Positions 1-64,000 of a DNA stretch of 64,000 bases are shown piece by piece. Under the pieces are notes generated by a model. It had not been told where the DNA came from. It saw only the letters and a program-made list of their open reading frames with translations, and did no database searches. Every line of letters begins with the position of its first letter. Position 1 is the first letter of the stretch. The position numbers and the translations under genes were made by a program. Location of the stretch: the NCBI RefSeq assembly GCF_009914755.1, contig NC_060928.1. The stretch is one strand, 5' to 3'. This DNA comes from the human T2T-CHM13v2.0 reference genome, Homo sapiens.

Positions 1-281
1 TCATGCTTTTTTCCAGTTACTGCTACCACTATTCTTATACCTATCCTCGTGGATTTTTTTCTGGTTATGTAGTATATGCAGTATACTCTATACTATTTGT
101 TTTTGGTTCATTTGGTGCAACATAATGTTATTGAGATCTATCTGTGTTCTTATATGTATCAGTAATTTTTTTGTTTCTGTTTTTGTTTTTTTAAATTGCC
201 ATGTGGTATGGTAGTCCGTGGTATAAATACAGTGCAATTTGTTGATCTTCTTCTGTTGGATATGAATATTTAGGTTATTTC

Positions 282-598
282 TTTTCTTTTCTTTTTTCTT
301 TCTTTCCTTTTTCTTTTTAAGCAGGTGCTTGCTCTGTCACCCAGGCTGGAGTGCAGCGGCGCACTCTCAGCTCACTGCAGCCTCGACCTCTTGAGCTTAG
401 GCAGTCCACCCACCTCAGCCCTCCCGAGTATCTGGGATCACAGACATGCGCCACCATGCCTGGCTAATTTTGTATTTTTGTAGAGATGGAGTTTTGCCAT
501 GTTGCCCGGGCTTGTCTCAAACTCCTGGGCTCAAGTGATCCACCCACCTCAGCGTCCCCAAGTTCTGGGATTACAGGCATGCACCATGGCACCCAACC
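282..598 (-). mobile_element. Alu (J-like) inside an old L1M remnant
   Basis: Alu dimer; TSD TATTTAGGTTATTTC at 267-281 and 599-613. Confidence 0.92.
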
Positions 599-1109
599 TA
601 TTTAGGTTATTTCCAGTGTTTGGCTATTAAGATAAAACTATGAACATTCTTACCCAAGTCCTTTTGCCAACATAAGCGCTCATATCTCATGATTATATTC
701 TTAAGGGTAGAATTGCTGGGATAGATTAGGCATATGTTTCCTCCATTTAGTCATGGGACATTGCCCTTAAACCATTCAGTGGATATTAAACATTCACTGT
801 GTCTAAGCAATAACCAAAATTATATCCTTTCCATGCAATGCAAAAAGTCTTCCATATTAATGTGTATTGTATATGAACTAGCAATGAAGATCTATCCACT
901 GCTCAGTAAAGTAAGTTATAGCATCATTTGGAGATTATAATCAATTCTGTCATTTGAGAACTAAGAACATAGTAGAAATTCCTTTAGAGTTGCATTCTGG
1001 GAAATCAAAAGTGAATACAGCACAGAATTACTGCTTTTTCTTCTGTATTTTTATGTATTTATTTTTTGTTTGTTTTAAAATGTTATATATTGTCTTTTAA
1101 ACTTTTTAG

Positions 1110-1214
<105 letters not shown>

Positions 1215-1770
1215 TAATACTGGAGACAACTGTATTTAACTTTATCATGTTTTATATAGGTAGAAGAGAGTGTGTGTAAGGGTGTGTGTCGGAGGGGTGT
1301 TGTGGTTTCTTAGTTTGTAGAGATGAATATTAATTTTATGGTCTCTTTATACTTTTCTCCTTTGTTTATATATGTGTGTTTGATTATATTGGCAGTCTTT
1401 TAAAAAGAACTCAAATGTAAGTCAGTTTTAAAATTTTAGACCAAGGACGATTTATGTTGGTTTCATAATACTTTTAGTTACTTTTAAAAGTGACTAAGAG
1501 AAAATGAGTACTTTTAAATGTAGAATTAAACAGATACGTAATTAATTCCTACACACATAACTGTTCCATTCTTTCTCAATTCGTTGGATGTAGAAGTTAG
1601 AATAAGAGAATATTTGTACATGTGAATGTAACAAAGAAAACCCCCTTCTCTTTAAATTGGAGGTTAATAATCAACTGTAAATATAATATTTGGTCATCTG
1701 CCCTTCATTTTGATGCCTCACAAAACCTCAAGATCATTTTACATAGGTTTCATAAGGAGTAATATTGTAA

Positions 1771-2109
<339 letters not shown>

Positions 2110-2230
2110 AGTATTTACTTTTTATAAAAGACTGATTTCTGAGTAGCACTTGTCAAAGTTTAGTGTTAATTTAACCATGTGAACATACCCTATTGTAGCA
2201 GATGCAAATAATGTCTCTTCTGTTCCATAG

Positions 2231-2290
2231 ATAACTGGTTAAGGGAAGTTAATTTATGGTGCCCTACTTTGAAGGTCCTCTGTTACTATG
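2231..2290 (+). CDS. SMARCAD1: SMARCAD1 exon, (D)[19 protein letters not shown](G)
   Basis: ccatag acceptor, gtaaga donor, phase 1-1. Confidence 0.96.
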
Positions 2291-2382
2291 GTAAGAATAT
2301 GTCATTCTGCTTTTAACTTTGGAAATTAAAAATAAAGTACAGCACAATAAATAGTCATGTGTTTATTGTTTTTAAATTCTAG

Positions 2383-2458
2383 GTTCTCAAGAAGAACGTA
2401 AACAAATTAGATTTAACATTCATAGTAGATATGAAGATTACAATGTAATTGTGACCAC
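2383..2458 (+). CDS. SMARCAD1: SMARCAD1 exon, SQEERKQIRFNIHSRYEDYNVIVT(T)
   Basis: ttctag acceptor, gtaagt donor after a 92-nt intron. Confidence 0.96.
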
Positions 2459-3292
2459 GTAAGTATTGAGAAATTTGGGGAGGATGGATATTTATGCAGC
2501 CCCCAAATTTAAAAAAGAAATTGTAGTAGTACTATGTAGGAAAGTTTATGCTGTTAACTGTGATACGAAAGTAATAGAATGACTAATGTTGAGGATTCAG
2601 GCATTTTTTAGTTTGGTGTGTAATACCCATATAGGAGGTTTTTGTTAGTGAATCACCTCATTAATGGTGACTATAAAAAGGTTTTGCCTAGTTATTGAAA
2701 AAAGTCGTCTTGTAATAGTAATTTCTCAGTTAAGCTTAAAGTAAAATTTGAGATATCCCACCAAAATTATTTATATTTTTAACTTACAAATAAGTATCTG
2801 TAATAAATACAATGAAATTTCATTTTCTCAATGAAAAATTTGAGTTAGGGCAGAAATAAAAATGAAAAATAATACTAATAATACTACTTGGTAATAATTG
2901 ATGTAAATATCTTGCACAGAACTTAATGCTCTTGTGTTACATTAGTTGATTTATTTAAAGTTCTATTTTAACTGTAGTTATTATTTCTCTCTACTGGCTT
3001 CTTGTGTAGGAGTCTGTCCTTTAAAAATTCATGCGGAATTTTATTTTTTCTTAATAAAACAGGCTCCATATGCAGTCTCAAGCTGCTAGCTATTAACTAT
3101 TATTTCTTGGATCTAATCTGCTAGTTTAATAAAATATTAAGTTTTAAAGAGAAACATGTTTTAGCTTCACGTTCTTTTTTGTGCTTATTAAAATATAACA
3201 CTTCATGGAGCAGATTACTTACAAGTTATACCCAAATTGACCCCCTCCTGGGTATGTAGAAGTTGTCCGATTGTAACATTAACATTTTCTTT

Positions 3293-3608
3293 TATTTTAT
3301 TTTATTTTATTTTTTTTTTTTTTTTTGAGACGGAGTCTCACTCTGTCCCCCAGGCTAGAGTGCAGTGGCGCGATCTCAGCTTACTGCAACCTCTTGCCTC
3401 CCGGGTTCACGCCATTCTCCTGCCTCAGCCTCCTGAATAGCTGGGACTACAGGCGCCCACCACCACACCCGGCTAATTTTTTATATTTTTAGTAGAGACA
3501 GGGTTTCACCGTGTTAGCCAGGATGGTCTCGATCTTCTGACCTCGTGATCCGCCCGCCTCGGCCTCCAAAAGTGCTGGGATTACAGGTGTGAGCCACCGC
3601 TCCCAGCC
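3293..3608 (-). mobile_element. AluY-like
   Basis: Y diagnostics (cgggttcacgccattc, ttagccaggatgg); TSD TTAACATTTTCTTT. Confidence 0.92.
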
Positions 3609-3812
3609 TTTTAACATTTTCTTTCAATTATGTATTGCAGCTTTCATAGCTTGGTTACAGTGTACATCAATAATTATTAAATACAAGTACGTCAGTATTT
3701 ATTTGAGTATCACCCGTGTCTAGTGCTGTGCTTTAAGTACTGGCTGTTAGAAATGTGTAAATAAAAAATGATTTTATAAGACATTAAATTTCACTAGACT
3801 CCAAGCTCTTAA

Positions 3813-4001
<189 letters not shown>

Positions 4002-4107
4002 TAAAGTTTTCCAAATTACTGTAAAATTTAGATTACGTAATTTAATATATGTAGTATTTATTAGCAGAATCTGTATTATGTAGTTTAATATATGTAGTAT
4101 TCTGTGT

Positions 4108-4250
4108 TAGCAAGTTTTTTCTGTAAAAGGGAAGATAGTAAATATTTCACACTTTATGGACTAGATGGCCTCTGTCACGTATTCTTTGATTTTGTTTTTT
4201 AACAACCCTTTAAAAAATTATTAGGTCATAAGCCATAATTTACCTGTTCT
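4108..4250. mobile_element. MER58B-like hAT fragment
   Basis: agcaagttttttctgtaaaagg...atagtaaatattt resembles the recalled consensus. Confidence 0.55.
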
Positions 4251-4533
4251 ATATGTTAAACTATTTATAAATAATCTTTCATCATCTCATAAAGGTGATA
4301 CGAGGACACAAGTTACCTACTTATAAAAGAAGACCAATGGTTTTCGTATTCATTGCTGTTGATAATAGCGGACGTCAATTATTTAAATTACTATATCATT
4401 TATCACAGAATGTTAAATTATTAATAATGGTTTTAATTTATCTCTCCTCCCTTCACCTTTCACTGGGGAGGATAGACATGAAAGGAGTGGCTCTTTAAGA
4501 AAAAGCTAATATAAATTTTACCTTCATTCACAG

Positions 4534-4671
4534 GCAAATAACCGTTTGCTGCTCACAGGCACACCTGTACAGAACAATCTGTTAGAACTCATGTCGCTGT
4601 TGAATTTTGTTATGCCACACATGTTTAGTAGTAGCACCAGTGAAATACGAAGAATGTTTTCCTCTAAGACA
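4534..4671 (+). CDS. SMARCAD1: SMARCAD1 exon with motif III ([14 protein letters not shown])
   Basis: cacag acceptor, gtaagc donor, 138 nt; overlaps ORF 4546..4761. Confidence 0.97.
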
Positions 4672-5933
4672 GTAAGCATAAATGCATATTTTCTCCCAAA
4701 TATGTTATTTGTGTTTTATCTGGGCCATTCTTCTGTTAGGTCTCTTTTGTTGTTTTCATAGTGCATATGCTCTATGAAGTAACTTTAAGTAGGTGATAAC
4801 TCTATATTTGGATTGGTTTGGAAACCAGCCAAAATATAATGGGAAAGAAAATAGCAATTTCCCTAATCAATGGCCAGAAGTCTTGGTTAATATCCTAATT
4901 TTCTGAAGGATGACGATTTTAAATTGATGAAGAGCTCAGATATATAGTATGTGCGGAAAGTTTGATCATTACATCATCTGTATCAAAATTGGCTACGTAA
5001 ATTAGTAACATTTCTTTATGGGTAAACTATAAAACTAGACAAAGCTAGAATATCCAGAAAATGCCTATGCTGAGAAATATATTCTGAAATAAAAGTTCAT
5101 AAAACCAAAGTCACAACTAAAAGCGACAGTAAAGAAATCCTCTTCACAAGAAAAGTTTTGTTACTTCTTTATTGTTTAGGAAAAGTATAGTCTTCAAGAA
5201 CTCCCAGTTTTTTCAATACCGCAGTGTTTACACTGATTCTTGGCTCTCTTCCACATCACTAATCTTTTGCAAGAATTTTCTGTGATACTCGTCCACTGCA
5301 AATTAACTGCCTTTTAAACATTTACTAATTTGAATTCCCTCCCACTTAATGTACAGTGTTTTAAATGGCCTAGCAGATTTTATGAACCATTTTCTATCTT
5401 CAGTTCATAATATATGGAGGACTCCTTCACATCCTAGAATAAAATTCTACTTCTTAATTCTCCAGAGTCACCAGTTCTGACTAAGCACTATTCCCCATTT
5501 TTAGACCAAGTGATTTGCATCAGTCTGCACTAGCTTCCTTTTGGGGCCATTTTCCACAAAGAAATAAAGGATTTTCTACCCCCCACGCTCCTCCTTACCC
5601 ACACTTAGACACATTTTTCAATGAGAGTTATCTAGGTAATCGATACATGACTCATCAGTTGATGACTTCTGAACACCCATCTGGTACAGTTCAAATTGAT
5701 TACTTCAGTAGAGAACATGATTACGTATCATAAAACTTCAAAATACATATGGAGCTTCAAGAAGTACATGGCAGCCCAGAATTCAGATGTGAAGTGCCAT
5801 CTAGAATGAATCAAGTTTCTGCAGAAAATAACTCAGACTGTAATGAGGGAGATTTTTATGTTGTGTAATAATACTGTTATTGCAATAATTTAAGTGAATA
5901 ATTCCTAAAAGGATATGTTTTTATTTTGCTCAG

Positions 5934-6029
5934 AAATCAGCAGATGAGCAAAGCATATATGAAAAGGAGAGAATAGCACATGCAAAACAAATTATAAAGC
6001 CATTTATTCTCAGAAGAGTAAAAGAAGAG
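5934..6029 (+). CDS. SMARCAD1: SMARCAD1 exon, [32 protein letters not shown]
   Basis: ctcag/gtaatg; PFILRRxK SNF2 motif. Confidence 0.96.
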
Positions 6030-6094
6030 GTAATGCATATCTACATGTTTTTTATTTTTATTGTTTTTAAAACTTAGGTTTTTCTCTTTACTAG

Positions 6095-6253
<159 letters not shown>

Positions 6254-6433
6254 TGATTTTTACTCTTTTATGTGAAAAAGAATCTTGTACTGGGGATGCA
6301 TTTTGTTTAGTCATATAATGGGATTTGTGCATTTTAAAAAATTATCTGGAATTTGAGGAAATAATTTTAAAACTTAGTTGATATATTTCAACAGTTATCC
6401 GCTTGGTTTTATTTTTTACTGTGTTCTCTTTGA

Positions 6434-6595
<162 letters not shown>

Positions 6596-6678
6596 TAATA
6601 AGAGGTTAAGTTGTTAGGCTATAAGATTGGTGAACCCAATGGGCATACTAAACCTTTAACTACATATTTAAGAAAAAC

Positions 6679-6946
6679 TTTTTTTTTTCAGACCAGGTCT
6701 GGTTCTGTTGCCAAGGCAGGCAGTCTGGGCTCACTGCAACTTCTGCCTCCTAGGCTTAAGCCATCCTCCTGCGTTGGCCTGCTGAATAGCTGGGACTACA
6801 GGCACGCACCACCATGCCCGGCTAATTTTTTTGTACGGATGGGGTTTTGCCATGTTGCCCAGGCTGGTCTTGAACTCCTGAGCTCAAGCGATTCGCCCGC
6901 CTTGGCCTCCCAAAGTGCTGGAATTACAGGCATCAGTCACTGCACT
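6679..6946 (-). mobile_element. Alu (J-like, degraded)
   Basis: Alu dimer motifs. Confidence 0.88.
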
Positions 6947-7027
6947 GAAACACGAAAAACACATTTTAGACTAAGTTCAAAATGATCTGGGGGACATAAA
7001 AACAAAGAAGGACTGATAACCTACATT

Positions 7028-7230
7028 ATAAGTCAGCAAACTATGGCCTTACGGCAGTGACTATTTTTATAAATAAGGTTTTACTATAACACAGTCATGC
7101 CTGTTTTTGTTTTCTGGGACTGCTTTCTCACTACAGGGGCAGAGTTGAGTACTTGCCTTACAGGTCATTTTGCCTACAAAGCCTAAAATATGATCTGGCC
7201 CTTTACAGGAACAGTTTGCTAACTCCTAGT
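7028..7230. mobile_element. MER58A-like hAT MITE
   Basis: TIR-like gtcagcaaact...agtttgctaac; typical internal text. Confidence 0.7.
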
Positions 7231-7374
7231 CTAGACTTCCATAATGCACTTCTTTTTCATTTTATTTCTTTATAATTTTAGCAATTACTCTTTATTTTTG
7301 CCTCTTTCTCCTTTAACATTTTAACCTTATTTATCCTTACTGATCTTTGGTTGAAAGCAACCCATTTTCTTCCT

Positions 7375-7676
7375 TTTCTTTACTTTTTTTTTTGAGATAG
7401 ACTTTTGCTCTTGTCGCCCAGGCTGGAGTGCGACAGCATGATCTCTGCTCACTGCACCCTCCGCCTCCCAGGTTCAAGTGATTGTCCTGCCTCAGCATCC
7501 TGAGTAGCTGGGATTACAGGCACCTACCACTACGCCCAGCTAATTTTTGTATTTTTAGTAGAGATGGGGTTTCACCACGTTGGCCAGGCTGGTCTCGAAC
7601 TCCTGACCTTAGGTGATTTACCCACCTCGGCTTCCCAAAGTGCTGGGATTATAGGCGTGAGCCACTGCACCTGACC
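7375..7676 (-). mobile_element. Alu (S-like)
   Basis: Alu dimer. Confidence 0.92.
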
Positions 7677-8025
7677 AACCCATTTCTTTTTAAATTTTTT
7701 TTTATTATTTTAAACTTATGGAGAATTTCAAACATTTATAAAAGTAGAATTGCATAATGAAACTGCCCATATGTTACTTCACCCCTTTGAAAGTTACCAT
7801 TTGATAATAACACCACCCTTGTTTCATCTATACCCCAGACTTCTCCCCAGGGTTATTTTGAACCAAGTTCTAGATGTTATTTCATCTGTAAATATTTTAG
7901 TATGTTATCTCTCAAACAGTAAGGACTTCTCCCCCTTTATTATACCTAAAAGATTAATACTAATTTTCCTTGATAAGTCTGTTACACTAAAAGGTTCTAT
8001 GATTTAGATATTTTATCAGGTATAA

Positions 8026-8337
<312 letters not shown>

Positions 8338-8958
8338 TAACTTCTTAAAGCAATTCTGGCACACTGACTTGCTTGAATTAGCCTATGTCTGTTCTGCATT
8401 CTTCCAGAACTTAGTGTTTTGAACATTTTCTTGACGTATTTTCTTGATTACCTCCTTTCCTCTGTTGAACCTCAGACAAAAACAATAGAAAGTAGACTGT
8501 ATCTGTATTGATGTTTTAAAAAAATCTTAATTGTCATTATTTCATAGGTGACAATCTGTATGTGTGCTTCAAAATTAGTTTTTAAAGACACTATTTGTTA
8601 GTTATTTAAGTAATGCTGCCGTTTATGTGTGAAATAGCCTAAATTTGTAAAATCACAGTCCAGATAATACATACATAAGCAGTTGTCCACATTTTCCGAC
8701 GTTTTTCTTATGAAAAGGAAGTAATTTAACTGTTCTTAAAATCAAAACTGAGAGCTAGCTTTTAGCCCTGAAGTTAAGGCAGTTTATTCATATATAGGCT
8801 GCAATAAGACATACGTCTTCGGTATTACTGATTTGTATTAAAGAAGCAATTTATCACAGAGAATTTTCTGCAAATTTATCAACATGATATAAGTAACACT
8901 TCTAACTGTTTAAACCTGTCAAGGCTTTGAGTAGTAAAACGATTTTTTCTATTTCTAA

Positions 8959-9105
<147 letters not shown>

Positions 9106-9246
9106 TAATTCATGTTAGTTACAAAAAAATAACTCATTTATTATTATTGTTAGGATTTTAATTGTCTAACAAACAATTGATAGTATTTTGTTGTTTTTAT
9201 GTTTGATTACTTCAAATCATTACCTTAAAATAAGAGTAATTTCAAT

Positions 9247-9906
<660 letters not shown>

Positions 9907-10564
9907 GCAAATACGTTTTGAAACAGCTATTAGAATTGTATTTTTTATGGTTTTCACCTTTAAATTTTTTTCAAAGTCTAAAACACCTTATCTTTCATCA
10001 AGATTGTTTTAAAATCTTTCACATTTTAAGGGTAATTAAAGTTTTTTTAATTCCCAAAGGTTGTAAAGATTGAGCTTAGTAAAGAAGGGATTGTCTTAAT
10101 AAGGACGGAATTGTGTAGTATGTTTAAATTGCATTATATATTTTGATTTATTTTTTTTCTGTTGGCCAGAGTGGTTTTTTCCCACCCGCATTAGACTAAA
10201 GGTAAAAGTAATGTTTTTTTTTTTTAAAGAAGAGAATCCACTTACACAATTTGATCATGAAGTCCTTGATTCATCAGAAATGTTGTCTGCCAGTAGGAGC
10301 CGATATACTTCTGAGAAGGTTAAAGATTGAAAAGCCATACACAGAATTTAGCTAAGCCACAAGTTTAAAAAGGACAAAATAGTCATTTAGGAATTAATTG
10401 AATCTGAATAGTTGAATTGAAGTAAGAGTTGGTAGGGGTAGCAATATCGTAGAAAAGAAGTTGGGGAATTGAGGAGGCTCTTCAGTGATATAGCCAGAGG
10501 AGAAATAACTGCAATACTAAGAGATGTACATACATCTTCAGGTTTCTTTTTCATGTGATAATGA

Positions 10565-10816
<252 letters not shown>

Positions 10817-11055
10817 TAAGTGTTTTTAGTTGGAATGTATTTTTAATTCAGTGCCACTTTAATTTGTGTAGACCATTAGAATATAGTGTTGGATGTCCTG
10901 CCTTAGTTTTTGTTTTTTCGGCAAAGCATGGCTACTGATGTATTTTATACCAGCAGTGTTGAACATCAACTGCACTACGTAACCCTTCCATTTTCTAGTA
11001 ATTATCCACCCACATTCCAAATAGTTCTGCAGTTCATGAAGTATTAACAATTGAC

Positions 11056-11357
11056 GGCCGGGCGCCGTGGCTCACGCCTGTAATCCCAGCACTTTGGGAG
11101 ACTGAGGCGGGCGGATCATGAGTTCAGGAGATCGAGACCATCCTGGTTAACAGGGTGAAACCCCGTCTCTATTAAAAATACAAAAAATTAGCCGGGCATG
11201 GTGGCGGGTGCCTGTAGTCCCAGCTACTAGGGAGGCTGAGGCAGGAGAACGGCGTGAACCTGGGAGGCAGAGCTTGCAGTGAGCCGAGATCACCACCACT
11301 GCACTCCAGCCTGGGCGACAGAGCAAGACTCCATCTCAAAACAAACAAACAAAAAAA
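11056..11357 (+). mobile_element. AluY-like
   Basis: Alu dimer with Y diagnostics. Confidence 0.93.
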
Positions 11358-11551
11358 TTGTCTACCCCTTTGAAAAAGATGAGTAATTAAAAAAACTTGC
11401 TTGTTAGATCAGTTAAGTCCCAGACAAACTTGGTAATATACAAACTTGCTGGGCTGTCCTGTTACCCTTTAGGAAGTAAATTGAGTTGTAAATTATTTTA
11501 GATGAATGGTACATTTTGACATTGGTCACAGCACTGTAAAGAGGTGAAGAT

Positions 11552-12243
<692 letters not shown>

Positions 12244-12408
12244 AGTAATTTACTTTAAATACAAATATCTTTCTCTTTTCTTCCATCTGTAGGAGTGTCT
12301 AAAAGTTAAATAGTCAGAAAATGTCAGTCTCAAGTGGCTTAAATAAAAGAATTTAAGGATATGTTTGTCGTAATTTTCAAAGTATTCTTTTTGAACTCTT
12401 AAATATAG

Positions 12409-12696
<288 letters not shown>

Positions 12697-14363
12697 TGAT
12701 GTGGGAGAAGGTAAGCATGTTTATTTCAAAATACTAAAATAATTTTTTTGAAGTTTCTTAAGTTCAAAATTTTTATTTTTGTATATGTTTTTGAAAAGAA
12801 TATGTTCAAAACTCAGAAATGAAAGAACAGACGCCTCCTAGTCGCCCCATCTCCCAACTTCCCCAATAGAGGTGACAAGTGTTAGCCTTTTGTTTTTGTG
12901 TGTGTGTGACCAGTTATTTTATGTGTATAAAAATAAACACGTGTTCTTTCTTTTATGGGAGAAAGGGTGCATGTCAACTTACGATACACTCTTCTGCATC
13001 TTTTCTTATTTAATGTTAAATTAATTGGAAATAAGCAAGTTTTTTCATTCTAATTCCTAATATTGATAATTGTTCATTTTAATTTAGCAAATTTCTGTTC
13101 ATGACAGACACTGTTATGTCTGTGTTATATTAGGCACTCTGTTCTGTAAAAATCAATATACTTTAATCTGTCTACAGCGAGAGAGAAGTGCGTATGATCA
13201 AATAATTACTTGTCTTTCTTGCGTAGCATTTATTTCAGGGTGCTGTGGAAGCTTGGGGAGGTGGGCGGTAGAGAAAGTTTGAGTAAGAAGCAACTGAGAT
13301 CTTTAAGAGTAAGGATAAGTAGAGTGATCATAGTTAAACAATTAGCAGTCATTACTAGGCTTTGTGTGCATGTGGCAACTTGCCAGTTTCAGGTTGTCCA
13401 GGAAATACAGTAAAGTGAATGCATAAGGCAGATTCTCTTTGGGCAATGTTTTCCTTATTATTTTGGTAGGGCAGCTTTTAGAATTTAGTAAAGCATTTAA
13501 ATTCTTTTTCAGCAATACTAGCAAATATCCAAATATATGGATTTTATTCTAACAAGTTTCTAAATATAATAGAACCATAATAGTTGATAAAATTAACTAT
13601 AAGTCTTTTCTTATGGGCTAGTTCATTTCCTCAGAGGGAAATTTTTCAACCTCCTGTGAAGTGAAGAGAGGTAGGGAGAGAGGTGGTATGAGAATGGCCC
13701 TGAGAAATGAAGGAGGGAGGTTTGTTCTCTTATTTAAATATTAATAGTTAATCTGCCTGTTTTCAGCAGCCTCTTTCTTCTCTTCTATGACAAGTCCAGA
13801 GTTCCTCAGACTCATGTTCTCCAAAGAGAATAAACCTTCAGTTTTATACATTTGGAGCAAATGGCTGGCTCTCTTGGGCAAGCTTTAGACATCTTACCTG
13901 TTCAAGCTGATTATAACTTCATGTTTCCCATTTACCCCCATTTCCTGAGCTTTGAAGGTAGAAGGGTAAGGATTCTGGGTGTGAACTAGCCTTGCATTTC
14001 CCACCTGCAGACACTTAAGCTTTTACTTTATTATCGAAAATCACTTTCCATTCTTTCATCGTTTTCTTTCAAAAGTTGTAGACAACTCTCTGTCTGCTGT
14101 TGTCTTTTTCTCCTATTCTTTCTCCTTTGTCTAATTCCCTTACACTTTTTTCTCCCATCGTATTTTAATGGTATTATGGGTGATGGGAACAGAGGTGATG
14201 TGTATGTTTGATCATTTTCAGTCATAATGTAAATTATTTGTATTTGTATAAATTTGGTCAGTCTAAAATTTTGCCTGTTATGTTCACCTACATTGTCTGT
14301 TAAAATAGCAGTGTATTTTTAGCTGTGCTCTCAAGCCAATAGCTTTGAAGTGTTTAGTTATGA

Positions 14364-14626
<263 letters not shown>

Positions 14627-15019
14627 TCTCCTTACCACTTTTCCTAGAAGTTTTCCTCTATCTTGTTAAAGCTGTTTATATGTGTTTTTCCCAGTGTGTA
14701 TTTTATTTGCTAGAATAAGGATGTAATGGCGTCTCTTATTTACTCGTTTAGCTGTAATCATTTGTCTTCAGCTGTGTCCCGGGTTTCATTTAGGTAATTT
14801 TGACACTGGACTGATGATAATACATGTATGCCCTTCTTTCCATCTCTCACAGTGAGGTCCTTTTCCTCTATAAACAAAAATGTATATTTGTAATTGACTA
14901 TGTATTGCTTTTTGTTACCAATCTGTTTGTCCCCTCTTACATGAAACTATGAAAGGTAAAGACCATGATTCCTCTCAAATATGCTTATCAGATTTTTGTG
15001 TTCCTAGAGCTTGCCTTAG

Positions 15020-15201
15020 TTGTTACCAGAGTACCAGCAGCAGGAGCAGCATCTCCTAAGAAATTGGCAGTTTGAAATGCAAATTCCCAAGCCCCATTCT
15101 ATACCTACTTAGTCAAAAACTCTGGCGATGGCACCTAATAATACTTGGTTTAACAGGCTATTGAAGTGATTCTGATAAAGCTAAAATCAGAGAACCACTG
15201 C
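15020..15201. mobile_element. MER5A-like hAT MITE
   Basis: ccagcagca..catc..aaatgcaaattc..gagaaccactg. Confidence 0.7.
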
Positions 15202-15378
15202 TTTAAAATAAAGATTGTGTTTGGGTTTTTTTTCATTAACTTCCCTTAATGTATTAATTGTATTAATACATTTTTTACCTTTTGGAACTTTAAAAATATA
15301 TATATATTACCACAATCATGACTACATACTTTTTGAATTTTTTTATTACAGAAATAGTCATACAAAAATGAAAGCAGT

Positions 15379-15500
15379 GGCTGGGCGTGTGGTTCATGCT
15401 TATAATGCCAGCACTTGGGGAGACAGGCGGGAGGATCGTTTGAGCCCAGGAGTTCAAAACCAGCCTGGGCAACATAGCAAGACTCCATCTCTATTAAAAT
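15379..15500 (+). mobile_element. Alu left monomer (FLAM-like)
   Basis: Single Alu arm. Confidence 0.8.
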
Positions 15501-16979
15501 ATATATATATTTTTTTAATTGTTGAAAGTATAGTATGAATGAAAAATACAGCGATTTAACAGTTGTGACATTTGCAGTGTTTGTTTTTTCTACTTCTTTT
15601 TTCCCATTGATCCATAATAAAGTCAATTGTAAACATGGCAATTTATTTTCAATATCACAGCATATTCCTCAAAGTTGGTACAATACCATTGTAGCATCTA
15701 AGAAAATAAACAGTAATTTTCAGACATTATCATATATTATTCATATCCAGATTTCTCTCATTTGTCCCCTTAATGTCTTTTATAGCTTTCCTTAAAACAC
15801 TAGGGTCCAAAGTTCACACACAGCATTTTATTGTATTCTGTCTTTAGTATCTTCAAGTTTAAAAGAATCTCCTTATTCTTTTCCTTCTTTTCTCTTCTCC
15901 CTGCATTCTTCCTAACATAGTATCAGTTTATATAGTAATTTATGAAGTGTCAATTTGGATTTTATGGGCTATTTTCAAGTCTGTGGATGAGCTTGGAAGC
16001 AAGGATGTCAGTGAACTGACATCCCTAAGAGTTGATGTACTATTTTGTGTTCCTGTGGATATATGTGTTTTGTTTTGTTTTTTGTTTTTTTAACAGAGAA
16101 AAGAAGAGTGGATGAAAGTACTCATAATTTTAGATTATAGCTGAGGTGTATATTTGTGAGAGAGGGGAGGAGGAGAGAAGTGGTTAGTTTTGCTACATTT
16201 CAGCCACATCTAATTTATAAAATTATTCATAGTTACAGATCTATCACAGATCAGCAAATATTTGAATTGCCACCTGTGCTGTTGTCACTAACTAGTAAAT
16301 TAATCAACTCATCTCAAAATATTCTCAGTGCTAAATTGAATTAATCAGGGATGGCTAGATTATCTGCCACTGTGACACAAAGAGATTTAGAAAATCTCAA
16401 ATAATTCCTGTAAGTGCTTATACTGGGGCCTCATTTAATTAAAATATAGGGCAAACATTGGATAAACCAGGTAATTTAAAGTGGCTAATTTAATCATCAG
16501 CTGGTATGCTGTGCTCAGAATGTTGTTTATATGTATACAGTGTGGGTCTGAGTCAGTGATTATATCTTTAGATGAAAAATAAGAATATAGATTGGTTTTC
16601 GTTGGTTTAGGTTTGGGTTTGTTATCCTTGTTTTCCCTACTCCATTTCTTACATAAATGTTTTTTATTTAGCAAATGTGAGAAGTTAAGTACCATGAATT
16701 AGATACGATCCAGTGTATTACCGTGTATTTTTATATAGCTTTATAAAATTGGAAAAATAACCTTAGATTGCTATGTTGGCAATATGAACAAGAACATAGA
16801 GGAAATAGCCCTAATCTAAGTAGAGCTTAGGAAAGTTTTTAACAGGGGTGAGTGACACTGAAGCAAACTAGCCCTTGAAAGATGAGTAAGAATTCACCAA
16901 AGAAAAAAAATAATTGAGACAATTTTTTTTTAAGTAAAATATTTTTATAAAGCTTTTAATGCTACTTTCTGACCTACAG

Positions 16980-17041
16980 GTGATGAAGGGAGTATGCCAG
17001 CAGATATAGCCACATTACTAAAAACATCAATGGGCCTGTGA
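16980..17041 (+). CDS. SMARCAD1: SMARCAD1 last coding segment, GDEGSMPADIATLLKTSMGL-stop
   Basis: ctacag acceptor; TGA at 17039-17041; matches recalled human C-terminus. Confidence 0.96.
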
Positions 17042-18800
17042 AATAAGAACTGTGAACTCTCAATTGATGAGGAAATATCAACTTGGTGCACTCAAGGACA
17101 TTTACATTATGATGACCATGGGGTTTATGAACATTTATAACTTTTTATAATTTCCATATTACATTTCTCATAGTATGGACAACTTTTTGCCACTAACTGA
17201 ATTCTCCAAATACTCACACGTGAAATTTCAAAAAAGAAGCCACAAATATGTAGTTCTGAAGATGTTGAATAATCATTTTACAAAGCAGTTTTCTGAATGG
17301 GGATTAGTTGGTGATTGTTTGTAACAAATATGCTAATGCTTTAGAAATGTCAGTATTTTTGTAATTATTTCTACCTCCAAATATATATATATTGTCTTTC
17401 ACTGGATAATGTGTGTAGATTTTTACATGTGCCTTATTTGACAATGCTTATGTCTTGTTTTTGCTTGTCTCATTTGAAGTTCTTTTTTATTATGTTAAAG
17501 AATGCAGCTGTATAGATTATATAGCTTTCATTTTATTGCTATTTGAAGCAGATGTTCACCAATGTCAGCAAGAACTCAACCTGAATTTAAAGGTGGCATT
17601 CCATATACTAACATCCCCCAGGTCCTCTCAAGTACTTCTGCTGAAACAAATTTATTTGGCTAGGCACTAAGTTGTTTTCCAGTGAATAGTAACTAAAGAA
17701 GCCCCTACCTTGCTCCATGGATTAATTCCTTCTGTTCATTTTCCAACTGCACTAATTGTGCATATTACTCTGCCTAATCTTGTGCATGTTTTCATTGATT
17801 TCCCTCTCCCGGCTTTTGCTTCTCTTGAAACTGTTGCCCAGTCACTTCTGCTCCAATTCTCTTCCTCTCTAAATAGTAGTTTATTACTGCCACATCTCCA
17901 TGCATCAGCAAAATGTTGGTGACATTTTTCTAGCCTGGCAGAACAGATTACTTAAAGCTATTTCACTTCAAAGCAGACTGAATGTGACTTCATCTAAAGG
18001 CAGCATTAGGTACTGCATGGAAATAGGTCATTAACTTGAAACTCTTATCAAAATATATTTTACCAGTTTCCAGAATTTCCAGTACAGGACCGCCTGAAGA
18101 GAGAGCCATTGTTCAATTCCAATTCAGTGTGAGTGACAAAGTGAAATTTAGAAGTGAAGTTGTCTATTTGATATTTAACTCTTTATTAAATCTTTCTTTA
18201 AATTTCTGCCTGTCAGTCTATATTGCTGTTTTTATTATACATCAGTTTCTTTGTATAACTTGTGAGTTCCATGTGTTTTGTTTTTATTATGTAAATATCA
18301 TTATAAATAAACTTATTTATAAATCAAAGATTTGTTAATTTTTGGAAATCATGCTTTTCAAAGCATCCTAACTTGCTAAGATGCTAGGTAGTACGACCCT
18401 CTGGATTTGGAAGGCAAATAAAACTCTTACAGTGATTATTTAGATATTAAAGACTGAGAACTCACGGCTTAACCCCAGTCTTGATGGTATATTGAACAGA
18501 CTGAATATATTTTACCATTACAGGGCTAAAAGGAGTCTTCGTGTGTTAATACTACCTCCTTGTACATCACTATACCCAAATCAGTTATTCAAATTGTTAG
18601 GAATTTTACCTTTTAAAATCTCATAATGGATATCTCATGTTTTCTGTATTAATGTATTTTCAATGATAGGCTGTTTCTTTTTTTGTTGTTATTGTTGTTG
18701 TTGTTATATCCATACTTTTATCTCTAATGAAATGTAGTTGGGTTCTTCCTGTAATGCGCTATTATGTCTTGGGCTTAATAAAAATATTTGTGATCATAAG
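17042..18800 (+). other. SMARCAD1: SMARCAD1 3'UTR (end approximate)
   Basis: Repeat-free AU-rich sequence after the stop; AATAAA at 18306, 18417 and 18777. Confidence 0.8.
18777..18782 (+). terminator. Likely distal poly(A) signal of SMARCAD1
   Basis: AATAAA followed by CA and a GT/T-rich downstream element. Confidence 0.7.
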
Positions 18801-19889
18801 TTGTATTTTCACACCCTTTTTAATAGTTTCTAACCCTTCCTCCTCCTACCCTTAAAATCATATAATATTGGGCACAAATGAGATTATCTTATGTGCTTAA
18901 TATTGCCTGTTTGCCAGTAAATTGGAACTTACTACTTAGGATGTATTCTCATTGGTTCCTTCATTGGACTGATGTCAGTAAATACTGTAACCCATTATCA
19001 CTACAGAGCAAATGAAGCGAGAGTTGGAGTAATATCTTGACCAACTGAAGCATTTTTTAAATGCAAGCTACACAAAGAAGACATGCCTTATGCATTTTTA
19101 TAACTGTTTGGGACCCCCATAGAGTTTTAACTTTATGCCAGTAGATACTTACTTTGAAACATTACTGTTGTTCCTAACAGTTGGCATTATCGTGTAGTGG
19201 AGAGACGGGGTATGAGGAGATTTGGTTTCCATTTGTGTGACCTTACGTGTGATACTTCACAGTCCATAAATTTAAGGAATTCGGATTGTTTTAACTCTTA
19301 CCAAAAATGTATTTTTGAAATTATAAATTCAATATGCAGTTCACTTTCTGCTTGACTTCACTCTCGCTTAGCCACCCTCTCTTTGTATAGAAGCAAAGAG
19401 ACATTTAATTTGCATACACAATGGGATAATGGAATGTATTGTCCTTTAGCGCAAAAAGATTACCTAAAGGTTATAATAATGCTAAATATTTCCTTATGAA
19501 ACTTGCTGTGGTTATACTTTATACTTGTATTATGATTTGTATAAATAGGATTATCTTATTTTGAATTTTCATAATTTTGTATAAGCATTGGATTATCACT
19601 TTTACTTAGTTCTGTCTTCATTAAAGCTTGATGTGGGGGAAATTTAGCTATGCAGAAGAGTGAAGAAAAGCTAACTACTTTTATTATCTAGAACATTATT
19701 TGCATTTCTTTTGTTAAAGGTAATTTTTCTTCAGATTGCCTGGATTACATGTTGGAGGGTTTTGAATGAGATTCACATACAACCTATTATCATTTACTTA
19801 TAGCAACTAATAACAAGAAAATTTGATCCAAAGAATCAAGGTACTTAGAAAATACACTGTTTTTATGTGTAATCCTTAATAATTTATAT

Positions 19890-20190
19890 TTGTTGTTGTT
19901 GTTGTTGTTGTTTTGAGACAGAGTCCCTCTGTCATGCAGGCTGGAGTGCAGTGGCGTGATCTCGGCTCACAGCAACCTGTGCCTCCCAGTTCAAGTGATT
20001 CTTGTCTCGGCCTCCTGAGTAGCTGGGATTACAGGTGCCCGCCACCACACCCGGCTTATTTTTGTATTTTTAGTAGAGATGGGGTTTCACCATGTTGGCC
20101 AAGTTGGTCTCGAACTCCTGACCTCAAGTGATTCACCCGCCTCGGCCTCCCAAAGGCTGGGATTACAGGCGTGAGCCACTGCGCCCGGCC
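19890..20190 (-). mobile_element. Alu (Sx-like) with (GTT)n-degenerated tail
   Basis: Alu dimer. Confidence 0.92.
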
Positions 20191-20334
20191 TAAAGTATTA
20201 GGTAACTTTTTTTTCAATTTCATAAAACATTGAGAGGAAAGAAACACCTTAAATAAGATCATACCTATCTGGGCTTTTCTTTTCCTCTTCTTTCTTTCTC
20301 CCCAACATCCTCCTCTCTTTTTTGACTTCTTAAT

Positions 20335-20761
20335 TGTGAATAAAGCTTCTGTAAATATATGTGGACAGGTTTTTATGTGGACATGTTTTCAGGTCCTTGA
20401 AATAAATATCAAGGAGCACAATTGCTAGATTGTATGATAAGCATATGTTTAGTTTTATAAGAAATTGTCACTGTCTTCCAAGGTAGCTGTACCATTTGTA
20501 CTCTCATCAGCAACAAATGAGAGTTACCCGTGCTCCACATCCTCGTCAGCGTTTGGTGTTGTCTGCTGTTTTGGATTTTTTACCATTGTGACAGTCATAT
20601 AGTGGTATCTTGTTTTAATTTGCAGTTCCCTAATGACATTTTGTTGGGCACCTCTTCATATGCTTATTGCTACCTGTATCTTTGTTGAGGTGTCTATTGA
20701 GGTCTTTTGCCCATCTTTTGATCAGCTTGTTTGTTGTCTTATTGTTGAGTTTTATGAGTTC

Positions 20762-20762
<1 letters not shown>
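20335..20762 (-). mobile_element. Old L1M 3' fragment interrupted by HERV-H; continues 26106-26190
   Basis: Antisense L1 ORF2-end/3'UTR-like text that reads through once HERV-H and one TSD copy are removed. Confidence 0.75.

Positions 20763-20763
<1 letters not shown>

Positions 20764-20811
<48 letters not shown>
20764..20811. repeat. (TG)24 microsatellite
   Basis: Directly visible perfect dinucleotide run. Confidence 0.98.
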
Positions 20812-20812
<1 letters not shown>

Positions 20813-21204
20813 AACATGGCTGTTTATTCCACCTGGGTGCAGGTGGGCTGAGTCCGAAAAGAGAGTCAGTGAAGGGAGATACGGGTGGGGCCGTTTTATA
20901 GGATTTGGGAAGGTAATGGAAAATTACGGTCAAAGGGGGTTGTTCTCTGGTGGGCAGGGGTGGATCTCACAAAGTACATTCTCAAGGGTGGGGAGAATTA
21001 CAAAGTCCCTTCTTAAGGGTGGGGGAGATTACAAAGTACATTGATCAGTTAGGGTGCGGCAGGAACAAATCACAATGGTGGAGTGTCATCAGTTAAGGCT
21101 GTTTTTACTTCTTTTGTGGATCTTCAGTTACTTTAGGCCATCTGGATGTATACGTGCAAGTCACAGGGGATGCGATGGCCTGGCCTGGGCTCAGAGGCCT
21201 GACA
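20812..21204 (-). mobile_element. LTR7 U3+R (3' LTR lacking U5)
   Basis: Starts TGTCAGGCCTCTGAGCCC at 21204, directly after PPT AAGAAGGCAGGAA (21217-21205); TATAAAA at 20900-20894; AATAAA at 20828-20823. Confidence 0.93.
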
Positions 21205-24200
21205 TTCCTGCCTTCTTATATTAATAAGACAAAACAAAATAGTGTTGAAGTGTTGGGGTGGTGAAAATTTTTGGGGGGTGGTATGGAGAGAGAATGGGTG
21301 ATGTTTCTCAGGGCTGCTTCAAGCGGGATTAGGGGTGGCGTGGGAACCTAGAGTGGGAGAGATTAAGCTGAAGGGAGATCTTGTGGTAAGGGGTGATATT
21401 GTGGGGATGTAAGAAGAAACATTTGTCGTATAGAATGATTGGTGATGGCCTGGATACGGTTTTGGATGAATTGAGAAACAAAATGGAATAAGAGAAGGAG
21501 AAAAACAGGTATAAAAGGTCTAAGAATTGGGAGGACCTAGGACATCTGATGAGAGAGTGCCTAAGGAGATGCAGCATAGTCCTGCCAGCAAAGATTATTT
21601 ATTTACTTCAAGAGTTTAGAGTGGCAGTTTGGGGATAGCACCAGGAGATATCAGCTGTGATGGCTAGGAGAAAGTGTAAACCGGCAGTGTAAACAAGAGC
21701 ACGGCATGCATGAGTAGTTGAGAACGGTGAATAGGAGTATGACTAGACAAAAGATAGTAGGGATGACAAGTTTTTTGGGGGCACAGTCTAAGTTGGTCTG
21801 GTGTCAAATGAGACTGGGGCCTAATAAAAAGGAGCGTCTATACAGGAGCTTAAATGGGCTGTACCTTGTAGCATTCTGAGGACAGGCCTGAATTCTGAGA
21901 AGCAAAAGTGGTAAAAGTATTGTCCAGTCCCTTTTAAGTTGGTGGCTGAGCTTGGTGAGCTGTGTTTTTAAAAGACCTTTAGTCCGTTCTACTTTTCTTG
22001 AAGACGGAGGACCGTAAGGGATATAAAGGTTTCACTGAAACCTACTAAAAGCCTGAAAAACTGCTTGGCTGATTTGACTAATAAAGGCTGGTCCGTCATC
22101 AGACTGTATAGAGGTGGGAAGGCTAAACTGAGGAATTATGTTTGACAGAAGGAAAGAAATGACTGCGGTGGCCTTCTCAGACCCTGTAGGAAAGGCCTTT
22201 ACTTATTCAGTGAAAGTGTCTATTTGGACTAAGAGGTATTTTAGTTTCCTGACTCGGGCATGTTGAGTAAAACTAATTTGCCAGTCCTGGGTGGGGCAAA
22301 TCCTCGAGCTTGATGTGTAGGGAAGGGAGGGGGCCTGAATAATCCCTGAGGAGTAGTAGAATAGCAGATGGAACACTGAGAAGTTATTTCCTTGAGGATA
22401 GATTTCCACGATGGAAAGGAAATGAGAGGTTCTAAGAGGCGGGCTAGTGGCTTGTACTATAGCATAGCCTGCCTTTGCTGGTATGCGGCGATTAGGCCTG
22501 GTGGAACTGCCATCAATAAATCAAGCGTGATCAGGGTGAGGAACAGGAAAGAAGGAAATATGGGGAAATGGGGTGAATATCAGGTGGATCAGAGAGATAC
22601 AGTCATGGGGGTCAGGTGTGGTATCAGGAATAATGTGGGAGGCCGGATTGAAGTCCGGGCCAGAAACAATGGTAATTGTGGGACTTAAAGAGTAAGTACA
22701 GCTGAAGGAGCCGGGGAGCAGAAAGTATATGCGTCAGGTATGAGGAAGAAAATAGATTTTGGAAGTTATGAGAAATGTAGAGAGTGAGTTGAGCATAGTT
22801 TGTGATTTTTAGGGCCTCTAAAAGTATTAAAGCAGCGGCAGCCGCTGCACGCAGACATGAGGGCTAGGCTAAAACAGTAAGGTCAAGTTGTTTGGACAGA
22901 AAGGCTACAGGGTGCAGTCCTGGCTCTTGTGTAAGAATTCTGACCGCACTAACCATGCCTAGGAAGGAAAGGAGTTGTTGTTTTGTAAGGGATTGAGGTT
23001 TGAGAGATTAATCGGACATGATCAGCAGGGAAAGCACGTGTGTTTTTATGAGAATTATGCCGAGATTAGGTAACAGATGAGGATGAAATTTGGGCTTGAC
23101 TGAAGTAATGGGGGCTGTCTGTGAAGCCTTGCGGCAGTACAGCCCAGGTAATTTGCTGAGTCAGGGTCAAAGTGAAAGCAAAGAGAGGCTGGGATGAAGG
23201 GTGCAAAGGAATAGTAAAGAAAGCACGTTTGAGATCTAGAACAGAATAATGGGTAGTAGAGGGAGGTATTGAGGATAGGAGAATATATGGGTTTGGCACC
23301 ACGGGGTGGATAGGCAAAACAATTTGGTTGATAAGGTGCAGATTCTGAACTAACTTGTAAGCCTTGTCTGGTTTTAGGACAGGTAAAATGGGGGAATGGT
23401 AAGGAGAGTTTATAGGCTTTAAAAGGTCATGCTGTAGCAGGCAAGTGATAACAGGCTTTAATCCTTTTAAAGCATGCTTTGGGATGGGATCTTGACATTG
23501 AGCGGGGTAAGGGTGATTAGGTTTTAATGAGATGGGAAGGGGTGCATGATCGGTCGCCAAGGAGGGAGTAGAGGTATCTTATACTTGTGGGTTAAGGTGG
23601 GGGGATATAAGAGGAGGAAACAAAGGAGGCTTTGGATTGGGAAGAAGGGCAGCAATGAGATGTAGCTGTAGTCCAGGAATAGTCAGGGAAGCAGATAATT
23701 TAAAGTGTCTCAGCCTAATAAGGGAACTGGGCAGGTGGGGATAACTAAAAAGGAGTGCTTAAAAGAGTATTGTCTAAGTTGGCACCAGAGTTGGGGAGTT
23801 TTAAGAGGTTTAGAAGCCTGGCCGTCAATACCCACAACAGTTATGGAGGCAAGGGAAACAGGCCCTTGAAAAGAAGGTAATGTGGAGTGGGTAGCCTCCA
23901 TATTGATTAAGAAGGGGACGGACTTACCTTCCACTGTGAGAGTTACCCAAAGCTCGGGGTCCGTGATGGTCTACGGGGCTTCCGAGGCGATCGGGCAGCA
24001 TCAGTCTTCAGCCGCTAAGCCGAGAAGGAGTCAGTCAGAGAGCCTTGGGCCAGAGTTCCAGGGGCTCTGGGAGTGGCTGCCAGGTGAGTTGAACAGTCCA
24101 ATTTCCAGTGGGGTCCCGCACAGATGGGACATGTCTTAGGAGGAATCCTGGGCTGCAGGCATTCCTTGGCCTAGTGGTCAGATTTCTGGCACTTGTAGCA

Positions 24201-25260
24201 AGCTCCTGTGGGAGGAGGTTCTGGAGGAACGCCTGTCCGCTGCAGTTCAGGCGTTTGGAAGTTCTTGTGTGCTGGAGATGTGGCTGGGGTTTGTCTCACA
24301 GTGGAGGCCAGGAATTGCAACTTTTTTCTATTATTGTACACCTTGAAGGCGAGGTTAATTAAATCCTGTTGTGGGGTTTGAGGGCCAGAATTTAATTTTT
24401 GGAGTTTTATTTAATGTCGGGAGCAGATTGGGTAATACAATGTATATTGAGAATAAGATAGCCTTTTGACATTTTAGGGTCTAGGGCTGTAAAGCGTCTC
24501 AGGGTTGCTGCCGAACGAGCCATGAACTGGGCTGGGTTTTTATATTTGATGAAAAAGCCTAAACACTATCTGATTTGGGATAAAGAAAAAGGAGCATTAA
24601 CCTTGACTATGCCTTTAGCTCCAGCCACCTTTTTAAGAATAAATTGCTGGGCAGGTGGGGGAGGGCTAGTCACAGAACGAAACTGTAAGCCAGACCAGGT
24701 GTGAGGAGGGGAGGCGATAAAAAGATTATAGGGTGGAGGAGTGGAGGCTGAGGAAGAATTGGGACCTAGCTTGGCCTGGCTAGGAGGGGAGAGGTCAGAT
24801 GGGTCTGTAGAAAAGGAAGATTAGAAAGACTCAGCGACGCTTGGCGTTGGGACTGAGGGGACAGGCAGGAGATTTGGGACGAGTTGCATTGGGCACAGAG
24901 ACTAGGAATGGACTGATGTGTAAAAGAATGCCTGGATGTCAGGCACCTCAGACCATTTGCCCATTTTACGACAGGAATTATTTAGATCTTGTAGGACGGA
25001 AAAATTGAAAGTGCCGTTTTCCGGCTATTTGGAACTACTGTCGAGTTTGTATTGGGGTCAAGCAACATTGCAGAAGAAAATAAGACACTTAGATTTTAGG
25101 TCAGGTGAGAGTTGAAGAGGTTTTAAGTTCTTAAGAATACAGGCTAAGGGAGAAGAAGGAGGAATGGAGGTGGAAGCTTGCCCATAGTGAAGGAGGCAAG
25201 CCCAGAGAAAAGAGAGCGTAGAGACACGGAGGGAAGGGGTTTGGGGGTTCTTGCCCCCTA

Positions 25261-25459
25261 GAAAAGCAGGACTTGCCGCTAAGGGTGAAGGAGAAGGGGT
25301 TGAGGGGTACTTGCCCCTGCCCCAGGAAAGCGGAACTTGCCGCTAAGCGTGAAGGAGAAGGGGTTGAGGGGTACTTGCCCCTGCCCCAGGAAAGCGGGAC
25401 TTGCCGCTAAGGGTGAAGGAGAAGGGGTTGAGGGGTACTTGCCCCTGCCCCAGGAAAGC
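25261..25459. repeat. 64-bp tandem repeat, about 3 copies, in the HERV-H leader
   Basis: ACTTGCCGCTAAG recurs at 25271, 25335, 25399 (and 25524). Confidence 0.9.
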
Positions 25460-25961
25460 AGAGAAGGGGTAGAGACAAGGAGAGAAGGGGTTGGGGTACT
25501 TGCCCCTTCCCCAGAAAAGCGGGACTTGCCGCTAAGGGTGAAGGACCAAGGCAGGCGTCCCTGCGTGGTCTGACACCCTTGATACATGGGTGTATAATCA
25601 GAGAGGCGTCCCTGCATTGATTAAACACCAAGGGAAGGCTGCCTTCCCAGTCCGTGACCGGCGCCGGAGTTTTGGGTCCACGGATAAAACGTGTCTCTTT
25701 TGTCTCTACCAGAAAATGAAAGGAATTGAAATTAAGAGAAGGGAGAGATTGAAGTGTAGCGCCAAGATTGAAAGGAGAAAGAGGTTGAGGGATAGTGAGG
25801 GAAGTTGGAGAAGAGAGTAAAAAGAGGCCGCTTACCGGATTTGAAATTGGTGTGATGTTTCTTGGGCTGGGCGGTCTGAGGACCTGAGGTCATAGGTGGA
25901 TCTTTCTCACGGAGCAAAGAGCAGGAGGACAGGGGATTGATCTCCCAAGGGAGGTCCCCCA

Positions 25962-25979
25962 ATCCGAGTCACGGCACCA
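25962..25979 (-). promoter_or_regulatory. HERV-H primer binding site (tRNA-His)
   Basis: TGGTGCCGTGACTCGGAT, complementary to the tRNA-His 3' end. Confidence 0.93.
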
Positions 25980-25981
25980 AA

Positions 25982-26088
25982 TTTCATACGCGTCCGTGTG
26001 AAGAGACCACCAAACAGGCTTTGTGTGAGCAACGTGGCTGTTTATTTCACCTGGGTGCAGGTGGGCTGAGTCCGAAAAGAGAGTCAGC
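25982..26088 (-). mobile_element. LTR7 R+U5 only (5' LTR lacking U3)
   Basis: Begins GCTGACTCTCTTTTCGG, ends ...GCGTATGAAA just before the PBS. Confidence 0.93.
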
Positions 26089-26997
26089 CGAGTTTTATGA
26101 GTTCTATATAATTTTGAATAATAGTCTTTTGTCAGATACATGTTTTGCAAGTATTTTCTCCAAGTCTGTGGCTTGTCTTCTCCTTCTCTTGATCTCTGGG
26201 GTATCTACATTTTTCTCATCACAACAACTTTATTCATGTCAGTAAATTCATCTTTACAAGTTTCTCTGGCTGCATATCTAGAGCCTTTTGAGCCGTGTCA
26301 GATTCCCACAGTCAGCTCTTTTCTCGATAACTCTTTATATTCAGTTTGAATTTCATTCCAGGATTATCAGTTTTTGTTCCTTTGCTGCACTTTCATCTTT
26401 GTTGGGGAGTTCCCTCTTTTGATTCATTTTTGTAAAATGTCAAAGGGATTTATCACTGGGCCACAAGCAGGCAATAGCAATACAACTACACACTTTGCTA
26501 TCTATGCAGGAATAACAGATGTGCAGTGACCTCTGGCAGTCTTTGATAGAAGTGACTGGTCATTGGTCATGATGTACATAGGTTATTTACACAGCGATAT
26601 GTGAACTGGAGAGCTACTAGCAAAGTTTGTGTTTTATGCAATTACAGGTAATTGTGGTAGCTGAAGTCCAAAACATTTTGGGGGAGGGGAAGAATGGTGT
26701 TGCTAAACCATTATGACTGCAATTCGTGCATGTTAGAACCTGTGCAAAGCAAGGTCTGCCTGTATTACATACTATTTTTCTGTAATTGTAAATGATGAGA
26801 AGCTATTCTGAAAGAAAAAGATACTGAAGAAAGATTTGTTTTTATTTTCCTTTTTAAAAATCAGAATATGGCTAAAGTGAAAATCTTAGTGGAGCTGGGG
26901 AGGGAGCATGTGGATTATCTGGCAGGCTGATGTAGCTGTCTTATCTGATGAGAGAGATGCCCCCGAGAAAAACAAACTTGAAGGCAACATGGATCAG
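26025..26997 (-). other. HPGDS: HPGDS 3'UTR with candidate poly(A) signals at 26846-26841, 26234-26229 and 26046-26041 (last one inside HERV-H R)
   Basis: tttatt on + strand at these positions downstream of the stop codon; the true end is inferred. Confidence 0.65.
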
Positions 26998-27162
26998 CTA
27001 GAGTTTGGTTTGGGGCCTTCGTTTTATCCAGTTAGCGACGGCAGGAATGGCTTGGACTTTCTTCCGTAAAGTCACCAGCCTTGGATGGTTGTCTAACAGG
27101 TCAGGCTTAAAGACCAAAAGTGTGGTACTGCAAATCTCCCAGTAGAAGTCTGCCCAAGTTAC
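26998..27162 (-). CDS. HPGDS: HPGDS last coding segment, VTWADFYWEICSTTLLVFKPDLLDNHPRLVTLRKKVQAIPAVANWIKRRPQTKL-stop
   Basis: 165 nt; the five exons sum to 600 nt = 199 aa + TAG. Confidence 0.97.
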   Translation of the reverse strand, partial: VTWADFYWEICSTTLLVFKPDLLDNHPRLVTLRKKVQAIPAVANWIKRRPQTKL

Positions 27163-28099
27163 CTAGTTTAAAGGAAACAAACTTTTCATTTGAACATAGA
27201 AAGTGTAGCTGTATCAGCATTCCAAAATTGAAATTAGTTTCTTAATCTAAAAGATTCAAAACAATCTTGTTATTACAAAAGCAGAATGTTTATATGATAG
27301 AAGTTCAGAAAATTACTGATATCACACTCCAGCAATCAGGTTACTACTATTAAACATTTTCGTGTATAAGATATTTTTCTATGCTGATAGATGTTGTTTT
27401 ACTAACATGAGATCTTAATGGTACATACTCTTGTAACCTTGTCCAGTCTCCACCTCTCTGTGACAATACATTTTCCTTATCCAATAACCAATACGTATTT
27501 TTCCATCTGTTCTAAAATTGCCCTTTACAGGACAAAGCAGGATCTATTCCAGGTCTATGCATTTGATCTGCTTATGTCCATTAACTCTTCAAAGCAGTAC
27601 CCTTTTTTTCACATCACCAAATTATTGAAGATTTCACACTAGTCCTACAGAATGTTCTATCTTCAGGACCTTTGTATTTCATCTTACCTTGTTCCTTTGT
27701 ACTACGTAGTATAAAGGAAGGTGCAGGTTACTCTTAGAGGGTATATAATTTCAAGTGAAATATTTGTGGCTAAAATACATTATATTGTATCACATAAAAA
27801 GAATATATGGATGTCTGACCATTAGGGGTATGCCAAGATTGGCCACTGGATTAGTGATGACAGCCTGGTCCTACCATTGTACAGTTGTATGTTTTTATCT
27901 TTGTGTTAGAAACTAATCTGTATGCTGTTACTTTGGCTCCATATGATTATCAAAGAGTGAAGTTTAAATGTGGCCCACTCTTTTTTCTTTTTGTATAGAA
28001 TTTAATAAAGCTGATTGCTAGTGCCTCAGGAACTTATTAAACATCTGTCAGCCAAGAGAAGCTACTGGCTGGAAGACTCAGAATTCAGAATAAATCCAG

Positions 28100-28500
28100 A
28101 ATTTATTCAAATATTTATCAAGCACCTACTGTGTGCCATGCCCAGGTTTAGGTGCTGGAGAGCAAGGTAGGATGCAAGCCCTTCTCTCATGTAGCTTTTA
28201 TTTTAGAAGGGAAAAGCAAATATGCAAAATGATAGGGGTTAGGAAAAAAAAAAAGTGAAGTCATGTGATGGACTATGACATGGTCAGAGAGGACTTTTTA
28301 AGAGGTGACACGTAAGCCCAGGCTTAAATATAAAAAAAGATTAAGACCTGCAGTGAGCAATCTGGGGATTAAGCGTTCCAGGTATAGGGAAATGCGTAAA
28401 GGCCCTTAAGTGGGAATGTGAGTTAGGTCTGAGGGACACACACACCAGTGTGGAGCACTGTGAAGAAGGGAGAGAGTGCCCAGAGATGAGATCAGAACAT
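28100..28500. mobile_element. L2 remnant
   Basis: ttattcaaatatttatcaagcacctactgtgtgcca L2 3'-end motif. Confidence 0.6.
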
Positions 28501-29663
28501 CATTTACAAAGGAATCTTAATAGAAAATGAAAAATAAATTCTTAGAAATTTTTCAATAGGGCAGGGAGAGGAGCATTTTAGTAAAGGCTATGAAGGGAGT
28601 CAGAAGAAATGAAGGGGTATGTGAAGAGGTTGAAAGTTGAGAATAAAGATGTGGCAAATGTAGTTCTGTATCACCCAGAAGGGCTGAACAGGGCAGACAG
28701 CAGAGTGTCAGCATGCTACAAAAAAGCAGTCTTATCTCCCAAAATGCAGTCTCCCTGAAGGTAGAGACCTCCACCTACCACAACTTGTAATCAGGTTTAG
28801 ATTTGAATTTTTTGGCAAGACTACTAGGTGGTAGTGTGCCTAGTATCTGGTTGTCTAACTTTTTTGTGATTATTGATGGTCCATGCCTACGCCAATTAAT
28901 TTTTCTGGGGTTGGAAAGTGGTGATAGTTTATTTCAGTCTTTCTTTCTTATCTATTAACTGGAATACTTTCATGAAGACAAACTTTTTCCAATTGATCGA
29001 GATATAAAATGCTTCATAATTTATCCTGATATAAAATACATATGAGTTTATACTGTTAGCTGTAGTTCAAGTTCAGGAATGGATATTTACTTGACCTTAC
29101 TCACCTTACATCTCTATCTCCTTTCTCCCACATTGAAGATCCTGGTTCTCAGTGACATCAACACAATTTATTTTTGTACCCACAATATAATTATAATAAT
29201 ACCAGAAAAAAAATACCAATAGTTTGTAGTACCACCAACAATATGATTACTGAAAATAGTATATGATTTTTTGTTGTTCTAAGCTAAGAGATATCTGTCT
29301 TAGATGTATAATCAGATTAGTGTGTTTTACAAATGATACTTCTTGAAATAGTTCTTCTCTAATAGAGTACATATGTATTCTGTGTGTTCTCTATGCACCT
29401 CTTTTGCATAGTTAGGTTCATTTACTTTGCTTTGATTTTTAGGATAGCTTTTTAAGTTTTCGCTGCCAATATATAATTATATAAAATATGGTTCCAAAGT
29501 CAAATCTATTTTTTAAAAAGGTTTATTTAAAGAAGTTTAACCTTTGTTCTTGCTGTAAATTCTATCCCCTCCCTATAGGTAACTTTTTTTCAGTAAGTTT
29601 TTATACTTCTATTGGTTTGTCCTTTTATTTGCTTGAATTTTTTAAGATATAAAACATACTCAC

Positions 29664-29762
29664 AGAGTTACCAATAAGCCATTCTCTCCCCCCTAAATAT
29701 GTGTCCAAGTCTTGCATAAGATGAGGCGCATTATACGTGAGCAGCTCATTGAACATCTGCTC
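29664..29762 (-). CDS. HPGDS: HPGDS exon 5, EQMFNELLTYNAPHLMQDLDTYLGGREWLIGNS
   Basis: 99 nt, cctag acceptor, gtgagt donor. Confidence 0.97.
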
Positions 29763-30756
29763 CTAGGAGAAGGAGAAAATATCACTTTAAGAATAATGAG
29801 AAGAAAAGTAACATGATCTGAGGAGGAAGTAGATTTCTCCATCTTTATTCTCCCACATGAATTCAAGAAGAAAGAGAAGTAGCTAGATTTTTTATTCAAA
29901 TTTATGACATGGAGATTTAGGTCTGATTCTCTATAGATGTGAGTCATCTCTTTATTGCTCATGGATTAAAAAAATAGTTTTGTGTCACCAGTTCTTAGTT
30001 TCTTTGTGTATAATGACTAAATATTTTACCCACAAAATCTTATTTTTTCTTAAATTTACTAAAGCGAAATGATTCTCTTGTCTTTTTAGATTCCTAAAAT
30101 TTCCCTCTTTCTTAACCTAGCTTTTTTAAAGCTAAATAATGTAACTGAAGGTAAAGAAATTTATTTTATTTCGTAAGGCTAGACTCTTCTAGTTTGGCAG
30201 TTCTTCGTTTCACTATTGCGTTTATAATGAATCATGATCTTGGGCCTTTATGTATTTTCTCATTGGACTACCATTGTGCCTCATTATCAGATTTGTCCAT
30301 CTTGAATATCATCTACAAAATGCATCATCTAGTTATCCCCTCTTGATATATAAACAAATATTATTTAAAAATTAACATCCTTAGGAAAATATATATAAAA
30401 CATCCATTTTTTAAATTGTCATCATTTTTCTACTTAAAGCTCTGAAGACCAAATAATTTACTCAAGGCCTCTTTCTTGATAAGAGATGTTTGTTTATATA
30501 TAAGAATTCTGCCTGTTTGAGTCTTGGTTATGAAATAGAAGCCAAACTCAAAAATATAAAATGTATATATCATTTATTAATATGTCTAAATGATCTATAA
30601 TGAAATCCAACCTTTATTAAGATAAGTCAGATAGTGGATACTGTACCAATTTGCTGATTTACTTGCTGTTATGATTATGACTTAGCTAGATGGTATATAC
30701 TACCACAACATAATGCCTTATATTTAGAATACAATTTGCAAAAGCATCCTTACATA

Positions 30757-30986
30757 CAGGTTGAGCCTCCCTAGTCCAAAAATCCAAAATGCTCCAAAAT
30801 CCAAGACGTTTTGAGCATGCACATGATGCCCAAAGGAAATGCTCAGGGGAACATCTCAGATATCGGTTCTTGAGATTTGGTATGCTCAACCAGTAAGTAT
30901 AATGCAAATATTCCAAAATCTGAAGAAAACCCCAATTCTGAAATACTTCTGGTCCCAAGAATTTCAGATAAGGGATACTCAACATG
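30757..30986. mobile_element. Tigger4a/MER46-type Tc1-mariner MITE
   Basis: TIRs CAGGTTGAG...CTCAACATG, TA flanks. Confidence 0.85.
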
Positions 30987-32599
30987 TACTTACATATGTT
31001 TGCCAGATTTAAAAACCGAAGCTTATAAAGCTTGTCATTATTTTGACTTTATGTTCTTTCCCTTGTTCTATAAAGTGCTCTGTGGTCAGTATGTTCATAG
31101 TTTTAAAGAAAACATTAGTTATGAGTCTTTCTGCAGCTTACACAGAATTTGTAATCCCATTGAAGGGCAGTGAGTCGAGAACCATGTGGTGCTTGCCACA
31201 GATCTGCTCACCTCAGTTGGCATCAGTCAGAAAAGTAATGGCCAATTTGATTGTTGGACAACTTTCCAAAAACTCCTGTGTGCACTCCTGGCAAATTCTG
31301 TTCTTCTAACGTGCATTTCCAGAGCTTCAGGTGCACCAATGTTTGTGTATATGCAGAGTCAAATAAAACTCTTATATCTGTGCTACTGACTTCTCCTTGA
31401 GCCCAGATTGTCTTTGTAAGTTTGGTGAATTATTTCAGTCTAATGAAATGTAAATTAATAAACAGTGTAATTAGTATTTAAGTTTCATTTTAAAGTACAA
31501 TCAACCAAAATAACATAAAGAAGATAAGATTTGATTACACTTCTTTTTTTTTTCCAGATATATTTTAAAAAACACATTTCCTGATCCATCCTAGATAGCC
31601 ACTCCTTTACTTGATGGATTCAGAAATTTCTAGCCTCCCTTTTCAGAGGAGGTTTTTTCACCCTGAGAATTTGTTGCTATGAAAGTTTAACAAATGACTT
31701 TTAGAGAGGTTCGTATATTTCTCAAAAGCATTTTCAGATATGCACTACCAAAATTATTTTGTGTTGGAACCACGACATCAGAATGTCCTCAGGCCTTCTC
31801 ATTCTTCTTCCCCATCCTGTTCTTTAGATGAGGAAATGGAAACACAGATACATTAAATAACCAAAGTAACACTAATGGTGAGTTCAAGGATTGTCATGGT
31901 GACCAATATCCAAAGGCATCTTTTGCTTTTAATTCTTTTTTTATTGGAAATGGAATTTTTAGTAATAAATACTGTAAAATTGTGTGTATTTGGTAGATTT
32001 TTAAGGTGTATATGACAAGAATATATTCACTATCCATCTTAAGTGCATCAATATTCTGCCTTTGAAATTTTCACCTGACCACAAGATGGCAGCAATGTAG
32101 CCCACTACCAACAGTCTAAGAAATGAAATACAGAACAGTGCATTTTTCATTATATATTAGCCAAGTCCTGCTTGTTAATTAGATAGTCTATAGCTATCAG
32201 CAATGTTTCTGCAACGTGTTCTGCCTTTGTATGATTTAATCATGAACTTGGATTGCTGTGTCCTTTGAAATTGTTTTTTTGGAATTGGTGGTATGTAAGA
32301 GAGTTGTTATTCTAATACAAAGGTAGAGTGTTACTCTTATCATAAATGTTCGAAGAATATTTTCCTCTGGGAGGTGGTCTCTGTTATGGAGCCTCAGCCA
32401 CAGAAAGGTAGAAAATAGAAAAGTAGAGAAGAGCAAACTGATAAATTGATAGACTGCACATTAGGGGGGTGTTTGGTACATGGAACAAAAATCTTTAGAC
32501 ACTTCTAAATTGGAGAGCATCTGTTTCTACATTTATAATGATATGTAAAATACAGATGCCATGTCTGACAAATAGTAAAAACAATTAACACCAAAGTAT

Positions 32600-33830
32600 A
32601 TAACACTATTAATTATAATAGTTAATATTTAACACTTCCTACCTAGCCATAGGCACATATGCTAACATTTAATCCTGCCAACATACTTCAAAGTAGAGCC
32701 TGTTGTATTCCCACTTTACAAAGAGTTTGAACTATAAATAGGGAGTTAAGTGACAGCTAGTAAGAAGGGAATCAGGATTCAACCTGGCAGTTTGACTCCA
32801 GAGCCTAAATGTACTTATGTCAAAAAGTTGTATTTCTATCATCAAAGCTGAGCTTCATTATTTCCTGGCTAGGCCTATATATATACGTGTGTGTGTGGGC
32901 AGACCCTACACACCTCACATTTATATCATGGAGTTAGTCAATGTAAATACTTTTGTGTCCGGATATCTCTATTCAAATCAGAAGGTGCTAATTAAATAGT
33001 ATTTACAATAAATACTAAGTAGATAGTATGTGCTTAAATATGTGCTTAAGTAAATTGATAAGACTGCCTGCTATTTGTGCTGTGGCTTTCGACTATAGGC
33101 TTTAGCTTTAACATGTACATAAATATTCATGCGCAGCTGTTTTGAACAGCTGCTTGCACTGTGGTATTATACCCAGTGGTTAAGAACCTGGGGTTTGAGT
33201 CAGTGACGATTTGAATTCCTTCTGCACCACTTCTAGCTGAACAATTTTGGGTAAGTTGTTTACACTACATGAAACTCTTGTTTTCTTACTTGGAAGATGA
33301 GGATAACAGCAGTTTCATTCTAAAGGAATGCTTAAATTAGTTACTAATTTAAGCAATTGTATACCTAGGTGATGAGGCTATGGGATCTAAATTCAGCTGT
33401 CTGGGCTCAGTTCACAGTTCTGTCAGTTGTGTGACTTTGGGCAACTCTGTAACTTCTGTTTCTCAGTGTCTTCATCTGGAAAGTGAGCATGACAATAAAA
33501 AGCACTTATCTTGAAGTGGGAGGAGGGCTGACTGAGATAACACATAGAGCTGAGAGTAACACAGGCACATGGTGTGCATTTGATGAGTGTGGTTCTGATC
33601 ACTTATTCAACAAGTGTGTAATGCCTACTATGTAAAAGGCACTGTGATGGCGGTGGGGGATCAGTTGAATAATACAGACATGATTCCTACCCCACGATGC
33701 ATCCAGCTTGAGGAGACAAACAACAAACAAGTAATCACACACCACCTGCCAGTCTCTTTAAAATAGAGACTGTGATGAGCGTCCTAAAGGAAACCACTAG
33801 AAGCTGTAATAAAGACGTCTATTTAGAATT
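32600..33830. mobile_element. Cluster of MIR and L2 remnants
   Basis: MIR core motifs at about 32610-32810, 33160-33340 and 33375-33590; L2 motif at about 33600. Confidence 0.6.
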
Positions 33831-35496
33831 CTGCATAAAGATGAATAATTTGACAAATATATATCATTTTGCATTCATCTCTAAACCACAGTAATGAATA
33901 TTTTTAAAAAGATAGAACCCACAAGGAAGTGGAAAGAGAGGAGATAAGAGCAAACAAAATTTGAAGCTAGTAAGCAGATGGGTGAATGGCACCTGTGAAG
34001 GGAAAGCCAAGAACCAATCCTATCAACAACACAAAATCCTTAAATGGCTCAGGAAATGACCGGATATGTCTAGAACTGGGGTTAAGGAGGTTTGGGAGGG
34101 GATAAAATGAGGATTGGTGGAAAACTATTAAGCGGTTTTAGCATGGGATGTTCTTCATTTTACATTACTAGACAGCTGTCCCTTCCCCATTCTTAGCGGA
34201 AAACAGCCTAAGAATTTTTATAAATTTAGAAGCACAATATCAGAAATTTAGAACTCAAGGACTGATGATAAATGCTTTCTAAAAGTAATGCAGAAAAGCC
34301 AAGAGACGGGAAATAGGAAAAGAGCCAACCAACATCTGAATTACTGGAATTCTACTATAATGGAACAAAGAAAATAAAGGGGGAGGAAATCATTAATGAA
34401 AGAATTAAAGGAAATGTCCTTGAACTAAAGGACATGGGTCCCAGATTGAACGGAATCACCAAGGAAACAGCACAATGGATGAAAACAAGATCATACCAAG
34501 ACTCACCATTGCAAAATTTTAGAACTCTAAGGGCACGTGTTTTGTAATCTTTCAGAGTGGAAAAAAAATAGGTCACATACAAAAGGTCAGTAATTACATT
34601 GAATTCAAACTTCTCAACAGCCTTTCAAATACTAATGAAAAACTACTTTCATCAGAATTCTACACCCAGTCAAACTATAAAACAAGTTTGAGAATAAAAT
34701 AAAAACATCTTTAAACAAATAAGGCCCCAAAAGCCCCAAACTTTTATTTCCTATGACCAGTAAGCTCTTAGAGGACTGTTCCACAAAAGCAAGGAAAGAA
34801 AACAGGAGAATGAACCCAGGAAAACATAAAAAAAAAAAAAAAATCCTGGGTAATAATAAAGATCTCAGGATGACAACTGTGACCAAGTATCTAGGACAAC
34901 CATACCAGAGCGAAGCAGTGTGACTCACAAGATAGACATATCCATGCCATCTGTCATAATCATATCTGCTGTCATCAAGCCTTCATTTTAACTTTTGGAA
35001 TACTAGAGGATGTGCCCCCAAATAAACAATGGAGTAAACAAAGAAAGAAGGCAGCCTCCAGGAACAGGACTCCAGCTCCATAGAATGGCATCACTGGAAT
35101 AACAGCAAAGGGAATTCCAATGATGACAGCTGTGCAGAAAACCTGGAGAACTCCACAAAGAATGGAAGTCTCCTAGAGAGCGCTCCAAGAAATATTGGAA
35201 ATAACAGATGAACTGACACTACGTTGACCTTGTGGAAAATCGTATTGGCAGGCTATTGGATACTGTGGAAAGTCAGCAGTAAAAGTGAAAAGAAGCAAAA
35301 GAAAGCAATTACTAATTTTAAGGAAGAAAAGTGAGAAAGAAAATATAAAAGCATACTACAGTGCACAGTTCTATGCATTATTTGCATAGCCTACTAATCA
35401 CAGGATATTTAACCAAAAAATTTTCACATCACAATATTGGGAGCTTGGTGAAAAGGAAGCAGAAAGGATGACTATGTAAGAGAAAAATTGTTATTT

Positions 35497-35832
35497 CAGG
35501 TTGAGATCCCTTATCCAACATGCTTGGGAACAGAATTGTGTTGAATTCCAGACTTTTTCAGATTTTGGAATGTTTGCATATACATAATGAGATATATAGG
35601 GGATGGGGCCTAAATCTAAAAACCAAATTCATTTATGTTTCATTTACACCTTATACACATAGCCAAAGGTAATTTTATACAGTATTTTCAATAATTTTGC
35701 ACATTTGCTAAAGTTTGTGTTAAGTACTTACATGTGGAATTTTCCACTTGTGCTGTTATCTTGGTACTTAAAACGTTTTGGAGTTTGGGGCATTTTGGAC
35801 TTCAGACTTTCAGGTTAGGAATGCTTAACCTG
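35497..35832. mobile_element. MER46C-like Tigger MITE
   Basis: TIRs CAGGTTGAG...CTTAACCTG. Confidence 0.8.
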
Positions 35833-36153
35833 TACTATCATAAGTCCTGAGAAATCATTTACAATTGGTCAATCAGAGGAAGTCATATTTATTTATCCTA
35901 TAGAAATATGGAAATGTGTAAATCCTAAAGAAACTGCTAAACAAAGTTTTAAAAGGGTTGCATCTGGGGAGGAGTTAATGTGAAGGGGTACAATAGGGAA
36001 TTGCTGTACTTTATTTTAAACTTTTAAAATATAATTTGGTATTTTAAAATTATACATATTCTTTTGATATTAAGGAACTTTCTAAGGCACCTAACACAAT
36101 GTCTGGCAGGTGGTATATAATTAATACTAGGAATAGCAAATGGATCACATTAC

Positions 36154-36263
36154 TTTCACATCTTGCTTTTTCTCTGCCCAAGGAAAACATGACATGAAAT
36201 CATCCAGAGTGTCCACAATAGCATCAACATGACATTGTTCCATTTCTGTGTTTCCAGCCAAAT
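36154..36263 (-). CDS. HPGDS: HPGDS exon 4, (D)LAGNTEMEQCHVDAIVDTLDDFMSCFPWAEKKQDVK
   Basis: 110 nt, cacag acceptor, gtaatg donor. Confidence 0.97.
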
Positions 36264-36639
36264 CTGTGGAATAGAGAGAGGCCCATCAATATGTTTAATT
36301 TACTATATTAAAAAGTTTGTTTTTAACAGATAGTATACTCATATGGTTGAAAATTCAAAGAGTGTAAAACAATATCCAGTGAAGACTAGCTTCCATCCAC
36401 CACATTTTGCTCCCTTACCTACCTACCTTACTGGTACCACTTTAATTAGTATTCTACATTATTTCTTTATGAAAATACAAGCAAATAAAATATATATCCC
36501 ACTAGATATGCTTCCTCATCCCATGTCCCCTACATATCTTTCTTTACAAGTACCCAAAGGGTGTACTTGCTTTTTTTTTTTTTTTTTTTTTTTTTGGCTA
36601 CATAGGGATTCATTGAGGTAGATGCGCCACAATTTATTT

Positions 36640-42793
<6,154 letters not shown>

Positions 42794-44209
42794 CCACAAT
42801 TTATTTAACTAGCCTCAACTGATTAGGTTTATTTCCAGTCTTTTGTTAATACAAGCAACACTGCAATAAATAACCTGTACCTATGTTATAATTTATTTTG
42901 TATCAAGAATTATTTTTATTTTTGCAGACAGTTTTTGTCAGGAGCATTTGTTTTCTGACTGGAGACTAAAATTTTTAAATAATAGAGGGTTTTTTTTCTT
43001 TTGTCTCATTTGTTAATCATTATTTTTGGTAATAAATCATTGGTCTTCCTAAAAGTTTTCTCAATGGTGCCAATTTAAAATGCTCCCGTGTAGAAGCTTT
43101 CTAAAATGGATTGCTTTTGTAAAACTGTATAAATTTATTAAAAATTAAGAAACTGTATACTGACAGTGGATGAATTGTATGTAAATTATACCTCAATAAA
43201 GGTGTTAAAATCGAAAGAAAATTCTTGAACGATTTAGAGTTCCTCTGTAAACTATATTTTTGTGTGTGTGATATTCAAAGGTTGATTATTCGTCTTTCTG
43301 ACCTTGAATAGTCTTCAGAATTCTTCACTCATTTTCATCCCTACTTTGACTTCCACCTCAAGGCTTCAGCTAAAAATTTATGGAGGTGACTCCTTATTCA
43401 ATATTTTTAGTCCTAAACCACAGGCTCATTTTTTCAGCCTCCTTTTGGATATATCTCTGATTACTCTTTTGGCCCCTGAACATTCTTCCACAAATCCTCA
43501 AATGCAGTCATCACACCTTTTCTCAAACCAGCTCTCCTTTTTTTACCCAACAAATAATTACGGGCCTCAACTGTGACTCAGCCCCAAGTAGTGGCTGTAT
43601 ATAGTAGTATTGAATAGAAGAGGTAAATTCCTTGCATGCATGGCACGTATGGTCAACTGGAGAAGGCAGACATTGAGGAGGGTATTGCAAGTTGAAAAAA
43701 GTATTTTGAACAGAAAAGAGAAAGAGACGAAAGAGAAGAGGAGAAGGAGGAAGAAAAGGAGGAAGTAGCAGTATATAGCATATTGAGAACGGCAAACTCT
43801 GTCTATGCTGTTCCTCTCCTGGTTAAATAGACTGCCTTCCACATGGCAACGTCTATCTACTGTCTCTAAGATGATTCTACATCCACAAATTTTTCGTATT
43901 TTTCTTGGTCTCTCTTCTTTGCCATCTGGACCATTTCAATGATCTCTTAATATGCTTCCCTGCAGTAGCCACAAATACAAAGTAACCACAATAATCTTCC
44001 CAAAATGCATAGCGGTAGTTATGCTGCTTTTCTAGATAAAAACCTACAATTGCATAAGAAAAAAAGTCCATATTCTAGATCCTTCTAGATCTTTCTAATC
44101 AGATCCAATCTATCCTTCTAAGCATTTCTCTAATTCTCTTCCACCTGCAAATTTGAAGTTCATTCTTCTTCTCATGCCATTTTCTCTCTGCTTAGAATGT
44201 TCTAGCCCA

Positions 44210-44375
44210 GAGATTCTCAAAGTGAGATCCATGGACCACCTGCATCATCTGGGAAATTGTTGAGAATGCAAATTCTTGGGACCCACCCAAGGTCTACTGA
44301 CTCAAAGTTGCACAAAGTATATTTTAGTGAGCATCCAGGTGACCCTGATGCACATAAAGTTTGAAAAGCACTGCC
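44210..44375. mobile_element. MER5A-like MITE
   Basis: attctcaaagtg..gaccacctgcatca..aagtttgaaaagcactg. Confidence 0.65.
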
Positions 44376-45376
44376 CAGGTCCAAGTCTTCCTCTTGAAAT
44401 TCTAGCTATCTTTGAGCCTAAACCTAAATGTCATTTTCACTTTAAAGCCTAATTTCCCTGGTCATAAATAATTTCCATTTCTTCTAAACTTTCAAAGTAA
44501 CTTTATTTGTTGAAACATGTTAGTGTAACACAAAACTTTGTATTTTTAAAATACACTATTTCATTCCAAAATGAGGTTTAGTATTCATGGCCCATTTTAT
44601 TTGTGAGCTATGTATGTGTCTATGGCTTGGATCATAGCAGTGGCAATGGTGGTGGGGAGATAGGTTTCAGAGAATGGTGATTCTACAGATTGATTGAAAG
44701 AAACGAGCTTTAAAAGAAGCCAAAAGTAGCTTTTGGCTCAAAAAGGGTGTGAGAATAGTTTGAGGGAAGAGAGAAGACAATGGAGCATAGGATGGGAGAA
44801 AGTGTGTCAGGTAAAAACAAGAACAGTTTCTATTGTTTCTCTTCCAATACCATGGGTGTGGGCACTAATGCAACAATCCGGAAGCCAAGTATCCCCTTCA
44901 AGTTTCCTCAGATGGCACTGAGTGGAAGCAAAGAAACTCCCTATTTTTTTCAGCATGATTAGGATGAAGGACATTACTGAGTATATAATTTTAAGTCTAA
45001 GAAATTTCAACCTCCATATGCCATATGTATTTTCTGCTAAGTAATTTTCTCTAATAACTTACCATATGCAAACTAGCCAAAGTTTGGAATGAAACATCCC
45101 TGTCCAATTTTTCAGCTAAACTCCAAAAAGGGCTTGGAGAGCAAACAGATGTAAGGCAGGAAAAGCAGGAGGCGATATAAAATAAAATTGTCTAATTGTC
45201 CAGGGAACTCATGGAAAGTTAAACTGATACAGGTGGTATATTTATACTTTTCTCTTATTTAATTCCATTCTTATTTGTACTATAGTATGCTATGCTAAAG
45301 TCATTTAATGAATATTGAATATATATCATGTATTTGTTTCAGTTATCAAAAATCTTAAGCACAATAAACATGTTAC

Positions 45377-45469
45377 CTGTGTTTTTGGTCAAATATCTTG
45401 CTATTGCTAGGCTCTGGTGAAGAGTAAGTCCATCAACTTCCAAAATGGGGATTTTTCCAAATGGGAGAG
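45377..45469 (-). CDS. HPGDS: HPGDS exon 3, (T)LPFGKIPILEVDGLTLHQSLAIARYLTKNT
   Basis: 93 nt, phase 1-1, taag acceptor, gtaaca donor; GST PFGKIP and QSLAI motifs. Confidence 0.97.
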
Positions 45470-45879
45470 CTTAAAATGAAATGAGCAAATAATTAACTTC
45501 ATAACAAAACCAGAAGTTATATTACTTCCATTTTTACTGATCATCGTGAAAACAAAGCATGATTTTATGGAATCATGAAATTCTTAAATATTTTTAAAGG
45601 AACACTTGACAACTTGTAGTGGAATATTTATATTTTATAAGTTTTGTTTAAGTTGTTAGAAAACCTGATTTAAAATTAGTGACAGAATTTGTTCTTAAGC
45701 TCAGGTTTATAGTGACACCATATACTGTACTGTATTTTACATGCTTACTGTTAAAAAAAATTAATTGTAAAACTTCATTATTTTTTGCAGCCTCAATTGC
45801 AGATTATTAAAATCGTAGTCTGAGGATTATGAAGAGTTTGATTTACATATTGAGTTATGGTAAGAACTTAGCCATAGCC

Positions 45880-47262
<1,383 letters not shown>

Positions 47263-47277
47263 TCTCCCTCATTTTTG

Positions 47278-50200
47278 TATTATACTTTAAGTTCTAGGGT
47301 ACATGTGCACAATGTGCAGGTTTGTTACATAGGTATACATGTGCCATGTTGGTGTGCTGCACCCATTAACTCATCATTTACATTAGGTATATCTCCTAAT
47401 ACTATCCCTCCCCTCTACCCCCACCCTGCAACAGGCCCCAGTGTGTGATGTTCCCCATCCTGTGTCCAAGTGTTCTCATTGTTCAGTTCCCACCTATGAG
47501 TGAGAACATGCAGTGTTTGGTTTTCTGTCCTTGAGATAGTTTGCTCAGAATGATGGTTTCCAGCTTCATCCATGTCCCTACAAAGGACATGAACTCATCC
47601 TTTTTTATGGCTGCATAGTATTCCATGGTATATATGTACTACATTTTCTTAATCCTGTCTAACACTGATGGACATTTGGGTTGGTTCCAAGTCTTTACTA
47701 TTGTTAATAGTGCTGCAATAAACATACATGTGCATGTGTCTTTATGGGAGCATGATTTATAATCCTTTGGGTATATGCCCAGTAATGGGATCACTGGGTC
47801 AAATGGTATTTCTATATCTAGATCCTTGAGGAATCACCACACTGTCTTCCACAATGGTTGAACTAGTTTACAGTCCCACCAACAGTGTAAAAGTGTTCCT
47901 ATTTCTCCACACCCTCTCCAGCACCTGTTGTTTCCTGACTTTTTAATGATCGCCATTCTAACTGGTGTGAGATGGTATCTCACCATGGTTTTGATTTGCA
48001 TTTCTGTGATGACCAGTGATGACGAGCATTTTTTCATGTGTCTGTTGACTGCATAAATGTCTTTTTTTGAGAAGTGTCTGTTCATATCCTTCGCCCACTT
48101 TTTGATGGGGTTGTTTGATTTTTTCTTGTAAATTTGTTTAAGTTCTTTGTAGATTCTGGATATTAGCCATTTGTCAGATGGATAGATTGCAAAATTTTTC
48201 TCCCATTCTGCAGGTTGCCTGTTCACTCTAATGGTAGTTTCTTTTACTGTGCAGAAGCTCCTTAGTTTAATTAGATCCCATTTGTCAATTTTGGCTTTTG
48301 TTGCCATTGCTTTTGGTGTTTTAGTCATGAAGTCCTTGCCCATGCCTATGTCCTGAATGGTATTGCCTAGGTTTTCTTCTAGGGTTTTTATGGTTTTAGG
48401 TCTGACATTGAAGTCTTTAATCCATCTTGAATGAATTTTTGTATAAGGTGTAAGGAAGGGATCCAGTTTCAGCTTTCTCCATATGGCTAGCCAGTTTTCC
48501 CAGCACCATTTATTAAATAGGGAATCCTTCCCCCATTTCTTGTTTTTGTCAGGTTTGTCAAAGATCAGATGGTTGTAGATGTGTGGTATTATTTCTGAGG
48601 CCTCTGTTCTGTTCCATTGGTCTATATCTCTGTTTTGGTACCAGTACCATGCTGTTTTGGTTACTGTAGGCTTGTAGTATAGTTTGAAGTCAGGTAGCAT
48701 GATGTCTCCAGCTTTGTTCTTTTTGCTTAGGATTGACTTGGCAATGCAGGCTCTTTTTTGGTTCCATATGAACTTTAAAGTAGTTTTTTCCAATTCTGTG
48801 AAGAAAGTCACTTGTAGGTGGCTGGGGATGGCATTGAATCTATAAATTACCTTGGGCAGTATGGCCATTTTCACGATATTGATTCTTCCTACCCATGAGC
48901 ATGGAATGTTCTTCCATTTGTTTGTATCCTCTTTTATTTTGTTGAGCAGTGGTTTGTAGTTCTCCTTGAAGAGGTCCTTCACATCCCTTTTAAGTTGGAT
49001 TCCTAGGTATTTTATTCTCTTTGAAGCAATTGTGAATGGGAGTTAATTCATGATTTGGCTCTCTGTTTGTCTGTTATTGGTGTATAGCAATGCTTGTGAT
49101 TTTTGTACATTGATTTTGTATCCTGAGACTTTGTTGAAGTTGCTTATCAGCTTAAGGAGATTTTGGGCTGAGATGATGGGGTTTTCTAAATATACAATCA
49201 TGTCATCTGAAAACAGGGACAATTTGACTTCCTCTCTTCCTAATTGAATAACCTTTATTTCTTTCTCTTGCCTGATTGCTCTTGTCAGAACTTCCAACAC
49301 TATGTTGAATAGGAGTGGTGTGAGAGGGCATCCCTGTCTTGTGCCAGTTTTCAAAGGGAATGCTTCCAGTTTTTGCCCATTCAGTATGATATTGGCTGTG
49401 GGTTTGTCATAAATAGCTCTTATTATTTTGAGATACATCCCATCAATACCTAATTTATTGAGAGTTTTTAGCATGAAGGGCTGTTGAATTTTGTTGAAGG
49501 CCTTTTCTGCATCTATTGAGACGATCATGTGGTTTTTGTCTTTGGTTCTGTTAAGGTGATGGATTACATTTATTGATTTGCATATGTTGAACGAGCTTTG
49601 CATCCCAGGAATGAAGCCAGCTTGATCTTGGTGGATAAGGTTTTTGATGTGTTGCTGGATTCGGTTTGCCAGTATTTTATTGAGGATTTTCCCATCGATG
49701 TTCATCAGGGATATTGGTCTAAAATTCTCTTTTTTTTGTGTCTCTGCCAGGCTTTGGTATCAGGGTGATGCTGGCCTCATAAAATGAGTTAGGGAGGACT
49801 CCCTCTTTTTCTATTGATTGGAATAGTTTCAGAAGGAATGGTACCAGCTCCTCCTTGTATCTCTGGTAGAATTCAGCTGTGAATCCACCTGGTCCTGGAC
49901 TTTTTTTGGTTGGTAGGCTATTAATTATTGCCTCAATTTCAGATCCTGTTATTGGTCTATTCAGGGATTCAACTTCTTCCTGGTTTATTTTGGGGAAGGT
50001 GTATGTGTCCAGCAATTTATCCAGTTCTTCTAGATTTTCTAGTTTATTTGTGTAGAGGTGTTTATAGTATTCTCTGATGGTAGTTTGTATTTCTGTGGGA
50101 TCGGTGGTGATATCCCCTTTATCATTTTTCATTGCATCTATTTGATTCTTCTCTCTTTTCTTCTTTATTAGTCTTGCTAGCAGTCTATCAATTTTGTTGA

Positions 50201-53200
50201 TCTTTTCAAAAAATAAGCTCCTGGGTTCGCTGATTTTTTGAAGGGTTTTTTGTATCTCTGTCTCCTTCAGTTCTGTTCTGATCTTACTTATTTCTTGCCT
50301 TCTGCTAGCTTTTGAATGTGTTTGCTCTTGCTTCTCTAGTTCTCTTAATTGGGATGTTAGGGTGTCAATTTCAGATCTTTTCTGCTTTCTCTTGTGGGCA
50401 TTTAGTGCTATAAATTTCCCTGTACACACTGCTTTAAATGTATCCCAGAGATTCTGGTACATTGTGTCTTTGTTCTCATTGGTTTCAAAGAATATGTTTA
50501 TTTCTGCCTTCATTTCGTTATGTACCCAGTAGTCATTCAGGAGCAGGTTGTTCAGTTTCCATGTATTTGTGTGGTTTTGAGTGAGTTTCTTAATCCTGAG
50601 TTCTAGTTTGATTGCACTGTGGTCTGAGAGACAGTTTGTTGTGATTTCTGTTCTTTTACATTTGCTGAGGAGTGCTTTACTTCCAACTATGTGGTCAATT
50701 TTGGAATAAGTGTGGTGTGGTGCTGAGAAGAATGTATATTCTGTTGATTTGGGGTGGAGAGTTCTGTAGTTGTCTGTTAGGTCTGCTTGTGCAGAGCTGG
50801 CTTTAAGTCCTGGACATCATTGTTAACCTTCTTTCTCATTGATCTGTCTAATATTGACATTGAGGTGTTAAAGTCTCCCATTATTATTGTGTGGGAGCCT
50901 AAGTCTCTTTGTAGGTCTCTAAGGACTTGGTTTATGAATCTGGATGCTCCTCTACCAGGTGCATATATATTTAGGATAGTTAGCTCTTCTTGTTGAATTG
51001 ATCCCTTTACCATTATGTAATGGCCTTCTTTATCTCTTTTGATTTAAGTTGGTTTAAAGTCTGTTTTATCAGAGAGTAGGATTGCAACCCCTCCTTTTTT
51101 TTTGTTTTCCATTTGCTTGGTAGATCTTCCTCCATCCCTTTATTTTGAGCCTATGTGTGTCTCTGCACTTGAGATGGGTCTCCTGAATACAGCACACTGA
51201 TGGGTCTTGAGTCTTTATCCAGTTTGCCAGTCTGTGTCTTTTAATTGGAGCATTTAGGCCATTTACATTTAAGGTTAATATTGTTATGTGTGAATTTGAT
51301 CCAGTCATTATATTAGCTGGTTATTTTGCCCATTAGTTGATGCAGTTTCTTCCTTGCATTGATGGTCTTTACAATTTGGCATGTTTTTGCAGGGGCTGGT
51401 ACCGGTTGTTTCTTTCCATGTTTAGTGCTTCCTTCAGGAGCTCTTGTAAGCAGACCTGGTATTGACAAAATCTCTCAGCATTTGCTTCTCTGTGAAGGAT
51501 TTTATTTCTCCTTCACTTATGAAGCTTAGTTTGGCAGGATATGAAATTCTGGGTTGAAAATTGTTTTATTTAAGCATGTTGAATATTGGCCCCCACTCTC
51601 TTCTGGCTTGTAGAGTTTCTGCTGAGAGATCAGCTGTTAGTCTGATGGGCTTCCCTTTGTGGGTAACCTGACCTTTCTCTCTGGTTGCCCTTAACATTTT
51701 TTCCTTCATTTCAACCTTGGTGAATCTGACGATTACATGTCTTGGAGTTGTTCTTCTCAAGGAATGTCTTTGTGGTGTTCTCTGTATTTCCTGAATTTGC
51801 ATGTTGGCCTGTCTTGCTAGGTTGGGGAAGTTCTCCTGGATAATATACTGGAGTGTTTTCCAGCTTGGTTCCATTCTCCCCATCATGTTTAGGTATACCA
51901 ATCAAATGTAGATCTGGTCTTTTCACATAGTCGCATGTTTCTTGGAGACTTTGTTCATTTCTTTTTACTCTTTTCTCTCTAAACTTCTCTTCTCACTTCA
52001 TTTCATTAATTTGATCTTCAATCACTGATACCCTTTCTTCCACTTGATCAAATCGGCTACTGAAGCTTGTGCACGCATCATGATGTTCTCATCCCATGGT
52101 TTTCAGCTCCATCAAGTCATTTAAGGTCTTCTCTACACTGTTTATTCTAATTAACCATTCGTCTAATCTTTTTTCAAGGTTTCAGCTTCCTTGTGATGGG
52201 TTCAAACATCCTCCTTTAGCTCAGAGAAGTTTGTTACTACCGACCTTCTGAAGCCTACTTATGTCAACTCGTCAAAGTCATTCTCCATCCAGCTTGTTCC
52301 ATTGCTCGCAAGGAGCTGCGATCCTTTGGACAAGAAGGGGTGTTCTGATTTTTAGAATTTTCAGCTTTTCTGCTCTGGTTTCTCCCCATCTTTGTTGTTT
52401 TATCTACCTTTGGTCTTTGATGATGGTGACCTACAGATTGGGTTTTGGTGTGGATGTCCTTTTTGTTGATGTTGATGCTATTCCTTTCTGTTTGTTAGTT
52501 TTCCTTCTAACAGTCAGGTCCCTCAGCTGCAGGTCTGCTGGAGTTTGCTGGAGGTCCACTCCAGACCCTGTTTGCCATTATATCACCAGCGGAGGCTGCA
52601 GAACAGCAAATATTGCAGAACAGCAAATACTGCTGCCTGATCCTTCCTCTGGAAGCTTCATCTCAGAGGGACACCCAGCTGTATGAGGTGTCAGTCAGCC
52701 CCTACTGGGAGCTATCTCCCAGTTAGGCTACTCGGGGGTCAGGGACCCAGTTGAGGAGGCACTCTGTCCATTCTCAGAACTCAAACACCATGCTGGGAGA
52801 ACCACTGCTCTCTTCAGAGCTGTCAGACAGGGACGTTTAAGTCTGCAGAAGTTTCTGCTGCCTTTTGTTCAGCTATGCACTGCCCCCAGAGGTGGAGTCT
52901 ACAGAGGCAGGTAGGCCTTCTTGAGCTGCAGTAGGCTCCACCCAGTTCAAGCTTCCCAGCCGCTTTGTTTACCTACTCAAGCCTCAGCCATGGCAGACAC
53001 CCCTCCCCCAGCTAGGCTGCCGCCTTGCAGTTCGATCTCAAACTGCTGCACAAGCAGTGAGCAAGGCTCCGTGGGCATGGGACCCACTGAGCCAGGCGTG
53101 GGATATAATCTCCTGTTGTGCCATTTGCTAAGACCATTGGAAAAACGCAGTATTTGGGTGGCAGTGTCCCAATTTTCCAGATACAGTCTGTCATGGCTTC

Positions 53201-53427
53201 CTTTGGCTAGGAAAGGGAAATCCCTCAACCCCCTGTGCTTCCTGGGTGAGGCAATACCCCACACTGCTTCAGCTTGCCCTCCGTGGGCTGCACCCACTGA
53301 CCAACCTGTCCCAGTGAGATGAACCAGGTACCTCAGTTGGAAATGCAGAAATCACCCATCTTCTGCATCAGTCACGCTGGGAGCTGCAGACTGGAGCTGT
53401 TCCTATTCAGCCATCTTGGAAAAGATC
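47278..53427 (-). mobile_element. Full-length L1PA (PA6-like), ORFs disrupted, in HPGDS intron 2, nested in an older L1
   Basis: ORF2 fragments 47834-51308, ORF1 fragments, 5'UTR with GTTGATGTTGATGCTATTCC block; TSD TCTCC(C/T)TCATTTTTG at 47263-47277 and 53428-53442. Confidence 0.95.
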
Positions 53428-53442
53428 TCTCCTTCATTTTTG

Positions 53443-55870
53443 AAGGATAGCTTTGCTGGTTATAGTATTCTTGGCTGACAGGTTTTTTTTTTTTTTCAGC
53501 ACTTTGAACATATCATTCCATTGTCTCCTGGCCTCTAAAATTTCTGCTGAGAAATCTGCTGTCAGTCTGATGGGGATTCCTTTATGTATGACTTGACACT
53601 TTTCTGTCACTATTTTTGGAATTCTCTTTGTCCTTGAGGACAAAGTCAAACTTGACAACTTGACAAGCTTGACAGTTTGACTTTAATGTTTAATGACTTT
53701 AATGTTGAATCTATACCTGAGCTTCATGTATCTGGATGTCTGAATCTCTTGCTAGACTTGGGAAGTTTTAACTATCATTTTGTTAATTGGTTTTCTATGC
53801 CTTTGTCCATCTCTTCTCCTTCTGGAATTCCCAAAATCCCCAAATTCAAACATTTGGGTGCTTTATGGTTTCCCAAATGATGTAATACAGGCTTTCTTCA
53901 TCCTTTTTTCATTCTTTTATTTTTTTCTTTGGTCTGACTGGGTTATTTCAAAAGACCTGTCTTCAAGTTCAGAAATTCTTCGCTTGACCTAGTCTATTGA
54001 AGCTCTAGTTGTATTTTTTAAATTTCATTCATTGAATTCTTTAGCTCCAGAATTGTTTGGATTTTTTTTATAATATCTATCTGTTATATTGAATTTCTCA
54101 TTCAGATCATTGTCTTCCTGATTTCTTTGTATTATCTGTATTCTTTTGTATCTCACTGAGTTTCTTTAATACCATTATTGTCAATTCTTTTTCAGGCATT
54201 TCATGTATTTCCTTTTTTATGGAATTGGTTACTGGAGAATTATTGGGTTCCTTTGGAGATGTCTTGTTTCCTTGCTTTTTCATATTTCTTGTGTCTTTAT
54301 GTTGATTTCTGTGTATCTGGTATAGTAGTCGCTCCTTTCAGTTTTATGGATTGATTTTTGTAGGGAAACCCTTTTTCCTATAGATATATCTATAGTGTTG
54401 GTTGGGTAGGGTACTTTAGCTTTGATTCTAAGTAGGTGCAATAATGTAGTCTTCATATGATTTCTTCAGCTATAGTCAGCATCAGTGGTGTCTGTGAGTT
54501 TCTCAGTGGCTTAGGCTGTAGTTATTAGTGAGGCTGTGGTGAGTCTTTGCTGGGGAGGGGGATGCCAAGTGGACTCATCCTCAGGCACTAGTGGTGGCTA
54601 CAGTGGCCTGGGTGTGTGGATTCCTAGGCCCCTGAATGGGATGCACTGGTACCAGCAGTGCTGGGTAAGGCAGATCCAGCCCCCCAGACAATGCTTGTGA
54701 GTCCCAATGACAGTGGCAAGCAGAAAAGGTGACCTCAGGCCCCTGGATGATGTGCACAAGCACTGGTGGTGGCTGGTGGAGTAGGTTGATCCTCAGGCCA
54801 CTGGACAATGCATTCAGGAATTGGCAGCAGCAGTGACAGGCAAGATAGGCTTGTTCTCAGGTCTCCTGAGAGTGCATGTTTGCACCAGTGGCAGCAGGCA
54901 GGGCACGTTGATCCCCAGACCCCTGGATAATGTGCTTGGGTGCCAGTGGCAGTGGTAGTGGGTGGGGTGGGCTGGTCCTCAGGCATGCAGATGGTGCACA
55001 TAAATGCTAGTGGTGATAAGTGTGGCAGTACTATCCTCAGGTCCTGGAATGGCATATTGGTGAGCTGGTCCCCGGGCTTCATAAAGGTGCATGAAGGTAC
55101 ATTGTGGCCCTGATACTAGAGAAGGTATGGTTGCTGTCTGTGGCAACAGCCCCAGGCAGGCAGCTCTCAGACTCTGGAGAGTGCGTGCTTTAGCTTCCTG
55201 TGTTACAGCAGCAGCCTGTCTGGTATGCTACACTGTCTCTTCCCCAAGGTTTGGGACACTACATGGGCTAAAGGGCTAGGCACCCAGCCACAACACTTAA
55301 GTGAAGCCAGCATTGCAATGCTGCAGCCCTCTGGGTTGTTGTGGGGGGATGTCAGAAGGGCTCCAGGGATGTGGAGATGCACGGGCTTTTGGGTTCCAAG
55401 GCAAGATATAGTCTGGTGGGGACTGGGCTCTCCAAGTGGCACCATGATGCAGCTACTTGGGTCTCAGGGGGTGTGTAGGACACAGCACAAACTTCCACTC
55501 TGGAACAATGTTCTCACATGGACTCCAGGCACTCCCTATCCTAGTCTCAGGGCCCATAAGGCCCAAGGGGGCTCTCCCATGGCTAGAATTGCAGGAGTCT
55601 GCGGAGTAAATGTGGACCACTGGGGATATCTCTCTTACCTTTTCCCCACAATGGGGAGTCCCTCCCGGCTCCAAGCTGATTCCAGCCACATCAGCTGCTT
55701 CGCTTCCTTTTCTTTCTGTGCCTCAGAGGTTTCCCATCACTTCCCAGCTGAATTCCAGTCTTCTCTCTTAGATGCTCTATTAGATGTGTGGTTATCTACT
55801 TGCTATTTTGATCCTTCTTTGAGGAGATGAGTGTCAGTTACCTCTAGTCATTAATTTTGAAGCCCCACTT
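53443..55870 (-). mobile_element. Older L1 continued: ORF1 remnant and long GC-rich 5'UTR
   Basis: ORF 53434..53658 (HKGIPIRLTADFSAEILEARRQW) is ORF1-like; contiguous with 47262 across the L1PA TSD. Confidence 0.8.
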
Positions 55871-58340
55871 CATTTTGATGAGGGACTATTTGAAATGTAT
55901 AGCAAGGCAGCAAGCATTTTTGCACAAATATCGGACAGACTGATAGCAGATACCATATTAATATTTTATCTGTAAATCCTACTGTTTTCTTATCTAAACC
56001 TATTATATTTTTGTCACAAAGTAATATACATTTATTATAGAAAAATTATAAACTGATAAATGAAAATAATTCAGCCACATAGTTTTAACCATTTTAATAT
56101 TTTAATTGATTTCTCATATATATTTTAAAACAAATTATAATGCATGTAAATCACTTTTCATTTCAAGTTTTGTAAATCACTTTTCATTTCACAGTATCTT
56201 TTAAACATCTTTCTAAATCAATGAAACATCATCTTTTTAATGACTACGTAATACTTTGCCATGTGTATTGACCACAACTTTCCCAACCAGTGCCTTAGTT
56301 TTGGACATAAAATTATTTTAAAAGAGAGAAAATAATAAAGTGCCAGTCACACTCTGATGACCCTCATACAACTACTAGAATCAACTTTGTGTGTCTCCTT
56401 CAAGTATCTTTCATATGCACACCTAAATAAGTATATGAGAACTATACTTCACATCTGGAATAAAAATACCTTTAAGTACTTACCTTTAAGTAATGAGTGT
56501 CCCAACTACTATTTTTGGTGCCTGAGATACTTCAGTGAGCAAAACAAAGTCTCAAATGAAATTGACATGAGTTGGGATGCCTTATTTGAAGCAAAATATG
56601 TGAACAAGAAGGAATCAAAATGCGTAATTTTTTTGTCAGGGAGAGGTTTTTTTTTGTGCTAGGCATTGTACTAAATATTTAGCATGCCCATTAGGTCTTC
56701 TTTTACCTACAACAACCTTATGAAGTAGGTGATAACTATCTCATTTTATAAATGAAGGGATGAAGTTAAGAGGTTATATAAATTGCCCTGGTCACACACC
56801 TGGTAAAGGTAGGCTTCACACTGAGGTCACTTGGAACCCTTTCTCAGCTGTTTTCTTAGTTCTATGAGCCATGTTTTGAGAAAGATATTAAAAATCAGAG
56901 CAAGCTCAGAGAATAGTCTCCAAATTAGTGAGAGATTTGAAAATCTTATTTTTTTGAGGATTGGTTGAAGAACCTTGGCACTCTTCACCTGGAGGAGATA
57001 AAACTAGCTAAGTGGAACATAACCACCTCAAATAGGACAGAACTATCAAATAGAAGAAAAATTTGACTTATTCTGAGTACCTCTGAAATGTGAAACTAGA
57101 ATCAAAGGGTAGTAGAATAAAGGGCAGATGAAGAATAATTTTGTTCGCATTAGAGCCATTGACAACAGAATGTGTTTTCTTGTGAGATAGTGAGCTTTTA
57201 GCTACTGGAAGTGTTTGAGCCAACCTTGGGATAACTGCCCACAACTGGAACACTGGGCTGCATCTAACAAGAAGACATTTAAGAAGGCAAATGCTAAGTC
57301 CTTCATTTGATTCCAGAAAAAATAATAATCCCAGTGTTGTTGGAGGTGTCAACAGAAGTATTCTAAAGCTTAAAAGGCATTAAGGAATTTTGTTACACTG
57401 AATATGAGGCCTCAATGTGATGTGGCTGGCAAAATAACTACAGTGATCTTGGTAAAATGTCTTACAATGATGTCTAGTCTTGTGACAGGAATGATGGTCC
57501 CATTTTGCTCTGTGCTGTTCTTGTACCTTAAACACTGTGTTCTCCATAGGTATCACACCTTAAATGGCAGATGTACAGTAACAGGAACTTGTTTGGAGGA
57601 TACCTACGTGAGTGGTGAAGAAATGCAAATCAGGGAATATAAATGAGCACTCAAGGAAGAAAACTTAATTGTCCTTTGGACCTGGGTGTGATTGTAAAAT
57701 TGTAAATCACAGATGGTCCAGGGAAGAATGGCATCTAAATCAAGAAGTAGAGTCAGGGATGGGAAAGTTGGACTAAAATTCACAATGATGATCAGAGAAA
57801 CTAACAAGGAAGTTCCAAAATTTGTTAACTAGTTAGAGGTACAGATGCATGAATTAAATGGGACCCAATTACAAATTCTGCCAAAGACCTTTATCTTCAC
57901 TCAGCACATTTGTATTGAACTAACCACTCAGAAATAGCTTTTTTTTCCATGACGTCTTTAAAGAAACTAGGTTTCTTTAAATATTTGGTTGTAAAAGAAG
58001 GAGTAATCTGGTTCTCCATGGATTAAAATTATTAAGTACAAGACCAATCTATGAAAGCTATAAGGAGACAGATCTCAACTTTGTATAAGGAATAGTCTTT
58101 CAAAATTAGTCTCCCTTCTATTTTCTGTTCTCTCTTTCCAGAATTTTATTTGAAAGTTGGACCTCCTAAACTGAGCCTCAAGTTTCCTTTCTTTCTTCTT
58201 TTATTTTTCATTTATTTGTCCTATTTTTGTACTTTTGGGAAAAATATCCTTATTTTTGTCATTTTATTGATGTGTTTGTATCATAGTTTTAATTTTCAAG
58301 AACTGTTTGTCTCTGAATATTTCTTTTGACAGCACCCTGT

Positions 58341-58772
58341 TGTTAAAAGAAAAACTTCAGCCGAATTAAATTTAAAGGAGTTTAACTGAGCAATGAACGA
58401 TTTGCCAATTGGGAAGTCCCCAGAATCACAGCAGAATCACAGAGCCTCCAGGGGAGGCCTCATGATCAGAACAAATTTATAGACAAAAAAAGTAAAGTGA
58501 CACACAAAAATCAGAAGTGAGGTACAGAAACAACCAGATTGGTTACAGCCCAGAGTTTGCCTTATTTGAACACAGTTTGAACACTCAGCAGTATATGAGT
58601 GGTTGAAGTGTGGCTGCTGGGATTGGCCAAGACTCAGCTCTTCTTATAGGTGCATATTCCTAAGTTAGGTTTTAATCTTGTCTACTTACTAAGTTAGGTT
58701 ACAGTTCATCTACAGGGACTCAAATATAGTAGTACAGAGTCCTTCTCAGGCCATATTTAGTTTGCTATTACA
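58341..58772 (-). mobile_element. Solo ERV1 LTR, MER57-like
   Basis: TG...CA ends; minus strand starts TGTAATAGCAAACTAAATATGGCCTGAGAAGGACTC; near-TSD ctgt/gtgt. Confidence 0.8.
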
Positions 58773-59343
58773 GTGTTCTTGTTTCATGGATAGAATATCT
58801 TCTCTTATTTCTCTGAGGATTTTAAAAAATGTTTGAAGTGGTATTTTTTTCTCGCTAAATCATCTTGGTTTCCTCAGAGTTGCTTTTTTTCTGCTTCTTT
58901 GTTTAGGTATGTTTTCTGTTAGATTTTTCTCAAATATCTATTGATTTTTGATTGCCATTTATGTCTTAAAAGGCAAAGAAATAAAAACTACCTGTAAGCT
59001 CAGTGTGCATGGGAGGGGCTTGCCAACAGATTGGGCTGGGCTGTTTCATTAAGAAACTCTCGATCGTTCATTAACTTGAGCTGATCAGCTTCCCCAGAGA
59101 GGAATTTCTGCTCAAGGAATATTAGCCTGGTTGTAGCCTTCTGATTGTAGAGCAGGGGAAAGGTGCTATGGATCTCACCATTTAGTTTCTATACTTCCAC
59201 TGAATCCCACCTTTATTATAGCATTGTGTCCTCAAGACATGTCTGTTGTCCCAGAAGCCTCTGGTCTATCCTCCCCTGAGAGTAACCTCCATGCTTATTC
59301 TAGGGACGAGAAGGGATATGGTGGTCACAGTGCTTCTTCACAT

Positions 59344-60213
59344 TGATAGAGGCAGGAGGCAGAGAAATTCTAGGCAGACAGCAGCAGGTCCCCAGTGAAA
59401 CCCCACCTTCAAGCCAAAAAGCCTGAAACCTGCGGCCCAACATAAGAAAATCTATTCCTGTTTGCCTGCTGTCTCCTGATTGGTTCTTTCTGAATAATGC
59501 TTTTTTACCAATTGAATGTTGCCTTTTCCAAAACTACCTATAGCCCACCCTGCCCCACAATCGTGTGCCTATAAATACTTCAGACTCAGTTGGTAGAGGA
59601 AAGAAAAGCGGCCCAGCTGGAGAGAGTTGACTTGACTTTAGAGAGATGGCTGGACTTCGGAGGAGAGATGACTTGACTTCAGGGGAAGACTACCTGCCCA
59701 CCCTGTCCTCTCTCCAGCTCCCCTCTCTGCTGAGAGCCATTTCCACCACTTAATAAAATGTTCTGCCTTCACCATCTTTCAAGTGTCTGGACAACGTAGT
59801 TCTTCGGACGCTGGACAACAGCTTGGGACCCACTAAGTGCAGGGACCCACCAAGTACAGGGAACCAAAAAAGGCTGTCGCACTGGCCTTTTGCCCTTGCT
59901 GGTGGGGGGCAGCCACCCCATGTGATGAGGCAAGAGGCCCACTGAGCTGATAACACACCGCTGTCCATGGATGGCAGGGCTAAGAGAGCATTGTAACATG
60001 CCTCTGGGGCTTCAGGGGTCGCAGGCACCCCAACCTGGGTGCTGCTGCAGGGCCCACACAGAGCTTGCTCCTGCCAGCGCCCAAAGCGGTCAGCTGGATC
60101 CCATGCTTGCTTGCTCACGTGCTCCCTCCCACAAGGGATTGAGTGCAGTGGGCCAAGTAAATGGGGCACCCCATCACAAGTCCGACAAAGGGGTCAAGAA
60201 AAATTCTCCATCA
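59344..60213 (+). mobile_element. Solo ERV1 LTR, MER50-like
   Basis: TGATAGAGGCAGGAGGCAG...CATCA; 4-bp TSD ACAT on both sides; TATA near 59570; AATAAA near 59752. Confidence 0.85.
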
Positions 60214-62000
60214 ACATTTTTCTAGTCAATCCTATGTCAGCTCAACTTTTCGAGTTATCTGCTACTACAAATTCATGAGCCTTTTTCTGTATCTCTGGTG
60301 ATTTAGCTTGCCTTCTGCTCCTCAAGGTTTATGTTTGAACTCTGGGCCTACTAAGTCACTTTACCATGCTTTGGCCTGCTTTTTAGCTTCCAGAATTGTG
60401 TGCTATCATATCTACATTCAAGCTTTATTTCTTTGTCCTTATGGACTTTGGCCCTTTTTTAAAGTACTTCAGTGTTATTAAAGGAGAGAAAAAACGTTTT
60501 AAAGGGAGAAAATGTAAACTCATATGTGCAATTTACCAAGTTTGTCCAGGAGAACATTTTAATAAAAGTATCCAGTGATGGAATGTGTTGACTGGAGATT
60601 TTCTAGGTTCTAGCAGAGGGAGTGTCGTAGCAGGTTTCAAGCACCAGAGAGCACTGCTAAACTGGACAGCAGATGAGACCAAATAACATTTGTAATAGAA
60701 ACTGCTCCTTAGTAGTACCTGTTCTTTCCTTTCTTCTTAGAGTAATAAAACTCTGGATTTTTACCTGTGCAAATGATTATCCACAATTAAATCAGCATCT
60801 CTCAATTTTCCTTGTAGTAATATGTGACCGTTGGGCTTACCAAGTGACGTATGCAACTTTCTAGTAAAAGGAAGGGGTGTGTCCCCTCCCTCTTTCACAC
60901 TTTCTCTGAGCTACAATGTGGAAGGAATGTGAGCTATCTCACACTGTGTCAATAAGACACCAAGGGGTGGCAGATCAACAAGAAACCTAATCTTTGACAA
61001 CTGTATGGAGCAAAATCATGATACCCACTTGGGGTTTTGTGTAAATGAAATTTCTGTCCTTTCTAAGAAAATTTTACATTGCGTCTTTGTCTATTAAAAC
61101 ATTTGAAACTATATCCTAACCATCATGAACTTTAAGATTCCTTTCAACTCTGAAAATCTATGGAAATATTAAGAAAATACAGAAATTCCATTTTTAGTAA
61201 CAATGAAAAGTTCAGGTAGAATAGGGAATGAGGCACTCAGTGAACTTATATTTCAAAGCTAACAGGCAAAATTTATTACATGTAATATCTGCACCTTTCT
61301 ATCCATGTTGGTCTAATTAATTAGTGGATAAAAGTAATGTTCACCTATTATATATTCACTGTCTTAAAATCCCATGTGTAAATTCCAATATCGGAAGAAA
61401 CATTTGGATATTAATGGTAAAGTATCATGAGAATAAGAAATAAGATACACTATCTCACCAGAGAAGAGGTCTCTGCTAAGAAAAAGAATGGTTATAAGGG
61501 CAATGACTTTTAAGGAGCTCATGCTTCCAAAGGCTGTGGCAATTCATTGTTAATATGCCTGTTATCATAGTAGTGTTGTTTTGGCATTGTCTAGTGCAAA
61601 TAGCTTGAGCCTGGTATTAAACTGACCTGGGTTTGAAACTCAGTTCTACTTGCTAGGGTCGTGAAACTGGAAAAATTACCTAAACTCTGTGCACTTCAGC
61701 TATCCCAGTGACAAAATAGAAAAACAAACAAACAAACAATGTCGCATGTTTATTTCAGCTCATATTGTCTGCTAAAGCTTTATACTGGTTTACCTTTATA
61801 TTCTCTTTCTGTAAGTTTTGTGTTTTCACCTCTAATAGGAAATTTGCTTGATCACACAGCATTTATTTAGTCTGAACTGCTGCTTTTCAATTTAAAGCTA
61901 CATGAGCTTCGAAAACCTTGATTTTTTTTTCATTTCCCTGAGGAAAAACAAAAGGTTCTGAAAGCATATTTTTCCTACATTTATTATTTTTGCTACTTAC

Positions 62001-62133
62001 TTGATTTGATTTCAGGCCAGTCAGCTTGTTCTATTCTGTGGTCTTCATACTGTATGTCCAAATAAGCAAATATGTAACGAATAATTTCTGCTCTCCCCCT
62101 CATATTAAAATAAGTGAGTTTGTAGTTTGGCAT
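62001..62133 (-). CDS. HPGDS: HPGDS first coding exon (exon spans 62142-62001), MPNYKLTYFNMRGRAEIIRYIFAYLDIQYEDHRIEQADWPEIKS
   Basis: Manual reverse translation; GCACC-ATG Kozak; acceptor at 62144-62143; gtaagt donor; GST N-terminal Tyr8/Arg14. Confidence 0.97.
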
Positions 62134-63420
62134 GGTGCAATTCTGGAAAAAGAAAAAGGGAGGGATTATTTTAAGAGCCCTCTAGAGATGCCTCAATATT
62201 TTTCTTCAGAATTTTTTGGAAAACTTTATGGCATCTCTTGAGATTACTGGAGACATTAGAGGATATTTCAAAACCAAAATTATAAATCACTATCTAATTA
62301 CATACGGGGAAACTTGGTTGAAATCAGATCATGACTCTCTCTTGGCACTACTTAGAACATTACAGTGAAATAACCAAATTCAAACTTTATTTATAAAAAT
62401 ATTCAGATTAAGAGGGTAACTACACCCCAACCTTCAGAGCATGGAGCAAAAAAAACTTCCCACTTTAAGATGATTTTACCCTCCTTTTAGTCACTGGTAA
62501 TGTGTAATATTTGATATTTTGCCTGTTTTGTTTGCCCTTGTGACACAGCTCAGAGTTTATGAGGACATCTGGGTAAGGACAGCCAAGGGCTGGGCACATG
62601 CAAGAGGAATGTGAGTGCCATGCCAACCTGTCTTTGCCTCTCTTTCCTCACCTGTGGCTTTCCCTCTAGGCATCCAAGGCCTAGGGAAACACTGCTCTCT
62701 GGTTCCCTCTGACTACATCCACGCTACTGGGTTTTACTGGGTTACCTGCACCACAAAACACACCCCATCTCCAGACCTCTGCAGAGATGGGGCAATCTTC
62801 CTTCATTCCCTCTGTAGAGGAAGAAAGCCAAGTACTCTTACATTTCAAAACGTTTGCTAATACCGACGAATTCAGTCATTATAATTTTATGGGTTTTCAG
62901 TGATTTGTATCTTTTCATTTTCATTGTTTATAAATGGTTAATGACTTTAAGCACTCGTAGTGGAATATATTTTAATTTCGTAAGATCAAACAACTGAGAA
63001 AGAAATGTTTTCATTTGAAATTCAATTCTTTGAATTTGGGCTTTGGCCAGTTAAAATCTCCCTGAATTTCAAAGACCACTTTTTATAAATAGTGATATTA
63101 ACATGGATTTGTAAATTAATGAGGTAATACATATAAGGTACGTAGCACAATGGCAAACTTAATCATTAGCATCAGTAATAATGACTTTGATCTCATTCTG
63201 TAGTCAAGAATAAACACTATGAATACAGCACACTAAAGATAAATAATAATTATGGTAACTAAATGAATAAAAGCATATAATGATGATTATTTATTTAAAG
63301 TGGTGAGTTTAAATAGTTTATTCACTACTAAGAAAGTTTTTAAAGAATATTAATGGAATACTAATTAGATAAAAGGGAAAGTTGGGCTCAAGCCTCAAAA
63401 CAAAGTTTCATCAAAAATCA

Positions 63421-63754
<334 letters not shown>

Positions 63755-64000
63755 TTAAACACGAATCATAAAAATCTAGCTTGCCAAGTCTTGACTTTAA
63801 GTTTATATATTCCTGGAGTCTAGTGGGAAGAGGATGACCTGGAAATAACTGGTTGCCTATCTAGAAGCTCCCAGGTTCAGGAAGTGACGGTGATGGTAAT
63901 TCCTAGCAAAACCATTTTTTCTGGCCCTGGCTTCTGTGTCCAGATGTTGTGGAGTGAAGCTGGTGCTCCTTGCTAAAACGAGAGAGCTACTGCCAATCAT

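What the first reader, a model, noticed from the sequence alone, without database searches (positions are those of the whole stretch)
20747..26105. HERV-H copy with the anatomy of an L1-retrotransposed viral mRNA, not a provirus
Seen: the 5' end begins exactly at R (26088). That is the position equivalent to 30 nt downstream of the TATA box in the other LTR (TATA 20900, R start 20870), and U3 is absent. The 3' end stops at the poly(A) site just past AATAAA, and U5 is absent. The element is flanked by a perfect 16-bp TSD (GAGTTTTATGAGTTCT) and splits an old L1M. One extra G (26089) sits between the TSD and R. Established: retroviral integrase produces complete LTRs and short TSDs (about 5 bp for HERV-H). 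L1 target-primed reverse transcription produces longer TSDs, mRNA-colinear ends and often a cap-derived untemplated G. Such processed copies are common for HERV-W and much rarer for HERV-H. Inference: a full-length unspliced HERV-H RNA was captured by L1 ORF2p. Repeat annotation would probably list it as an ordinary provirus with truncated LTRs.
Basis: partly seen in the sequence, partly recalled or inferred. Interest (0 to 1): 0.85.

Follow-up and report, generated by a model that had tools for sequence, protein, structure and literature searches.

The report
L1-made retrocopy of HERV-H RNA
This HERV-H element is not an integrated provirus but a DNA copy of a full-length viral RNA pasted in by the LINE-1 machinery, one of a small class of such copies in the human genome, and it sits exactly at the end of the HPGDS gene.

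Summary
On the minus strand the element runs from 26089 to 20763. It reads: one extra G, R-U5-PBS, about 4.8 kb of colinear internal sequence (protease and RT remnants), then U3-R. U3 occurs once in the window, U5 once and R twice. A perfect 16-bp duplication flanks it. In 5 of 5 paralogous L1 copies the two flanks overlap by exactly those 16 bp, so the target held a single 16-mer.

(CA)24 plus AA fills that position.

The element is not unique. A 3'-anchored screen of the same genome found 12 further loci where LTR7 R is followed by poly(A). Eight of them start at the same R base without U3, and six of these carry a clear extra G. A 5'-anchored screen adds 19 loci (18 events) known from the junction only.

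The closest relative is a complete provirus on contig 7. It differs by 2.44% and has full LTRs and a 5-bp duplication. This suggests an insertion no older than roughly 6-11 million years.

Verdict: a new member of a known kind, the L1-made retroviral processed pseudogene. Interest is moderate.

The parts
26090..26105 (-). Target-site duplication, copy at the element's 5' side
   Evidence: Exact 16-mer, found twice in the window.
26089..26089 (-). Untemplated extra G between the duplication and R
   Evidence: The closest provirus reads TTCG before CTGACTC in both LTRs. None of 11 retrocopy 3' LTRs reads GG at this junction.
26024..26088 (-). 5' R, from the start G (26088) to the poly(A)-site position GCTCACA; AATAAA at 26046-26041
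   Evidence: The poly(A)-site position is taken from 12 sister loci.
25982..26023 (-). U5, present only at this end
   Evidence: the tested stretch 26024-25976 has a single match in the window.
25964..25981 (-). Primer-binding site directly after U5
   Evidence: Read. The same string follows the 5' LTR of the contig-7 provirus. The tRNA-His assignment is recalled, not tested.
21205..25963 (-). Colinear internal HERV-H region: 64-bp tandem repeats at 25215-25545, protease remnant at 23710-23970, RT remnant at 23066-23578
   Evidence: RVP E 7.1e-05 and RVT_1 E 4.5e-10; repeats; two blastn segments (96.4% over 796 nt and 96.5% over 4684 nt) align it colinearly to a complete provirus.
20871..21204 (-). 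U3 of the 3' LTR, present only at this end; TATAAAA at 20900-20894
20811..20870 (-). 3' R ending at GTTGC; AATAAA at 20828-20823
   Evidence: family D3.
20763..20810 (-). (CA)n microsatellite plus AA where a poly(A) tail is expected
   Evidence: (TG)24, 100% matches, 20764-20811. It is absent from the paralogous L1 copies, whose flanks join directly.
20747..20762 (-). Target-site duplication, copy at the element's 3' side
20332..20746 (-). Downstream part of the interrupted L1 fragment
   Evidence: colinear with L004-L008 over 363-431 nt. Orientation.
26106..26193 (-). Upstream part of the interrupted L1 fragment
   Evidence: 85-87% identity to L004-L008; match to window 37522-37603, next to an RVT_1 ORF.
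26053..27162 (-). HPGDS last exon (hub annotation); its last 36 nt are the extra G and the first 35 nt of HERV-H R
   Evidence: Hub gene table: no canonical signal within about 170 nt upstream of 26053, and R's AATAAA lies 7 nt downstream.

Best explanation
A full-length, unspliced HERV-H transcript was reverse-transcribed at a LINE-1 endonuclease nick and inserted by target-primed reverse transcription. The transcript started at the LTR7 start site and was cleaved at the LTR7 poly(A) site.

The nick lay in an old, minus-sense L1 ORF2 fragment about 120 nt beyond an HPGDS poly(A) signal. The + strand was cut between 26105 and 26106 of the present sequence (GTTCT/ATATAA). cDNA synthesis ran from the RNA's 3' end to its capped 5' end and added one G opposite the cap. 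Second-strand cleavage 16 bp away produced the duplication.

The product lacks U3 at its 5' end, so it has no promoter of its own there. It also lacks U5 at its 3' end.

The A tail was later replaced by a (CA)n microsatellite that grew from the CACA at the poly(A) site. The RNA came from the contig-7 provirus or a close sibling of it. The insertion is probably no older than about 6-11 million years.

Shown: the anatomy, the single-copy target, the sister copies and the related provirus.
Inferred: L1 as the enzyme, the cap origin of the G, the history of the tail and the age.
For: **Ends**
- R-U5 at the 5' end and U3-R at the 3' end. U3 and U5 each occur once in the window and R twice.

**Duplication**
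- It is 16 bp and perfect, with 0.09 matches expected by chance.
- It was made from one copy: the flanks overlap by exactly 16 bp in 5 of 5 paralogous L1 copies.

**Extra G**
- The junction reads duplication, GG, CTGACTC.
- The closest provirus has TTCG before CTGACTC in both LTRs.
- None of 11 retrocopy 3' LTRs reads GG there.

**Nick context**
- AT|AGAA in the element's sense, against the TT/AAAA motif quoted for HERV-W pseudogenes.
- Sister copies show TT|AAAA, TT|AGAA (two), AT|AGAA, AT|AAAA, TG|AAAA, AG|AAAA and AG|AAAG. These were read by eye.

**Sister copies**
- 12 other loci have LTR7 R followed by at least 12 A, with 0 hits in the reversed-pattern control.
- 8 of the 12 align from the same R-start base with no U3 upstream, and have duplications of about 9-18 bp.
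- Of these 8, six have an unambiguous extra G, one is ambiguous (L045) and one has none (L040).
- 4 of the 12 retain only the last 0.08-1.5 kb, as expected of L1 5' truncation.

**Internal region**
- Protease then RT in order. It aligns colinearly to a complete provirus in two blastn segments of 96.4% and 96.5% identity.

**Contrast case**
- That provirus has full LTRs and a 5-bp duplication, GTTGG.
Against: - There is no poly(A) tail at this locus, only (CA)24 and two A. The tail is inferred from the sister loci.
- The nick context matches only 4 of 6 positions of TT|AAAA.
- The two A and the first AG of the duplication could also be read as the first bases of U5 (CACAAAG). The RNA's exact 3' end is therefore uncertain by about 5 nt, and the duplication could be 14 bp plus a 2-nt microhomology.
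- No orthologous empty site was seen. The single-copy target rests on paralogues.
- Pfam found nothing in the flank ORFs or in two paralogues. The L1 identity of the flank therefore rests on one 82-nt, 75.6% match next to an RVT_1 ORF, on copy number (1686 first-look candidates) and on recall.
Confidence: 0.93

Rival explanations
1. It is an ordinary integrase-made provirus. Two independent deletions then removed U3 from the 5' LTR and U5 from the 3' LTR.
For: HERV-H copies are often damaged. Repeat masking alone (hub table) would not tell the two apart.
Against: - Both 'deletions' would have to end exactly at the start site and at the poly(A) site.
- They would have to leave a perfect 16-bp duplication of a sequence that is single-copy in 5 of 5 paralogous L1 copies.
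- They would have to add a G.
- Eight other loci show the same two boundaries.
- A real provirus of the same lineage has a 5-bp duplication.
Confidence: 0.01
2. It is a DNA-level copy (segmental duplication or gene conversion) of a retrocopy made elsewhere, not an insertion event at this site.
For: One retrocopy pair with identical flanks does exist (L065/L066 on contig 7). Such duplications therefore occur.
Against: - The flanks here are the two halves of one L1 fragment, joined through the 16-mer.
- The best other match in the genome is 97% identical and is a provirus with full LTRs, not a second retrocopy with these flanks.
Confidence: 0.01
3. It is an L1-made retrocopy, but of an RNA without a normal A tail. 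Priming would have been by microhomology at the CACAAAG/AG junction, or the (CA)n would have been made during insertion rather than afterwards.
For: - Only two A remain, and the (CA)24 is perfect although the copy may be millions of years old.
- CACAAAG at the 3' junction equals the first bases of U5 as seen in the 5' copy.
Against: - All 12 sister loci, plus one more found with a shorter A run, carry A tails at TCACA, TCA or similar.
- Microsatellites growing out of retroelement tails are well known (recalled).
- A perfect array is what active slippage produces.
Confidence: 0.05

Closest known systems
HERV-W processed pseudogenes made by L1 (Pavlicek et al. 2002, as summarised in Grandi et al. 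2016, PMC5016936, passages seen)
   Same: 5' LTR reduced to R-U5, 3' LTR reduced to U3-R, colinear with viral RNA, flanking duplication of variable length, L1-type insertion motif, frequent 5' truncation in the class.
   Different: The retroviral group differs (HERV-H, LTR7). At this locus the A tail is replaced by (CA)24. Such copies are the minority among HERV-H, whereas they are the majority of HERV-W copies according to those papers.
Retrotransposed HERV-K(HML-2) rec mRNA at 2q32.1 (Schmitt et al. 2013, PMC3590776, passages seen)
   Same: L1 hallmarks: a 13-nt duplication, an A stretch and truncated LTRs. [quoted passage not shown]
   Different: That copy derives from a spliced mRNA. This one derives from the unspliced full-length RNA.
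Spliced HERV-H copies in genomic DNA (Goodchild et al. 1995; not seen, known only through citing passages)
   Same: Same retroviral group. They show that HERV-H RNA forms were copied back into the genome.
   Different: One search's passage describes the spliced form as found among cloned HERV-H proviruses. Whether those have L1 hallmarks could not be checked. The copy here is unspliced and has R-start and R-end boundaries.
Complete HERV-H provirus at G000 contig 7, 26159719-26165279 (L077)
   Same: 97.56% identical over 5205 aligned nt, with the same internal layout, primer-binding site and LTR7 type.
   Different: It has U3-R-U5 at both ends, TG...-type LTR termini, a 5-bp duplication (GTTGG), no extra G and no tail.
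Processed pseudogenes of cellular mRNAs
   Same: Same presumed enzyme and the same end anatomy: cap G, poly(A) site, and a long duplication at an A-rich nick site.
   Different: The template is a 5.3-kb retroviral genomic RNA. The copy therefore carries a complete U3 promoter at its 3' end.

Membership tests
L1-made retroviral processed pseudogene (criteria quoted for HERV-W) | 5' LTR reduced to R-U5, starting at the transcription start | tested here: met
   no U3 upstream. The start lies 30 nt after the first T of the TATA box, by comparison with the 3' LTR.
L1-made retroviral processed pseudogene (criteria quoted for HERV-W) | 3' LTR reduced to U3-R, ending at the poly(A) site | tested here: met
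   no U5. The end lies 12 nt after AATAAA, at the position where 12 sister loci carry A tails.
L1-made retroviral processed pseudogene (criteria quoted for HERV-W) | [quoted passage not shown] | tested here: inconclusive
   (CA)24 plus two A occupy the tail position. An original A tail can be neither shown nor excluded. Sister loci have tails of 12 to more than 30 A.
L1-made retroviral processed pseudogene (criteria quoted for HERV-W) | TT/AAAA-type insertion motif | tested here: inconclusive
   AT|AGAA matches 4 of 6 positions. The same or closer variants are seen in the 8 sister copies (read by eye).
L1-made retroviral processed pseudogene (criteria quoted for HERV-W) | Flanking target-site duplication longer than an integrase duplication, made from a single-copy target | tested here: met
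   16 of 16 bp identical. The target is single-copy in 5 of 5 paralogues.
L1-made retroviral processed pseudogene (criteria quoted for HERV-W) | Insertion absent from the orthologous site of outgroup species | not testable with these tools
   No primate genomes other than the window's own assembly are held.
Integrase-made HERV-H provirus | Complete U3-R-U5 LTRs at both ends | tested here: not met
   U3 once, U5 once. The contig-7 relative meets this.
Integrase-made HERV-H provirus | Short (5-bp) target-site duplication | tested here: not met
   16 bp here. The contig-7 provirus has 5 bp.
HERV-H (LTR7 / HERVH-int) sequence family | Sequence identity to HERV-H proviruses along the whole length, with retroviral pro and pol remnants | tested here: met
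   colinear matches at 89-97% to many loci; 2.44% difference from a complete provirus. RVP and RVT_1. The name LTR7/HERV-H itself is recalled from the LTR start and primer-binding-site strings, since no repeat library is held.

The most novel reading that the evidence does not exclude
HERV-H RNA was a recurrent L1 template, not an exceptional one. At least 9 copies are verified at both ends, and up to about 27 independent insertions begin at the same LTR7 start base in one human genome.

A few percent of what is catalogued as HERV-H 'proviruses' would then be promoterless L1 products. This would run against the printed statement that HERV-W is the sole HERV group mobilised by L1.

These copies would serve as a fossil record of the LTR7 start site and poly(A) site. 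They would also distort LTR-based dating, provirus-to-solo-LTR ratios and locus-level 'ERV expression' calls.

At this locus, the ERV signal reported at HPGDS would be read-through of the gene into a promoterless copy that supplies its distal end.
Probability: 0.4. Interest if true: 0.55.

Novelty: new member of a known kind. Interest (0 to 1): 0.42.

Why it matters
- **Annotation.** A copy like this looks like a provirus to repeat and provirus finders. It has no 5' promoter, its two 'LTRs' share only about 60 nt, and it cannot collapse into a solo LTR. It should therefore be left out of LTR-divergence dating, solo-LTR statistics and 'provirus activation' analyses.
- **Biology of HERV-H.** The class shows that HERV-H RNA met active L1 in the germ line or early embryo repeatedly. 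It also pins the LTR7 start base and cleavage site without any RNA data.
- **This locus.** The copy lies in the sense orientation at the very end of HPGDS, and the annotated mRNA ends inside its R. A 2026 paper (passages seen) names HPGDS as an example of an ERV that hosts a splice or transcription end site in human brain long reads. The anatomy found here predicts that such ERV reads are HPGDS read-through, not LTR-driven transcription.

Tried and rejected
- **Pfam on the flanks.** Scans of flank ORFs and of ORFs in two paralogous loci gave no family. The L1 identity of the flank was then approached through a window-internal match next to an RVT_1 ORF.
- **Corrected orientation.** My first reading, that the flanking L1 is +-sense (note 1), was wrong. 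Searches show it is minus-sense, and note 4 corrects this.
- **Rfam.** A gathering-threshold scan of 19500-27500 gave 0 matches.
- **Shorter A run.** A 3'-end pattern requiring only 7 A added just one locus (13 hits: the 12 known and contig 1:197110823). It did not supply 3' ends for the 19 loci known from the 5' junction alone, which therefore remain half-verified.
- **Literature.**
  - Nine searches and passages from 13 papers turned up no description of L1-type HERV-H copies as a class.
  - The searches hit only full text held in the library.
  - Pavlicek 2002 and Jern 2005 are not held, and Goodchild 1995 and Belshaw 2005 were not seen. 'Not in print' is therefore not established.
  - No supplements were opened.
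- **Earlier findings of this scan.** They were closed to the session.
- **Rejected readings.** Doubly truncated provirus, segmental duplication, and chance direct repeat; see the rival explanations.
Full report
**1. What is in the sequence**

The element lies on the minus strand. GAGTTTTATGAGTTCT occurs exactly twice in the 64-kb window, at 20747-20762 and 26090-26105.

Read in the element's sense, the upstream 16-mer is followed by GG and then CTGACTCTC.... The same string in the 3' LTR is preceded by ...TATAAAACGG...CCCTTCA. The first T of the TATA box is at 20900, and the base equivalent to the start is at 20870.

A 59-nt stretch of R is present at both ends at 96.6% identity. The 322 nt of U3 tested match only 21192-20871. 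The 49 nt of U5 tested match only 26024-25976. After U5 comes the primer-binding site (25981-25964).

The interior carries a protease remnant (23710-23970, RVP, E 7.1e-05) followed by an RT remnant (23066-23578, RVT_1, E 4.5e-10). These were the only Pfam hits among the 18 minus-strand ORFs tested inside the element. The copy is therefore colinear with an unspliced genomic RNA.

The 3' R ends at GTTGC (20811), 12 nt after AATAAA.

**2.

No A tail follows the 3' R. The interval 20764-20811 is a perfect (TG)24 on the + strand, i.e. (CA)n in the element's sense. Two A and then the duplication follow it. In the 5' copy, R continues GTTGC-TCACACAAAGCC into U5. The microsatellite therefore sits exactly on the CACA of the poly(A) site.

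**3. The duplication was made by the insertion**

A search of the window's own genome with the upstream flank returned paralogous repeat copies. In 5 of 5 of those that match the 104 bp next to the element (L004-L008), the upstream flank ends at the last base of the 16-mer. The downstream flank begins at its first base. The two flanks thus overlap by exactly 16 bp, with no (CA)n between them. The ancestral repeat therefore had one 16-mer and no microsatellite.

The flank repeat is an L1 fragment in minus orientation. Window 26098-26178 matches window 37522-37603 plus/plus at 75.6%. That stretch lies in a minus-strand ORF directly downstream of a minus-strand ORF with RVT_1 (E 7.5e-26). Pfam found nothing in the flank ORFs themselves or in two paralogues. 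The subfamily was not determined.

**4. Mechanism**

The cDNA (+ strand) continues from ...GAGTTCT. The first nick was therefore GTTCT/ATATAA on the + strand, or AT|AGAA in the element's sense. This matches four of six positions of the TT/AAAA motif quoted for HERV-W pseudogenes.

Four features fit target-primed reverse transcription by L1:
- RNA-colinear ends.
- A 16-bp duplication.
- One untemplated G at the 5' end.
- An A-rich nick site.

An integrase product would have complete LTRs and a short duplication.

**5. The contrast case and the age**

The whole element was searched against the genome. The best hit is a provirus on contig 7 (26159719-26165279).

Features of that provirus, fetched as L077:
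- It has U3-R-U5 at both ends.
- It is flanked by a 5-bp duplication (GTTGG).
- It reads TTCG before CTGACTC in both LTRs, so one of the two G at 26089/26088 is not templated.

Divergence:
- The retrocopy differs from the provirus at 127 of 5205 aligned positions (2.44%; 1.54% outside CpG context).
- There are 15 gap events, one of which is a single 64-bp repeat unit.
- The provirus's own LTRs differ at 10 of 440 positions (2.27%).

Equal values mean one of two things. Either the provirus is the source and was copied soon after it integrated, or both descend from one master at about that time. With recalled neutral rates of 1.1-2.2e-9 per site per year, the distance gives an upper bound of roughly 6-11 million years for the insertion. 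This is inference. The perfect duplication is compatible with it but adds little information.

**6. It is one of a class**

*Screen anchored on the 3' end.* The pattern was the R end, up to 12 further bases, then at least 12 A. It gave 32 overlapping matches at 12 distinct loci, and none with the reversed-pattern control.
- Tails start after TCACA at 8 loci, after TCA at 2, after TCC at 1 and after TCAT at 1.
- Ten kb was fetched for each locus.
- 8 of the 12 align to this element from its first or second base, with no U3 upstream.
- The other four keep only the last 0.08-1.5 kb.
- The junctions of the 8 show duplications of about 9-18 bp and A-rich nick contexts (partly read by eye).
- Six of the 8 have an unambiguous extra G. 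One is ambiguous because the target itself ends in G (L045). One has none (L040).
- None of 11 retrocopy 3' LTRs, including this one, reads GG at the U3/R junction.

*Screen anchored on the 5' end.* The pattern was GG plus 19 nt of R. It gave 64 hits and none in the control.
- 30 sit in true U3 context with a TATA box upstream, an LTR variant reading ...CCCTTGG.
- 6 more are in U3 context with a mutated TATA box (L052, L055, L060, L063, L069, L070).
- One is an inverted R-U5/R junction (L057).
- 8 are this element and seven of the loci already found.
- 19 abut unrelated flanks. Two of these have identical flanks (L065, L066), which leaves 18 events.
- This screen is biased towards GG starts.
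- These 19 loci were not verified at their 3' ends. A relaxed 3' pattern added only one new locus.

In sum, 9 copies including this one are verified at both ends, and about 27 events are possible. Both screens demand exact matches, so both are lower bounds.

**7. Literature**

- Grandi et al. 2016 (passages) give the defining features of such pseudogenes.
- Schmitt et al. 2013 (passages) describe an L1-type HML-2 rec copy. They cite Goodchild 1995 and Pavlicek 2002 for retrotransposed HERV-H and HERV-W.
- A 2025 J Virol paper (passages) describes Goodchild's spliced form as found among cloned HERV-H proviruses.
- Vargiu et al. 2016 (passages) state that their 'proviruses' may include processed pseudogenes, and that the two were not distinguished.
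- Thomas et al. 2018 (passages) excluded L1-made copies for HERV-W only.
- The passages shown from three HERV-H papers did not mention L1-made HERV-H copies: Gemmell 2016, a 2025 review (12 of 30 places shown) and Carter 2022.
- The primary papers that could settle priority are not held or were not seen.

I therefore rate the locus as a new member of a known kind. I leave open whether the HERV-H class has been listed in print.

**8. Surroundings**

HPGDS runs on the same strand, and its annotated last exon ends at 26053, inside the 5' R. Minus-strand AATAAA signals in that exon lie at 26846, 26234 and 26046. The last of these is the HERV-H R signal, 7 nt beyond the annotated end. No canonical signal lies within about 170 nt upstream of 26053.

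I infer that the true distal end is the R poly(A) site near 26024, and that the retrocopy donated it.

A 2026 Science Advances paper (passages; figure not held) names HPGDS as an example of an ERV hosting a splice or transcription end site in long reads from human putamen. It uses RetroTector provirus predictions. I could not confirm that it is this element. Because the copy has no U3 at its 5' end, its RNA signal should be HPGDS read-through.

The intact U3-R at the 3' end (TATA box at 20900) points towards the SMARCAD1 3' end, which lies 2 kb away on the other strand. Whether it fires was not tested.

**9. Verdict**

The tail and the nick motif are the two soft points. Orthologous primate loci are the decisive missing evidence.

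Noticed in passing
window 26024-26088 and 26053-27162 (minus strand): The annotated HPGDS mRNA ends at 26053, inside the HERV-H R and 7 nt before R's AATAAA (26046-26041). There is no canonical signal within about 170 nt upstream. The retrocopy probably supplies the distal poly(A) site. A 2026 paper names HPGDS as an ERV-hosted end or splice site (passages only).
   Followed up: partly
window 20764-20811: A perfect (TG)24/(CA)24 microsatellite occupies the place of the retrocopy's A tail. It is seeded on the CACA of the LTR7 poly(A) site and is absent from the paralogous L1 copies.
   Followed up: partly
L065 (G000 contig 7:144897951-144898045) and L066 (contig 7:145067145-145067239): Two HERV-H R-start junctions in opposite orientation, 170 kb apart, have identical 70-nt upstream flanks. 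One retrocopy appears to have been carried along by an inverted segmental duplication.
   Followed up: no
L057 (G000 contig 3:90149473-90149567): An LTR7 R start is directly preceded by the reverse complement of R-U5. This is a head-to-head inverted junction, unlike either a provirus or a retrocopy.
   Followed up: no
genome-wide: At least 36 LTR7 copies read ...CCCTTGG instead of ...CCCTTCG at the U3/R junction, in some proviruses in both LTRs. This LTR variant mimics the GG start of retrocopies and must be excluded in any census.
   Followed up: partly
window 25215-25545: The leader carries a 64-bp tandem repeat (4.6 copies). This copy has one unit more than the contig-7 provirus. Sister retrocopies differ widely here; for example, L049 has many more units.
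   Followed up: no
G000 contig 4:97400146-97405381: Another HERV-H copy lies about 200 kb upstream on the same chromosome and strand. At 87-91% identity it is not the source.
   Followed up: no
window 26193-26645: The HPGDS 3' UTR upstream of the L1 fragment is a different old repeat, with 68-70% matches to L002 and L003. Most of this UTR is therefore repeat-derived.
   Followed up: no
window 19890-20190: The left flank holds a repeat about 300 bp long, with 14 or more copies in the window at 70-85% identity. It is presumably an Alu, but the name was not tested.
   Followed up: no

What the first reader, a model, noticed from the sequence alone, without database searches (positions are those of the whole stretch)
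26020..26997. HPGDS probably polyadenylates inside the R region of the HERV-H retrocopy
Seen: the HPGDS stop (26998) lies about 910 nt from the 5' end of the same-strand HERV-H. The first about 65 nt of the element carry AATAAA (26046-26041), a CA cleavage context and the U5 GT-rich downstream element (GTTTGGTGGTCTCTT). This is a complete poly(A) cassette, whereas the 3' LTR lacks U5. Two host AATAAAs lie upstream (26841, 26229). My recollection that the annotated HPGDS end is about 7 kb from the SMARCAD1 end fits this site but is unverified. Inference: a lineage-specific distal 3'UTR isoform of an allergy/mast-cell gene terminates at an exapted retroviral signal, which may also limit read-through toward the convergent SMARCAD1.
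Basis: partly seen in the sequence, partly recalled or inferred. Interest (0 to 1): 0.75.

Follow-up and report, generated by a model that had tools for sequence, protein, structure and literature searches.

The report
HPGDS mRNA ends inside HERV-H retrocopy
The last exon of the prostaglandin D synthase gene HPGDS runs into a promoterless, LINE-1-copied HERV-H element whose intact retroviral poly(A) signal most likely ends the long mRNA form, an ordinary and already reported kind of retroviral co-option.

Summary
The sequence observation holds. A same-strand HERV-H copy (26089-20763) lies 909 nt past the HPGDS stop codon. It starts at the first base of R, has no 5' U3 and no 3' U5, and ends in R plus (CA)n. 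A perfect 16-nt target duplication flanks it, so it is an L1-type processed retrocopy. Its 5' R-U5 carries AATAAA (26046-26041), CA dinucleotides (26027-26024) and a GU-rich element (26015-26001). None of these differs from 29 other LTR7 copies.

In 23 of 23 other genomic loci where this LTR7 R motif is followed by poly(A), the tail begins 13-17 nt after the hexamer. That predicts cleavage at 26028-26024.

RefSeq ends HPGDS at 26053. That is inside R but 7 nt before the hexamer, so the annotated end is not itself a product of the signal. It is probably about 27 nt short, which is unproven.

A 2026 Science Advances paper using nanopore direct RNA reads names HPGDS as an example of ERVs acting as splice or transcript end sites. 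HERV-H LTR poly(A) co-option has been known since HHLA2/HHLA3. Novelty is therefore low.

Side result: HERV-H processed pseudogenes form a class of at least 23 loci.

The parts
26998..27000 (-). HPGDS stop codon TAG
   Evidence: hub annotation (coding part ends at 26998)
26768..26997 (-). Single-copy proximal 3'UTR holding host AATAAA no. 1 (26846-26841), which has a U-rich downstream stretch
   Evidence: (only the self hit for query 1 to about 395)
26090..26767 (-). Distal 3'UTR built from old dispersed repeats. It holds host AATAAA no. 2 (26234-26229). The last ~100 nt look like L1 ORF2 sequence; that name is recalled and was not confirmed by Pfam.
   Evidence: 67-87% matches at many loci; 1705 first-look candidates; no Pfam hit
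26090..26105 (-). 5' target-site duplication AGAACTCATAAAACTC
   Evidence: family D7: 16/16 identical to 20747-20762
26024..26089 (-). One extra G (26089) followed by the HERV-H R region (26088-26024). No U3 lies upstream.
   Evidence: (D3: 66 nt, 95% to the 3' R)
26053..26053 (-). RefSeq NM_014485.3 3' end. It lies 36 nt into R, 7 nt before the hexamer, and at the loop/3' arm of a small predicted hairpin.
   Evidence: hub annotation
26041..26046 (-). Retroviral AATAAA, unpaired in the predicted fold
   Evidence: 0 of 29 LTR7 copies differ here
26024..26028 (-). Predicted cleavage zone (GCTCACA), +13 to +17 from the hexamer
   Evidence: 23 of 23 listed loci have poly(A) starting at the matching bases
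26001..26015 (-). U5 GU-rich downstream element GTTTGGTGGTCTCTT
   Evidence: 0 of 29 copies differ
25962..25979 (-). Primer-binding site TGGTGCCGTGACTCGGAT (the assignment to tRNA-His is recalled)
25831..25837 (-). Splice-donor-like CG|GTAAG, the position of the HERV-H major donor, ~190 nt beyond the cleavage zone
   Evidence: role inferred
21205..25961 (-). HERV-H leader and interior, 89-96% identical to other genomic copies
20811..21204 (-). 3' LTR: U3 (TGTCAGG at 21204, TATAAAA at 20900-20894) and R (from 20869, AATAAA at 20828-20823). No U5.
20763..20810 (-). (CA)n plus AA in the place of the poly(A) tail
20747..20762 (-). 3' target-site duplication
   Evidence: D7

Best explanation
The HPGDS terminal exon reads through about 230 nt of single-copy 3'UTR and about 680 nt of old interspersed repeats. 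It then enters, in sense, a promoterless processed pseudogene of HERV-H RNA (R-U5-interior-U3-R-tail, 16-nt target duplication) that LINE-1 machinery inserted there. The retrocopy starts with R-U5, so the first thing a read-in polymerase meets is the family's complete poly(A) signal: AAUAAA, CA, then the GU-rich U5 element. Transcripts that pass the two host AAUAAA sites are cleaved there, most likely after 26026 or 26024. This gives the roughly 975-nt 3'UTR form that RefSeq represents, with an annotated end about 27 nt short.

Shown: the anatomy, the intactness of the signal, the family's cleavage position, the annotated end lying inside R, and a published statement naming HPGDS as an example of ERVs acting as splice or transcript end sites.

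Inferred: the exact cleavage position in HPGDS mRNA and that the hexamer is the signal used.
For: Retrocopy anatomy comes (D3 for the R duplicate, D7 for the 16/16 target duplication).

R-U5 is 98-99% identical to the other 39 of 40 scored LTR7 copies. In 29 copies compared base by base, none differs in the hexamer, the CA zone or the GU-rich element. The one base private to this copy is 26034, which differs from 26 of 29 copies.

In one search, 23 of 23 distinct listed loci with the R hexamer context followed by A12 have the tail starting at +13 to +17. Thirteen start after GCTCAC(A), five after GCTC(A), and five are variants. The pattern allowed roughly +9 to +39.

In one search, 0 loci have a tail starting upstream of the hexamer, within 24 nt after TTTTCGGACTCAGCC.

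Only three AATAAA and no ATTAAA lie in the UTR. A transcript that reaches 26053 has passed both host sites and is 7 nt from the third. The hexamer is unpaired in the predicted fold.

[quoted passage not shown] The large intronic repeats in the window are L1s, not ERVs, so this HERV-H is the only candidate seen in the window.
Against: The only 3' end coordinate available, RefSeq 26053, lies 7 nt before the hexamer and about 27 nt before the predicted cleavage. I could not explain why.

Figure 5F of the paper is not held, so neither the ERV's identity nor the read ends could be seen. The paper's wording also allows a splice-site role.

The retrocopy junctions report use of the signal in a U3-R-U5 (3' LTR) context in germline or embryonic cells. 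They do not report use of R-U5 behind an L1 fragment in mast cells or microglia.

The same signal is naturally bypassed in HERV-H's own 5' LTR. An intact donor-like GGTAAG about 190 nt downstream could damp it, by analogy with HIV-1 (recalled).

Host site 1 has a strong U-rich downstream region and may take most transcripts.
Confidence: 0.6

Rival explanations
1. The RefSeq end at 26053 (…CACCC|A) is a true cleavage site driven by a non-canonical upstream signal. The retroviral hexamer is not used, and HERV-H only contributes the last 37 nt of the mRNA.
For: The annotation gives 26053. The next base is A, so a CA-type cleavage with the tail trimmed would read this way. CATAAA lies at 26099-26094.
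Against: That hexamer lies 41-46 nt upstream of 26053, which is far for a poly(A) signal. No AATAAA or ATTAAA lies within 175 nt upstream. No retrocopy in the genome has a tail starting in this part of R (0 matches). A canonical, family-proven signal lies 7 nt further on.
Confidence: 0.12
2. Most HPGDS mRNA ends at the host signals, above all AATAAA 26846-26841 in single-copy sequence. The HERV-H site is then only a minor backstop with little effect on the gene.
For: Site 1 lies in the unique part of the UTR. It has 50% U in +10..+50 and a U-rich upstream stretch. Proximal sites are commonly used.
Against: RefSeq's selected transcript carries the 945-nt UTR. The 2026 paper noticed HPGDS reads at the ERV. 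Site 2 has a poor downstream region beyond +10, with 12.5% U. No usage data could be seen either way.
Confidence: 0.3
3. HPGDS transcripts largely read through the 5' R-U5 signal. They then splice from the HERV-H donor (25836|25835) or end at the 3' R hexamer (20828-20823) or beyond. On this reading the ERV acts as a splice or alternative terminal exon source rather than through its 5' cassette.
For: [quoted passage not shown] The donor-like GGTAAG is intact. The 5' LTR signal is bypassed in normal HERV-H transcription (established knowledge, recalled).
Against: The 3' R hexamer is followed by (CA)n with 0% U in +10..+50, a poor signal. RefSeq lists no exon inside the element. Read-in transcripts are not cap-proximal at the 5' R.
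Confidence: 0.12

Closest known systems
HERV-H LTR as primary poly(A) signal of cellular genes (HHLA2, HHLA3; Mager et al. 1999 Genomics 59:255). Seen here only as a title in the reference list of PMC1794541; its content is recalled.
   Same: A sense-oriented LTR7 R/U5 signal ends a host gene's mRNA. It is primate-specific, uses the same hexamer context, and produces a 3'UTR made partly of retroviral sequence.
   Different: Here the donor is not a solitary or proviral LTR. It is the U3-less 5' end of an L1-made processed pseudogene. Use of the hexamer itself is inferred, not shown by a mapped 3' end.
HPGDS as an example of ERVs acting as splice or transcript end sites (Sci Adv 2026, PMC13537272; bioRxiv 10.1101/2025.09.03.673956). 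Passages and the figure legend were read; the figure is not held.
   Same: Same gene and same claim at the coarse level, based on nanopore direct RNA reads from human putamen.
   Different: The text names no ERV family, no coordinates and no signal. It does not note that the element is a promoterless retrocopy, and it treats it among 'up-regulated ERVs'.
HERV-W processed pseudogenes made by LINE-1 (Grandi et al. 2016, PMC5016936; Grandi & Tramontano 2017, PMC5537654, abstract and passages read; Pavlicek et al. 2002 recalled, not held)
   Same: The structure is R-U5-interior-U3-R-tail. There is no 5' U3 and no 3' U5, the target duplications are long, and some copies are 5'-truncated.
   Different: The family is HERV-H, not W. 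[quoted passage not shown]
Regulation of the retroviral 5' LTR poly(A) site: promoter proximity and U1 snRNP at the major splice donor, as in HIV-1 (recalled textbook knowledge, no call)
   Same: The hexamer lies in R and so is present at both ends of the RNA. A strong donor lies about 190 nt downstream of the 5' site.
   Different: Nothing was tested for HERV-H here. For a read-in host transcript the site is not cap-proximal, so occlusion should be weaker.

Membership tests
Host gene polyadenylated at a HERV-H (LTR7) R/U5 signal | LTR7 R-U5 in sense orientation within or at the end of the terminal exon | tested here: met
   98-99% identity to LTR7 copies, same strand as HPGDS. The annotated exon ends at 26053, inside R.
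Host gene polyadenylated at a HERV-H (LTR7) R/U5 signal | Intact AAUAAA, cleavage CA and GU-rich downstream element | tested here: met
   In one search, 0 of 29 copies differ at these positions.
Host gene polyadenylated at a HERV-H (LTR7) R/U5 signal | mRNA 3' ends mapping 10-30 nt downstream of the LTR hexamer | tested here: inconclusive
   The RefSeq end lies 7 nt upstream of the hexamer. The paper's figure is not held. No 3'-end database is available here.
L1-mediated processed pseudogene of a retroviral RNA | 5' end at the transcription start (R) with no U3 | tested here: met
   The element starts G+GCTGACTC. In the 3' LTR the same bases lie about 31 nt after TATAAAA. The sequence upstream is the target duplication and host repeat.
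L1-mediated processed pseudogene of a retroviral RNA | 3' end at the R cleavage site followed by a poly(A) tail, with no U5 | tested here: met
   R ends ...AATAAACAGCCATGTTGC. It is followed by (CA)n plus AA rather than pure A, read as a decayed tail. That last reading is inference.
L1-mediated processed pseudogene of a retroviral RNA | Target-site duplication of about 7-20 nt, far longer than an integrase makes | tested here: met
   D7: 16/16 nt.
L1-mediated processed pseudogene of a retroviral RNA | L1 endonuclease target TT|AAAA at the start of the duplication | tested here: inconclusive
   AT|AGAA, which matches 4 of 6 positions of the recalled consensus.
Ordinary HERV-H provirus (integrase-mediated) | Two complete LTRs (U3-R-U5) and a short target duplication | tested here: not met
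   no 5' U3, no 3' U5, 16-nt duplication.

The most novel reading that the evidence does not exclude
The U3-less R-U5 stub of an L1-mobilised HERV-H pseudogene became the main terminator of HPGDS in Old World primates. This lengthened its 3'UTR from about 170 nt to about 975 nt of mostly transposon-derived sequence. The element also belongs to an overlooked class of at least 23 HERV-H processed pseudogenes, which contradicts the printed view that HERV-W is the only HERV group mobilised by L1. A corollary follows: 'HERV-H activation' reported at this locus is read-through from HPGDS and not ERV promoter activity, because the copy has no 5' promoter.
Probability: 0.3. Interest if true: 0.45.

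Novelty: already known. Interest (0 to 1): 0.27.

Why it matters
HPGDS is a marker and drug target in mast cells, Th2 and ILC2 cells, tuft cells and microglia. Where its mRNA ends decides which 3'UTR regulatory sequence it carries. It also affects how 3'-tag single-cell reads are assigned.

Three practical points follow.

1. The annotated end is probably about 27 nt short. The true end lies in sequence 98-99% identical to other LTR7 copies, of which 40 were scored out of 1679 first-look candidates. Short 3'-end reads will therefore multi-map and be dropped.

2. The element has no 5' promoter. RNA-seq signal on this 'ERV' should be read as HPGDS transcription.

3. The retrocopy junctions give a base-precise map of the LTR7 cleavage site that can be used for any LTR7-terminated transcript.

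As biology, the event is one more case of a well-known kind of co-option.

Tried and rejected
**HPGDS processed pseudogene.** I searched the genome for one, because its tail would have shown the poly(A) site used. None was found. Window 27162 to about 26768 has only its self hit.

**Naming the host repeat around the insertion as L1.** Pfam gave no significant hit on three stop-free peptides. The L1 label for 26193-26090 and 20762-20400 therefore rests on recall and on its dispersed copies.

**Rfam.** No family reached its gathering score in 18000-27500.

**RNA fold of 26110-25990.** The fold shows two small hairpins before the hexamer, with z = -1.61. That is not distinctive, and I draw nothing from it beyond the hexamer being unpaired.

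**Another ERV in the paper's figure.** I considered that the paper's ERV might be a different, intronic element. The two large intronic repeats, 36646-42145 and 47272-52781, are L1s with ORF1 and ORF2 domains. The part of the gene beyond base 64000 was not examined.

**Literature.**
- HPGDS with HERV-H gave 2 papers, of which 1 was relevant.
- HPGDS, polyadenylation and LTR7 gave no paper holding HPGDS together with LTR7 among the 20 of 83 papers listed.
- HPGDS with alternative polyadenylation gave 2 papers, judged unrelated from title and abstract only.
- HPGDS with HERVH gave 0 papers.
- HPGDS with endogenous retrovirus gave 9 papers, 8 listed, with 1 relevant. One other, PMC11642334, was opened and was incidental. 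The remaining six were judged from their listings only.
- The supplement of PMC13537272 that is held as text has no HPGDS, HERVH or chr4 entry.
- Three older papers, tried by ids I recalled, are not held.

Full report
**1. Observation**

All coordinates are on the minus strand, the HPGDS sense strand. The stop codon TAG is at 27000-26998. Between it and 25800 there are exactly three AATAAA hexamers, at 26846-26841, 26234-26229 and 26046-26041. None of the other twelve hexamer variants scanned lies in a better position, and there is no ATTAAA.

After the third hexamer comes CAGCCACGTTGCTCACACAAAGCC, and then GTTTGGTGGTCTCTT at 26015-26001. The GU-rich element lies just behind, not within, the first 65 nt of the element.

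The hub's table puts the HPGDS end at 26053 and the SMARCAD1 end at 18799.

**2. What the element is**

- The stretch 26089-25990 is 98-99% identical to the other 39 of 40 scored hits in the window's own genome, from 1679 first-look candidates. It is therefore ordinary LTR7 R-U5.
- The interior, 25950-21300, is 89-96% identical to other HERV-H copies. The best full-length non-self match is 94%, and the best partial matches are 96%.
- The 5' end has no U3. Upstream of 26089 lies host sequence.
- The 3' LTR starts with TGTCAGG at 21204 and carries TATAAAA at 20900-20894. The bases CTGACTCTC that open the 5' end recur at 20869, about 31 nt after the TATA box. That is the expected transcription start.
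- The 3' R stops at ...AATAAACAGCCATGTTGC. It is followed by a (CA) run (20810-20765) and AA, not by U5.
- A perfect 16-nt direct repeat, AGAACTCATAAAACTC, flanks the whole element at 26105-26090 and 20762-20747 (D7).
- The two R copies match at 95% over 66 nt (D3).
- The element opens with GG. In 24 of 24 aligned LTR7 copies the second G is templated. The first G aligned in only 6 of 29 copies. An extra 5' G is what a reverse-transcribed cap leaves; that link is recalled knowledge.

Together these features fit a LINE-1-type processed pseudogene of a full-length HERV-H RNA, not a provirus. It has no 5' promoter.

**3. The host UTR**

The first ~230 nt after the stop are single-copy in the genome. 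From about 26766 to 26090 the UTR matches many dispersed loci at 67-87% identity, so it is built from old repeats.

The peptides readable on both sides of the insertion look like L1 ORF2 to me, but Pfam did not confirm this. Host AATAAA no. 1 lies in the unique part and has a U-rich downstream region. No. 2 has GU only in the first 14 nt downstream.

**4. Where the family's signal cuts**

I searched the genome for the R hexamer context followed 4-34 nt later by A12. There were 17 forward matches and 98 overlapping reverse matches. The pattern read backwards, as a control, gave 0.

The listed rows contain 23 distinct loci:
- In 13 the tail follows ...GCTCAC(A).
- In 5 it follows ...GCTC(A).
- In 5 it follows one-base variants of these.

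All 23 tails start at +13 to +17 from the hexamer, although the pattern allowed roughly +9 to +39. Transferred to the window, this is 26028-26024.

A control pattern asked for a tail within 24 nt after TTTTCGGACTCAGCC, that is, upstream of the hexamer and including the equivalent of 26053. It found nothing.

In 29 LTR7 copies compared base by base with the window, none differs in the hexamer, the CA zone or the GU-rich element. Only 26034 is private to this copy, differing from 26 of 29.

**5. Does HPGDS use it?**

The annotated end, 26053, is inside R but 7 nt before the hexamer, so it cannot be a product of that hexamer. The nearest upstream hexamer variant, CATAAA at 26099-26094, lies 41-46 nt away.

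A transcript that reaches 26053 has passed both host signals. It then meets a family-proven signal 7 nt further on. The simplest reading is that the reference transcript is about 27 nt short. I could not find out why it stops there, and I leave that unexplained.

One inference bears on this. A short 3'-end read from 26024 would lie wholly within R and would multi-map, which could hide the site in tag-based data.

Independent support comes from PMC13537272 and its preprint (passages and the Fig. 5 legend read). [quoted passage not shown] The figure is not held, and the held supplement has no matching entry. I therefore could not see the ERV's name or the read ends.

Within the window, the other large repeats in HPGDS are two sense-oriented L1s, not ERVs. 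The ERV meant is therefore very probably this one.

**6. Mechanism and caveats**

A read-in polymerase meets AAUAAA 44 nt into the element, with the hexamer unpaired in the predicted fold (z = -1.61, not distinctive). CPSF and CstF would bind the hexamer and the U5 GU-rich element, and cleavage would follow at CA. That step is inferred from established knowledge.

Three caveats apply:
- The retrocopy junctions report use of the signal behind U3, not behind host sequence.
- HERV-H's own transcripts bypass this same 5' site.
- An intact donor-like CG|GTAAG at 25836|25835 could damp it, as in HIV-1 (recalled).

The 3' R hexamer (20828-20823) is followed by (CA)n with no U, so it is a poor second signal. 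The suggested protection of SMARCAD1 is untested. What can be said is that the insertion itself added 5327 nt plus the 16-nt target duplication to the 7254 nt that separate the two gene ends.

**7. Comparison and novelty**

HERV-H LTRs giving poly(A) signals to host genes have been known since HHLA2/HHLA3. I saw that work only as a reference title in PMC1794541. The same paper discusses sense-oriented LTR poly(A) signals terminating gene transcripts.

The gene-specific claim is in print at a coarse level (PMC13537272), and the annotation already ends the gene inside the repeat. What is added here:
- the signal donor is the U3-less stub of a processed pseudogene;
- the predicted cleavage bases;
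- the mismatch with the annotated end;
- the corollary that RNA signal on this 'ERV' is HPGDS read-through.

My other searches linking HPGDS to HERV-H, LTR7 or polyadenylation found nothing further.

**8. Side result**

The loci are themselves HERV-H retrocopies.

Nine of 9 checked have LTR7-type U3 upstream, at 85-97% identity to the window's 3' LTR over 295-404 aligned nt.

Six were examined at both ends. Four are full-length and start at the same (G)GCTGACTC with no U3:
- C2:199.73M has a 14/14 target duplication.
- C5:12.43M has about 13 nt with 1 mismatch.
- C11:81.06M has a duplication-like match with an indel.
- C10:110.45M has a 16/16 duplication.

Two are 5'-truncated, at about 3 kb and about 0.4 kb, with 9-13-nt candidate duplications.

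[quoted passage not shown] Three searches found no paper naming HERV-H processed pseudogenes. The subscription literature could not be searched.

**Verdict**

The kind of event is ordinary and the case is already reported. Interest is low to moderate.

Noticed in passing
Own genome: L031-L060 and L064-L070 (e.g. G000:C2:199.73M, C5:12.43M, C10:110.45M, C11:81.06M, C9:47.59M, C4:145.68M): HERV-H processed pseudogenes form a class. At least 23 distinct loci have LTR7 U3-R followed directly by poly(A). All 6 loci examined at both ends fit L1-type retrotransposition: four are full-length with U3-less R starts and two are 5'-truncated; duplications are clear in four (13-16 nt), an indel-interrupted match in one and a 9-nt candidate in one. 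A 2017 review calls HERV-W the sole HERV group mobilised by L1, and three searches found no paper naming such HERV-H copies.
   Followed up: partly
window 26053: The RefSeq 3' end of HPGDS lies 7 nt before the only nearby AATAAA, with no usual signal within 40 nt upstream. It falls at the loop/3' arm of a small predicted hairpin (CACCUG-CACC-CAGGUG). The reason for this end is unexplained.
   Followed up: partly
window 36646-42145 and 47272-52781, minus strand: Two roughly 5.5-kb L1 elements, about 86-96% identical to each other block by block, lie in HPGDS introns in sense orientation. The copy at 36646-42145, the only one scanned, keeps recognisable ORF1 (Transposase_22 and related domains), endonuclease and reverse-transcriptase domains in stop-interrupted frames.
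   Followed up: partly
window 20765-20810, minus strand: A (CA)23-like microsatellite sits exactly where the retrocopy's poly(A) tail should be. It is probably a tail that evolved into a dinucleotide repeat.
   Followed up: no
L036, L050, L053, L069 (own genome): Some retrocopies carry a different U3 end (…CCTATAAGAACTAATGATAATCC… before the R start) from the TATAAAACGG type seen in the window. More than one LTR7 subfamily was therefore retrocopied.
   Followed up: no
window 26034: The only base of the R-U5 cassette private to this copy is C, where 26 of 29 other LTR7 copies differ. It lies between the hexamer and the cleavage zone and creates a CpG.
   Followed up: no
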